The position numbers and the translations under genes are program-made. A stretch of 62,034 nt of DNA, the filler included, from Trichosphaerium sp. ATCC 40318 (Eukaryota; Protista; Tubulinea): assembly GCA_038496445.1 (NCBI GenBank). It is 4 parts of 4 records of this genome, joined end to end, with 100 filler letters (N's around TTAATTAATTAA, not from the genome) between each part and the next. Parts side by side here need not be neighbours in the genome. Positions count along the whole stretch, not along the records: positions 24,022 to 39,300 come from JALMLS010000184.1; 3 more parts are not named here. One strand, written 5' to 3'. Below are positions 1-62,034 of this stretch, piece by piece. How positions within the stretch are numbered: position 1 is the first letter of the stretch; every line of letters starts with the position of its first letter. The notes beneath the pieces are model-generated. The model was not told where the DNA came from, ran no database searches, and saw only the letters and a list, made by a program, of their open reading frames with translations.

Positions 1-387
1 TCCATAATTCCAATTTTGAGTTGGTCATTACTCATAAGCAAAACCTTTTTCATCGCTCTTATTTCTTACAATTGGTACTAGCAAGTATTTAAACATGATT
101 TGGTGGTTAACAAGAAGTACATGCCCAGTGATAAACAATACCTAGCTCAAATTTGGGATTAGCGATAATTTTTTTTGTCGCTTCGCCTGGTCAATTCCTA
201 TAAAAAGACTGATAACTATAAGTCTATTGACCACAATCCCAAGCTATCGAGCGCAGTACATAATAAGTTGTCAGGTTATAATAGTAGCTTGAAACAAATT
301 AAGCAACCACAATTCAAGAAATTTCAACATTGTACTTTTTGTGTGTTACACATTAGTGAAGTGTCAAATGAAAATCCCTTTTGTGGC

Positions 388-3300
388 ATGTCTCACGCAA
401 TGACTGATCGCCTTGAGCGTTTTGATAGTAATGAAAACGAACAAAATATCGTTGGCACGCAGTTCGTTTTATTTGTGATGAAAAGCGCTTTAGAGTATGT
501 TTTTAACGTTTTCCGTAGGTTTAGACGATGAGGATTATAACCCACGCATAATTTACAACAACGCTGTAGCAGATAACATATCATACCCTTCAAACGTCAC
601 TAGAGTTGCAAAATACACTATTTGGAACTTTCTGTTTAAGAACCTTTATGAACAATTCAAACGCCTTGCTAATTTATATTTTCTTCTTGTTGGGCTATTA
701 CAAGTGCGTAACAATATCTCACGTCTCATATTTATAAGATAACATTGCCAAAACTGACAAAAACATCAAAACTGCTTCATTTATTCAAAAATCATTTCGC
801 CACGCGTCCGAAAGTCGATTTATTAACCAAGCTGTTTTCTTTTTCAGCAAATCCCTGGCGTGTCACCAACAGGTAAATGGACTACACTAGGACCTCTCCT
901 TGGTGTATTAGGTATCACAGCACTGAAAGAAATTTGGGAAGATGTTGTACGTAATGAGTTAGAGAGGTTTTTCTGTTACTTTTTTTTACCAAATATTGTT
1001 TCACTTATTTCGCTCTAAAATTGCTCCTTTAGAAACGACATAAGCAAGATGCAGCGATAAACGGTCAACCCACTGAAATTCTTGAGAATAGTACATTTAT
1101 TAGTAAAAAATGGAAAGATATTCACGTGCGTAGTACATTGGATGCAAAGCCTCTGCGTTTTTTCACGTTTTTTTTCACGTTTTTTCGTGTTTGTTACGAC
1201 ACTTACTCTGGTCTTCTTTTGAAGGTTGGAGATTTTGTAAGGGTTAAAAAGGATGATTTAATACCAGTGGATTTGTTGCTCATATCAACAAGTGACCATT
1301 TAGGCACGTGCTATGCTGAAACGTCACAACTGGATGGGTATGAAAGTAGTAGTTATTCTGAAGTTATACTGATAGTACTCATCAAGAGAAACAAACTTAA
1401 AGACTTTTACTGCATTGCAAGAGACTTTGGACATTCAAAATGCGTATGACGCATCAGAATTCAACGGTGAGTGTCTACAGTGAAAGAGTTCTTCTGGTTA
1501 ATAAAGTTATTTATTTTCTAGGTGTTATTAAATGTGAACAACCTAATGCTAATGTGTACAACTTTGACGGGCGCCTGGATTATAATGAAAATACTTATAG
1601 GTTGGATAAAAGTAACCTTCTCTTAAGAGTTCGTCACAAGCACTTTTTCCTCAAAACAAGCCTTCGACTAAACCACTGCAACAAGGGTGCTCAGTTGAAG
1701 AACACAGAATGGGTTATGGGTGTTGCTGTTTTTACTGGGAAAGACACCAAGATAATGCGAAACTCCAGGTTAACTATATACATTACCTGAACGCTTAGCT
1801 AACAAACTTAAAAGGCAAACACCTCATAAGCAATCGCGAGTTGAAAAGAGAACAAATATCATGATAGTAGCTCTCTTCGCATTTCTTGTTGTTCTATCCT
1901 TATTTTGTAGTATAATGTCTGGCTTTTGGACAGTACGTGCTCGCTACTGTTAGTATGTTGTGTCAAACACTTATATGTATTAGAAACGCAATTTATCTCA
2001 TTGGTACCTTCGTCTTGATGAAGATAAATTCTATGAAACTATTTTATTGAATTCTATAACATTTCTGATTCTTTACAACAACCTTATTCCTATATCACTT
2101 TATGTTACTGTTGAGTTGGTAAAAATTGGACAAGCTATACTTATAGAAGCAGATCAAAGAATGGTTTATAAGAAAAAGAGTGTTGAAGCAAGAACATCAA
2201 ACTTAAATGAAGAACTTGGTCAAGTCAAGTATGTTTTTGCTGATAAAACTGGCACTCTTACAAGAAACCAAGTACGCCCTTGACCACTACTAGTACTTTC
2301 CAAGCTTCATTATTTTTTGCTATTTGCAAATAAAAGACTTGAAAGATCTTCTTTTTTTTTGGTTCAGACACGTGCGTCTTTGTTGTGGTTATTTTTTGAT
2401 TCTTTTTTTCAGATGAAGTTTAAGTGTTGTTCTATTGCTGGGAAGAAATATATCAAATCTGATGATGAAGGTGGTCAATCTAATGATTATGCTTTACAAC
2501 AAGCATTACTTAGTTCATCAACAATACCTGAAAGCATAAAAGACTTCTTTCTTGTTCTCTCCTTAGCACATACAGTCGTTTTAGAAGATAAAGATGGAGA
2601 ATCAATAATGCAAGCTGCTAGTCCTGATGAAGAAGCACTTTTAAGAGCTTGTGGACATTATGGGTTTACTTTTAAGAAACGTGATCACCAAGGATTGGTT
2701 ATAGATGTTTTGGGAACTACACATGAATATGAACTACTGAATATACTTGAGTTCAATGGGTACGCTTATAAAACTATTTCAAATGACAAGCAAAGAAAAC
2801 TTGGAATTTTTTTGTCAGTTTGGTTTTGTTGCCCTGCGATTAATATAATCTATTGCCAAATAACCCACGGTGATATTCAGGGCGAAAGTATGCATAGTTA
2901 CAATAAGAACTTGCATCAGAAAATAAGAACAAAAAGTAACTGTTTTGTTCTCTTACTTTTGATTTTTAGTACACGAAAGAGAATGTCTGTGATTTGCAGA
3001 GAACGTGGTACAGATGAAATTGCGCTTTATTGTAAAGGAGCAGATTGTGTAATATACCCAAGATTATCTAAAGATAATGCACATGACTCAGTGACAATGA
3101 AACATTTAGAAGTACGTCACAGTTCTTTTCTTTCAACGTAATTAATTATACTTAAGGAATTCGCACGTACTGGTTTGCGTACACTTGTAATCGCCAAAAC
3201 GATACTAGATCCAAAGGAATACGATGCTTGGTATGCTATACGTTAATTATAAGAATAAAAGAATTAACATAAGTGCTAGGAACGCAAAATTCGAAGAAGC

Positions 3301-6108
3301 ATCAAAAGCTGTTAGAGACCGTACAGAAAAAATTAATCGAGTTTCGGAAATGATTGAACGAGACTTGACATTACTTGGTGCAACAGCTATTGAAGATAAG
3401 TTACAACTTGGGGTACCTGATACAATAAATGCTCTTTCAATAGCTGGTATTAGCACATGGATGTTGACAGTACGTCAGAAAAAAACGTGGAACTGACAAC
3501 TTTTTGCTTGTATGACTTGGGCTAACAGTTATGTTTTCAAGGGCGACAAACAGGAGACAGCTATTAATATTGGTCACTCGTGTAACCTACTAACTGAACA
3601 TATGCAACTCGTTATTGTCAATCATAAAGATGAAGAGAGTTGTGAAGAACATATACATGATATGTTAGCTGATTTTCAAACAGTAACAAAAGACGAAGTG
3701 AGTACTTTTTACAACACTATCTTTGCATCAAATTCAATTTTCAAAATACGGGCTTATCTTGCGCGTATATTTTACGCCAGTCTACACTCACACTCATTTA
3801 TATAAGTGATGTTTCGATTGCATTTCGAGTTGACTTTGTGTGACTTTTATCTGACTTGTCTCCTTTAGAATTTAGCTATGGTAATCGATGGTGACACACT
3901 TGACTTCGCTTTAGAACCAAAACTTAAATATAAGTTCCTTGAGGTCGCTCTAAAATGTAAAGCCGTCATTGCATGCCGTGCTACACCTGCACATAAAGGA
4001 GGTATAGTTTCATTGGTGAAGCAAAAAGGAGATGGCGTTTGTCTTGCAATTGGCGATGGTGCTAATGATGTATCTATGATACAAGCTGCTGATGTTGGTA
4101 TCGGTATATCTGGTCAAGAAGGAGCTCAAGCTGCACGGGCTTCCGATTTTTCGATTGGTCAATTCAGGTACAACCCTTTCTTTCCCTTATGTTGGTCTCA
4201 TTTTTTTAACCTTTGTGTAGGTTCTTGCAGCGTTTACTTTTTGTTCATGGTCGTTGGTCATACAGGCGCACAGCTAAAGTTATACTATACAGTTTCTATA
4301 AGAATATCGTACTTTATTTATCTCAATTTTTCTTCACAGTACGAAATGGCTATTCTGGTCAGGTACACCTCTTTTTTTCTTTCTTTTTTCTTTTTTTCCT
4401 GTTATCAAGCTTACTCTGCGCGCTTTTTATGTTGCAATTTTAACTCTGTTTATAGTCTCTTTATGAACGATGGACGCTTACGCTTTATAATATTGCTTTC
4501 ACATCTCTACCTGTTGTCGTTTTTGGTCTTTTTGATCAAGATGTAAATCAATCAGCATTGATATCCTATCCTAATTTGTATAATTATGGTCAACGCAATA
4601 AGGCAGTAAGTTTCATTTAAATATTTTAGACAACTCATTAACACAGTTAATCCATTTTGTGGTCTTTTTGTTGGCTCTAGAGCATGGCTTTAACCAAAAT
4701 TCTCTTCTGATGGTTTTTTTTGTAATTATTCACATCCATATCAAGTGGTCTTATCTAATATCTAATATAATTCGCTTAGTTCTCATTACTGACATTTATG
4801 AGTTATATAACAAACGCTATTTTTCACTCCTTTGTACGATAATATTTCGTCAGATATTTCTTTCAAAACTACTTTTTGTTGACAGCTTGAGATTTAATTA
4901 TTGCTTACTTACACTTCCTAAGATAACATTCGTGATTGTCACTCTATGTTTAGAACACAGTGTCATGCAAAGCAGTGGTAATCCACTTGATTTATATTTT
5001 ATAGGCACAACACTGTACGGCGTCAAAAAAATCGCTCAAAAGAAAAACTTATAACGCAATAGATATGCGACTATTCTGATTACTGTCACTTTCAAGTTAT
5101 TCCTCGAATCTAGATATGTTACAGTTTGGAATCATATAGCATTATGGGGTTCAATAGTATTATTCTTTGTTTTTCTGGCTGTATATTCTACAATGTACTC
5201 CATGGGTAATGATTTTATACCATGACTTTTTTTCTGACTTATTTTAATTCTCTACCTTCCAGGATCTGGTGCCAATGAGATATTTAAACTATTTTTTTTA
5301 ATGGCAAAAGAACCTATATTCTATGCTACGACTACTCTTGCTGTTTCTATCGCATTATGGAGAGATATGATGTGGCAGAGGTAATTTTTAAATTAAACAT
5401 ACAAACTCTTCATGTACAAAGTTCAATCGCCACACTCTTCTCTTTTGCCTCGCACCGTGAAATGCAATTTCTATCAATAGAATTGATAATAGAATATGCT
5501 CATGGTGAAGCAAAGGAAGAATGTGTACTGATTAGAGCCGCGGGAGTTTACCAAGACTTTTTTTCTTAACTTTTTTTCAAATCTAGTTTCCGACGAGTGT
5601 TATTTCCATCAGATTACCATGTCATCCAACACGCCCTAATAGCTGGTAAATCAAAGAACACAGCTAAGAACCAAAAGCGCAAAGACCATACTGAAAAGAG
5701 AGATAATGAGCGTGAAAACCTTATCAATACACACCCAAGTAACCGTAGGTTATCAAAAGCTGTATCTGTTTCTTTACTACAAAAAAGTACGTTGAAAAAA
5801 ATTCTCTTTTCACTTTTCGTGGCCACAGTTCTGGCGTTCTCCCTTTCTGTCCCAAGGAAAATACCTTGCCTTTTTTACGCTTTAAAGACAGTATTTTCAT
5901 GGGACTGGGTAGTAGAAGGGGACAAAAAATTGTTAATTTGTAACGCTTTCTGCAAACAGTGTTTTTTGTAATGTCACAAAGTAATTGCTCCTGTCTAATG
6001 TGTTTAATAGATACTGGTTATGCGTTTGCACAAGAACCTGGAGAAGGATATAGACTCAGTAGAAGGTTATCCACGAGAATATCATTACATAGATCCCAAC
6101 AGATATAA
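388..6108 (+). CDS. P4-type ATPase (phospholipid flippase), Drs2/ATP8A-like; multi-exon
   Basis: Spliced fragments contain [47 protein letters not shown] (phosphorylation site), [63 protein letters not shown] and C-terminal GYAF (TGYAFAQE); stop TAA 6106-6108. Start codon (388 or 400) and first intron (possible GC donor) uncertain. Confidence 0.95.
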
Positions 6109-7100
6109 TCAAAACAAATTTCATAAAGCACAGAAGCCAGCCATCCTCAACTAAGTGTGGATTAATGAGAGTAGCTAGCGCCTGACAAGTTGTGATTTTA
6201 TAATTTCCTCAATTTTTTAATGGAAGAGGAGTATAACATAAGAACTGTGTGCTAACGCCCATGGGATTAAGTAAATAAAAAATTAACAGTCATGGTGAAT
6301 GTTTGGGTACTAGAGGAATATTAATCTGTCTGAAGTTTCGACGGTTGTCTCACAAACGGCCTTCACAACACCTTTAAATAATGCTTATACATGTTTCGTG
6401 GCCTTGTACTTCTATAGAAACTCACTAGCCGTAAAACTACTGCAGCCCAAGTTTGTTTATTACTAAAATACGCCATGATATGTAATTTATTAATCAATCC
6501 TTGCAAGTTTAAATAATCACGAGTGTAAGTTTAACTATCTGGTAGTAAATTGAAAAAGTTAAAAAAAACTCCTTGAAACTCATGTAAACTTTAAAACGAT
6601 TTGAGTCACGTGCAACCACTTTTTTTTGAAACAACGATGAATTCCGGTTTGTGTACTTTTTTTTACTAGACTTTGTTTTCATATGTAGCAGCTTTATAAG
6701 TGCTAGAATGCTTTATTTACGAGTATTAAACCTCATTGGAGGTGTTGCACCAGTGAAAAAAAAAAATCTCGGAAACGTGATTGATTTAAATCACCAAATC
6801 GAGAAAAAAAATAGCTTAACTTGATTAAAATCAACCTCAACCTCCACAAATGTCTACCACTAACGTAAGTGTCAACAATACATTCAAACTGAAACGTTTT
6901 AAGTTTGTTTTGGTGCAAATTCTAAAACTCGTTGTATTTAGGGTCTTAAAGGAATCTCCAAGCGTAGAAAGCAAACAAAAACGTGTAATAAAATGAAAAA
7001 AAAAACCAGCAGTTTTTTGTTAAGTCTTTGTGAATCGGTTTTACCTTGTTTCACTTTTCAAAAACAGTTTCAGATTATCGAGCCGAAAGCAAGTAAACCT

Positions 7101-8383
7101 ATGTCTCAGTCAAAACATACTGAACACAAAGAACAAAATAGCATATCAAGTCCAGGTGGTAACGGTGATGGTACGTACTCAACAACCATCTTTCTGGTCT
7201 TTACCTTAATACTGTAGTGGCTATACAACATGAGGGATACAGGGGTCCATTGAGAACACCAAGAACGAATGAGTACGGTTAATTATAAACTTGTAAAATT
7301 AATGTGCGTAGGTTTCGCCATAACGAACTCCCAGGGAGACGTAGAAGGTACGGGTTATATATTTATTTTGTTTTTCTTTGACACGTGATTTTCTAAATTG
7401 GCGTAACTTAGCCCTTATGCCCTGTACAATTGTTAAATCCTCTCTTAGGAACCGGCAAGCGCCTCAAGGAAACTATACACATACTTATAGGCGAAGTGAC
7501 ATAATAATTAAAAAAAACATGTACAGTTCGTTTTTGTCCGCTGAAACTAATAGTTGCACAGGTTTTATCCTTTGGAGATGCCCAATCTCATGCTTTCAGG
7601 GTTTTACGAAGAGTCAGGAAAACCAGCGTTGATTTGGGCTTCATCTTTCAGAGAGTACAGGTATCTTATTGCCATCGGTTTGAACATAGTAAATAACCAC
7701 GCTCGGCGCTTTATCAACGGCATTGCCCGCGTCGAAAAAAATGCGGATCTTTCTAAATGGAGGGAAGTACTACAAGTTTATATCAATGGTAAAGCTCGTC
7801 GTACTGAACACTGGGAGGACCTGGAGAAAGTCATACCATTCCCAAATGAAGCTTGGAGTCTTTTTAATCAAATTATGTTTGACAGAAATGAATACTGTCA
7901 CAAAGGATTAAATGCCCATACTTGGAGCATTGTAAAGCGCAAATGTGAGCGCTTTATTGACTGCCTCGGACTATCCATTAAAGAGCCTGTCACGGAAACA
8001 CGTACGATAAGATATTTCCGAGGATGAGTTTCTTACAAATACGGTAGGTGCTATAAGAACACTCGCCAAAGAGATGAGTACACTAGGGCACGAAGATTAC
8101 GTAGTCGTTCGGAAGGATGAGTACAGGCACGTATTCAAGTTTCTCAATCATTTTCTCTGACATGCTCAGGGATGCTGAGGCAATAGCAGCTATTGAAAAA
8201 GCTGCGTACGAGAGAGGTGTAAAGAAGGGAAAAGAGGAGGCAGACAAAGCTAATGCCGCTGCCTTGAAAAAAGCACAATTGGAGTTAAGAATGAGTAAGC
8301 GAATATCTAAAGATCTTCATATCCAAGTAGAAGAAGTTAACCAACAAATTACAACTTTAAAAAAGCAACGTAATAACGTTTAG
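7101..8383 (+). CDS. Multi-exon hypothetical protein with C-terminal coiled coil
   Basis: ATG 7101, several short GT-AG-bounded segments, ORF 7554-8027, last exon DAEAIAAIEKAAYERG...LELRMSKRISKDLHIQVEE; AATAAA after stop. Exon structure unresolved. Confidence 0.5.
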
Positions 8384-8856
8384 TGTTGAGGACGTAATGT
8401 AAATAAAAACTAGTTAGAGAAAGCAAATACATGAATTCTGTTTGAAAAGAGAAAAAAATTTGGTTTTCAAAACTTAATCACATGATTTATTTGTTTTTAA
8501 CTTGATTGCATTCAAGGTCTTTGCTAGAAACCATGTGACTTTAATTGTTAATCATTGTTTTCAAGTTTATGTAAGTATCGAGTTCACGGCACCATTTATG
8601 CTAGCCCTTCGTTTATTTATGTAAGTTTAGATATACTATATCGTTAAAATACAGCTTTGACTCGCAATGCTCAGGTAACTTGCTATGCGCGCCACCTTAA
8701 TTAATATTAGACTCAGACATAAATGACTACAGTAAATTATGATAACATGGCACCACTACGAATCAGAACCACATGTTAGATAGAGATACTGAGTAAAAGA
8801 CATGTATGATAGTGAAGGGAGGATAGCTAAAGTGCAATCCCTTGCGTTTATTAGTT

Positions 8857-10316
8857 CTACGCATTTGCTTGGTCCCAGTAAGATCCAAAGCAAAGAGGCT
8901 CTTGATGACATTCTGGAGTGTTGTGACAATACACAGCACATGATCTTGAAACACAGTTTGATGAAAATATGCATGGGTTACGTCTTGTAAGACGGAAACA
9001 CTTTCTGTGGTTACGACATGATATTTGTGTTGGTGGTATGGTGTTGTCACCATAATCATTGTCATCGCCATTGTCACTTCCAGAAACAGTGATAGAAGAT
9101 AGTGTTGGAGCATCACAGAAAGCAGAAGTACCTTGACTAAAATAACAATTTAAGGAAATGGAAGAACCTGATACAGATACAAAGGTACATACGCTGAAGA
9201 TCCTTCATTTGACCGGATTGGAGTAGATTCACCAGAAGATGTGGTGATAGACGCACCAATGTTGTTTACTTGACCAGGCGATGTCAACTCGATTGTGATA
9301 GTGCATGATGCTTGTGAGTTTTGACTCAAAGTAGCTTCAAATTGAAGTACATTACACTTGATGAAGATGTTCCAGAGCAAGATGATGATTGAACAGTACC
9401 AACAGAGCTGTCAAATTCAAAAGAACCTGATATGGTCTCGGAAACAAGTACTGGAAACCTCTCGTAGTTCTCACAAGTCACATCAACATTGATCTCATCA
9501 CCAACTTTCAAATCGTTGATATTTGCAGAACCAAGAGGATTGATTGTATGCCTAATGACCACATGAGTACATGGTACTGAAAAAAAAAATTGGTGATTTA
9601 GATTGTAAAATCTGAAAAACAGATAAAACAGCATTCTTACCAACAGGATACAGATGGTTGACAGCAAGCGTATGAGATAACAGCATCAGCACCGCCAACA
9701 TCAGCATCTAGCACATATTCTACACGATCAACTGATACCAGATCACCAATACTACTTCCGTAAGGGATACATACATCTACAGGTGTAGATATCTCCTGGG
9801 TGATATCAAAACTGAGTTCAGTATTTGTTGAAGTTGCAGAACCTCTTAAAACAGCAGATACGATTGTTTGACTATCAGAATATCTTACACGAAAGTTGTA
9901 ACAACCTATTAAGAATAAAACAGTGAGATTCAACTCAATAAATCACGTGTTTAATAATAAAGCGTACTGCATCCGTTCTGAGTCAAGTCCAATGGAGGTG
10001 AAATGCCAGAAAGAGACGCTCCAGCGTACACAGAAGAACAAGATCCAATGACAGAGACATCATTAGATAGTTGGAAACCAAGATTGTTTACAATCGCACA
10101 AGAGGTTCTCAATGCATCAATCGGGGCTCCTGATAGCCTGTTTGCTGTGAGATCTCTACGAGCACCGACAATAGAGCCATCGAGAGTAGTTTCAGTTACT
10201 TGAGGAGATGAATTGATAGCTTCAGATCTTCCAAAGGCAACAAAGGGATCAACTTGAGATGCGTTGAGGGATACAAGGAATAGTCCAACGAATAGAAGCA
10301 AGAGTTGTTGTTTCAT
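8857..10316 (-). CDS. Secreted multi-exon protein with Ser/Thr-rich beta-type domains and Cys-rich C-terminus
   Basis: Signal peptide MKQQLLLLFVGLFLVSLNA; consecutive ORF segments separated by short introns; last exon ends CAVYCHNTPECHQEPLCFGSYWDQANA*, followed by AATAAA on the minus strand. Confidence 0.75.
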
Positions 10317-11949
10317 ATTTATGGTAAATTGATTTGTGGTAATACTGAATAAGGAGTAAATAAGTCAAACGTGGCACTTTGTGGTATCAGCTCGTGGCTT
10401 GTGAATCAAAATTTTGGATGACGCCACATTGTGTGAGAAAGGTACTTACTTTGTCTTTACTAAACATCAAAGATTCCGGATATGTAATGAAGTAATTAGT
10501 GTTGTGCCAACTTTGAACCTCTGTTTGAAAAGTTGTCTGCGCGTGTCATATTCTTTGAATGGGTTTTATCTTTTACTGGCTCCCATCAGGAACTGTTTTT
10601 ACGAGTATTATTCATCTACAAAAGAGTGCCTTGTGTGGTCATAAATGCTGTCGTAATGGTTCGAGCTCAGTCGGGGTTTTTTTAAGTGAAGCCATTACCT
10701 TTTTAGTTGGTGCTTAAAAACTGTTGGTGTGCCTCATATGCTTTTAGAGGTAATGTACCAAGTACTGCACAACATTCACATGACATGTAGGAGTGGAGTA
10801 TACTAGATCTCGAGATATCACGTTATTATAAACCTTAATGTTGAGAGTTTCATGTGTGACAGTTTGAACGGTCTATAACATAGGCTCAGTTTTACACTGT
10901 TTTGTAAAATAGTAATACGTTTTATACGCTTTGTAGTATCCACTGAGTTACTTCCAGGGTATTCGTGGTAGACATTTTAATGGCATTTTTTAGGGTTAAA
11001 ATATGTATTCCGTGGGCATAACGAGAGTTAGCTATACATACGTGGGTAAATGTATTGGAATGGCTTGAATTTGAATAAATAAAACAAAATCTTGGGGTGT
11101 TTGAACTGAATCAGTCTATTCAGTGGCATCTTTTTGTAATACTAATGCTGTAAACAACATACTTCATGGCGCTATTTCGTTTGTTTAATGGCGTAATATG
11201 AAGCTGGGTTGGTGTAATGAAGCTTATGATGTTAACAAGGTAATGAGTACCCACGGTAAAGTGTTTGGAGAAGTACCAGGCCTTATTGACTTGACGCTTG
11301 GACTGATGTAATTTTCGTTGTGGAGAATAGTAATGGTTTCTACTGGTGTGTACGGAGGCATCCTCAGAGACCATAATGGTATTTAGAATAAACTGTCGTC
11401 TTGTACTAAGGAAATAGATAGTCAGGAACCAAATCCAGCTAAAGATACTTGCATGTCCAGTTCAATGTAAAACAGCACCCTAACCCTAGTTTCAAGTATG
11501 TGAATATCGCTATTAACTTCAATATCAACCAATTATCCTGTTGCAATTGTAGGACCCAGAGTGATACACTATCAAAGAATCTTTTTCGAAGTGCCGCTTG
11601 TGCTACATGCGAACCAAAGACCAAAAAACACAAGTTCGCTCAACAAGCGCACAGTACACGTGATAACGCTAAATACAAATTTACGCTTCTGATAGTACTT
11701 AGGAAGTGTAACTCAAAAAATATCGTACGCGATTAGGACAACTGTGACATTACTACTGACTGTATTACATCACAAAAGTTCCATGTGTAACTTATGTGTT
11801 CCTAACCAGCTTTTTATGTTGTCAATTGTGTTAAAACAAATTATTTCCTTTGTCCATTTATGATGTACAATACACTCTGTGTTGAGACCTGAACTGCACG
11901 TGAATAAGTTTTAAAAAAAAAAGTGCATTGAATAGTGGATTTCAACTCC

Positions 11950-12486
11950 TTCCCGATTGATCTCATTCGAAGGAGATAGGTAACATACATACAAGTAGTG
12001 GTACTCATAACAGCTAGACTAAACGGAGATAGTCTGTAGTCGTACGGTAATGAGTAGTTTACCGAAAAATAGAAAAACGACCCAACTCAATAAAAACAAG
12101 TTGACACTTCCCTCACCATTGTCATGTGTTGCCTCAAAACTGTTAACAATCTTTTTTGTGTTACACTACATGAGTATTCACGAGAAAGTGCCATAGGTAA
12201 AAACACATTTCAGAGCGTCTGGGAGGTGAATACAATTATCACGGGTATTCTTGTACCAATGTGTGACTACATGTACGCCTTTGATGTTTCTATGTTTAGT
12301 ACTGACACGTTAAAACAAGCAGCTTGCGACCAGGCAGAAATAGAGACCAAAGCAGCAATGCAAGCTGAGCTTGCCAGTATGAAACTTGAGTTAAAGCTCA
12401 CCAAACAACATTGCACGGATCTCCAAGATCAAGTAGCTGAGCAGTACGAAACTATAAACGAGTTGAGAGAAAAAAGTGCAAAATAG
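11950..12486 (+). CDS. Coiled-coil gene or gene fragment paralogous to the 3' part of 7101-8383
   Basis: LELKLTKQHCTDLQDQVAE resembles LELRMSKRISKDLHIQVEE; GTAGTCGTACGGTAATGAGTA (~12036) resembles GTAGTCGTTCGGAAGGATGAGTA (~8101); both stops are followed by TGTT. 5' boundary approximate. Confidence 0.45.
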
Positions 12487-12564
12487 TGTTTACTAGAACA
12501 AAATTGGGCCGACTTAACTACCTACCATCGTCGCAACTTCTCCCGCTCAAAGGAAAATTCAAAT

Positions 12565-13722
12565 ATGGCGTACGGGACCTCTACTGCGTACCGATCGCCT
12601 CACTCCTGTTTTAGTACTACAAGCATGAAAAGTGTCACCGACCGGTTGGAAATTGAACTGGCCAAGTTCGTAGACGAAAAAACTGGAGCCAACCCTCTCA
12701 CCTTGATGGTCTGGGCCACTTTCGTTCCCTGTGAGCAAGCACAAGCTACTCTTCGCGAGAAACAGCCTAATGCTGCACTACCGAACACCACTACATGGTA
12801 TGAGGCCCTTTTGGGCCCAACCTGCTCATTTACTTCTATCTTTTTGTTTTCTTTTTATTTTGTGTTTTTACACGTGATTTGTACTTACTTTACTAGGCCT
12901 ACGTCTTTTGCTGGCGTCAAGCCGACATCTGAGGAAATGGACCTTATGACCAACTATGCCTTTAGCGCTATCACCTCTGGTCGTGAAGAAATGCTTTCTG
13001 ATCTGTCTGGGTCTTCCTGGACAGTCTCTAGAATTTCTTACGGTTATTTGTGGAAGTTTCGGTCTAAGGGACGTTACAACCTTGGAAACACTACCCTGAT
13101 GCAATTTGGTAATGCTTACTACACTTTTAAAAGTACGCTCCCCTCCCGCCAAACTGTAACTTTTATCGGTGTACCTGGTGTGGTCCCTACGGCTGTGCTC
13201 ACTGGCATGCTCTCTATTGCAGGCGCTTGCGTCATCAGCTGCGAACGTGTCACTATGGGTAACGGCCTTCCAACCGACCGAGTCATCGCTAAACTTTCAG
13301 CAAGGTGCCCAGAACTCCAATACGGCAGTTTTGTGGTTCGTACGGATAATGAGGAAGTTCGCATCCGCTATCATTCGAGTGGTTTTGTACCTAAGGATAA
13401 ACCTCGGCAAAAACGCACTAAGCGCCCCAACAAACGCCAACGAGACCGTCAAAAAGCTGAAGCCATCAAAGCTAAAGCTCTCTCGGAAGCAGTGGCTCTT
13501 ACTGACAACAGCAAAACTGTGGCTACAACTGTTACTACCCAAACTGGTGTCCCTCCTGTCCCTTGTTCTACTTCTGCTCCCGCTACTGAGCCAGAGTACG
13601 CTGTTAAAGCTCCAACTCCTATGGAGGTGGATAACAGTGCTTCTCTCAGTAGCTGCAGTGCTAAAAAGCCTAGACATGGTGATGGTCTGTATGATGTAAG
13701 GACTACTGATGGCAACTTCTAA
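12565..13722 (+). CDS. Retrotransposon ORF1 (RRM-like nucleic-acid-binding protein)
   Basis: Upstream of ORF2 and overlapping it by 14 nt; VTFIGVPGVVP...GLPTDRVIAKL is typical of L1/Tx1 ORF1 RRM-like regions; basic stretch and low-complexity tail; probable intron 12798-12896. Confidence 0.8.
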   Translation: MAYGTSTAYRSPHSCFSTTSMKSVTDRLEIELAKFVDEKTGANPLTLMVWATFVPCEQAQATLREKQPNAALPNTTTWYEALLGPTCSFTSIFLFSFYFVFLHVICTYFTRPTSFAGVKPTSEEMDLMTNYAFSAITSGREEMLSDLSGSSWTVSRISYGYLWKFRSKGRYNLGNTTLMQFGNAYYTFKSTLPSRQTVTFIGVPGVVPTAVLTGMLSIAGACVISCERVTMGNGLPTDRVIAKLSARCPELQYGSFVVRTDNEEVRIRYHSSGFVPKDKPRQKRTKRPNKRQRDRQKAEAIKAKALSEAVALTDNSKTVATTVTTQTGVPPVPCSTSAPATEPEYAVKAPTPMEVDNSASLSSCSAKKPRHGDGLYDVRTTDGNF

Positions 13723-16700
13723 TCTTAAGTTTGCCTTTTGGAACTGTAACGGTTTAAGATCTAGTAAAAAATACAAATTTGTACTAAATAAAGCATCATA
13801 CCATCAACTTGATATTCTTTTTTTAGCAGAAACACATTGGAAACAAAACAAACCAAGCTTTATTAAACAAGATACTTTTTTTGCTCCTTATTCTTTAGGT
13901 GGTAAGTTCTCTGGTACTGCTATCCTTCTGTTCCGTGAAGGGTGGTCAGTGCACAATGTTTTGACGCACTCCAAGTTCCAAGGGCGACTCATCACTGCTG
14001 ATGTCCATGCTCCTAATCGTGTGTATAAGGTTGCTGTTGTGTATGCGCCTTGCAAGTACAATTACCGTTCTAAGTTTATTGATGATATGCGTTCTGTTCT
14101 AACTGATGTAGATATCCTTGTTGGTGACTTTAACACCATCTTTGATGCCAACCAAGTCAGTACTGACATATCACCATCCTCTAGACGGTTTGTAGGCTCC
14201 AACAACCTGCGCACCTTGGTCAATGAGCGCTGCTTGGTAGATTTGGATCCAGACACCAAGCACTACACACACGACTCTAAGAATCAGCAAAGCCGTATTG
14301 ATTATATCTTCACCACACATGAACTTGCCTCTGGAGTTGTTGATTTTGGCACTGATCCTGGGTACAGCAGGTATGATCATAGCTTGCTGTACTGCCATAT
14401 ACACACTGGTAAGATTAATAAAGGAACTAAGCCCCGCTGGAAGCTTCACAACTGGATGCGCTTCACTACATCCCTCCACAAAGCTAAAAGCACCTTTAAT
14501 TATGACAGTGTCAACAACCTCAATGATTGGCTCAAACTCAAGCGATTGGTGGTTAAACAGCTCAAGCATTATCAGTTAAACTTGTTCACAGTTATATGTG
14601 AAAAGCGAGAGCTGGTTAAATCAATCATGGCTCAAACTGATCATAACTCTGATAGGTTTTTGGTCCTTAAAAACCAGCTACACTATTATGAAAGTAAGTT
14701 CCGTTTGGCTAGATATATCAAGCTTGGTGTACACAACCCTGCCCATACTGAGATCCCAGACAAGGTCCTCTCAGCAAGGCTTAAGGCTAGGGTCAAACGT
14801 GGCGTTTTGAACCGTATGAAACGCGCAGATGGTACACTGGCTGAAGGCTCCACTTCTACCTTGGAGGTTTTACGCAGCTTTTATGAGAAATTATATGCTA
14901 GACGTGCTAACCATCCCAAAACTCACAGTATCTTATTGAAGCATTTGAAGCGCACCATTCCTGATGAAGTTATGGAGCAGTTGAATGCACCTTTCACCTT
15001 GAAAGAAGTCAACACAGCTATACACCAGCTCAAGGCCACCTCCAGTCCTGGTATTGATGGCTTGCCTGCATTCTTCTATCACAAGAACAGCGGTGCTGCT
15101 CGCATGTTCCTGCGAGTCTTTGAAGACCTCCGTTCTAATGGTGCTACAACACTCCCATCTCAGTTCCTTAGAGGTATACTCATCTCCATCTATAAAGGCA
15201 AGGGTGATATTCTTTCACCTGCCTCTCGTAGACCCCTGGCTATGCTCAATGTAGACTATAAGATCCTTACCACGCTCCTCAACAACAGACTATCTATGGC
15301 CTTGCCTCACACTATCTCACCCACTCAAAATGGTTTTGTTCCAGGCCGTGACATCTCCACTAATGTCATTATGCTGGAAGAGTGCTTCTTCAAAACCCAG
15401 GAGGACCCTCTGTGTGACGAATTTGAAATCATATTTGTTGATTTCAAGAAGGCTTTCGATTCTGTTGCACACTCGGCTATACGCCGTACACTTCTGCATT
15501 TGAAAGTTCCTATATGTTTGCTCAACCTGATTATGGCCACGCTCCATGGTGCCTCCTTTCAAGTTACTGCTAACAATGAGCTTTCTAAGCCCTTTGTGGT
15601 GCGCAGAGGTGTTAAACAAGGTGACCCTTTGTCGCCTACACTCTTTGTTCTCACTTTAGAGCCTTTACTAGCTATGCTACAAGATAGAAATATTGGTTTC
15701 GATTTTGCTGGACTCAAAGTCACATCCCTGGCCTTTGCAGATGATCTTGCTGCCCCATGCCGTGCCAAAGACGCTGCTACACTAGTAAAGTGTCTTTTCC
15801 TAGCTGCACGTGCTACTGGCCTCACTACTAATCACTCCAAGTGCATGTCCATAGCCAAAGGAGTTGAACCAACATATGATGCCCCCAAGGAAGTCAGATA
15901 TCTTGGTTTTGATTTTGACACAGAAGGTATCATCAACAATGTTCACAAAGTCCTCAAGAAGTACGATGGCATGATGTCCAGATGGCGGTTCCTCACACAC
16001 ACCATGCGCAGCAAAAAGGTGTTGTACACATCCTATGGCCTTCCTTGCTTCACTTACTTCTTCCGAATGCTGGCAGCAGTCCCACACCAGCATCACTCTA
16101 TCCGTACCATCACAGCTAAGTTCTTTTTTACAAGCTGGTCCACAAGACGCAAACCTAGCCGTCTTTATAACCCAATCAAGGCTGGAGGTTTTGCTCTCAT
16201 GGACCCCTCTAGACACAACAAAGCTATGCTCGCTCGCCTTTTTGAAATATTTCTATTCGATTATGGTTCACAGCCTTATCACAGGCAGTGGAATGATTGG
16301 TACCATGCTCTGGGACTATGGAGCGATAGTGGCGCCTCATACCATTTCACAATTGCTAGAGATGCATGGCGAGACCTACACCCTTACACAGAAAATGTCA
16401 CTGACAACCGTGCTATTCTTCAAGAGGTTATTCAACAGCATTACACTACTCCTCAAAAATTTCCTAGACCTGCAAAAAAACTTTATTGGCATTGTTACAA
16501 ACCTACAACTTCACTCACTACATCAGTAGCCCGCACATTGGCTAAATATCCTAACACATCCAAAACTTTTAAGCGATTACAAGAACCCTTCTGGACACAT
16601 CTCCCTTTATTGCGTGATCTGGCTCATCGTGCAATCATTCGCACTCTTAAGTGCTCTTACAACACTCCACAAGTTACTATCACTTGGATCCTATTCCAAT

Positions 16701-16987
16701 CGCCTCCGGCAAACCTTGCTAGTATACTGTGTGCTGCTGAAAAGCTTAAGTACACATACACTCCATCCACGCTATACAACCTGTCCTGTCTCAAACCCAA
16801 GCTACAAGTAGAATTCTTAGTCCTATTACGCATGGTATGGCTTGAATACAACAACATACAACACGGCAGCAGCATGTGCTCCCGTCGAAACTTTCTCTAC
16901 AGGTTTAAACAAGAACGCTTACAAGCGTTCCTCAAATCCAACATTATACCAAACTTTCTACGAACTTGGTCAGCTTTTTCAGCTTGA
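13709..16987 (+). CDS. Retrotransposon ORF2: AP-endonuclease plus reverse transcriptase
   Basis: APE motifs WNCNG, LAETH, VYAP, GDFN, SRIDY, YDH; RT motifs SPGIDG, RPLAMLNVDYK, QNGF, DFKKAFD, GVKQGDPLSP, AFADD, YLG; 1092 aa uninterrupted. Confidence 0.97.
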   Translation: MATSNLKFAFWNCNGLRSSKKYKFVLNKASYHQLDILFLAETHWKQNKPSFIKQDTFFAPYSLGGKFSGTAILLFREGWSVHNVLTHSKFQGRLITADVHAPNRVYKVAVVYAPCKYNYRSKFIDDMRSVLTDVDILVGDFNTIFDANQVSTDISPSSRRFVGSNNLRTLVNERCLVDLDPDTKHYTHDSKNQQSRIDYIFTTHELASGVVDFGTDPGYSRYDHSLLYCHIHTGKINKGTKPRWKLHNWMRFTTSLHKAKSTFNYDSVNNLNDWLKLKRLVVKQLKHYQLNLFTVICEKRELVKSIMAQTDHNSDRFLVLKNQLHYYESKFRLARYIKLGVHNPAHTEIPDKVLSARLKARVKRGVLNRMKRADGTLAEGSTSTLEVLRSFYEKLYARRANHPKTHSILLKHLKRTIPDEVMEQLNAPFTLKEVNTAIHQLKATSSPGIDGLPAFFYHKNSGAARMFLRVFEDLRSNGATTLPSQFLRGILISIYKGKGDILSPASRRPLAMLNVDYKILTTLLNNRLSMALPHTISPTQNGFVPGRDISTNVIMLEECFFKTQEDPLCDEFEIIFVDFKKAFDSVAHSAIRRTLLHLKVPICLLNLIMATLHGASFQVTANNELSKPFVVRRGVKQGDPLSPTLFVLTLEPLLAMLQDRNIGFDFAGLKVTSLAFADDLAAPCRAKDAATLVKCLFLAARATGLTTNHSKCMSIAKGVEPTYDAPKEVRYLGFDFDTEGIINNVHKVLKKYDGMMSRWRFLTHTMRSKKVLYTSYGLPCFTYFFRMLAAVPHQHHSIRTITAKFFFTSWSTRRKPSRLYNPIKAGGFALMDPSRHNKAMLARLFEIFLFDYGSQPYHRQWNDWYHALGLWSDSGASYHFTIARDAWRDLHPYTENVTDNRAILQEVIQQHYTTPQKFPRPAKKLYWHCYKPTTSLTTSVARTLAKYPNTSKTFKRLQEPFWTHLPLLRDLAHRAIIRTLKCSYNTPQVTITWILFQSPPANLASILCAAEKLKYTYTPSTLYNLSCLKPKLQVEFLVLLRMVWLEYNNIQHGSSMCSRRNFLYRFKQERLQAFLKSNIIPNFLRTWSAFSA

Positions 16988-17588
16988 CACGATCATCCTC
17001 AGGGCGGTTGGGTCACACCCACACAATTACGGTCCTCCTTGTAGGAGGCGTCCTGCTCTTCCCGCGTTGAGAGCGGTAGGTGCAACTCCTATGTAAACCC
17101 TTGACTAGCTCCAATGTAAGCTAGTCTGCGATTGGGTCGTTCGATGCAACGCAGACAAATAAAAGTAAAGTATACTAGAACAAAATTTGTAAAAAAATAA
17201 ATAGAGTAGTAGTTTTTTTCACCCGCTGTGTACCTTGTAACGAGTTAGGGAAATAACAAGTTGTGCGCACCTTGTCCAATGCAAATCCTATCAACCACAA
17301 TAAACGTGACTAGACCTGTTTTAGGTATTGGAACTAACGAGAAGCCTTTTATGTCCAAGCAACTAACACATGTAAAGCTGCTTGCAGTTTCTATTAAAAC
17401 TATCACAGTACTAAGCTGTATACAATTCCTATAACGTGTTTAATGCAATAAAACCTTATTAATAGAAGTTTCATTGGTTGGATACAACATAATCGGATGT
17501 TACGTACAGGCCTACTTCCTATGAATTAAAAGCACGTGTCACAATTTGCAGATTAAAGTTTGGGAGCCAATTCAACAACTTCAAATAA

Positions 17589-18415
17589 TGATCACAACAT
17601 CTCCCAGTATTTTAATTGTAGTAGCGATATCCTTCATAGTATCTATACAAGCTCAGCAGCCTTCGGTAGGCCAAAAATTCAACCCATGCCCTCTAGCAAA
17701 TTTTAGCTGCCCTGTTTGCGCTGCGATGGACAGTTGTGGTGTCCAAGTACTAGTAGTTGTGAGAGCATTTACACTGTTAGTAGATGTCCTCTAAAATACA
17801 CTTGCCCTACTTCAACGGGTACGCTGCTGATAAAAATAAAAAGAGCCTGGAATGTCTTGTACAACAATAGCTGGTTGTTTTCGTTTGTTCGATTCCAAAG
17901 TCATTACATTCGTTCTTATTATTTCTCTAGCGTTTTGTGAAGCAATCTTTTCTAGTTCAACATGTGATTATAATGAGAATTATTGCAGGCACGAGACAAA
18001 ACCAACTAGTTTGGTTTTTTTTGAGATGGCTCTGACTGTTCTATTAGTGATGAAGCTACCTGCAAAAGTACACGGTTGTGTGTACACAAGTGGTATAGAT
18101 TTCGGTACCATACAATTGCTTATGGCTGTTTTTTTTGAAGGTAGCAATTGGTTTGTTTTTAATACAATTGCAATCCTTGCATTGTTATTTTTAGCATAGT
18201 TGCCTGTTTGACTATACGTCGCCGTAAAAAGAAGCAAAACACTGCTACCTATGCAAGTACGTACATTCAACAAGACAACAAAGTCTTTAAAATCTTGTAT
18301 TTTAAACTGCTTGCGCTCCCTTATTAATATTTATACTAAAGTGTTAATTAGTTAGTCCATCTTATGGTGCTGTAACAACAAACGTGCAGACTACGAACGT
18401 GCAGAGGAAATAAAC
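17589..18415 (+). pseudogene. Signal peptide plus PSI-like Cys-rich domain plus TM segment; frameshifted
   Basis: MITTSPSILIVVAISFIVSIQA, then C..C....C / WCPSTSSC split across frames near 17735; downstream hydrophobic segment and AATAAA. Could be a sequencing error rather than a pseudogene. Confidence 0.4.
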
Positions 18416-19005
18416 TTTGTTTTTAATAAACAAAGCCTTTTTGAAAAAATCTAACAGTTACACGTGATAACTTAGTAGTCAAGGACTGGTTTCCCGCGTG
18501 TTTCATTTAATTTACATCAGTTTCTACTAGCTGTCGTGTTTGGCCATGTGGCGTTTATTGTTATCTTATTTATGCTGTCACAAAGCGTTGTCAGTTTTAC
18601 GATTTGGTCTTTAGCCTATTCTCTTTTGCAGCGTCCAATAATGTATTTCTGCTGTACGAGTATCAGGCCGTCCTTGTATCATTTGGTGAGTTTTAATTTC
18701 GTAGCCTTGAGCGTGATAATCATTGAGAAGGTAGTAAGCATCGGATCGCTTTCCGTTTACAAGTGCAGAGTTGACATACACCTTTTTCTCGTCAGTATCA
18801 TTTACAACCATTTTTATTACTACTACACCCGCCATAAGTTATTGGTTCCGAACGAAATGAGAAGAGAAACCAGAAACCGAAAACCAAAGTCAATTTTTCG
18901 TTGAATTTTCTCAGTTTTCATGTTATAGAATTTTACTGTGGAATATGCAACATGCGAGCTAAGAGAACAAGTTATTTGACACTTCAACCCAAAAGAGTTT
19001 TATTA

Positions 19006-19830
19006 TTAACAAGACGACCATGCTGGTTGACAAGTTCCTGATGTCTTTCCTTCTAAGATGCAACAATAACAATATGGTCTAGTATCGCACCCTGGACCGT
19101 CTTTCAAGCATTCTTCCCCGCACTTTGGATTACGTGTACATTTGCCTTTGAAACATGTAGCACATGAGCCTTCACATTCCCATGACTCATCGCATTGTCC
19201 GCCACATGGTACGTACTGCTCTTTTACGCACTTGGAGCTTCCATCTTTTTGTAAGCACTTAGTACACTCTCCACTACATTGTCCGCCTTGACACTCTCCA
19301 CCACATGTTTGTTGTCCAACACAAACTCCATTTTGACACCACTTGCATGTAGCTTGAGTATTTTGGCAATCAATGTTACCGTTTGGGCAAGCTTCGCCGC
19401 ATTTGGGGTATGGTTTACAAATGCCATCTTGGCAAGACTTACAAAGGTAATTTAGCTTATTATGTAAGAATTATTTAACGTACACTGCAGTTTCCTGAAC
19501 CTTGTCCGCATTGATACCTTTGTTAAATTATTAACTTCTTATCACGTGACATAACTTTTTTTTTTGACAATAAAAAACCTTACCACATATCGCAAGGGCC
19601 ACCACAACCGCTAAATTCAACGCATTTACCTTTTGTACTACAATATCGGCACGTGGTGTTATAACAAAGTGAAGATTCGCAAGAACTTCCACATTTCTGG
19701 CTATTGAAGGTGGTTTTAATTAGAATGGTTTGAAACATGAACAATTTAGGTTTTATTGGTTGTACCTCGCTACGAAGAGACTAAAAAGCACTACACAAAG
19801 CGCAATAAATGTTATTGTGTTAGTTGATAT
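19006..19830 (-). CDS. Small secreted Cys-rich repeat protein, multi-exon
   Basis: Repeats such as PKCGEAC, TCGGEC, PCGGQC, PKCGEEC; hydrophobic N-terminal segment FIALCVVLFSLFVA; stop TAA at 19006-19008; no clear ATG found. Confidence 0.6.
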
Positions 19831-20028
19831 TGGAGTTAATAATTGATACGCGTCAAAGCTTTTCTACACACGTGTAATCTTTGCCAAACTAGTTAATATT
19901 GATTATCAACCACAATACACACAAGCATCTAAGACCACAATTTTGTAACAACAGTCATCGTTGCTTCCTGTGTAAATTTTCTACCTGATTTCATTAGATA
20001 ATAGAACCACAGGCTTGAACATAAACAA

Positions 20029-20742
20029 ATGAATACGGAGGTGATACAATTTAACACAGGAGAATCAAACAATTGCTCTCTCCTACGTCTTCCTATGGAG
20101 CTTCTGCTTGATATTATAGATTTAGACTATGAAGCGTATTCAAAACTGCCACTTGTATCTAAATATATGGCAACTGCGACAAGATTTGATTCTAAGCTCA
20201 ACAAACATGGAAAATGGATGAGGCTAACATGTGGTATAGTTCAACACCATCATTTTGCCAACGGTAAACATGATGGAGAGCTGAAAGTATGGTGTAAAAC
20301 AGATGGACTTATTGAGCACTTCAAACAGCAACCCAAGTATTGGTTAAACAATGCTCATAAATGGAAGGTTGTTCATTATGTGAATGATAAACGAGAAGGC
20401 AAATATGAGTGCTGGTATGATAATGATAAATTAAACCACAAGTGTCATTATATCAATGGTAAACGAGAAGGAGAGTACAAGTCATGGTTTGAGAATGGCC
20501 AATTAATGGAGGAGTTTAGCTATGTAAATGGCAAACGAGAAGGAGAGTTCAAGTCATGGTATGATAATGGCCAATTGAAAGAGAATTCTTATTATGTTAA
20601 TGATAAACGAGAAGGAGAGTTCAAGTCATGGTATACTAATGGCCAAAAGCGCAAAAAGTCTCAGTATGTGGATGGCAAAATACAAGGATTTTACATAACA
20701 TGGACTCCTCGTGGTGAACTGAACATACACTCAAATTGCTGA
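20029..20742 (+). CDS. Intronless F-box-like plus MORN-variant (YwqK-like) repeat protein
   Basis: LLRLPMELLLDII...LPLVSK F-box-like start; tandem 24-aa repeats Y.N.KREGE.KSWY.NGQ. Confidence 0.8.
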   Translation: MNTEVIQFNTGESNNCSLLRLPMELLLDIIDLDYEAYSKLPLVSKYMATATRFDSKLNKHGKWMRLTCGIVQHHHFANGKHDGELKVWCKTDGLIEHFKQQPKYWLNNAHKWKVVHYVNDKREGKYECWYDNDKLNHKCHYINGKREGEYKSWFENGQLMEEFSYVNGKREGEFKSWYDNGQLKENSYYVNDKREGEFKSWYTNGQKRKKSQYVDGKIQGFYITWTPRGELNIHSNC

Positions 20743-21021
20743 TAAGTGCAAACACTAAGATAATCAAGCAGTTCTTGTAACAATGGTTACTTTATGTTCC
20801 AGCAATAAATGAACTTTACGTGTTACGATAGTGTCTTACTCTTTGCTTCAAACTATGTTCCAACGCAAGTACATTTAGAATAAGTCACGTGTCTGAACAA
20901 ACGCCTCGCTGTATTTGACTACACGACAGAGAGTATAAGAAGAAGATTCAACTCTAGTAACAAAACCAAAAACGTGATGAACAGACAGCTGTATAGGCTT
21001 TTTTATTTTCACATTGTAAGC

Positions 21022-22163
21022 TTAGCGAAAAGGTAGATCAGGGTATACAAACTGTGGTACATTCTCTTGTTGTCTTGTGATTTCAGCAGAAGGATCAACC
21101 CATTCTGGTCTAATAGCAAAGTCGTCTTCCATACGCACGTGACGGAAGAAAAGGCTCTTATCTCCAAAATGAGAAGGTGTCGTTTTAGATGTTACTGAGA
21201 TTTCAGCAATCTTAACTGGGCTTGCCAAAGGTGTATCAATGGCGTAAACATCATAAAGACGTCCTTGACCGAGTGATTCTAGTTGTCTTGGGAGATCAAT
21301 ACCAGGATCAGTGTCTGGGAATGAAGAGTGAGCTTTCATTGAAGGGCTGAATACAAGTCTGAACGGGAAGTTTGGTCTTGCTTCTGGTCTTCCTTGTTGA
21401 TCATGTTGTGCCCAAGGGCTCAAACCGAGCATGTTAGGCCATGACGATGATGTCTTGAACTTCTTAAGAAGGACATTAAGAGCAACAGATGCGTTTGTAC
21501 CGAGAGTTGGTACGTGGTTTGTAAGATCATGTTTAAAGAAATTAAAAGAATTCTGGCCGGATAGGGAGTACATGCCCATAGTATTAACAGAAGGAAGTCC
21601 GTCAATCAATAGTTTGATGCTCAAAGCAGGTGTGAATTCAACAGCACCCGGTTTTAAAGCGGTGGACATACGACAAAGAGCGAAATCGGCTCCTTTGAAC
21701 ATTCCAGTGTAGTTATGGGTTCCTACGCTTTCCCAGCGACATTTGTTGATACCTCCAACGGTATGAATAAGTTTCTTCCTGTACGTATTGAAAATACCTA
21801 TCGATTCGTTAGCAATGTACGTTTAAATGCGACTGATAATAGAAAATGGGTAGGAATTGTTTCTTCCACTGAAAATGACGTTAGAATTGTACCTTGTTTT
21901 GGTAGATCATCAGCAACGGTGTCGAAGGTTCCATTCATGTTCTCTAAGAGAATTTCTACCATAGCAGCGCCATACCAGTCTAATGGTGTAGTGTCGCTTA
22001 CAACAGATGAGTATAGCGTCTCTAGCTTGTCTTTAGCTGTTTTTGCCTCCCATGTAGGCCCACTGTATGGGTAACCGTCTTTAGCCATGTATCCGTATGC
22101 GAATACAAGCGTAGAACAACATAATACAAATAAAACAACTGAGACGTTGCTTACAATGGACAT
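21022..22163 (-). CDS. Secreted catalase-fold heme protein (catalase-related), one intron ~21782-21875
   Basis: Signal peptide; after splicing RKKLIHTVG (distal His), YTGMFKGAD..LCRMS, PALSIKLLIDG..SVN, SHFGDKSLFFRH.RM. Confidence 0.7.
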
Positions 22164-22743
22164 TTTTACTTTTTTAGCACAATTCAGTGTTACGCCATAA
22201 AAGGAAGGTGGTACCTTTTACAATACCAACTGAAAACAAGGAATCATGCCTAACAGTATTGTATTTATTCCTACAACCTTTCACGTTGGTAAATTTCTTA
22301 TTTTGCCCGTTCTGTGTTCCAAAACTTTTGCTGTCCACGAAATGTGTACTGTACTACAGCATTCGCGGTAAACAAAAAAATCCCGTACAGAAACACATTT
22401 TTTTGAGAAAAGGATACTTGGGATTTTCTTATTTACCACTTGTCACAAAAATTGTGAACAAGCTTGATTTCGAAAGCAAGTTAGGCTTTGAACACCCTAG
22501 GTGCTGTTGTACTTGTGCGACGCAAGCAAGCAGGAGCTCGGTGCCTTAATAAGCATATCAAGTATAACCAATTCCGAAGACATAAAAAAAGTCCAAGTAG
22601 ACATACAAGTAGCGCTTTGTGGAATAGCACGTGTAATTTGAGTTAGAAAATGCACTTGACGTTATTTTGCGGTGCCTCTAAAATAGTAGTTAATAACAAA
22701 GCTCAATTGTACACCACACAAAATCAATACGACCTAATCTAGT

Positions 22744-23921
22744 TTATTGTTTGTAAGAAGGTAAATAAGTTTTTTGAGTTCGTGAGTAATCTACTACAGT
22801 TATATCTTCAGCAGATGTGCCGTAGATTAAACTCCAGCTATTACATGATAAAGTACTTATGACGCCTATATTACTCGGTGTTGATATTCTACACTCTCTT
22901 GTGTTTTTACTTTTGTATATTCTAACATTTCTAGATGCAGCTGCAATATATTCATGAATAACTTGCAAGTCGTAAACAATTTCTACAATATCACGTGTTA
23001 GATGAAACAAATTTAGGCGCCTATTTTAAAAATACCTTTTGTATGTACTGTAGACACACGGTTCGTAAAATTCCTTGGATCAACAGCTGAACGAAGTAAG
23101 TAACAATAGTGTAATGTAAAAACCACTTTTCATACTTTGACGGCTTTTTTCAGTTTTGTGTGATTCTAGAACGTACTTATAAGCTCCTTGTTATCACAAG
23201 AAGATACTATATTCCCATTATTAAAATCATAGGTAGCTGCATTTATCCTATGCTTGTGGAAATTAGAACTCGAAGTCACTTGGCCGGTTCTAAACCAAAA
23301 AATTTTGTTAGTTTGTATTATATGTATGGAAATTGACAGCCTTATAGGTACTCACCGAACATCTATCAATTGTGTTGAACGACCAGGAGTAGATACTAGA
23401 ACGTCCCCTACAAAAAATAGAGCCTAGACAGAGGTAAGACTGTGAAGAAAGGAAAAATAATAGCTGAAGGCTCACGAGCGTCTGAGTAAACTCCTCGTAA
23501 ACCAAAATTAAGAACACTATCCTCATATAAACCGTACGTTTATTGGAGTCCAGTTATAAGGAGGTGATATCTTGTACAGCTGAACGTCCTTAACAACATC
23601 CCAAATCTACGAAAAACAAATTGGTTTTTTTAAAGTCACACTTTCTACATACCTCAACATCTCCCTTGTAATTCCCGATAGCCAAGTAATTATGATTGAG
23701 GCTATTAGATACAGATTTTATTTTAGATCGTTCATATTTATACTCGTGGAGTAGCTTTCCATCGTAGATGTCCCACCTTGTTGTTATAAGCAAAGACCAC
23801 ATATATTTGAACTTACACTCGGACTTTTTCCCCAGCAGTTAAAAGCCTATCATCCATAAATGTTAAGTCATCAACAGTATATCCATGGTCTAGAGTTAGT
23901 TTACATTTCCTGTTCTCCCAT
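22744..23921 (-). CDS. WD40-repeat protein, multi-exon, 5' end lost in gap
   Basis: WDIYDGKLLHEY, YLAIGNYKGDVE, ISTLSCNSWSLIYGTSAEDITVVDY WD-like blades. Confidence 0.55.
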
Positions 23922-24021
23922 NNNNNNNNNNNNNNNNNNNNNNNNNNNNNNNNNNNNNNNNNNNNTTAATTAATTAANNNNNNNNNNNNNNNNNNNNNNN
24001 NNNNNNNNNNNNNNNNNNNNN
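23922..24021. other. Assembly spacer with six-frame-stop linker
   Basis: N44-TTAATTAATTAA-N44. Confidence 0.98.
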
Positions 24022-25441
24022 ATTGCTGTTTGTATACAATATTGAGCATGATTTCCATACCTGTAAAAAAGAAACAAACAATTAAAAGTTGACTGTTGTG
24101 TGTATGGCTGCGTTGAAAAAAGTTGAAATTCAAATGAACCGAGAGTATTTTTCTTATGAACCCGCCAGTATTTAATAAATATTGGTTGTTTACATAAAAG
24201 ACTCAAACACCCCATGTTGTATGCTTTGATGAATTGATTTTGTGCTCGCACAGTTTTTTTTCTTCACTTCTTTGCTCCCAAATCCACTATGTTCCTATGA
24301 ATTTCATGACCTCTTTAGGTTTGATTGATGTGTTCCACGATGTATTGTAGTTCGGATTGGTTGTTTGGAATTGTGCAACAAGTTGTTTTTTCTTCTGTAT
24401 GGTAACACGTGATTCCAAATGTTTTTTTTTATTAAACGTTTAGATAGACTTGTTTTGTAGGTGAGCACACTGTTAGATTGAATGCGCTCAAAATAACCCA
24501 AGTTAGGGCCTGATATTTAAACACTCTGGTAGCGATATCTTTGCGTCTGGGAGAACCTTACAGTATTTTCAGTCATGTAGTTCAATTTTTCTTGTAGATT
24601 GGTCAAATGTTTCTGTTTATTGTCTAGTTTACGTTTTTTAGTTGCTGCACGTATTGAAGTACGGTTTGTACACGGCACCACAGGTAGGTACTTGAAAAAA
24701 TAACGAAACAAGTATTGGTGGTTTTACAAAAATCACGTGCGTGTAATAAAATAAAAACGCTTCGTAACAATTCCTCTGACCAGTAAACCGTGTTATGCAG
24801 CCCTTTCTGCCGTAAATGCGTTAGTCTTGTTTCAAACTTGTTGCCACCTCCACTGCGAGTTGCTCATTGTACAATAGCGAATACGTGACATATAAAAATC
24901 AGCAGTGAAACCAGCATAGATAGAAAAACAAAAATAAAGAATAAAATCTCCGCCACTGAAACAACAACATGTTTTTACAACCGAAAAGATACGACAGCAC
25001 AACATTCTTGTATTTTGGCGTCCGGTTCTCGTTATTCTGTCTGGTTACAATAACAACATTATGATAATATCCTTTGTGCTTGCTTGTCGGGGTAAAAAAT
25101 AGCCCGAAAAAGAGTTCGCCACTTACGAGCAACAAAGTTGAGCGGGTATTTGCACTATTTGGTGAAATATTTGAAAAACCTGTGTTTCGATGAAGGTACA
25201 TGGCCTGTTTTGTCACCAGGTTGTAACTCCGTTTACTTAAATAAACAGATTGAAGGTCTCCAAGTGGTTAAAAAACTATTGTACAGGCAATCGCGTTCTT
25301 GTAGCGAATCAGTTAATTTCAAAAAAAACACAAAACCAGAACCGTAACACAAATTACAATAACCTTCACTGAAAAATCTTATGTATCAAGTGACACTAAC
25401 TTAATACTGCTTTGTGATAACTTCAAGAGTGACAACACGTC

Positions 25442-28400
25442 ATGACAGAATCACAGAGCGACAAATACCAACGTTTAGAAAAGAAAGAACCAACCAACAA
25501 CATCTATATCCCCATAATTGAAATTGTGTTTTCTTTTGCAGGTTTGTAATGCTTGCTTCGCAAATAGTTGACAAAGTTTAGCAACAAATGGCTACAATGA
25601 AGTTGTATCAACATTACTCAAAGCCAACGCCAATGTTGATGCTGTTGATAAAGATGGAAATACAGCTTTAATGTGTGCAGGTAACATGATATGATGAGAT
25701 ACAACATGTACATATCTCATTCCACTATTTAGCACAAAATGGATACGATGAAGTTGTATCAATCTTACTCAACGCCAATGCCAATGTTGATGCTGTTGAT
25801 GAATATGGAGATACAGCTTTACTATGTGCAGGTAACATGATGAGATACAACATGTACATATCTCACTCTACTATTTAGCACAAAATGGATACGATGAAGT
25901 TGTATCAACATTACTCAAAGCCAACGCCAATGTTGATGTTGTTGCTAAAGATGGATATACAGCTTTACTATGTGCAGGTAACATGATGAGATACAACATG
26001 TACATATCTCACTCTACTATTTAGCACAAAAAGGACACAATGAAGTTGTATCAATCTTACTCAACGCCAATGCCAATGTTGATGCTGTTGATGAAGATGG
26101 AGATACAGCTTTACTATGTGCAGGTAACATGATGAGATACAACATGTACATATCTCACTCTACTATTTAGCAATAAAAGGACACAATGAAGTTGTATCAA
26201 CATTACTCAAAGCCAACGCCAATGTTGATGCTGTTGATGAAGATGGAGATACAGCTTTACTATGTGCAGGTAACATGATGAGATACAACATGTACATATC
26301 TCACTCTACTATTTAGCACAAAATGGATACGATGAAGTTGTATCAACATTACTCAAAGCCAACGCCAATGTTGATGTTGTTGCTAAAGATGGATATACAG
26401 CTTTACTATGTGCAGGTAACATGATGAGATACAACATGTACATATCTCACTCTACTATTTAGCACAAAAAGGACACAATGAAGTTGTATCAATCTTACTC
26501 AACGCCAATGCCAATGTTGATGCTGTTGATGAAGATGGAGATACAGCTTTACTATGTGCAGGTAACATGATGAGATACAACATGTACATATCTCACTCTA
26601 CTATTTAGCACAAAATGGATACGATGAAGTTGTATCAATCTTACTCAAAGCCAACGCCAATGTTGATGCTGTTGATAAAGATGGAAATACAGCTTTAATT
26701 AAAGCAGGTAACATGATGAGATACAACATGTACATATCTCACTCTACTATTTAGCACAAAATGGATACGATGAAGTTGTATCAACATTACTCAAAGCCAA
26801 CGCCAATGTTGATGTTGTTGCTAAAGATGGATATACAGCTTTACTATGTGCAGGTAACATGATGAGATACAACATGTACATATCTCACTCTACTATTTAG
26901 CACAAAAAGGACACAATGAAGTTGTATCAATCTTACTCAACGCCAATGCCAATGTTGATGCTGTTGATGAAGATGGAGATACAGCTTTACTATGTGCAGG
27001 TAACATGATGAGATACAACATGTACATATCTCACTCTACTATTTAGCAATAAAAGGACACAATGAAGTTGTATCAACATTACTCAAAGCCAACGCCAATG
27101 TTGATGCTGTTGATGAAGATGGAGATACAGCTTTACTATGTGCAGGTAACATGATGAGATACAACATGTACATATCTCACTCTACTATTTAGCACAAAAT
27201 GGATACGATGAAGTTGTATCAATCTTACTCAAAGCCAACGCCAATGTTGATGCTGTTGATAAAGATGGAAATACAGTTTTAATGTGTGCAGGTAACATGA
27301 TATGATGAGATACAACATGTACATATCTCACTCTACTATTTAGCACAAAGAGGACACAATGAAGTTGTATCAATCTTACTCAAAGCCAACGCCAATGTTG
27401 ATGTTGTTGATAAAGATGGAAATACAACTTTAATGTGTGCAGGTAACATGATATGATGAGATACAGCATGTACATATCTCATTATACTATTTAGCAATAA
27501 AAGGACACAATGAAGTTGTATCAATCTTACTCAAAGCCAACGCCAATGTTGATGCTGTTACTAAATATGGAAAGACAGCTTTAATTAAAGCAGGTAACAT
27601 GATATGATGAGATACAACATGTACATATCTCACTCTACTATTTAGCATATAATGGACACAATGAAGTTGTATCAATCTTACTCAAAGCCAACACCAATGT
27701 TGATGCTGTTGATAAATATGGAAATACAGCTTTAATGTGTGCAGGTAACATGATATGATGAGATACAACATGTACATATCTCACTCTACTATTTAGCATA
27801 TAAGGGATACGATGAAGTTGTATCAATCTTACTCAAAGCCAACGCCAATGTTGATGTTGTTGATAAAGATGGAAATACAGCTTTAATATATGCAGGTAAC
27901 ATGATATGATGAGATACAACATGTACATATCTCATTCCACTATTTAGCACAAAATGGATACGATGAAGTTGTATCAATCTTACTCAATGCCAACGCCAAT
28001 GTTGATGTTGTTGCTAAAGATGGAAAGACAGCTTTAATTAAAGCAGGTAACATGATATGATGAGATACAACATGTACATATCTCACTCTACTATTTAGCA
28101 ATAAAAGGACACAATGAAGTTGTATCAATCTTACTCAAAGCCAATGCCAATGTTGATGTTGTTGCTAAAGATGGAAATACAGCTTTAATATATGCAGGTA
28201 ACATGATATGATGAGATACAACATGTACATATCTCACTCTACTATTTAGCACAAAATGGATACAATGAAGTTGTATCAATTTTACTCAAAGCCAATGCCA
28301 ATGTTGATGCTGTTGATGAATATGGACATACAGCTTTAATTAAAGCAGGTAACATGATATGATAAGATACAACATGTACATATCTCACTCTACTATTTAG

Positions 28401-31400
28401 CATATGATGGACACAATGAAGTTGTATCAATCTTACTCAAAGCCAATGCCAATGTTGATGTTGTTGATAAATATGGAAATACAGCTTTAATTAAAGCAGG
28501 TAACATGATATGATAAGATACAACATGTACATATCTCACTCTACTATTTAGCAATAAATGGACACAATGAAGTTGTATCAATCTTACTCAAAGCCAACGC
28601 CAATGTTGATGCTGTTGATAAAGATGGAAATACAGCTTTAATGTGTGCAGGTAACGATATGATGAGATACAACATGTACATATCTCACTCTACTATTTAG
28701 CACAAAATGGATACGATGAAGTTGTATCAATCTTACTCAATGCCAATGCCAATGTTGATGTTGTTGCTAAAGATGGAAAGACAGCTTTAATTAAAGCAGG
28801 TAACATGATATGATGAGATACAACATGTACATATCTCACTCTACTATTTAGCATATAAGGGATACGATGAAGTTGTATCAATCTTACTCAAAGCCAACGC
28901 CAATGTTGATGTTGTTGATAAAGATGGAAATACAGCTTTAATATATGCAGGTAACATGATATGATGAGATACAACATGTACATATCTCATTCCACTATTT
29001 AGCACAAAATGGATACGATGAAGTTGTATCAATCTTACTCAATGCCAACGCCAATGTTGATGTTGTTGCTAAAGATGGAAAGACAGCTTTAATTAAAGCA
29101 GGTAACATGATATGATGAGATACAACATGTACATATCTCACTCTACTATTTAGCACAAAATGGACACAATGAAGTTGTATCAATCTTACTCAAAGCCAAC
29201 GCCAATGTTGATGTTGTTGCTAAAGATGGAAAGACAACTTTAATGTGTGCAGGTAACATGATATGATGAGATACAACATGTACATATCTCACTCTACTAT
29301 TTAGCATATGATGGACACAATGAAGTTGTATCAATCTTACTCAAAGCCAACGCCAATGTTGATGCTGTTGATGAAGATGGAGATACAGCTTTAATATGGG
29401 CAGGTAACATGATATGATGAGATACAATATGTACATATCTCACTCCACTATTTAGCAATAAATGGACACAATGAAGTTGTATCAATCTTACTCAAAGCCA
29501 ACGCCAATGTTGATGCTGTTGATGAAGATGGACATACAGCTTTACTATGTGCAGGTAACATGATGAGATACAACATGTACATATCTCACTCTACTATTTA
29601 GCACAAAATGGATACGATGAAGTTGTATCAACATTACTCAAAGCCAACGCCAATGTTGATGCTGTTGATAAAGATGGAAATACAGTTTTAATGTGTGCAG
29701 GTAACATGATATGATGAGATACAACATGTACATATCTCACTCTACTATTTAGCACAAAGAGGACACAATGAAGTTGTATCAATCTTACTCAAAGCCAACG
29801 CCAATGTTGATGCTGTTGATGAAGATGGACATACAGCTTTACTATGTGCAGGTAACATGATGAGATACAACATGTACATATCTCACTCTACTATTTAGCA
29901 TATGATGGACACAATGAAGTTGTATCAATCTTACTCAAAGCCAACGCCAATGTTGATGCTGTTGATAAAGATGGAAATACAGCTTTAATATATGCAGGTA
30001 ACATGATATGATGAGATACAACATGTACATATCTCACTCTACTATTTAGCGTGTGGTGGACACAATGAAGTTGTATCAACATTACTCAAAGCCAACGCCA
30101 ATGTTGATGCTGTTGATGAATATGGAAAGACAGTTTTAATGTATGCAGGTAACATGATATGATAAGATACAACATGTACATATCTCACTCTACTATTTAG
30201 CATATAAGGGATACGATGAAGTTGTATCAATCTTACTCAAAGCCAACGCCAATGTTGATGCTGTTGATAAAGATGGAAATACAGTTTTAATATGTGCAGG
30301 TAACATGATGAGATACAACATGTACATATCTCACTCTACTATTTAGCAATAAAAGGACACAATGAAGTTGTATCAATCTTACTCAAAGCCAATGCCAATG
30401 TTGATGTTGTTGCTAAAGATGGAAATACAGCTTTAATATATGCAGGTAACATGATATGATGAGATACAACATGTACATATCTCATTCTACTATGTAGCAC
30501 AAAATGGATACGATGAAGTTGTATCAATCTTACTCAAAGCCAACGCCAATGTTGATGCTGTTACTAAAGATGGAAAGACAGCTTTAATTAAAGCAGGTAA
30601 CATGATATGATGAGATACAACATGTACATATCTCACTCTACTATTTAGCACATGATGGACACAATGAAGTTGTATCAATCTTACTCAACGCCAACGCCAA
30701 TGTTGATGCTGTTGATAAAGATGGAAAGACAGCTTTAATGTATGCAGGTAACATGATATGATGAGATACAACATGTACATATCTCACTCTACTATTTAAC
30801 ACAAGAAGGACACGGTGAAGTTGTATCAATCTTACTCAAAGCCAACGCCAATGTTGATGTTGTTGATAAATATGGAAATACAGCTTTGATTTATATAGGT
30901 AATCACAAATGAGATAAAAACTATGTTTATTTACTATCATTTGAGACTTTGACTATATATCAATGTTTATGTTGAAATTAATCAAACCTAATGCAAATAA
31001 TATTGATACTATTGATGAAAGTGAAACCAACAAGAATTCAGGTATTGGGCACATTACAAACAATTTGGTGAAATAATAGCTAACACTGTAAGTAGTAGTA
31101 ACTCCATGCCAAAGAAAGTGGCAAGACTTTATGTTCATTTTAATTAGAGAAGTGGTATCAAATACACCCTCAGCTGTTGAAAAATTCGTAACTTTCTTAA
31201 AATACTGTCCAAGTGGTAAACAATGCCATCCACTGTGGAGATACTGTAAAAAGCACTATTCGCAAAATGTCGACATAGAGGGGAGAAAACAGTTTGAAGA
31301 ATGGCTTCACCGTTTGGTACACTTTGCTGAATACCAATACCTTAAACTAACCATTACAACGTTTAGCCAACGCGGTATTATTTCAAACTGGCAATGGAAA

Positions 31401-33397
31401 AAGGTATTTGTCATTTAATTTGTTCCGCATGCGATCCCAAAGTTGTACTGTCTCCGGTACGATATCTTCACTGCTAGCATCTACACTACAAACAACATTC
31501 TTTTTCTACAGGAATTCTGGAAACAAGATGGGCAATCAATGCAAGGTATTCTGCATGATATGCCCAATGATGCCTGGGTCAATAACAGTCAAGATGAATC
31601 CTTAAAAGAAGAGTGTACTGAAGGTAAGAAGCGTGGTGATATAATACTAAAAAAAGTTTTCAAAAGGATTAAAAGGTGAAAACGCGTGGAGCCTGAATCC
31701 GCGATTGTATTTTGCAAATAATTGGGATAGATCTAACACGTGCGTTCAATTACTTTTTATTAGTTCTAATATTACAACAAGAGGCATTGTTGCAAAGGCG
31801 ACACACTACAAAACACTGAATCTGCTTGATGACAACGACAAAGTGGCAGTCAGAGAATTCAACATCCTCAAACAGGAGATGTCAAAACTACATGGCTGTG
31901 ACAATTACGAAATCATTGAAGCGACTCTCGTTTGTAATGACATCTTGACAGAAAACTTTGGTCGAATCAACGAAATACTGACGCACAGACATCAGTACGG
32001 TTGCTCCACACTTCATAGGCATTTCCGTGATTCTAAACATGCATCTATTAGAGAACTGCCCAAGTTGTTTAAAAAACAAAATTGGCAAACTGATAGTACC
32101 TACAAGGAATACAAAGAGACTGTGTACCAAAAGTGCAACGCCCTCACTGCTTTTAATGATTGTTATACTGAAAAAAAAGATAAGGTAATGTTCTTGGTAC
32201 TCTTGCACTACAAACATTTTATTTAGTTACCAGTGATATTGATGGTCCATGGAACAACCGAAGAAGCAGCTAAGAGTATTGTAAAGGCTGGTTTTGGAAC
32301 TGTGAGTTCTTTAGACGCTGGTTACTATGGTCAAGGGATATACTTCACTGTACGTTATTACCCAATTATTGTAGGTGGTCAATATTCATTTTCGGCAATA
32401 GAGAAGCATAAAGTATGCCGCTTCATATGATTTAAAAGGAACAACTTCAAAAACACTGGTTTTAAGTCTTGTTACTCCTGGGAACGTTTATCCGGTAAGC
32501 AAACAATAATATTGATGTGGATATTCTTTGCTTACTTGATGATAAAAAGCATGATCCCCTTGTATGTAAAAATACTGATGAGGGTACCAAAACCATGAAT
32601 GAAAGCTTGCACGGAAGGCCAATAAAACCAGGCTACCAAAGTCATTATGCATTGGTAGACCACGCTGGTAAACTTCTGCCAGCAGATAAACTTAAAGATG
32701 CAGTATACGATGAGCTGGTAGTGGCACAAGGTACACTCAGCAATACAATTGAAAAATGTGATTAAATTCTCAAACACTATTTTAGATACTCAAGCTGTTG
32801 CTCGGTACATCATCAAAGTTACAAACAAACATAAAAAAAAACGTAAAACTTCAAAAACCAAGAAAGGTAATAAAAAGACAAAGAAAGAGAAAGATCAAGC
32901 TTCAGAAGTAGATACTGATGGCTCAGCTGGCGAGCTATCTGATGATGAACTATCTGATTCTGACGACACTTTTATTTCTAACCGGTATAATTTTATAGTA
33001 TCTTTTAAACTTAAGTTTTGTTACTAGAAAACTGTGGGCTGCCCATGATGATTCAACTGATGATGAACAACCAAGTTATAATTATGCCAATCTCAAACTA
33101 GAATTACAAGAATCAAACAGCGAGGTAGAGGAACTGACGAAGAGCCTGGCTGAACTTCATCGGAATTCACAGAAAATGAATGCAAATAAAGAACAGCACA
33201 TTACTGAATTGACTGAAAGCATCAAAGACCTCACAAGAAGCAACAACACCCTAAAGCTAGACAATATCAACCTCAAAGAAAGCGTCAACTACCTCTCCGA
33301 AGGTGTCCATGATCTAATGCGAGACAACACTAGCCTAAAGGAGAAGAATGCCATTCTACTGGCAAAAATAGCTCTCCTTGAAAGTACAGCAAAGTAA
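25442..33397 (+). CDS. Ankyrin-repeat (36 single-repeat exons) plus PARP-type ADP-ribosyltransferase plus acidic/coiled-coil tail
   Basis: Exon 1 25442-25541 splices in phase 1 into 99-nt exons (A.NGY.EVVSILLKANANVDAVDKDGNTAL.CA); degenerate cap exon ~30946-31041; ART motifs MVHGTT (His 32248-32250), YYGQGIYFT, KYAASY, LVLSLVTPGN, YDELVV, RYII; stop 33395-33397. One junction near 31080-31150 not resolved. Confidence 0.85.
25582..30898 (+). repeat. Tandem exon-intron array: 36 units of 99-nt exon plus 47/50/52-nt intron (146-151 bp period)
   Basis: Intron GTAACATGAT(ATGAT)GAGATACAACATGTACATATCTCACTCTACTATTTAG repeated 35 times almost unchanged; exons counted unit by unit. Confidence 0.97.
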
Positions 33398-34067
33398 TTC
33401 TAATGCATCTGTTGTAAACAAGCAACGTTTATCAATAAACAATCACAGTTTAGTTTTCCTCACAAATTGTACTTTGTTTCAAATTCATGGCCAATAACTT
33501 GTTTTGGCGCACTGAAGATAAAGGATACTTATAAGTGCAACGTTCAATTGTAATTTGTTCAACTTTGGAAGGTAAGAGGTGTATGCTGTAGATAAAATAA
33601 CACTGCTTGGTTGGTTTTAAAAAAAAGTGCTGAGTCGACTTTCACTGATTACACTGACCCAACATGTTGGTACATATGTAACGGAGTAAAAAAAGTGTCT
33701 TCCTTGACACTAACACAAGATAAGCTATGTAAGTAAATCAAGATATATTCGCTTCTAACAGATCAATTAATCTGTAAGTCAAAGTTGTTTTCTCCTCTTA
33801 TTAACTTTGTTTCTACTTAGTTGTAAAATGCATTCCTGTCTTTTTTATTTGTATGGAACAATCATGTATGAGTGCCAGTACAAGTCGTAACAATCCTCAC
33901 CTAAGAAGTACAACAAAACAAAATGTACAAGGTTATTGTTCAAATTGTAAAGCGTCTTAAAGCCCGGTTCACGGTTTTAGTTTTAGGATCCTACATGTAC
34001 CAAGGCGACTCCAACTTACTCCACAAGCTAAAGTAGTTTTTTAGTGCTCGAAAAACGCACGTGCGTT

Positions 34068-34520
34068 TTATGAAAACCAGAGTGGAGAAATTATTATTAT
34101 CGTCGGATTCTATGCACTGATACATGTTGCATTAGTGTGCAAAGAATCAGTGCCAAAATCGGTCTGGTAAGCCAGAAATTTTTACTTTTTTGTAGATTTT
34201 TTGCTTCAAAAACGAAGAACTTTTACATTTCTCAAAAATTGAAAATACGCGTATTGACATGTTGGTGTACTGTGTAAAAAAACAGAGCTGAACTTGACCG
34301 TGGTTGCCATAAATGTTACCTTTCTTATTTTTTTCTGGAAATTTTTTTGTGATAAAACGTGAGGTAAGTTCTTCGTTTTTGAAGCAAAAAATTGACAAAA
34401 AAGTAAAAATTTCTGGCTTACCAGACCGATTTTGGCACTGATTCTTTGCACACTAATGCAACATGTATCAGTGCATAGAATCCGACAATAAAAATAATTT
34501 CTCCGCTCGGGTTTTCATAA
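34068..34520. mobile_element. Fold-back/MITE-like element with ~155-bp inverted repeats
   Basis: 34068-34222 is the near reverse complement of 34366-34520 (e.g. GCACTGATACATGTTGCATTAGTGTGCAAAGAATCAGTGCCAAAATCGGTCTGGTAAGCC); degenerate extension to ~34033/34547; no TSD established. Confidence 0.75.
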
Positions 34521-34859
34521 TGGTTTTTCTGAAATCAAAAAATCTACAATATACAATTTCCTACTTTTTAACACATGTTAGTTCCTCACCACTTGTACTT
34601 GGCTCAAAGAATTGTGAACAACTGGATTAAAACAGTAAAAAATTACTTTCGGTACAAAGTACTTTACCAGATATACAAAATAAGTAGATGGCGTGAATTA
34701 GCGAGCACGCTTATATCAAAAGCCTGTCTATTCCTTGTACACTATCTCGTTATTCACCTACTAATTTCGGTTTTGGCTAGCCAACCAATGGCAGATATAG
34801 TACATTCTTTCATTCTTTTTGGTTCTCTTTTTCTTATTTATGTACTGCATGTACTTCTA

Positions 34860-35705
34860 AATACAGAAGCTTGTGATGGAGGGGATAACCCTTTGAAGAG
34901 TGATTGCGTTATATGGAAGTGTGAAAACGTCAAAGACTACGAACAACAAAGTGCATCTTTTTGAAACTACCTTCTGGAACACGTTCTTTTTTGCGAACCA
35001 GGTTTTTCGCCAGGTTGTCAACATCTTTGTATTGTACTACTAACGGTCTGTTATACTAACTTCATAATGTAGCGTGATAGACCAGGTAGAAGTCCTGAAG
35101 ATCTCAGAGAAAGCTATCTTCAATCATCCTTGAAGCGGTTTCCAAACTGTGTATGTTCTATTTAGTGTAACACCATTCTTACTTTGTAATTTATAGCCAT
35201 ATGCAGCCCAGAGAGGTTCTTTGTAATCTCAGCTTGCTTGAAAATAGCACAAAATACGATTTTCCAAGGTTGGAACTAGCTCTCATTAATTACGCACCAG
35301 CTGTACGAAAAAAACTAGTGACAAAGTTTTAATAGAAAGATGTTTAGGCAAAGTGAGAAGCGATTTTAAACGCAATACAAGGTTGCTCTCCAGAAGCTAT
35401 TAACTTAAAAGCTAAACTATGTTATGACAGGCTGCCAATATACGTGCTAATGTCTGGTTTGACTAGCGCAGGTTCTTCTGCTATACCTTTGACATCCTTT
35501 TTGACTATACCCGCCAGTGCAGCTGCAGACTGCATTCCAGACTATGTCTAAAATGGTGCTATCATTTCTACCCATCATTGGACCTGTATTATCTGGATCA
35601 ATGAGCGCCTCAATCACATACTTTGCGGGAAGCACATACATCACGCAATGTATTGAGCTTTGCAAAGTGATGAGAAGATTGAGAATGCAAAGAGAACATA
35701 TGTAG
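34860..35705 (+). pseudogene. Degenerate gene with DUF697/YcjF-like small-residue hydrophobic C-terminus
   Basis: SAGSSAIPLTSF and LSFLPIIGPVLSGSMSASITYFAGSTYI lie in different frames; stops upstream. Confidence 0.3.
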
Positions 35706-38700
35706 AAAAGTTGCTAAATAAACTCTATTTTGTATTGTTATTATTTTCAGGTTCTGTGCCTTTAGTAGCAGGTTGCAACAGAAGATGGCTTATCATCGTA
35801 CAACAACTATGTTAACAATGGAGGAATACTTAAGCGATTGTTCATTGCTGTTTACAAAGCAAGCGTGAATAGAAACGCATTGAGCGTTACAAAAGATACT
35901 GATCTATTAATTGTTATATATATATATATGTACGTATTGAATGTGAGTCTAAGCGAATTGCGTGCATTGTATCATCATATGCCAAAGTTCCGTTCAAATC
36001 AACGTATCCAGTTATCTTTTGTTCAAACTCTAGAAAACAAAATCAAAGAAAAGGCAAAGAATCCTGTAAAGAAGCCTCCACCTGTAAAGCGTACAGGAAA
36101 GAAGTTTGTAATGAAAAAGCCAAAACCTGGTGGCGGCGGTATGAGCTTCCTCGGCGAGCTTAAAAAAAAGTGTCAACGTCTGGCAAACTTGGTGAGATTA
36201 CTGGTGATACTCATGGTTGCGAATCTTGGTGAAAGAAATATTATAAAAAAGGTAAAGGACAACTTTGGTGGAAAAATTAACAATATCTTCCAACAGGGTG
36301 CCTTTTAGCTTTTGGGAAAACTCAAACCATTTTTGTATTTGTTTGCTTGATACTATTTGGACTATGCATCGAACAAAAACGAATTTCAAAGCCATTAGGA
36401 GCATGCAGGACTTAAAAAAAGAATGTGCATGGTAACACCAACAAAATCTCACATTTTTAAATGGTTTAGCAGATTACAGATTTTGTTGAAGAGTTTCTTA
36501 GCCTTTGGCTTTGCCGTACTGGACCACGAACACCTTTAATTCAATACAATTGAATATTTTTTTTACTTCACGGTCGCATAGCATGTGCAACCAAGTAATA
36601 TTTCTATCTGGTTAGAAATGATACCAGTTATCTATTTAACTTATATTAATATTGTAGGTGACAGTACTGTTGATTATGCGTCTTTGAGTGTAGGGAAGTG
36701 GTCTTGACCGCCTTTAAGCTAGACTCCGTATATGAGTAATCCTATGAGGTTAGTAGTAAATAATTTCTTACCAGGTAACGGATCTACGATAAAAACTTAG
36801 CTACTTTATGTTGGAAGGGAAAATAACTCTACCTAATGTTTTGCAAATATCCCAACCATACTTGCATCATTTTTCACGAATCAAACGGACTGATGGTGTG
36901 CTTCTTACATATCTATTCGCGTTTGATTCAAAAAAAAAATTGATCACGTGCTCGCAAGGTCGAAAAAAAAACCAGGTGGGACACTGCAATCAAACCTAAG
37001 GAAGTTATGAAGTTTATAGGAACAATGTGGCTTTGGGAGCAAAGAAGTGGCGAAAGAAATTATAATGATGTTATTTAGCACAAAAGGAAAACCACATCCA
37101 ATTGGTTTGATGATCTATGTACAAGCTCTATTCTGAGACAAATATGGTAAAAAGCCTTACTGGGGTCGCAGCCAGTTTCTCCTGTAGATGCTGCAAAAAA
37201 ATTGATTCTAAAATTTGAACAATAAAATAAGTATGGATTCGAGATTCATGGAGAAATGTGATTCTTGTACAAAAGTTACAGAAGCACGCGCTCACGTGAC
37301 CCCAGAAAGGTTGAAAACATCAAAGTGTGCTTTTAGAAAATTGCAAAACAATAAAGCACATATTAGAAGTAGTTTGAAATTTGTTTGACATACGCCAAGC
37401 GTTTGTAGTACTGATGTAATTTATCTACTTTTGTCCAGCCTGGGAATTATGATTGTTGATTCCGTACACGCGATATCTACTCAAAGGAAATACATAATGC
37501 AAAACTAGTTCTAGCGTTTGCACTATGACCATGTGCCTTCATTATTAAGCAGTACACAATGAAAAGGAAACCTGCAATATGAACGGAAATGTTCGATTTA
37601 TGCCATTTTTGCTAACCTGTGAGTACTCCAATGCGTTGTTTTACGCGTAAGGAAACGTTTTATAATACTCGTTGTCCCAAACTAGGTGCCATTACAGTTA
37701 TTAATAGAGAACCAACCGCAAGGTAGTATTGTATATTGTAGACGTCTGTTGAACAAGGAAGGTCAAAACGAGAACACCAACACGCTAGGAGAGTACATTC
37801 ATCGTATTTTTGTCCAATATCAGTGCAGTTTGAAACCACGATTGTTACACTGAAACGAACGATAGACCTAGTTGGAGCTTTGGCACGGCAATTGCCAGCC
37901 CGCTCCTATATTCTACTTGCATTACGCGAGCGATAGATTTACATCCGTTGCTGGCTTATGCAAGGAGAGGCGCCTATTTGTGTGTTGAAACTAACAAAGT
38001 GATAGCTCTAATTGAAGCTTTCGTACAGAACATCACAGCGTTCGTTTGCCATAAAACTACTCGCCCTTACGCAAACTGTGTTTACGTAATCAAAAAACGC
38101 ATGTTTGCAACGTCACAATAAAACAGCTCACAAAATTATTCGATGGTTTGAGGGAGCCTTTTTCAAAGGATCGCTCGCTGGTGCTTTGTCAGTATGATGG
38201 CGAAAAGAATAAACCACAACGGAGCTGCACGAGGTAACAGTAAACCCTTATCACCTACGAATGGGATACCTCTACAATAAAGGCTAAACAGAGTTCAAAC
38301 CAATACTCCTATATTGTTGCAGCGTAGTTCTTTCCTCCACACAAGAAGCAAAGTCATGCTTTTTCTTTAGCGGTAGTTTTTTTGAATTCTTTCTCAATAA
38401 AATTAGTTGCTTTTCAAGTTACTACTAGGTCTTTGCTCAGTAAATTCATCTTTCTACGCCGTGCGAAATAATGTAGTAGCTATCAGCCAAAGCGTATCTC
38501 GCCACGCCAAGACGATAAGGTTGCTAAGCACAAGTACTCTAGCAGAGAATACACACATTCCGTGCGTGTACAAGTAAATTAACTTTGGTCGCTCCTGCAT
38601 TGCACTATACTGGTTATGTTCTTATTGCATCGTCCCATACTTTGGATGTTATAGCTTTTAAAAAGTTCGCTGTTAGTAGACAACGACTAGCTAGACTTCC

Positions 38701-39300
38701 TGTGCCCAGCGATCAACAGTTTTTGTGCGTCTGTTCTTGTCTAGGCTATTTGTTTTTAGAAAGTCTGTGGACTTTTAACACTACGTTTATCCTCTGAATT
38801 GTAGTAGATTGCGCGTTAACTTGGTAACATAGTTAGAAAAGTAACAAGAGAAATCAAATCTAACATTTGTCACATTCGCTCAGTGTTCTTTGAAATCAGA
38901 CTTTAGTCGTAGTTTTATTCCTAATTAGTGCTATCGGTACTGCAGCTCTCCAATTGGATTGAAAAAAACCGCCTAGCACACTAGGTATTCACATCCTAAT
39001 GTACCTACCCGCAAAAAGGCATCGACAAAAATGTAGACATTTTGACATGTGTCAAATTTTACGCAATTTTGGCTTAACATAACATCAAGTGTAACGTGAA
39101 GCCTAAAAATACGCATCATTGAAAGGAATAGGTTTGTTTTATACATGAGATTGTATTATTTGGTTTGCAAAAAAGACTTTGTACATCAACAAATACAGAC
39201 CTTTCGCTACCTCAGGTGTTAGCAGTGCTGTAACTCACGAACGAAATACAGAAAAAAGGAGCCAAAAGTGAAGTCTAATGTAAGCGAAATCGTAGTTTTA

Positions 39301-39400
39301 NNNNNNNNNNNNNNNNNNNNNNNNNNNNNNNNNNNNNNNNNNNNTTAATTAATTAANNNNNNNNNNNNNNNNNNNNNNNNNNNNNNNNNNNNNNNNNNNN
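39301..39400. other. Assembly spacer with six-frame-stop linker
   Basis: N44-TTAATTAATTAA-N44. Confidence 0.98.
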
Positions 39401-42400
39401 TTTTCATGGTAAGTCTTTTGCGTATGTTTACTGTCCCAAATCGTAGGCTTTGCATTAGTTCAGGATTTCTGTAGTCAATCTTAGGTTCATTATTACGACC
39501 TCCGCCTCTAAGTTTGGAGGTTGTTTTAATCTGTAATGTATTATTGTGGGCGTAGTCTTTTACAAGTACGTTTTTACTAATTCTGATAGGTTTGGATATA
39601 ATACTGGAGAAATTTGTTACCATGTATTCATCGTTGTTAATTATTTCTTTATTAATTAATAATTCCTGTAAGTTTATTGTATTACTTTTTATGTTGGTGA
39701 ATAGTGTAATGGTTTCAAACTCGGTTTTGACTAGGAGTTTAATCCTTTCGTTGTGTATTTCGTGTGCTTTATTCTTAATATATTCTTGGTTCCATTGGAT
39801 GATAGGTATTTGTTTATCTTCGCACGTATTAGTTATCGCTTTTGTTAGGTAGAAGTGACTAATTATTGCTGTTCCATAGAGTAATTGGAGTAAGTAGATA
39901 ACGTTATTTTCGTGTTTTATATTATAGAATGGTTTATTTTGGTTAATATGTAGCGCTATATGTGGTGATATGAACATTATAAGGAGTTTAGTGATTTGTT
40001 CTTGGCTTAAGCGTTTTTGCTTTGCGTTAAATATTTTTACTTTTCTTTTTGTTTTACGATTGATTAGAGGGTTGTATCCATTAGGAAGTACTATTTTGTA
40101 TGGTTTATTGGCCATTATGAAGTATAAAAGCAATATTCCATACCAGATGCTATACGGTACTTCTATATTATTCGCTATGCGTAGGTGATAGATTTTCCAT
40201 GTATGGTTTGTGTTTTGAGGCAGTTGTTGGTATTTATGCATGTACTTTGGACTATTCATAAAAAAACCACCAAAGACGACGATTAGAAAGAGAAGTAGTG
40301 CCATGCGGACTTTTAAGGAGCAAAATTCAGACGTGTTGTATTTTTTGATTATTTTTATTAAATTTGAAAAGGATTTTATTGTTATTTCTATTGGGTTTTC
40401 CTTTTTCTTACTTACAAGAAGAAAGAGAAGAAAGAGAACAAGGGTGAGGGTTTTGGTGTAACACGTTATTATATTCTCTTTAGTACTACCGATTCGCGTC
40501 TTGAAGTGAGTTTCCATTTTATGCGCTTGTTTTGGTATTTCGTGTATGCATTTCTCATTGCTATGTCGATTTAGTTTTTTGGTATATGGATGTATTACTT
40601 TTTGTTTACCGTCTGGATCCGCAAAAATAACGTAAACTGCTGTGTACTGGTTTTGTGCACCCGCTTCTTTGTGTATCATAATTGCTCCTGGTACTCCGTA
40701 TTTTTCTAGCACTTTGGTGAATTTGTTGGAGATTGTTTTGTATCCTTGTATTGAGAGGCCATCTATTTCTAATGCTAGTTCTTTCTTTAGGTCTACTACG
40801 TATTCGCAGACGATCATGTGGTCTATCAGTGTAAGTGCACCACGGTATGCTTTGAAGTTTTTACCGCTCGTGAATGTGAATCGTACGTTTATGCGACCGT
40901 TTCTATCTTTATACGCTGCTGTGTAGATAGCTTCTGAGAAGCGTTCTCGGTTGTTTGTTTTGAGGTTTTTGTAAAAAGAATCTTTTTTTAGGCTCAGGTA
41001 GTCATCCTCTTCATTGAAGAAGTCATGAGGTACGTTAAATATCGTGATTTGGAATTTGTCTTCGCTTAATATATTTATCACTTCTGCGTGTGTTGGAGTT
41101 CTCGTGTTCTCGATTGTGAATGTGCGGCTTATCATCCAAGCGTCGGTTATGAAACTTGCACAAGGTATTAAATAGCCTTTGTATTCATTTGAATAGACGG
41201 CTTCGACAAATTTGAATGGTAATTCGTTTTCTGATATTCCTGCGTTGGCGATTTCTACTTTTTCTTTAAGTTTGAGCGGCGTTGATTTGTCGGTTGAGAC
41301 AAAGACGTAGACACCCAGAGAGCTTCTGTATGTTACTGTAATGTACGCTGCGAATTCTTTTGGTGCTATTAGGCCGATTTCGAATTTTTCTTCTTCTTCT
41401 TCTGGGATTTCATCTGCGATGAGGTAACCGTCTTCGTCGAAATACGGTTCTTTTTTGGTTTGTATGTAGTTTAGGAAAGGTTCATTTTTGTCGATGCTCC
41501 ATGAGTCTAAAGCTTTGTCGACAAAGAGGAGGGCTTTGTTCATTCCATCGATATTGAGGTCTTCCCAGTGGTAAAACGTAAATTGTGCTTTGCCTTTGCA
41601 AGAGTAAGTTGTATGGTAGACGTTAGATATTTTAATTTTGTTACCTATTTTGTTACTGTTGTTGAACCTTTGGAGTAGCGCCAAGCAGTGTGCTTTTTTA
41701 CTACCTAGTATTGTTCTACGTGCTTCTATGGTGTTGAGGTGTTGTATTATAGTGTCTCGTGCGAACTCATTCCATTTTGTGAGGTCTGATTTACGTTCAA
41801 TAATATATGCTCTTGGTAGGTTTTGGATCACCATTTTTTCGAGGATGTAAATTGGTGGTTTGACTACGTTATCATGTGTAGGAGATATTGTTTCGTGTAT
41901 TATATATATGTACTTTTGGACTTCGAAGTACGCTTCTTGTATTTGAGAGAGCGAGAGGGAGTTGTAGGCGATATTAATTAAGTCACCTTTGCTGTGAAAA
42001 TTGAATTCGTGCACTAGTGTTCTACAAGATTTGATTAAGATCTTGGCGCGGTTCATGTGGATTTGTTTGTGTTGTGTGAGCCAGTCTTCATCGTTTTTGA
42101 TGATTAACTTCTTTGCTATTTCATTTATGACACGAGTGGCGTACTTGGGCCATGAAGGCGCTGTTTTGGTACGTTTTGGGGTTTGAGGTTTGTCATTTCC
42201 TTGACCTCTTCCTTTGTGTTTGTTTTTGTTATGTGCGTTCTTTTTTTCTTCTGTTTCAGGTGTTTCTTCCTCATTAGGTTCATTTGATTCATTTTCATTT
42301 TTATTTTCATTTTCATCATCGTTGTCTTTTATTTCTATTGGTTGTGTGTCTGTCATTGGTACATCTTGATCTGAAACGGCGTTACCGATTTCTTGTCTAA

Positions 42401-42980
42401 CTCGGTTTAGAGAGGACAATACGGTTTCGTGCCATGACATATTTATTAGATCGTACGTTTCATTTTGTTCATTTGAGTTGGTTGCTGCCATTTTGATGCG
42501 GATTGGAGTTAGAGTATTTACTTGCATTGACTTATTCGAATACGGTTTCGTAAATTTGAAATTGGATTTGATATTTAGGTTATTTTTTTGTAATGGTGTT
42601 TTTATTACGCTAGTATGGTATGTACCAACGTTTACATTTTCGTTATGTTTAACCGCCAAAAGGCAGTTAGCGTCAGGTCGTCGTGAACGTGTTTTTGATA
42701 TAGCAGCTCGTTCTTCCTGCTGTAGCGTTATAGAATACCTAAGTAAACTAACCGATATATCTTTTTTATAACTACGCGCGTATCGGCCACGCTGGAACGT
42801 AATACCATAATTACCATAGGAGAATAGATTGTTTAACGTAGATGTTGTTAATTTACTTGGCTGTGTACATGGATCACCATGTACCAGTCCCAAGAGCACT
42901 ATAAGGTTTATCACTAACCAAATAGTATTAGACGTTGCCATCTTCGTAAACAATTTTTTCCCCCGAAGATGCTCCATTAA
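39401..42980 (-). CDS. LINE-like polyprotein N-terminal part: low-complexity, RRM-like, hydrophobic segments, ubiquitin-like domain, start of AP-endonuclease; truncated by gap
   Basis: ~1200 codons without stops in an intron-rich genome; A-rich coding strand; FQITIFNVP and LEIDGL...LEKYG...VYVIF RRM-like; IKLLVKT..TITL...KE.I..D...LRGG; LRFGTVNIR resembles the APE N-terminal strand. Confidence 0.6.
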
Positions 42981-44296
42981 GCAATTAGTCACGGTCCTAT
43001 TCTTTCCGGGTTGCCCTATTTTTTCCGCTTTTGAAAGTGCGTATTATTGTGTGCAGAGACATTTGCGACACAAACGGGGTTGCGAAACGCACTTTCTTAG
43101 TTTTCATAAAATTCCAAGCTTTTAGCATTGCCAAGCGTTACATTTCCAACCGAAATAGCTGGGCGCTACACGGCTAAAAAACAATCAGGCTAAAACAGAA
43201 CTCAAGCTGCCTATGACATGAAGTGAGAACAAAAAGAAAAATAATTTCAACATATAATTTTCAACAAATCACCGAAAAAAAAAAGTGTCACAACTTTTTG
43301 GGCCAACCACTTAGTGTACGAAATTTAACACAGAGGAGAGGTTGTCGAGAGTATCAAATAATTGTTTGTTAAAATTCACAAAGCCGTAAACAGTGATTTA
43401 AGATTCGGGTGTGAACATTAGCATTAAAACTGGGCCACAAAATCAAAGATGTACATATGCACTATATTTCTTGCTATACCTGAGTCATTAGGAAATATAG
43501 TGAGCCAGTCTGCAACATTCAGGTTTTACACTCTGAGAATGTGATGTCACCAAAATTGTTGATCACATTTTTAGTTTTTTGTGGTTCTATTTGGAGTTGA
43601 CTCCATAAGTTTGTATCCCACGATTCAAAATGTGTCCCAATTCGGTACAAATCATTCGTGACAAGTGAGATAATGGGCAAGTTGACGTTTGCAATGAATA
43701 TATCCAGGAAAGGCGTTAATACTGTATTTATTACACTTGTGGCATCCTCATGTACAGCGTAAAAGGTGGTATATTTCTATGCTCAGAGAAGCGTTTGTGC
43801 TACAGCTCCATATCACCAGCACTACATGTATAATGAGGAAGGAAATCAAAGTAGTAGAAGTGGTGCAAATTTTTTTCGTGAGTGGTAAACGGAGACTATC
43901 CTTTCTCAAAAAATTCACAATTTGCTTCTACATTTGAACATTCTCAGTCCCCATCCCTATATTCCAAAGGCTACTTGAAGTTTGTATACAACCACCAACA
44001 CTATGTTGTAGACACTCATTATATAAGATTGCATTTAACTAATGGGAGATGCTCATTTCACATCAATTCTTACTTGTTGTGTATGTTTGTGTGGCGATAC
44101 TTAAAGGATGGTAAGTTTGCTTCGAAATACCCCTCCTGTATACTACATTACATGTACTACTCAATAAAGCTAGTTTCTATGTTTTTGTGGTAAGTTGGGG
44201 GAAAAAAAAAAATGTCACGGGATTTAAATTTTTTTCATTGAAAAAGCCAATCCGGGGAGACAACAACACAAACAAAGCAACAAATAGTACCAAGAG

Positions 44297-46012
44297 ATGA
44301 AAATAACCAAAGACAAGTGTGTGCTATGCAAAAAAAACACTTATACAAAGAACCGACGTAATATATCAAAAAATTTCATAGAAAGCCAAATAAAGGCTCA
44401 AATAATAGATACAACCTTAGCCAAATACCTTCCAATGGGTTGGATGTGTAAAAGCCACGAAAAAAATTTAGCAGATGAAATTCACGTGCAGCTGCCAACC
44501 AATTTTCAAATTTTTTTTTTTTTTTGAAAGTAAATCAAAAGGATACTACAATTCCATTGGCGTCTCAACTGCAATTTGAATGTAACGTTGTAAGCCTTTC
44601 AGACATTTTACATATCTTTTTTTTTTGTGTTATCATAATATTAATGTACATAATAGGCTTACAACAAAGATTTTTGCAGCAACATTTCAGATATAAAAGG
44701 GCCTAAAGGTACTCATGTATGTGACAAAGAAGAAAACATCTTGGTCAATGTGGAAAAGTTATATGATCTATGTCAGTCTTTCTACTCTCTTGGACGAAAT
44801 AATACACCAGTAGCTGGAATGGCTGTTGTCACAGATGGATGTGCTGCAAAAGTAACAGTGGATATTGGTGCTAATGATAAAATGTGTGTTGATTTAGATA
44901 AGAGAAGTTCTAAGGTGTGTTTTATAGTTTTTCAATTTACTAATTTTTTTTTTTTGTAGACAAGTCGAAGATGGCACATTAATTGTGCAGTAGCAACATC
45001 AACTTTATTGGCTGGCCTTTCTTACAAATTTGCAAAAGATTTATTCTCTGGCATGAATGTGCATTTTATTACACATGACAGAATGGAAGCAGTCAAAAAA
45101 ATCTTTGTCAAGGCTGTTAAAAGTAAAACAAAAGAGGATATTGTACACGAGTATACAGAACTGGACAACCACTGTATACAAGTGCAACGTGGAGCACATG
45201 TTGAATTTGATGAGCAGTTTTCAAGATGTTATCGACCATTAAGTCCTGCACCATACGCAACATGCACTATAATCAATCAAGACAGTAGAAAAGTATTATA
45301 TCAAGGACATACAGACGATTCTGTATGTAAGACCCATAAATGCAAAGATAAAGGCAAAGGTAGCAGAATAGAAGCTTTGAAACACTTGGCACACAATACT
45401 CGCAGAATAGACTATGTAACTTCAGATGAATGTAGCGGAACAAGTCTCTCTTTAAGACAAATGGTAGAAGCTTTCCCACAACATAACAACCTAAATCACT
45501 GTTACGACATTTGGCACAGACAACGTAAGATTATTAAAGAGTTCAAACGATTGCAAACCAAGCGACCTTATAAACGTGGCTCATTGTTATACCCTGAATT
45601 GCAAAAAATAGATTTGGCACAATTGAAAAAACATTGGGACTACACTTGTGATAATGCAAATGGAGACAAAAAGATGTTTTACTCACTCTGGTTTGATTTG
45701 GCAAGGTATGCAATTGACAAAGGTATAGTACAAGAAAATTACAATACACACAGAAAACTCTTGTGTTTTTTGGAAAAGACTTCACTAGACTGTGAAAGGT
45801 TTTTTTTGGGAAAAAGAACAGCTGATTGTGAAAGTTTTCATGCTTTGGCTAACAAATATTGCCCCAAAGGCAAAAAACAAAACTTTAACATGTATATTGC
45901 GAGAAAAAGCTTAGCTAGACTGCATTGGAATGCAGCAATTAATGCCTCAGATGGTGTCATGCAGATGAAAAAAGCACTTTTGACAGAAATATTAAATCAA
46001 TATACTGAATAA
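44297..46012 (+). CDS. DDE transposase, Kolobok-like, with N-terminal THAP-like CxxC...CxxH; intron-containing
   Basis: KCVLC...WMCKSH; VEFDEQFSR...APYATCTII, YVTSDE, HCYDIWH, RTADCESFHALANKYCPK, YIARKSLARLHWN match my recollection of Kolobok motif spacing (D, D, DxWH, ESFH..KY.PK, AR..LA.LH.N). Confidence 0.7.
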
Positions 46013-46220
46013 AAATCAAACTCTGAGGCCAAATGTAATACAAAAATACAATTTTTATTTTTAGATTCTTGTTCTACATAAAATTTGGGGTTGAAAAATG
46101 TCAAAATTAGTCAAACATATTATCCTTTTCCTCTATATTGACATCATAATATGTATGTAATTTTATATAAAGCTGTGGTTCAAAGCAAACATATTAATAC
46201 TCTAAAGTTGGACTGTTAAT

Positions 46221-47252
46221 CAGTGGTAAAATGAAAACGGGATTTTGGATATAAATCCCACTAAATTCCTTTGTTTTAGGGATTTTTAAGGTAATTTGTG
46301 AAGAATTCTTATTTTTATTTTTTTTTATGGCAGGATTTTTGATAGAATTACCATAATATTCCCTTAAATACGGAATTTTCAGAATTATTGTACAAAATCC
46401 ACCAAATAATGTACTAATTTAGTTAGGGTTAGGGTTAGGGCTAGGGTTGAGGTTTATGTAAGTACAAATTAAGTTAGGGTTAGGGTTTAGTTTTATATTT
46501 GCAAAAAACCATCGACACCTTAGATACATAGGTTTTTCTAGCAAACAATATCCACATGCTATTATTAAAGGTGAAAAAACCAATGGTACAGGTTAAAGTG
46601 CATTAATCCAAAAAGTAACAGAGAACGCGTTTTAGGTGGTTTGGAAAATCACTTAAACATAAATATCTCTTACTTATCTGTTTTAGGATGATTAAAGCAT
46701 TGCAACAGCCTTATTACACCATTAAAGAATGTATTTAAAGCATTAACTCCAAGTATGTTGTTTTTAAAGCTTATTTCCACTTAATTTATCAAAAAACCCT
46801 ACGCGTTCTTAATTTAGCGTTTACAAACGCATTAATTATTGTTCAGGCTCTCAAAACCAAATGCGATCAAATTACTTCTTTCGTTTATGAAGACATGATG
46901 TATTTAACTTGTACGTATTATTTAGGATGTTTGTATTTTGTAATGATCAATAAATAAAATGACTTTGCATTAAATCTGAACCAAAGTATTGAATAATATT
47001 TTGTGTAATTTATAAAGTATTTTTTATTGAAATCTACAAAAAATACATTAAGAAATGCTATAAAGAATACATAGAGAATTCTATATAAAATACATATGCA
47101 ATTCCAAAAGTAATACTCTAAGAATTCTATGAGTAATACTTACGGAATTTCATATAAATTCAATGGGAATTAAGGAAGAGTTTTTCCGTCTACTTTTCCC
47201 ATAGGAAAACAGGGTGGATTACTTAAAAATTCCCATTTCTATTTTACTACTG
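46221..47252. mobile_element. Non-autonomous CACTA/EnSpm-like element (CAG..CTG ends, 2-bp TSD AT) nested in the DNA transposon
   Basis: CAGTGGTAAAATGAAAACGGGA vs reverse complement of right end CAGTAGTAAAATAGAAATGGGA; AT on both flanks; interior similar to 54737-55856. Confidence 0.8.
46422..46490 (+). repeat. Interstitial TTAGGG-like repeats
   Basis: GTTAGGGTTAGGGTTAGGGCTAGGGTTGAGG...GTTAGGGTTAGGGTTTAG. Confidence 0.85.
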
Positions 47253-48218
47253 ATATCACAATAGGTATACACTGGTGTTGGCCTACAGAAAAATATAGAT
47301 TGTGGAAAAAAACTGAAAAAACTGATGTGCCAACATGATTTGTCTGACCTGGAGTCATTGACAAAACATTGATGAAAGTATAAATGAGTTATAGTTAATA
47401 CAACAAGCCTTTGATATTAACTTGTATACCCATCTGCGTTTGGGTGACGGTGACTAAGAGTACAATGTTAATTCTATAAGTGCAATAGAGTTTGATAAAG
47501 ATCAAACATAGAAATAATTTTCAGTCTACCTGAGAAACAGCACTTGTTCTCAACTGGTAACAAAACCTGTGCATCCCAAATTTGCAAAAAAAAAGTTACA
47601 ATGGAAAGCTAGAAAAGCAAAATTAAAAACAACGTTACATAAAAAAATACCAAATCAGCCCTCTGTAAACTCCAAACATGACTTGTACGTTTCTTATGAG
47701 AGGTACTATAAGTAAAATATGTCTAGTAGATGGTGTGTAAGTAGTGCGAGATGAAAGCGTGCTCTAGTTTCCCAAAAGTGTTTTACAATATCAGAGGCAA
47801 AAATAGTGAGAAATGCGTGTAAACTAACAAGTAACAGCATATCTGAGTACCTATACCACGTGCCTAATATCGTGTATTCCTTATACTAGAATGCGGAATA
47901 TCTTACTTATGTTTGAAGGGAGAAACTTATTGTTTTGTACTGAAATTTTTGATTTTTACCCGAAAAAAATAGGACCGTGACTAAATCTGTTAAGTACTTA
48001 TAGGGAGTTGTTATACAGCTGTCTTGTTTATTTGTAGTTTTTTCTGTTGTTTGGATGTATCTAACTGTTGTCCGTTTCAGTCAATAGTCAATATCAGTTG
48101 TTGTCAACACGAATTAAGTTTCCAATTTGAGGTTAAATTTATCACAGTGATTGTCGCATAGACGAAAATCAAACCTTCAAAAACATTAAAAAGTTCAAAG
48201 TATTCGAAGGTTTTTAAC

Positions 48219-48780
48219 TTTATAGCTGTACATGAGAACACGATAATAAGCAACAAGCGTCAATACTGATAAAAATGTACTCCACCTTGATGAGTTGGTT
48301 GTAATTGTTGGGAATGTAATTGGTGGTTGTACTTGGTGATACTGTAGTTGGTACTACTATTGATGTTGGTGATGTTGGTTGAGTGCGTCTGTTATTGGCT
48401 GCATTGTTGGAGGAGGTACACAAGATCCATTGCCCAAGTATAATGTGGAACACATACATTCATTGCCACATCCGGTATTAGTACTTATCCGACATTGAAC
48501 AAACAAAGCTAACACTACTTGATTTATGCCTGGTCTGTAGTGTAATCTGATACAAGTCAACAACTGCTCACAATAAAAACATGATGTACCAAAGTCGTTG
48601 GTAATGGAAACGTTGGTGTTGCGCGGTGCAAAAACGCCAGCTATGCACAATCAAGGACAACTTGGGCAATGGATCTTGTGCCTTCTCTAACAATACAACC
48701 TACAACAGGGACCCTCTACTTCTCAACCGACAACATCACCAACATCAACAGAAGTAGTATCACTACAGAACCCAAAAAAA
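48219..48780. pseudogene. Rearranged fragments of the Cys-rich/Thr-rich surface-protein family, with a local inverted duplication
   Basis: Minus strand GCGNECMCSTLYLGNGSCVPPPT then frameshift; plus strand 48661-48775 is a diverged inverted copy of ~48345-48440 (CTTGGGCAATGGATCTTGTG...CAACATCACCAACATCAA). Confidence 0.65.
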
Positions 48781-48968
48781 GGAGATAAGGACACCAGTAT
48801 TGAATGCTAAACTATCGGTCAATCACGTGTTGTATACACAATGCATTCAAATAATGCTAAATGTTAAGTATCTACAGTTTGAAGGTAAAAATACAGCCAA
48901 TAGTTCTTGAATGCTCTTTGTGAAAAAAACGTGCGACTTCGTTTTACCAGGTTCAAAAATAAGAAATA

Positions 48969-50101
48969 ATGGAACAAGGTAGCAACGAATAGCGCTATTC
49001 TTGTCGAACTGACTTTGTTTTGTAGCTGGTAAGATAGAATTGGGTTATTGGGCGATAAGGGGCATTGGGCAACCATGTGTTTACATGTTGGAGTACTTGG
49101 GTTGTAAATACACTGTACATATCGGTTTTTATGCTTTTCGTCGTAAATTACGCTGATCCCACGTATTTTAGAACAAACGGTACAAGCAAGGTCCTAGGCC
49201 TGAAATGTCACGAAAGGAATGGATAGATGTCAAGACAACATTAGGTTTAGCTTCACCAAACCTTCCGTATCTCATTTGTGGTACTTGGAATGGAAATGTT
49301 GAAATGTTAACAACAAAGTAGAGAACGGACCAAAGATTACTCAATCCAATGCCATACTGAGGTACTTGGGTAAATGTGCTGGTCTAGCAGGTTCGAACGC
49401 TACCGAATCAGCAACTATTGACATGTGGGGCGATTTTGTATGTCACGTGATTTATTGAAAGCGATATCTGAATTGTTTTGGCTGTTGTAGGTAATGGATG
49501 TCAGAAATATGGCTGTAGACCACTTTTATAGTACTAAAAAAACTACTGAATCTATAGCTAAGTTCAAGGCAAAGAGATTGCAACGTACGGGTTTTTTTAA
49601 ATGCACGTTTTGGTGATTACGTTGTTCACAAATCTGGGAGTGAAAAAGAAATGTCCAGTACTTTTTACAGAATCCATCTTACTATTATACATTCACAGGG
49701 CATATAACTGCGCGTTTTGTTTATACTATCCCATGAGTTTGATTTACTTTTATTTATAGCAAAGCTCAATCAGATAGCAAGCCTTCTTAAAGATCGGAAA
49801 TTTTTGAATGGAGACAACTTGTCATGGCCTGATTTTCATATGGCTGAAATATTAGATCATTGCCGTTTGTTTGCTCCTGTGCTATTTGAGAAACAAGGTA
49901 AAGTGCACACCATTTACAACGTGACTAAATTCTTTATTCTATTTAGATGTGTTGATCGCATACATCAAGAGATTTCAAGCTTTGCCAAAGATTGCAGCAT
50001 ATCTCAAATCTGGTCGTTTCCATGCTTGGCCTGCAAATAATAACTCTGCTTACTGGGGAGGAAACAATACTGACCCTCCTAAAAACCTCATCCTTGTGTA
50101 A
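48969..50101 (+). CDS. Glutathione S-transferase, mu-class-like, multi-exon
   Basis: ELGYWAIRGIGQP..YMLEYLG, EWIDVKTTLGLASPNLPYLI, KITQSNAILRYLG, FLNGDNLSWPDF, RFQALPKIAAYLKS; stop 50099-50101. Confidence 0.92.
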
Positions 50102-50389
50102 CTTCAAATACAACCAAAGCGCTAATGCTGGCCATTTGGCAGTACTTTAGCAACCATAAATCAAATAAAGTCAGCACATGTACCACCTAAGAAACTTGTC
50201 ATCATAAATGATGAACACGTGCTTCTTGTTTTAATGCTGTAATGGCCTGGTTTAGATAAAAATAACTTCACTCTTTTGTAAAATAAGCTGTCATAACAGT
50301 GCAGGAATACTAAGACAAAGTTTATTTCCAAAAATCTAAATTATACTAAGAGTACAGATTCCTCAATTATATGTATACATACACAGTAT

Positions 50390-50639
50390 CTAGAATATAC
50401 CACCCTTTAAATTGGCAAGTATAGAACTATACGTAAGCTGTCCTTTACTATCCCAAGTCTTACGAGGTTTAATTGCTTTACCATCTTCCACAACAGAATG
50501 TGTAGAAAGAAGTCCACTCATATACCAAGTCTTACACTCACCATATTGACGACCATCCTTCATAGTACATATCTTGTTTTGAACACCATTAGAGTACCAC
50601 GACCTATATAAACCTTGTTTCACACCATTACCAATGGTG
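50390..50639 (-). CDS. MORN-variant repeat protein C-terminus, truncated by gap
   Basis: GVKQGLYRSWYSNG, DGRQYGECKTWYMSG, KTWDSKG; same repeat type as 20029-20742. Confidence 0.65.
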
Positions 50640-50739
50640 NNNNNNNNNNNNNNNNNNNNNNNNNNNNNNNNNNNNNNNNNNNNTTAATTAATTAANNNNN
50701 NNNNNNNNNNNNNNNNNNNNNNNNNNNNNNNNNNNNNNN
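50640..50739. other. Assembly spacer with six-frame-stop linker
   Basis: N44-TTAATTAATTAA-N44. Confidence 0.98.
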
Positions 50740-51160
50740 TTTGGTAATGGGTTTTCTTGTTGAACGATCATAGACGTCATACATTGAACGGTGCGTAGGG
50801 ACCTTAGTATATCATAGAATCTAACCAAACTAAGCTCATTCGAACCGCAGGACCTGATTCCAGTACCTATATTAAGGAAACTATATTGCAGGTATTATAC
50901 AGACGTTCGTGGGTACCAGACAAAGTTTTATTTTATTTTCGTTTGATATACATTAACTGACCTCCATAGGCCTTAGTAATTGATGGATTCAGGTGGGACC
51001 ACTTTCATTAGGTGCGCAGCATGTTTTTACAGTAGGTACAGCAAGATCATGGAGATGGACGAATTTTCCAGACGCCCATAGTAATGTAACTGTAGTGGAC
51101 ATTGTCCAAAACTTGTAACTCACAAACTGTGTATTAAATAAAGTGTATTTTCTGGAATTG

Positions 51161-51498
51161 CAGGTGTACCATAAGTAGGCATAAAGTGGTATATAAGAGT
51201 GGTATATACCATGAAAAACTGGTATAAAAAAGTGGTATATAACTGGTATATACCTAAAAATAGTGGTATAAAAAAGTGGTATATTTTTTTTTTTCTGGTG
51301 AAAAAAGTGGTATATTTTCTGTTTTTATACCTGTTTTTTTTGGTATATTGTTGGTATATTTGGTCAATATACCACTTTTTTTGGTATATTTTGGTCAAAA
51401 TATACCACTTTTTTTGGTATATACCATAAAAAACTGGTATAAAAAAGTGGTATAAAAGTGGTATATACCAAAAAAACTGGTATATTTTTTTAGACCTG
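51161..51498. mobile_element. Small MITE-like element built from direct and inverted AAAAGTGGTATA repeats
   Basis: CAGGT...ACCTG ends; many GTGGTATA/TATACCAC copies in both orientations; no matching TSD. Confidence 0.55.
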
Positions 51499-52145
51499 AA
51501 CGTCAACGTCATTGATGTCACTGTGAATGGTGTCACTGTAGATTTCACTGTAACTACTCAGATAATCGAAGGGTCAGTAGTAGTGAGGGTAGACTATGTT
51601 CGCGATACAACTGATAGTGTCGAAAATGTTGTCATTGTGTTGACTCGCTCCGAACACCCGTTCATTTCAAAGCAATTTAACATTGGCAGCATTATAAGTA
51701 TAACTTCTGGTGCGTATTGTAAACTGTTCTTAACAAACTGTGTATCAAACTAACTCATTAAACAGACTGTGGGAATGGTAACTTTGATTCGGTCACTGAA
51801 GAGTGTGAAGGTACACCTGGGTGTTCTTATGATTGTCTGTGTGAAACTGCTTACTTGGGCAATGGAACTTGTGTACCTCCTCCAACAACTTCACCAACAA
51901 CAAATGCACCAACGACAGAGTCTCCTGCAATGAGGTCAACGACTGAGGCTCCTTTTTTCATTACTGAAGCACCTGAGACTTCTGTGATGCCAACTGCATC
52001 TGTTCCAGTTGCTTTGTCTCCATCAAACCCGGTAACAGTTCCGTCAAAGTCCATAACAAGTGGCTCTTCAAAGAATGCCTTCACAAATGTGATTAGTGTT
52101 ATTATCGCAATTTGTGTTGTATTTGCCACCGCCCTGTCCTATTAA
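51499..52145 (+). pseudogene. 3' fragment of Cys-rich/Thr-rich surface protein with hydrophobic (GPI/TM-like) tail
   Basis: NVIDVTVNG...VRVDYVRDTTDSVENV aligns to the paralog at 53246-53520; CGNGNFDSVTEECEGTPGC..CLCETAYLGNGTCVPPPT; begins abruptly at the MITE edge. Confidence 0.6.
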
Positions 52146-52869
52146 TAAAAACCAATTTTGCATAGTTACTTTAGTACCTAGTGACACCAATAGAGTACCA
52201 CGGATATGATTTTTCTTAACTAAACAAGACGGTCACTTACCATGGATGGAGTGACTTGGAAGATATAAATCCTCACTAGCGTGTTGCGTTTGACCCACAT
52301 ATACGTTAGTCTTCCTCCAAACCTGCCTTTTTGCTTACTCTGTCCCTTGTTGGTTCTAACTTAGGTTGTCTTTTAATTTTTGTTCTTTGTTTTTACACTG
52401 TTGCTCTTCATTTTACAAAATTGAGTTTGGTGTTTCTAACAAAAAGTACCAACCCCTCCGTTTATTACTCTATGAAACGCTAAAGGGCACACGAAAGATG
52501 AGAATATGTGGAAGAGAGACGCGGCCTTAGTTACGCTATTGTGACATACGTAATACATTCAGAATACATTTGTGTATTTCGTCAAAGTTCACAATGAATA
52601 TCTTAGTGGAAATACTTGGAAAAAATGCATACTGAACATGGTGACATTACACGTTACACTCTACAAGAAGCATACGTCTGAAAAAGGTTTGGGATTTTGC
52701 TAGAACTTATTACAAAATTGGAAATGTAAATTTATGCAATAAAACTTGGGCATGTGATTTTTTCAACAACTATTATTTTGGCATAACTTCCGCAATGAAA
52801 GACGAGTGTTAGAAACGTTTTGTGGTGCTTTCAGATCACATGTTACCATTGACATATCAAAAACAATAT

Positions 52870-55800
52870 TTATGCGACAGTACAGTGTACTACTAGTATC
52901 CACAAAACTAAGAAGAATGATACAATATGCGTTGGTGAGTTGCTTGTAATTGTTGATATTGTAATTGGTGGGGTTGTATTTGGTGATGTTGTGGTTGAAC
53001 CAAATGTAGTTGATACTACTATTGATGTTGGTGATGTTGTTGTTGTTTGAGAAGTAGTGGGTGCATTTGTAGTCGATTGAGAAGTAGTGGGTGCATCTGT
53101 TGTCAGTATCATTGTTGGAGGTACACAAAATCCATTACCCAAGTATGATGTGAAACACAGACATTCATTGTCACATCCAATTGTACCATCACACTCTTCA
53201 GTGTTTGAGTCGAATACACCATTTCCACAATCTGTTTAGACAATGTCAATATTTACAAGAGTTCCAATGTTCTTGTTTTACAAAGTACTTACTTGATGAA
53301 ATGTTGATTGTATGACTCACGTTAAATGAAACATCAACAAAAGGGTATTCAGTCATACTCAACATGATATTTACATTTTCTTCACTATCAGTGGTATTAC
53401 GTTTGTAGTCCATTACCAATACTATTGATCCATTGATGCGCTCAGAAGTTTTTTTATACGCAATTGTATTATCATTCACAGTGACTTTTGCTATGTCGAT
53501 GTTTTGGCTTCTGAGGTTGAAACATGAGCAGCTCAAAACAAAAAAAAGAAAAATCAAGCTTGTACTACAAGACGGAAAACCCTTCTTTGGAGAGTATCGA
53601 ACATATTGGAATCATCTGCAGTTGACAATGTAAGCACCTCAAGTTGATACGCTGGCGTTTTGAGGATTCCTAAAAGTTGTGTTAAAACAAAATAAAAAAG
53701 AGCTGTAGTTTTTAGTACCTGTTTTATAAGCAATGACCGATGGAACTCCAGAAATACCAATTTCATCAATACCGTCTTTGTTAAAGTCACAACTTTGAAA
53801 CCCAGTCATGTTGACAGGAGCTTGTGCCACCTGTGCTGTGATTTCTGACATATTCAATTGTGTTCTGTTTTCGAAACTGATAGAGCGACCAGGAATCCAA
53901 AAGAATGTTCTGTCGTTGAGGCAACCGAATGCACTATCTGTTATATTATCTCGGTCATATTTTCCTGACTTCATAACCAAAGCTCTTTCAGGACAGATGT
54001 CGTTGTACAACTTAATCGATTGACTTTGGGCATTTGACCCATTGATTGATATTGTTTGTGGTGTAACATATTCTAAAGCAACGTGTTAATACTTAATTGT
54101 AAACCCAAGACTATACGTTTGTCGTTTTGGATATAGAGGAGAAAAGAATCCTCATTTTGGACCATTTGGTAAGCTGCCATGACACGGTAGTCTAATACAA
54201 CTTTGAAACCAAAAGTTGATTCTGGTTCGAAGTCATGAGCATGTACAATCTGTTTCAGTTTGTTTAAAACGAAATACAGAACTGTAGATTGGTTGTTGTG
54301 CTTGTAATATGCCGGATACATCTCATTACTAGTAGCTATATTGATGCTTAGAAGAACATTGGTCACGTGTTTTAACTAAGACGTACTGAAATAACCCAAG
54401 ATTTGTAAACCATCAATGATTAATTGTAATTTAACAGTGGTGTTGTCAAGTATCGACGTTGATGTTTCTGCAGCGTACATTTGGGGAGTGATAATAAACG
54501 AGTATAATTGGTCACATTGTGCCATTATCCCGATGTTTCCATTGAGCTTATTCAGCGCAATCTCAAAGTTATAAACTCTCTCTCCGTCCAAGATTAGTTG
54601 TGCTGGTTGAGCGCTTGAACCATGAGTGTATACGTAAATCTACATAACAGTAAAGATACAGTACATCTATTTCAGTAGGTACCTTTCCTCGACCTGGTAT
54701 AATAGTAAAAGTGTACTGTACTCCTTGAAACACTACCAGTGGTAAATTTAAATCGGGGTTTTTAAGGGATTCCGTCTTAAAATCCTAAGGATTTATAAGC
54801 GGAAAATCTCTTCCTTTATTCCTATGGAATCCGGACGGAATTCCCTATGGAATCCGAATGGAATTCCTTAAAAAATCCGGACGGAATTCCTTAAGGATTA
54901 ACAACAGAATTCCATAAGGATTTCTTATGAAATTCCAAACAAATTACCTCAAAATACTTTACAATATTTACATCAAGTCTTGTAGCACAAAATTCGTTTT
55001 ATTTACCAATGATAATTTAGTTACAAAACGCAAATGTTCCACGCGCTATCACATACAGGTCAAACTCATCAAATCTTTTCAATCTTTGGCCAAGAATTTT
55101 ATCGCACCTGGTATCGCGATCATAAACTGCTAATAACGCATTCGTAGAAGCTAAAATAAGAAAAAAGTAGTTTTTTGATAAATTAAATGGAAATAACCTT
55201 CAAAAACAACGCACTTGAGATTAATGCCCTAAATGTGTGTCCCAGTGGTGTGTAAAGGCCATTGAAATGCTTTAAAAGCCTCAAAACGGATTAGTAAGTG
55301 ATATAGAAATGTCGCTGCTAACGAAAATCACCAAAATACTTATCTCACTTACTTTTTGATTTAACGTCTTTTCGTTGTATCCATTTAAATGGTTTTTTAC
55401 ACCAATAAAAGGGTGACGATGTGGTTTACTAAAAAAAAACTTGGTTAGGTAAGGCTTTGATAGTTGTTGAAATAATGAATAATTTTGAATTTTTGCCAAA
55501 AATATTTTTCAAAGGAATTCTCACAAAATCCATATGGAATTCCGTTAAAAATCCCTATGGAATTCCATTAAAAATCCCAAGGGAATTTCCTACAAAATCT
55601 GTACGGAATTCCGTTAAAAATCCCTTCAAGTATTCTCGTTGATATGCTGCCAACATTTGCCAATATTGTTGTTTGAGATTTTTTTACAAATCCCAAGGAA
55701 TTCCTTATTTTAATGGAATATAGCAGAAATCCCATCAAAAATCCTATTGAAAATCCAGATTGCTTAGGGATTTTTTCCACAATTCCGTTAAAATCCTTAA

Positions 55801-56310
55801 AAAACACGGAATTTAACAGGATTCCAGAGGAAAATCCCGTTTTTAATTTACTACTGACGCTTGCAAGCTTGATAGAAAAGTTAGCAGTAGAGGGAGCCAT
55901 GATTTCGTACATTTGTTCCTAGATACGAATTTGGAAGTGCAGGTGAGGGAAGATGTTGTGTGGTTGTATGAGGAACATCTTCTAGAGATGAAGTGCCAAC
56001 TAAACTAAGTGAGCGGAGAATATTCTGTAGTGATTGAAGTTAGTTACCAGGTACATTTTTTTACAAAACTGTTAAAGGACCCAAAATTCAAAACTGAGCC
56101 CTTTCTTTGCCGTGGAGCTGACACGTCAAAATTATCTACAGCTTAAGTAAGCAAAAACCGAGTACGATCATAAAAAGAAACATGACGTACCTAGATCGTT
56201 AGACGCAACAAATGACTCTCCAAAGCTGGCATCAACTATTCCTGTTATGGTGAAGAGCTCAGAAGGCTCTGCAAGCTTACTAAGTGACGTTGAAACTATA
56301 AACTGTAAGA
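52870..56310 (-). pseudogene. Large multi-exon surface protein (beta-rich body, CGNG..EEC Cys-rich repeat, Thr stalk, hydrophobic tail) disrupted by a MITE
   Basis: Consecutive minus-strand ORF segments; CGNGVFDSNTEECDGTIGCDNECLC; removing 54737-55856 plus one TSD restores LASVVFQGVQYTFTIIPGRGK. 5' end not found. Confidence 0.65.
54737..55856. mobile_element. Non-autonomous CACTA/EnSpm-like element (2-bp TSD AC), subterminal GGAATTCC/GGATT repeats
   Basis: CAGTGGTAAATTTAAATCGGGG vs reverse complement of right end CAGTAGTAAATTAAAAACGGGA; AC on both flanks. Mirror copy at ~60571-61688. Confidence 0.85.
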
Positions 56311-56976
56311 TTTGATTATCACGGACTATACGTCGACATCCCCAAAACATTTCTGTTTTGTTGCAAAAAGCCGAAAATGGTGTGAGTTTTCTGTAAACGA
56401 CAAATGGGTAAAAGTGGCTGCAAGTGTACTAGGTTTCTTTGTAAAGACACCCACACCGACAGGAAACTAAGCCCATTTTTGGGTTTGTTTGACTCTCGCT
56501 CACATCTCTGAAACACATACAAATAGTCACAATCGGCTATTCTACGCATGTAAAGGCCATACAGAAGTGGAAAAGGTTTCGGTGGATGTCGACATAAAAG
56601 AAGTGTACCTGATAGAGCGTAAATACAAATAAAACAAAGATAACAGTTGAGGTTTGCCATTGAGTTGCAATGTTGTTGGATGAGGAGTAGAACTTAATCG
56701 AGAAAAACATGAAATTGTTTTGTATTACGAGTTTTACGGAGTTAAGATTGGGTTTTTTAGTGTATATCTTAACATCTACACTTGTTTTAGTGTATTTTGA
56801 ATAATTATTCTGACGTTTTTGTAGCATTGCAGTATTTCGGTCTATTTCATCCTAATATTGGACAATCATTCATTATCTCTTGATTCCGTACCAACGATCT
56901 TACTTTCGGTAGCGTGTACAGAAATTGTAACCTCCAAAGTGAGTAAGTGATGAAAAACTTTCTCGTCTTATTCTCT

Positions 56977-58258
56977 AAAAAACACCGATGACTACCGAAA
57001 CATTTAACTCCGTTTCAAGCATCGTAAGCAAGGACTCAAACAAAAAAATAAAAACAATAAATGACCTAATGAAAAAATTAAAAATTTCTAAACCAGAAGC
57101 TGAAGAAAGATGTAAGTTTCTAAACGATGATAAATTATCACCTAGGCGTGGTATCGGGGTATTTATACGGAAGGACATTAATGAATACGTAACAGTAGAT
57201 CCCATTGCTAAAGTTGATAACCAAGCCATAAAATGTTATATTGAACTACCAGACAAACCAAAAATCACATTGATCGGCCTTTATGGACCTAACGCACACA
57301 ATAAACAAGGAAAATTTATGAAAGGAATATCAAAATCCATAAAAGACAGTAAACTAACAAACAACGCCAAGCTAGCCATCATAGGTGACTTCAACATGAT
57401 ACATCGTAAGGTAGATAAATTTAGATTCTCTGAAAAAACACGCCACAACATAGATGTTATGTCCAAGTTTATGGACAAACACAAACTTAGAGACACATGG
57501 TGTGAAGTCAACAAAGAGGTTATATACACTTATGCATCAGGCTGTGAATGGAAAGCAGCTGATAAAACAAAATCGAGAATAGACTACTGCCTTAGTAATA
57601 ATAAAATGTCAGAATGCATACAAGAAACAAAAATCATACGTGTACATGATCTGGATACTGATCACAGACCAGTTATTATAGACACCAGTTTTAAGATACA
57701 CGAACATGCACACGTACCCACTAAAATCCCATATATCAAACGACTAAAAACAAAGGAATATAAAAGAGAAGATCTAGGCAAAAATTGTGTACAATCGTTC
57801 AAATACGAACGTGGCGACATAGCCGATCTACTACCTACGGAATTGGAAGCCAGTGCTAGAATGAACTATAAAAATAAAGCTGAAAAACGTAATAGATGGA
57901 TGAGAATAGATGAAGCATGGCGTCGCTATACCAATATGCTCTTCAAACACATAGAGAAATTTACAGGTGCCACTAAAGATCCAAACAATTATGGCATCGG
58001 TAGACTTGTTAATTCAAACAAAATAAAGAAACTAAACCAAGACCGTGATAAATTACTGATCTTAAAAGGCATGCTCAATGACAGTAAAACGTCTGACATA
58101 GAATGCAATGACAAAGCAGTAAGTATTAGTAAACGATCGATGGACAGACAAGTAAAATTTAAAGCCTTTTTCTGTGATAACAACCCTACCAATAATAATA
58201 ACCAAGGATTCGATAGAGATAAACTCTTGTACGAAACCAAACATACAATCAACAAAAT
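56977..58258 (+). mobile_element. 5'-truncated LINE ORF2 fragment (AP-endonuclease C-terminal part plus linker)
   Basis: RRGIGVFIRK, LIGLYGPN, IIGDFN, LRDTW, YTY, KSRIDY, TDHRPV; A-rich coding strand like 39401-42980; cut off by the fold-back. Mirror copy on the minus strand 58259-59449. Confidence 0.85.
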
Positions 58259-61200
58259 AGGCTTTAAATTTTACTTGTCTGTCCATCGATCGTTTACTAA
58301 TACTTACTGCTTTGTCATTGCATTCTATGTCAGACGTTTTACTGTCATTGAGCATGCCTTTTAAGATCAGTAATTTATCACGGTCTTGGTTTAGTTTCTT
58401 TATTTTGTTTGAATTAACAAGTCTACCGATGCCATAATTGTTTGGATCTTTAGTGGCACCTGTAAATTTCTCTATGTGTTTGAAGAGCATATTGGTATAG
58501 CGACGCCATGCTTCATCTATTCTCATCCATCTATTACGTTTTTTCAGCTTTATTTTTATAGTTCATTCTAGCACTGGCTTCCAATTCCGTAGGTAGTAGA
58601 TCGGCTATGTCGCCACGTTCGTATTTGAACGATTGTACACAATTTTTGCCTAGATCTTCTCTTTTATATTCCTTTGTTTTTAGTCGTTTGATATATGGGA
58701 TTTAGTGGGTACGTGTGCATGTTCGTGTATCTTAAAACTGGTGTCTATAATAACTGGTCTGTGATCAGTATCCAGATCATGTACACGTATGATTTTTGTT
58801 TCTTGTATGCATTCTGACATTTTATTATTACTAAGGCAGTAGTCTATTCTCGATTTTGTTTTATCAGCTGCTTTCCATTCACAGCCTGATGCATAAGTGT
58901 ATATAACCTCTTTGTTGACTTCACACCATGTGTCTCTAAGTTTGTGTTTGTCCATAAACTTGGACATAACATCTATGTTGTGGCGTGTTTTTTCAGAGAA
59001 TCTAAATTTATCTACCTTACGATGTATCATGTTGAAGTCACCTATGATGGCTAGCTTGGCGTTGTTTGTTAGTTTACTGTCTTTTATGGATTTTGATATT
59101 CCTTTCATAAATTTTCCTTGTTTATTGTGTGCGTTAGGTCCATAAAGGCCGATCAATGTGATTTTTGGTTTGTCTGGTAGTTCAATATAACATTTTATGG
59201 CTTGGTTATCAACTTTAGCAATGGGATCTACTGTTACGTATTCATTAATGTCCTTCCGTATAAATACCCCGATACCACGCCTAGGTGATAATTTATCATC
59301 GTTTAGAAACTTACATCTTTCTTCAGCTTCTGGTTTAGAAATTTTTAATTTTTTCATTAGGTCATTTATTGTTTTTATTTTTTTTGTTTGAGTCCTTGCT
59401 TACGATGCTTGAAACGGAGTTAAATGTTTCGGTAGTCATCGGTGTTTTTTAGAGAATAAGACGAGAAAGTTTTTCATCACTTACTCACTTTGGAGGTTAC
59501 AATTTCTGTACACGCTACCGAAAGTAAGATCGTTGGTACGGAATCAAGAGATAATGAATGATTGTCCAATATTAGGATGAAATAGACCGAAATACTGCAA
59601 TGCTACAAAAACGTCAGAATAATTATTCAAAATACACTAAAACAAGTGTAGATGTTAAGATATACACTAAAAAACCCAATCTTAACTCCGTAAAACTCGT
59701 AATACAAAACAATTTCATGTTTTTCTCGATTAAGTTCTACTCCTCATCCAACAACATTGCAACTCAATGGCAAACCTCAACTGTTATCTTTGTTTTATTT
59801 GTATTTACGCTCTATCAGGTACACTTCTTTTATGTCGACATCCACCGAAACCTTTTCCACTTCTGTATGGCCTTTACATGCGTAGAATAGCCGATTGTGA
59901 CTATTTGTATGTGTTTCAGAGATGTGAGCGAGAGTCAAACAAACCCAAAAATGGGCTTAGTTTCCTGTCGGTGTGGGTGTCTTTACAAAGAAACCTAGTA
60001 CACTTGCAGCCACTTTTACCCATTTGTCGTTTACAGAAAACTCACACCATTTTCGGCTTTTTGCAACAAAACAGAAATGTTTTTGGGGATGTCGACGTAT
60101 AGTCCGTGATAATCAAATCTTACAGTTTATAGTTTCAACGTCACTTAGTAAGCTTGCAGAGCCTTCTGAGCTCTTCACCATAACAGGAATAGTTGATGCC
60201 AGCTTTGGAGAGTCATTTGTTGCGTCTAACGATCTAGGTACGTCATGTTTCTTTTTATGATCGTACTCGGTTTTTGCTTACTTAAGCTGTAGATAATTTT
60301 GACGTGTCAGCTCCACGGCAAAGAAAGGGCTCAGTTTTGAATTTTGGGTCCTTTAACAGTTTTGTAAAAAATGTACCTGGTAACTAACTTCAATCACTAC
60401 AGAATATTCTCCGCTCACTTAGTTTAGTTGGCACTTCATCTCTAGAAGATGTTCCTCATACAACCACACAACATCTTCCCTCACCTGCACTTCCAAATTC
60501 GTATCTAGGAACAAATGTACGAAATCATGGCTCCCTCTACTGCTAACTTTTCTATCAAGCTTGCAAGCGTCAGTAGTAAATTAAAAACGGGATTTTCCTC
60601 TGGAATCCTGTTAAATTCCGTGTTTTTTAAGGATTTTAACGGAATTGTGGAAAAAATCCCTAAGCAATCTGGATTTTCAATAGGATTTTTGATGGGATTT
60701 CTGCTATATTCCATTAAAATAAGGAATTCCTTGGATTTGTAAAAAAATCTCAAACAACAATATTGGCAAATGTTGGCAGCATATCAACGAGAATACTTGA
60801 AGGGATTTTTAACGGAATTCCGTACAGATTTTGTAGAAATTCCCTTGGGATTTTTAATGGAATTCCATAGGGATTTTTAACGGAATTCCATATGGATTTT
60901 GTGAGAATTCCTTTGAAAAATATTTTTGGCAAAAATTCAAAATTATTCATTATTTCAACAACTATCAAAGCCTTACCTAACCAAGTTTTTTTTAGTAAAC
61001 CACATCGTCACCCTTTTATTGGTGTAAAAAACCATTTAAATGGATACAACGAAAAGACGTTAAATCAAAAAGTAAGTGAGATAAGTATTTTGGTGATTTT
61101 CGTTAGCAGCGACATTTCTATATCACTTACTAATCCGTTTTGAGGCTTTTAAAGCATTTCAATGGCCTTTACACACCACTGGGACACACATTTAGGGCAT

Positions 61201-62034
61201 TAATCTCAAGTGCGTTGTTTTTTGAAGGTTATTTCCATTTAATTTATCAAAAAACTACTTTTTTCTTATTTTAGCTTCTACGAATGCGTTATTAGCAGTT
61301 TATGATCGCGATACCAGGTGCGATAAAATTCTTGGCCAAAGATTGAAAAGATTTGATGAGTTTGACCTGTATGTGATAGCGCGTGGAACATTTGCGTTTT
61401 GTAACTAAATTATCATTGGTAAATAAAACGAATTTTGTGCTACAAGACTTGATGTAAATATTGTAAAGTATTTTGAGGTAATTTGTTTGGAATTTCATAA
61501 GAAATCCTTATGGAATTCTGTTGTTAATCCTTAAGGAATTCCGTCCGGATTTTTTAAGGAATTCCATTCGGATTCCATAGGGAATTCCGTCCGGATTCCA
61601 TAGGAATAAAGGAAGAGATTTTCCGCTTATAAATCCTTAGGATTTTAAGACGGAATCCCTTAAAAACCCCGATTTAAATTTACCACTGGTAGTGTTTCAA
61701 GGAGTACAGTACACTTTTACTATTATACCAGGTCGAGGAAAGGTACCTACTGAAATAGATGTACTGTATCTTTACTGTTATGTAGATTTACGTATACACT
61801 CATGGTTCAAGCGCTCAACCAGCACAACTAATCTTGGACGGAGAGAGAGTTTATAACTTTGAGATTGCGCTGAATAAGCTCAATGGAAACATCGGGATAA
61901 TGGCACAATGTGACCAATTATACTCGTTTATTATCACTCCCCAAATGTACGCTGCAGAAACATCAACGTCGATACTTGACAACACCACTGTTAAATTACA
62001 ATTAATCATTTGATTGGTTTACAAATCTTGGGTT

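Follow-up and report, generated by a model that had tools for sequence, protein, structure and literature searches.

A long exon-per-repeat ankyrin array read in one frame with a PARP-type domain in Trichosphaerium sp. ATCC 40318: a putative diversified specificity module on an ADP-ribosyltransferase

Analysis of 62,034 nucleotides of Trichosphaerium sp. ATCC 40318 (the window, filler included) led to an ANK-PARP gene at 25442-33397 on the plus strand, where an ankyrin array and a PARP domain share one open frame across canonical splice sites. We lean slightly towards reading the locus as a single gene in which the ankyrin solenoid is a putative diversified specificity module coupled to an ADP-ribosyltransferase. 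Introns and repeat framework have been kept uniform and blocks have been duplicated exactly, as unequal crossing-over and gene conversion produce. Diversity persists at about 14 codons, which have been reassorted into nearly every combination. Judged from its sequence, the locus resembles a naturally occurring library of binding modules carried on an enzyme, with a putative function.

As assembled, the gene comprises 49 exons encoding 1,856 aa, in a model corrected by spliced contigs from public runs and by two homologous transcripts. Its frame runs uninterrupted for 5,571 nt, the GT-AG introns being 40-57 nt long, and splice sites are canonical at all but one. The exon model of the earlier note held for the array, whose 36 exons were confirmed, and its downstream part was corrected with the spliced contigs and homologous transcripts. 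In order, the protein presents a short N-terminal stretch, 36 repeats, a degenerate 37th, a helical linker, the PARP domain, a basic/acidic tract and a coiled coil, encoded as follows:

25442-25541, plus strand: exon 1, start codon and 33 codons, ending in phase 1 (first ATG past in-frame stops; donor GTTTGT)
25582-30898, plus strand: 36 ankyrin exons of 99 nt each, phase 1-1, with introns of 47, 50 or 52 nt
30748-30799, plus strand: array intron 35, with terminal AA in place of AG
30946-31041, plus strand: exon 37, degenerate 32-aa ankyrin-like capping repeat, 96 nt, phase 1-1 (frame and splice sites)
31093-31739, plus strand: linker exons 31093-31316, 31367-31456, 31512-31623 and 31667-31739 (contig joints and piece ends)
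31782-32184, plus strand: N-terminal part of the PARP domain, exons 31782-31994 and 32052-32184 (contig joints; alignment with P0001 and P0002)
32227-32349, plus strand: exon with the NAD+ site motifs HGT (His) and GIYF (Tyr) (Pfam PF00644 match)
32402-32494, plus strand: PARP-domain exon with conserved YA and PGN motifs (joint 32349->32402 in run X4; alignment)
32550-32730, plus strand: PARP-domain exon with the PGYQSHY subfamily motif and DELVV (triad Glu)
32786-32984, plus strand: end of the PARP domain, followed by a Lys-rich and then an acidic Ser/Asp tract (joints 32730->32786 and 32984->33028)
33028-33397, plus strand: last exon, encoding a coiled coil (about 120 aa), TAA stop at 33395-33397 (coiled-coil Pfam matches)
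33434-33439, plus strand: AATAAA, candidate polyadenylation signal

Outside the array, 11 of the 13 junctions were present in spliced contigs from three public runs. Among them, joints 31739->31782, 31994->32052 and 32184->32227 occurred in runs X1, X4 and X6. The junction sequence of exons 1 and 2 was found as loose ends of spliced contigs in X1 and X4, another loose end matches the start of the exon following 32402-32494, and one X1 contig stops at 33448, running into sequencing adapter. Contigs aligned to the locus were 90-99% alike, most of them only 90-95%, and many are consequently derived from paralogs or relatives; those at least 99% identical to the locus numbered 11 in X1 and 9 in X4. 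No aligned spliced contig from the public runs bridges the array and exon 37. The ANK and PARP parts lie on one transcript scaffold in homolog L001, with a 10-N gap between them, and within a single ORF in P0007. Exon 37 resembles the final degenerate repeat of L001, and the four linker exons align with residues 2-165 of homolog P0002. The linker (about 215 aa) is predicted by AF2 to be helical, with low confidence, and its exons matched no Pfam family. The coiled coil gave many weak Pfam coiled-coil matches and is conserved in P0001 and P0002. The encoded 1,856-aa protein carries no signal peptide; no NOD/STAND (NACHT/NB-ARC) domain was matched by Pfam in any exon or homolog, and there is no other signalling module. 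As for the Lys-rich tract, a nuclear or chromatin role is equally possible.

Tandem Repeats Finder reported a single array at 25577-30887 (period 151, 35.6 copies, 91% matches). Parsing by donor sites gave 36 exons of 99 nt, all in phase 1-1, from 25582-25680 to 30800-30898, so that each exon is exactly one 33-aa repeat, as the earlier note had stated. The same agreement extends to the introns, described there as nearly identical: the 35 array introns measure 47 nt (13), 52 nt (21) or 50 nt (one), fall into nine sequence variants and show a mean pairwise difference of 0.018 (1.8%). Between repeats, the exons are 89% identical in nucleotides and 78% in amino acids (range 61-100%). Since multi-unit blocks of 519, 368, 360 and 345 nt are exactly duplicated, 28 of the 36 ankyrin exons are distinct. 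The intron preceding exon 36 has AA at its end instead of AG; one X1 contig, possibly paralog-derived, contains the joint 30747->30800, labelled GT..AA. Exon 36 may thus be skipped, unusually spliced or inactivated, and skipping it would preserve the reading frame. No reversed, intronic or flanking copies of the ankyrin exon were found at the locus.

Variation among the repeats is highly concentrated. Framework codons are nearly invariant, as had been noticed before (pN 0.004, pS 0.035), and 14 variable codons hold nearly all of the variation (pN 0.26, pS 0.127), with differences of two and three nucleotides among them. All codons together give a pN/pS of 1.9 and a pN/intron ratio of 6.6 for repeats compared within one gene. 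Exons have non-singleton variable sites at 26 of 99 positions, introns at 3 of 52 (Fisher P = 0.002). Of 561 site pairs in the four-gamete test, 347 show all four combinations, including pairs separated by 1-6 nt. Every variable position listed previously (1, 2, 3, 5, 9, 10, 13, 14, 16 and 17) reappeared with the same residues, and further, smaller variation had been overlooked at positions 7 (A/V/T), 22 (I/T), 25 (K/N) and 32 (A/V), which lie off the binding face.

The ankyrin repeats are real and of the consensus type, and they align with DARPins without gaps (E = 2e-29). The DARPin-randomised positions, which we take to be 2, 3, 5, 13, 14 and 33 in this register, were reportedly set out by Binz and colleagues in 2003. 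These six account for 43% of the amino-acid entropy (permutation P = 0.0036), which bears out the earlier proposal that variation falls on the DARPin-randomised, helix-1 face, and DARPin positions 5, 14 and 13 are the three of highest entropy. Together, beta-turn positions 1, 2, 3 and 5 and helix-1 positions 9, 10, 13 and 14 hold two thirds of the entropy; by the DARPin register, these eight are predicted to form the concave ligand-binding face. Paralog transcripts add to the residues observed at these positions, with K or W at 13 and H at 10, and in L001 the five repeats with the best register likewise vary most at 5, 13, 16, 14 and 17. That the array is being diversified is what we infer from comparing repeats within one gene copy; with pS of the variable codons also raised (0.127), old selected variants and localised mutation or micro-conversion would look the same.

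The catalytic motifs also agree with what had been proposed, namely a PARP-type transferase with an H-Y-E triad: HGT, GIYF and DELVV are present at 32227-32349 and 32550-32730, and alignment with PARP12 places them at the triad positions. For Pfam, the exons of this gene were scanned singly, and for that reason the PF00644 threshold and the fold were tested on homologs. Exon 32227-32349 alone matched PF00644 with 20 bits (E = 5e-4), and homologs P0001 and P0002 exceeded the gathering cut-off of 26.7 with 36.5 and 30.9 bits, respectively. The transcript-derived P0002 is 54% identical to the ANK-PARP gene over 613 aa. Its AF2 model reaches a pLDDT of about 90 over residues 170-425, and the region matching exons 31782-32184 has high pLDDT. 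Foldseek with this model returned the tankyrase-1 catalytic domain as the best match (E = 5.7e-10, TM 0.72-0.74), followed by PARP1, PARP4 and PARP12, and the sequence profile of the family found PARP12 first (2.8e-8), then PARP10, ZAP and PARP4. All 39 relatives share the triad Tyr and Glu; at the His position, 29 have H and 10 have Q. By sequence and by the homolog model, the catalytic domain is a PARP-type ADP-ribosyltransferase with predicted enzymatic activity. Past the PGN motif, the ANK-PARP gene carries a 13-aa insertion compared with the family, and the conserved Val after PGNxYP is gone.

PGYQSHY is the signature of the subfamily. In environmental eukaryotes, the same PARP subfamily is found C-terminal to LRR, Roc-COR, Kelch, SUEL lectin, EGF/FG-GAP and TSP1 modules, and such varied partners would fit a sensor-plus-effector logic. 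More distant relatives of the subfamily are carried by intracellular bacteria of protists.

The earlier description of the architecture as tankyrase-like stands only loosely. Pfam found no match to SAM in the linker exons or in P0001 and P0002, and none to WGR or PARP_reg (PRD) in the exons or the same two homologs. As all three are missing, the gene is not a tankyrase, and that identity was rejected; its repeat organisation also differs, and its nearest sequence relatives are PARP12, PARP10 and ZAP.

We propose that the long ankyrin solenoid would confer specificity, with pressure on its binding surface to remain diverse, and that it may deliver bound targets to the ADP-ribosyltransferase or activate that enzyme; the coiled coil would render the protein oligomeric. 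More weakly, the pattern of repeat evolution, the sensor-type partners of the PARP subfamily and the kinship with antiviral mono-ART enzymes suggest a possible role in conflict or surveillance, e.g., against viruses or intracellular bacteria. An immune role of this gene would be one by analogy. The one support for the immune reading is that, in other eukaryotes, the PARP subfamily follows a wide range of sensor-type modules.

There are other ways of reading the locus. It might belong to an ordinary scaffold ANK-PARP enzyme with fixed substrates, tankyrase- or clade-1A-like, in which the array was inflated recently and the variable codons are merely tolerated; we regard this as rather unlikely, while giving it a real chance. 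Exact duplications of 345-519 nt, which leave 8 of the 36 exons as repeat copies, indicate very recent amplification, PARPs have acquired ankyrin repeats independently at least twice with non-immune functions (PMC2964712), the Lys-rich tract and the coiled coil are compatible with a chromatin or structural role, and some variable sites fall outside the binding face. However, relaxed constraint would not be expected where introns differ by 1.8% and framework synonymous sites by 3.5%, yet 14 codons reach a pN of 0.26, and the enrichment of variation at ligand-contact positions (P = 0.0036) and its reassortment down to 1-6 nt also argue against this reading. A more radical possibility, which we consider improbable, is that the array is a diversity generator yielding a repertoire of solenoids, or carries a related TALE/PUF-like code on the ankyrin fold. 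With 37 symmetrical phase 1-1 exons and practically identical introns, any subset could be skipped or rejoined in frame, so combinatorial splicing or somatic recombination might produce varied binding grooves, each with an ADP-ribosyltransferase; alternatively, near-identical repeats might read an extended polymer (e.g., an unfolded peptide), one unit per repeat.

Doubts of another kind concern the locus itself. Assembly may have collapsed, expanded or chimerised the 146/151-nt units, in which case their number and order and the exact duplicates would not be genomic. Near-perfect tandem repeats over 5.3 kb are hard to assemble, and the exactly repeated blocks (C-D-E, C-D, K-L) are a possible product of mis-joining, but the differences between units are codon-structured, the frame is open across 36 exons and independent spliced contigs from three runs join the same kind of repeat exon to exon. 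We think such an artefact has a poor chance, and it could alter unit number and order but not the nature of the locus. Lower still is the probability that the gene, one of a larger ANK-PARP family, is decaying or not functional and that the run transcripts come from paralogs. The AA-ending intron before exon 36, the 13-aa insertion after PGN with loss of the Val following PGNxYP, and the fact that most aligned contigs are just 90-95% alike would agree with decay; set against them, all 49 exons are open over 5,571 nt with one non-canonical splice site, skipping of exon 36 keeps the frame, contigs of at least 99% identity exist (11 in X1, 9 in X4) and the triad residues are intact.

If the reading of a diversified specificity module is true, the combination of a uniform scaffold, hypervariable contacts and repeat shuffling, so far documented for fungal NLR repeats and brown-alga LRR/TPR exons, would extend to a third type of repeat and a further lineage, and its output would be new, namely direct ADP-ribosylation without a NOD switch. 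The PGYQSHY subfamily, with its invariant Tyr and Glu, is a candidate module, for signalling or as an effector, in the surveillance systems of protists. The 28 distinct repeat variants on a fixed framework are also a ready data set for ankyrin-binder engineering.

The locus extends a known kind, for which fungal NLRs with conserved repeats and the exon-per-repeat receptors of Ectocarpus are precedents. Dyrka et al. (2014; PMC4986451) described fungal NLRs, such as het-e, het-d and NWD of Podospora, with ANK, TPR or WD repeats of high internal conservation, defined as repeats at least 85% identical over at least 100 aa. Shared with these are near-identical repeats per gene, concerted evolution through repeat shuffling, an attached effector and hypervariable positions on the ankyrin concave face, in the inner helix and beta-hairpin; hypervariable binding-surface positions with a nonsynonymous excess, which serve as a criterion for fungal NLRs, were likewise found here among repeats within one gene. 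The 78% amino-acid identity of our repeats is close to, but below, the fungal limit. Unlike fungal NLRs, the gene has no NACHT/NB-ARC domain and its PARP-type effector is C-terminal; it has one exon per repeat with homogenised introns, whereas fungal arrays are continuous coding sequence, and its host is a marine protist-like eukaryote instead of a fungus.

The LRR/TPR genes of Ectocarpus with one exon per repeat have been proposed as immune-receptor candidates (PMC3341825; PMC11378527). Common to both are symmetrical exons of constant length (here 36 x 99 nt, phase 1-1) and variation at predicted ligand-contact residues. Exon duplication and shuffling with an inactivated exon may be shared as well, the signs here being the block duplications and exon 36 without an AG acceptor. 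LRR and Roc-COR are themselves among the fusion partners of relatives of this PARP module. The exons encode ankyrin repeats of 99 nt in phase 1-1 versus LRRs of 72 nt or TPRs of 126 nt in Ectocarpus, the introns here are tiny and almost identical, unlike those of the alga, and the output is an ADP-ribosyltransferase in place of a GTPase or NB-ARC.

Among PARPs, the gene can be set beside the tankyrases (clade 4) and the clade-1A ANK-WGR-PRD PARPs (Citarelli et al. 2010; PMC2964712). As in both, ankyrin repeats precede a PARP catalytic domain with an H-Y-E triad, and tankyrase 1 is the closest structural match of the catalytic fold predicted for homolog P0002. In contrast to both, the gene has 36-37 near-identical repeats (theirs number 15-18 and have diverged), the PGYQSHY signature of its subfamily and a sequence profile nearest PARP12, PARP10 and ZAP; the linker, unlike that of clade 1A, is a family-specific helical region. 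The ANK-PARP fusion is probably a third, independent one. PARP12, ZAP/PARP13 and PARP10/14/15, the antiviral mono-ART PARPs of animals, likewise place a recognition module before the PARP domain, and among solved structures they are nearest in sequence to the catalytic domain. These animal enzymes recognise through CCCH zinc fingers, WWE or macro domains, whereas ankyrin repeats are used here, and most of them are without the catalytic Glu (H-Y-I/L), whereas H-Y-E is kept here. Finally, as in DARPins, five of the six randomised positions (2, 3, 5, 13 and 14) vary, three of them being the most variable, whereas position 33 is invariant and positions 1, 9, 10, 16 and 17 vary in addition; here it is the repeats within a single natural protein that differ from each other, in DARPins the members of a library.

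The gene at 25442-33397 (plus strand) carries a single tandem array, placed by Tandem Repeats Finder at 25577-30887 (period 151, 35.6 copies, 91% matches), in a piece (24022-39300) with a G+C content of about 36%. A donor motif recurs at 36 sites with a spacing of 146, 149 or 151 nt, and each unit pairs a 99-nt exon with a GT-AG intron downstream of it, 47 nt long in 13 units, 52 nt in 21 and 50 nt in one. The array exons are phase 1-1, the first two bases of each completing a codon whose opening base ends the exon before it, and every exon corresponds precisely to a single 33-aa ankyrin repeat. This confirms the 36 one-repeat exons and near-identical introns described in the earlier note, an arrangement far from chance. 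The last intron of the array (30748-30799) ends in TTTAA instead of TTTAG, leaving exon 36 (30800-30898), the last regular repeat, without a canonical acceptor in the assembly. The 30747 to 30800 joint is nevertheless present in one contig of X1 (X1, X4 and X6 are coded public sequencing runs whose spliced contigs match the gene), and the reading frame is kept if exon 36 is skipped.

The complete model comprises 49 exons and a CDS of 5,571 nt, encoding 1,856 aa with no internal stops; introns outside the array measure 40-57 nt. Post-array exons were defined by GT-AG joints in Logan contigs (X1, X4 and X6; 90-99% alike) on 30640-33450 and by alignment to transcript-derived homologs. Besides the array exons, the model contains:

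Exons outside the regular array (all plus strand)
25442-25541, exon 1, from the first ATG downstream of in-frame stops, ending in phase 1
30946-31041, exon 37, a degenerate 37th repeat
31093-31316, post-array exon
31367-31456, post-array exon
31512-31623, post-array exon
31667-31739, post-array exon
31782-31994, post-array exon
32052-32184, post-array exon
32227-32349, post-array exon, site of the HGT and GIYF motifs
32402-32494, post-array exon
32550-32730, post-array exon
32786-32984, post-array exon
33028-33397, last post-array exon

A model drawn from open frames only, starting the exon at 31150 rather than 31093 and omitting the intron 31317-31366 (after which the frame shifts), the exon 31667-31739 and the in-frame 57-nt intron 31995-32051, was ruled out on each count by the spliced contigs and the alignment to the homologous protein P0002. 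Junctions between exons 1 and 2 and from repeat to repeat are also present in the contigs, while none in X1, X4 or X6 spans the array and exon 37 of the gene itself. That the two are joined is suggested by the fit of frame and phase and by two homologs: L001, a transcript scaffold of 2.6 kb in which at least seven ankyrin repeats precede the PARP part, in open frames split only by a 10-N gap, and P0007, whose single ORF of 540 aa contains both the Ank and the PARP Pfam domain. At 32495-32600 the gene has a 13-aa insertion past the PGN motif relative to the family, and a donor site there coincides with the family's conserved Val after PGNxYP. Two joints from 32494 occur among the X4 contigs, to 32600 in one and to 32550 in another, which may reflect paralog variation or alternative splicing. 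Neither further ankyrin exons, nor a paralog of the gene, nor long open frames were found in the flanks (24022-25441 and 33398-39300), and the downstream sequence of about 6 kb looks either non-coding or occupied by genes with very short exons. The exact DNA pattern of the exon framework was absent from the JGI metagenome contigs searched.

Variation between the units is very unevenly distributed. The 35 introns fall into nine variants with a mean pairwise difference of 0.018, and the exons diverge by about 11%, with nearly all of the differences in 14 codons. Nei-Gojobori counts over every pair of units gave the following:

Differences between units by codon class
14 variable codons, pN 0.26, pS 0.127
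19 framework codons, pN 0.004, pS 0.035
all 33 codons, pN 0.121, pS 0.064

Over all codons pN is 6.6 times the intron distance, and many variable codons differ by two or three bases (e.g., CAA/ATA/TAT and TGT/AAA/TAT). Variable sites other than singletons make up 26 of the 99 exon positions and 3 of the 52 intron positions (Fisher P = 0.002). Since blocks of 2 to 3.5 units (519, 368, 360 and 345 nt) recur exactly in the assembly, the 36 exons comprise only 28 different sequences. Of 561 pairs of informative sites, 347 show all four combinations, in some cases at a distance of just 1-6 nt; reassortment of the variable sites is almost free, and a simple duplication tree is therefore insufficient for the pattern. 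What the pattern needs is homogenisation of introns and framework, together with codon diversity kept either by selection or by very local conversion or mutation.

The register of the repeat was set by a gapless match of a single repeat exon to designed ankyrin repeat proteins (best E = 2e-29), and positions follow DARPin numbering. Ranked by entropy, the variable positions are 5, 14, 13, 10, 9, 17, 1, 16, 32, 2, 7, 22, 25 and 3. The DARPin library of Binz and colleagues from 2003 reportedly randomised positions 2, 3, 5, 13, 14 and 33. Together these account for 43% of the entropy, where 18% would be expected (permutation P = 0.0036), in support of the earlier note, which counted the variable positions 2, 3, 5, 13 and 14 among the DARPin-randomised residues; position 33 is invariant across the array repeats. 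The beta-turn and exposed helix-1 face as a whole (1, 2, 3, 5, 9, 10, 13, 14 and 33) accounts for 67%, where helical periodicity would place positions 9 and 10 on the groove face. Spliced contigs from paralogs or relatives extend the range of residues, with K or W found at position 13 and H at 10. A homologous transcript shows a similar pattern: its five repeats with the best register again vary most at positions 5, 13, 16, 14 and 17.

The C-terminal part carries a PARP-type domain, for which the HGT/GIYF exon alone gave a Pfam PARP match (E = 5e-4). With a 134-aa piece from the window as query, exhaustive HMMER searching returned P0001 and P0002 as the only relatives (above 50% clustering), both from one JGI transcriptome sample; a separate homologous-protein search with a 134-aa window piece gave no match. 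The gene and P0002 share 54% identity over 613 aa, and both homologs exceed the PF00644 gathering score. A profile built from seven members of the family matched PARP12 (2.8e-8), PARP10, ZAP, PARP4 and PARP15 in the PDB, aligning the Glu of DELVV with the third triad position. All 39 aligned relatives share the Tyr and Glu; at the first triad position 29 have His, as does the gene itself, and 10 have Gln. The H-Y-E triad read earlier from sequence holds. The proposed tankyrase-like architecture applies only in a loose sense: the AlphaFold2 model of P0002 (residues 1-470, pLDDT about 90 across the catalytic part) has tankyrase 1 as its best Foldseek match (TM 0.72-0.74), followed by PARP1, PARP4 and PARP12, but the best profile match is PARP12 and SAM is absent. 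Pfam searches of the gene exons and of P0001 and P0002 found no SAM, WGR or PRD domains, so the gene product is neither a tankyrase nor a clade-1A ANK-PARP. The roughly 165 aa ahead of the catalytic part are predicted to be helical at low confidence and have no family match. TAL effectors headed a PDB search with the 41-aa exon 32227-32349 (E to 7e-9) and were discarded as an artefact, a weak LPVLCQAHGLT match having been added up across many TALE repeats.

Beyond the catalytic domain the protein continues with a Lys-rich tract, then an acidic tract of Ser and Asp, and then a coiled coil roughly 120 aa long. The Lys-rich tract, which resembles an NLS, and the acidic one (32824-32960) lie directly past the catalytic domain, are both conserved in P0002 and may point to nuclear or chromatin localisation. 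An incomplete duplicate of the PARP motifs lies at the N-terminus of the homolog P0003 (L004; 585 aa, from a Logan run), suggesting a putative tandem PARP-PARP arrangement.

A degenerate-pattern scan of metagenome contigs revealed 141 loci with relatives of 26-47% identity, sharing the GYYGQGIYF and PGYQSHY motifs. In their longer open frames the PARP module lies C-terminal to partner modules:

Partner modules by locus
LRR: L028, L034, L047
Roc-COR: L031, L036, L024
Ras/Roc and LRR: L072
Kelch: L022
SUEL lectin: L019
TSP1: L012
FG-GAP and calcium-binding EGF, in proteins of 1,000-3,000 aa: L013, L015, L020, L027, L029

In this subfamily, represented among the scan loci (L006-L085) by environmental eukaryotic transcripts, about a quarter of the members have Gln in place of the triad His. 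That one enzymatic module sits behind many different binding or sensor modules is the chief argument, a circumstantial one, for reading the gene as sensor plus effector; an immune function does not follow from it. Distant relatives (22-33% identity) were detected in MAGs of Chlamydiales, Rickettsiales, Verrucomicrobia and Gammaproteobacteria (L087-L096) and in one viral contig (L086, IMG/VR), and may reflect exchange between protists and intracellular bacteria.

It is well supported that a single gene fuses an ankyrin array to a probably active PARP-type transferase, and that the evolution of the array combines homogenisation with maintained diversity at contact positions. We infer, as a plausible reading, that this diversity may be adaptive and that the protein may act in recognition or defence; the earlier note had thought a role in innate immunity plausible.

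No description of a comparable ANK-PARP gene was found in the literature searched. Ankyrin repeats have been gained by PARPs at least twice (PMC2964712), and the present gene looks like a further, separate fusion. The closest described phenomenon is that of fungal NLRs, whose highly internally conserved ANK, TPR and WD repeats show concerted evolution and positive selection at concave-face positions (PMC4986451); the array, at 78% aa identity, falls just below the 85% repeat identity criterion used for them. Compared with these and with the exon-per-repeat receptors of Ectocarpus, the gene differs in combining ankyrin repeats with one exon per repeat and tiny homogenised introns, in lacking a NOD or GTPase switch, and in carrying a PARP-type output domain.
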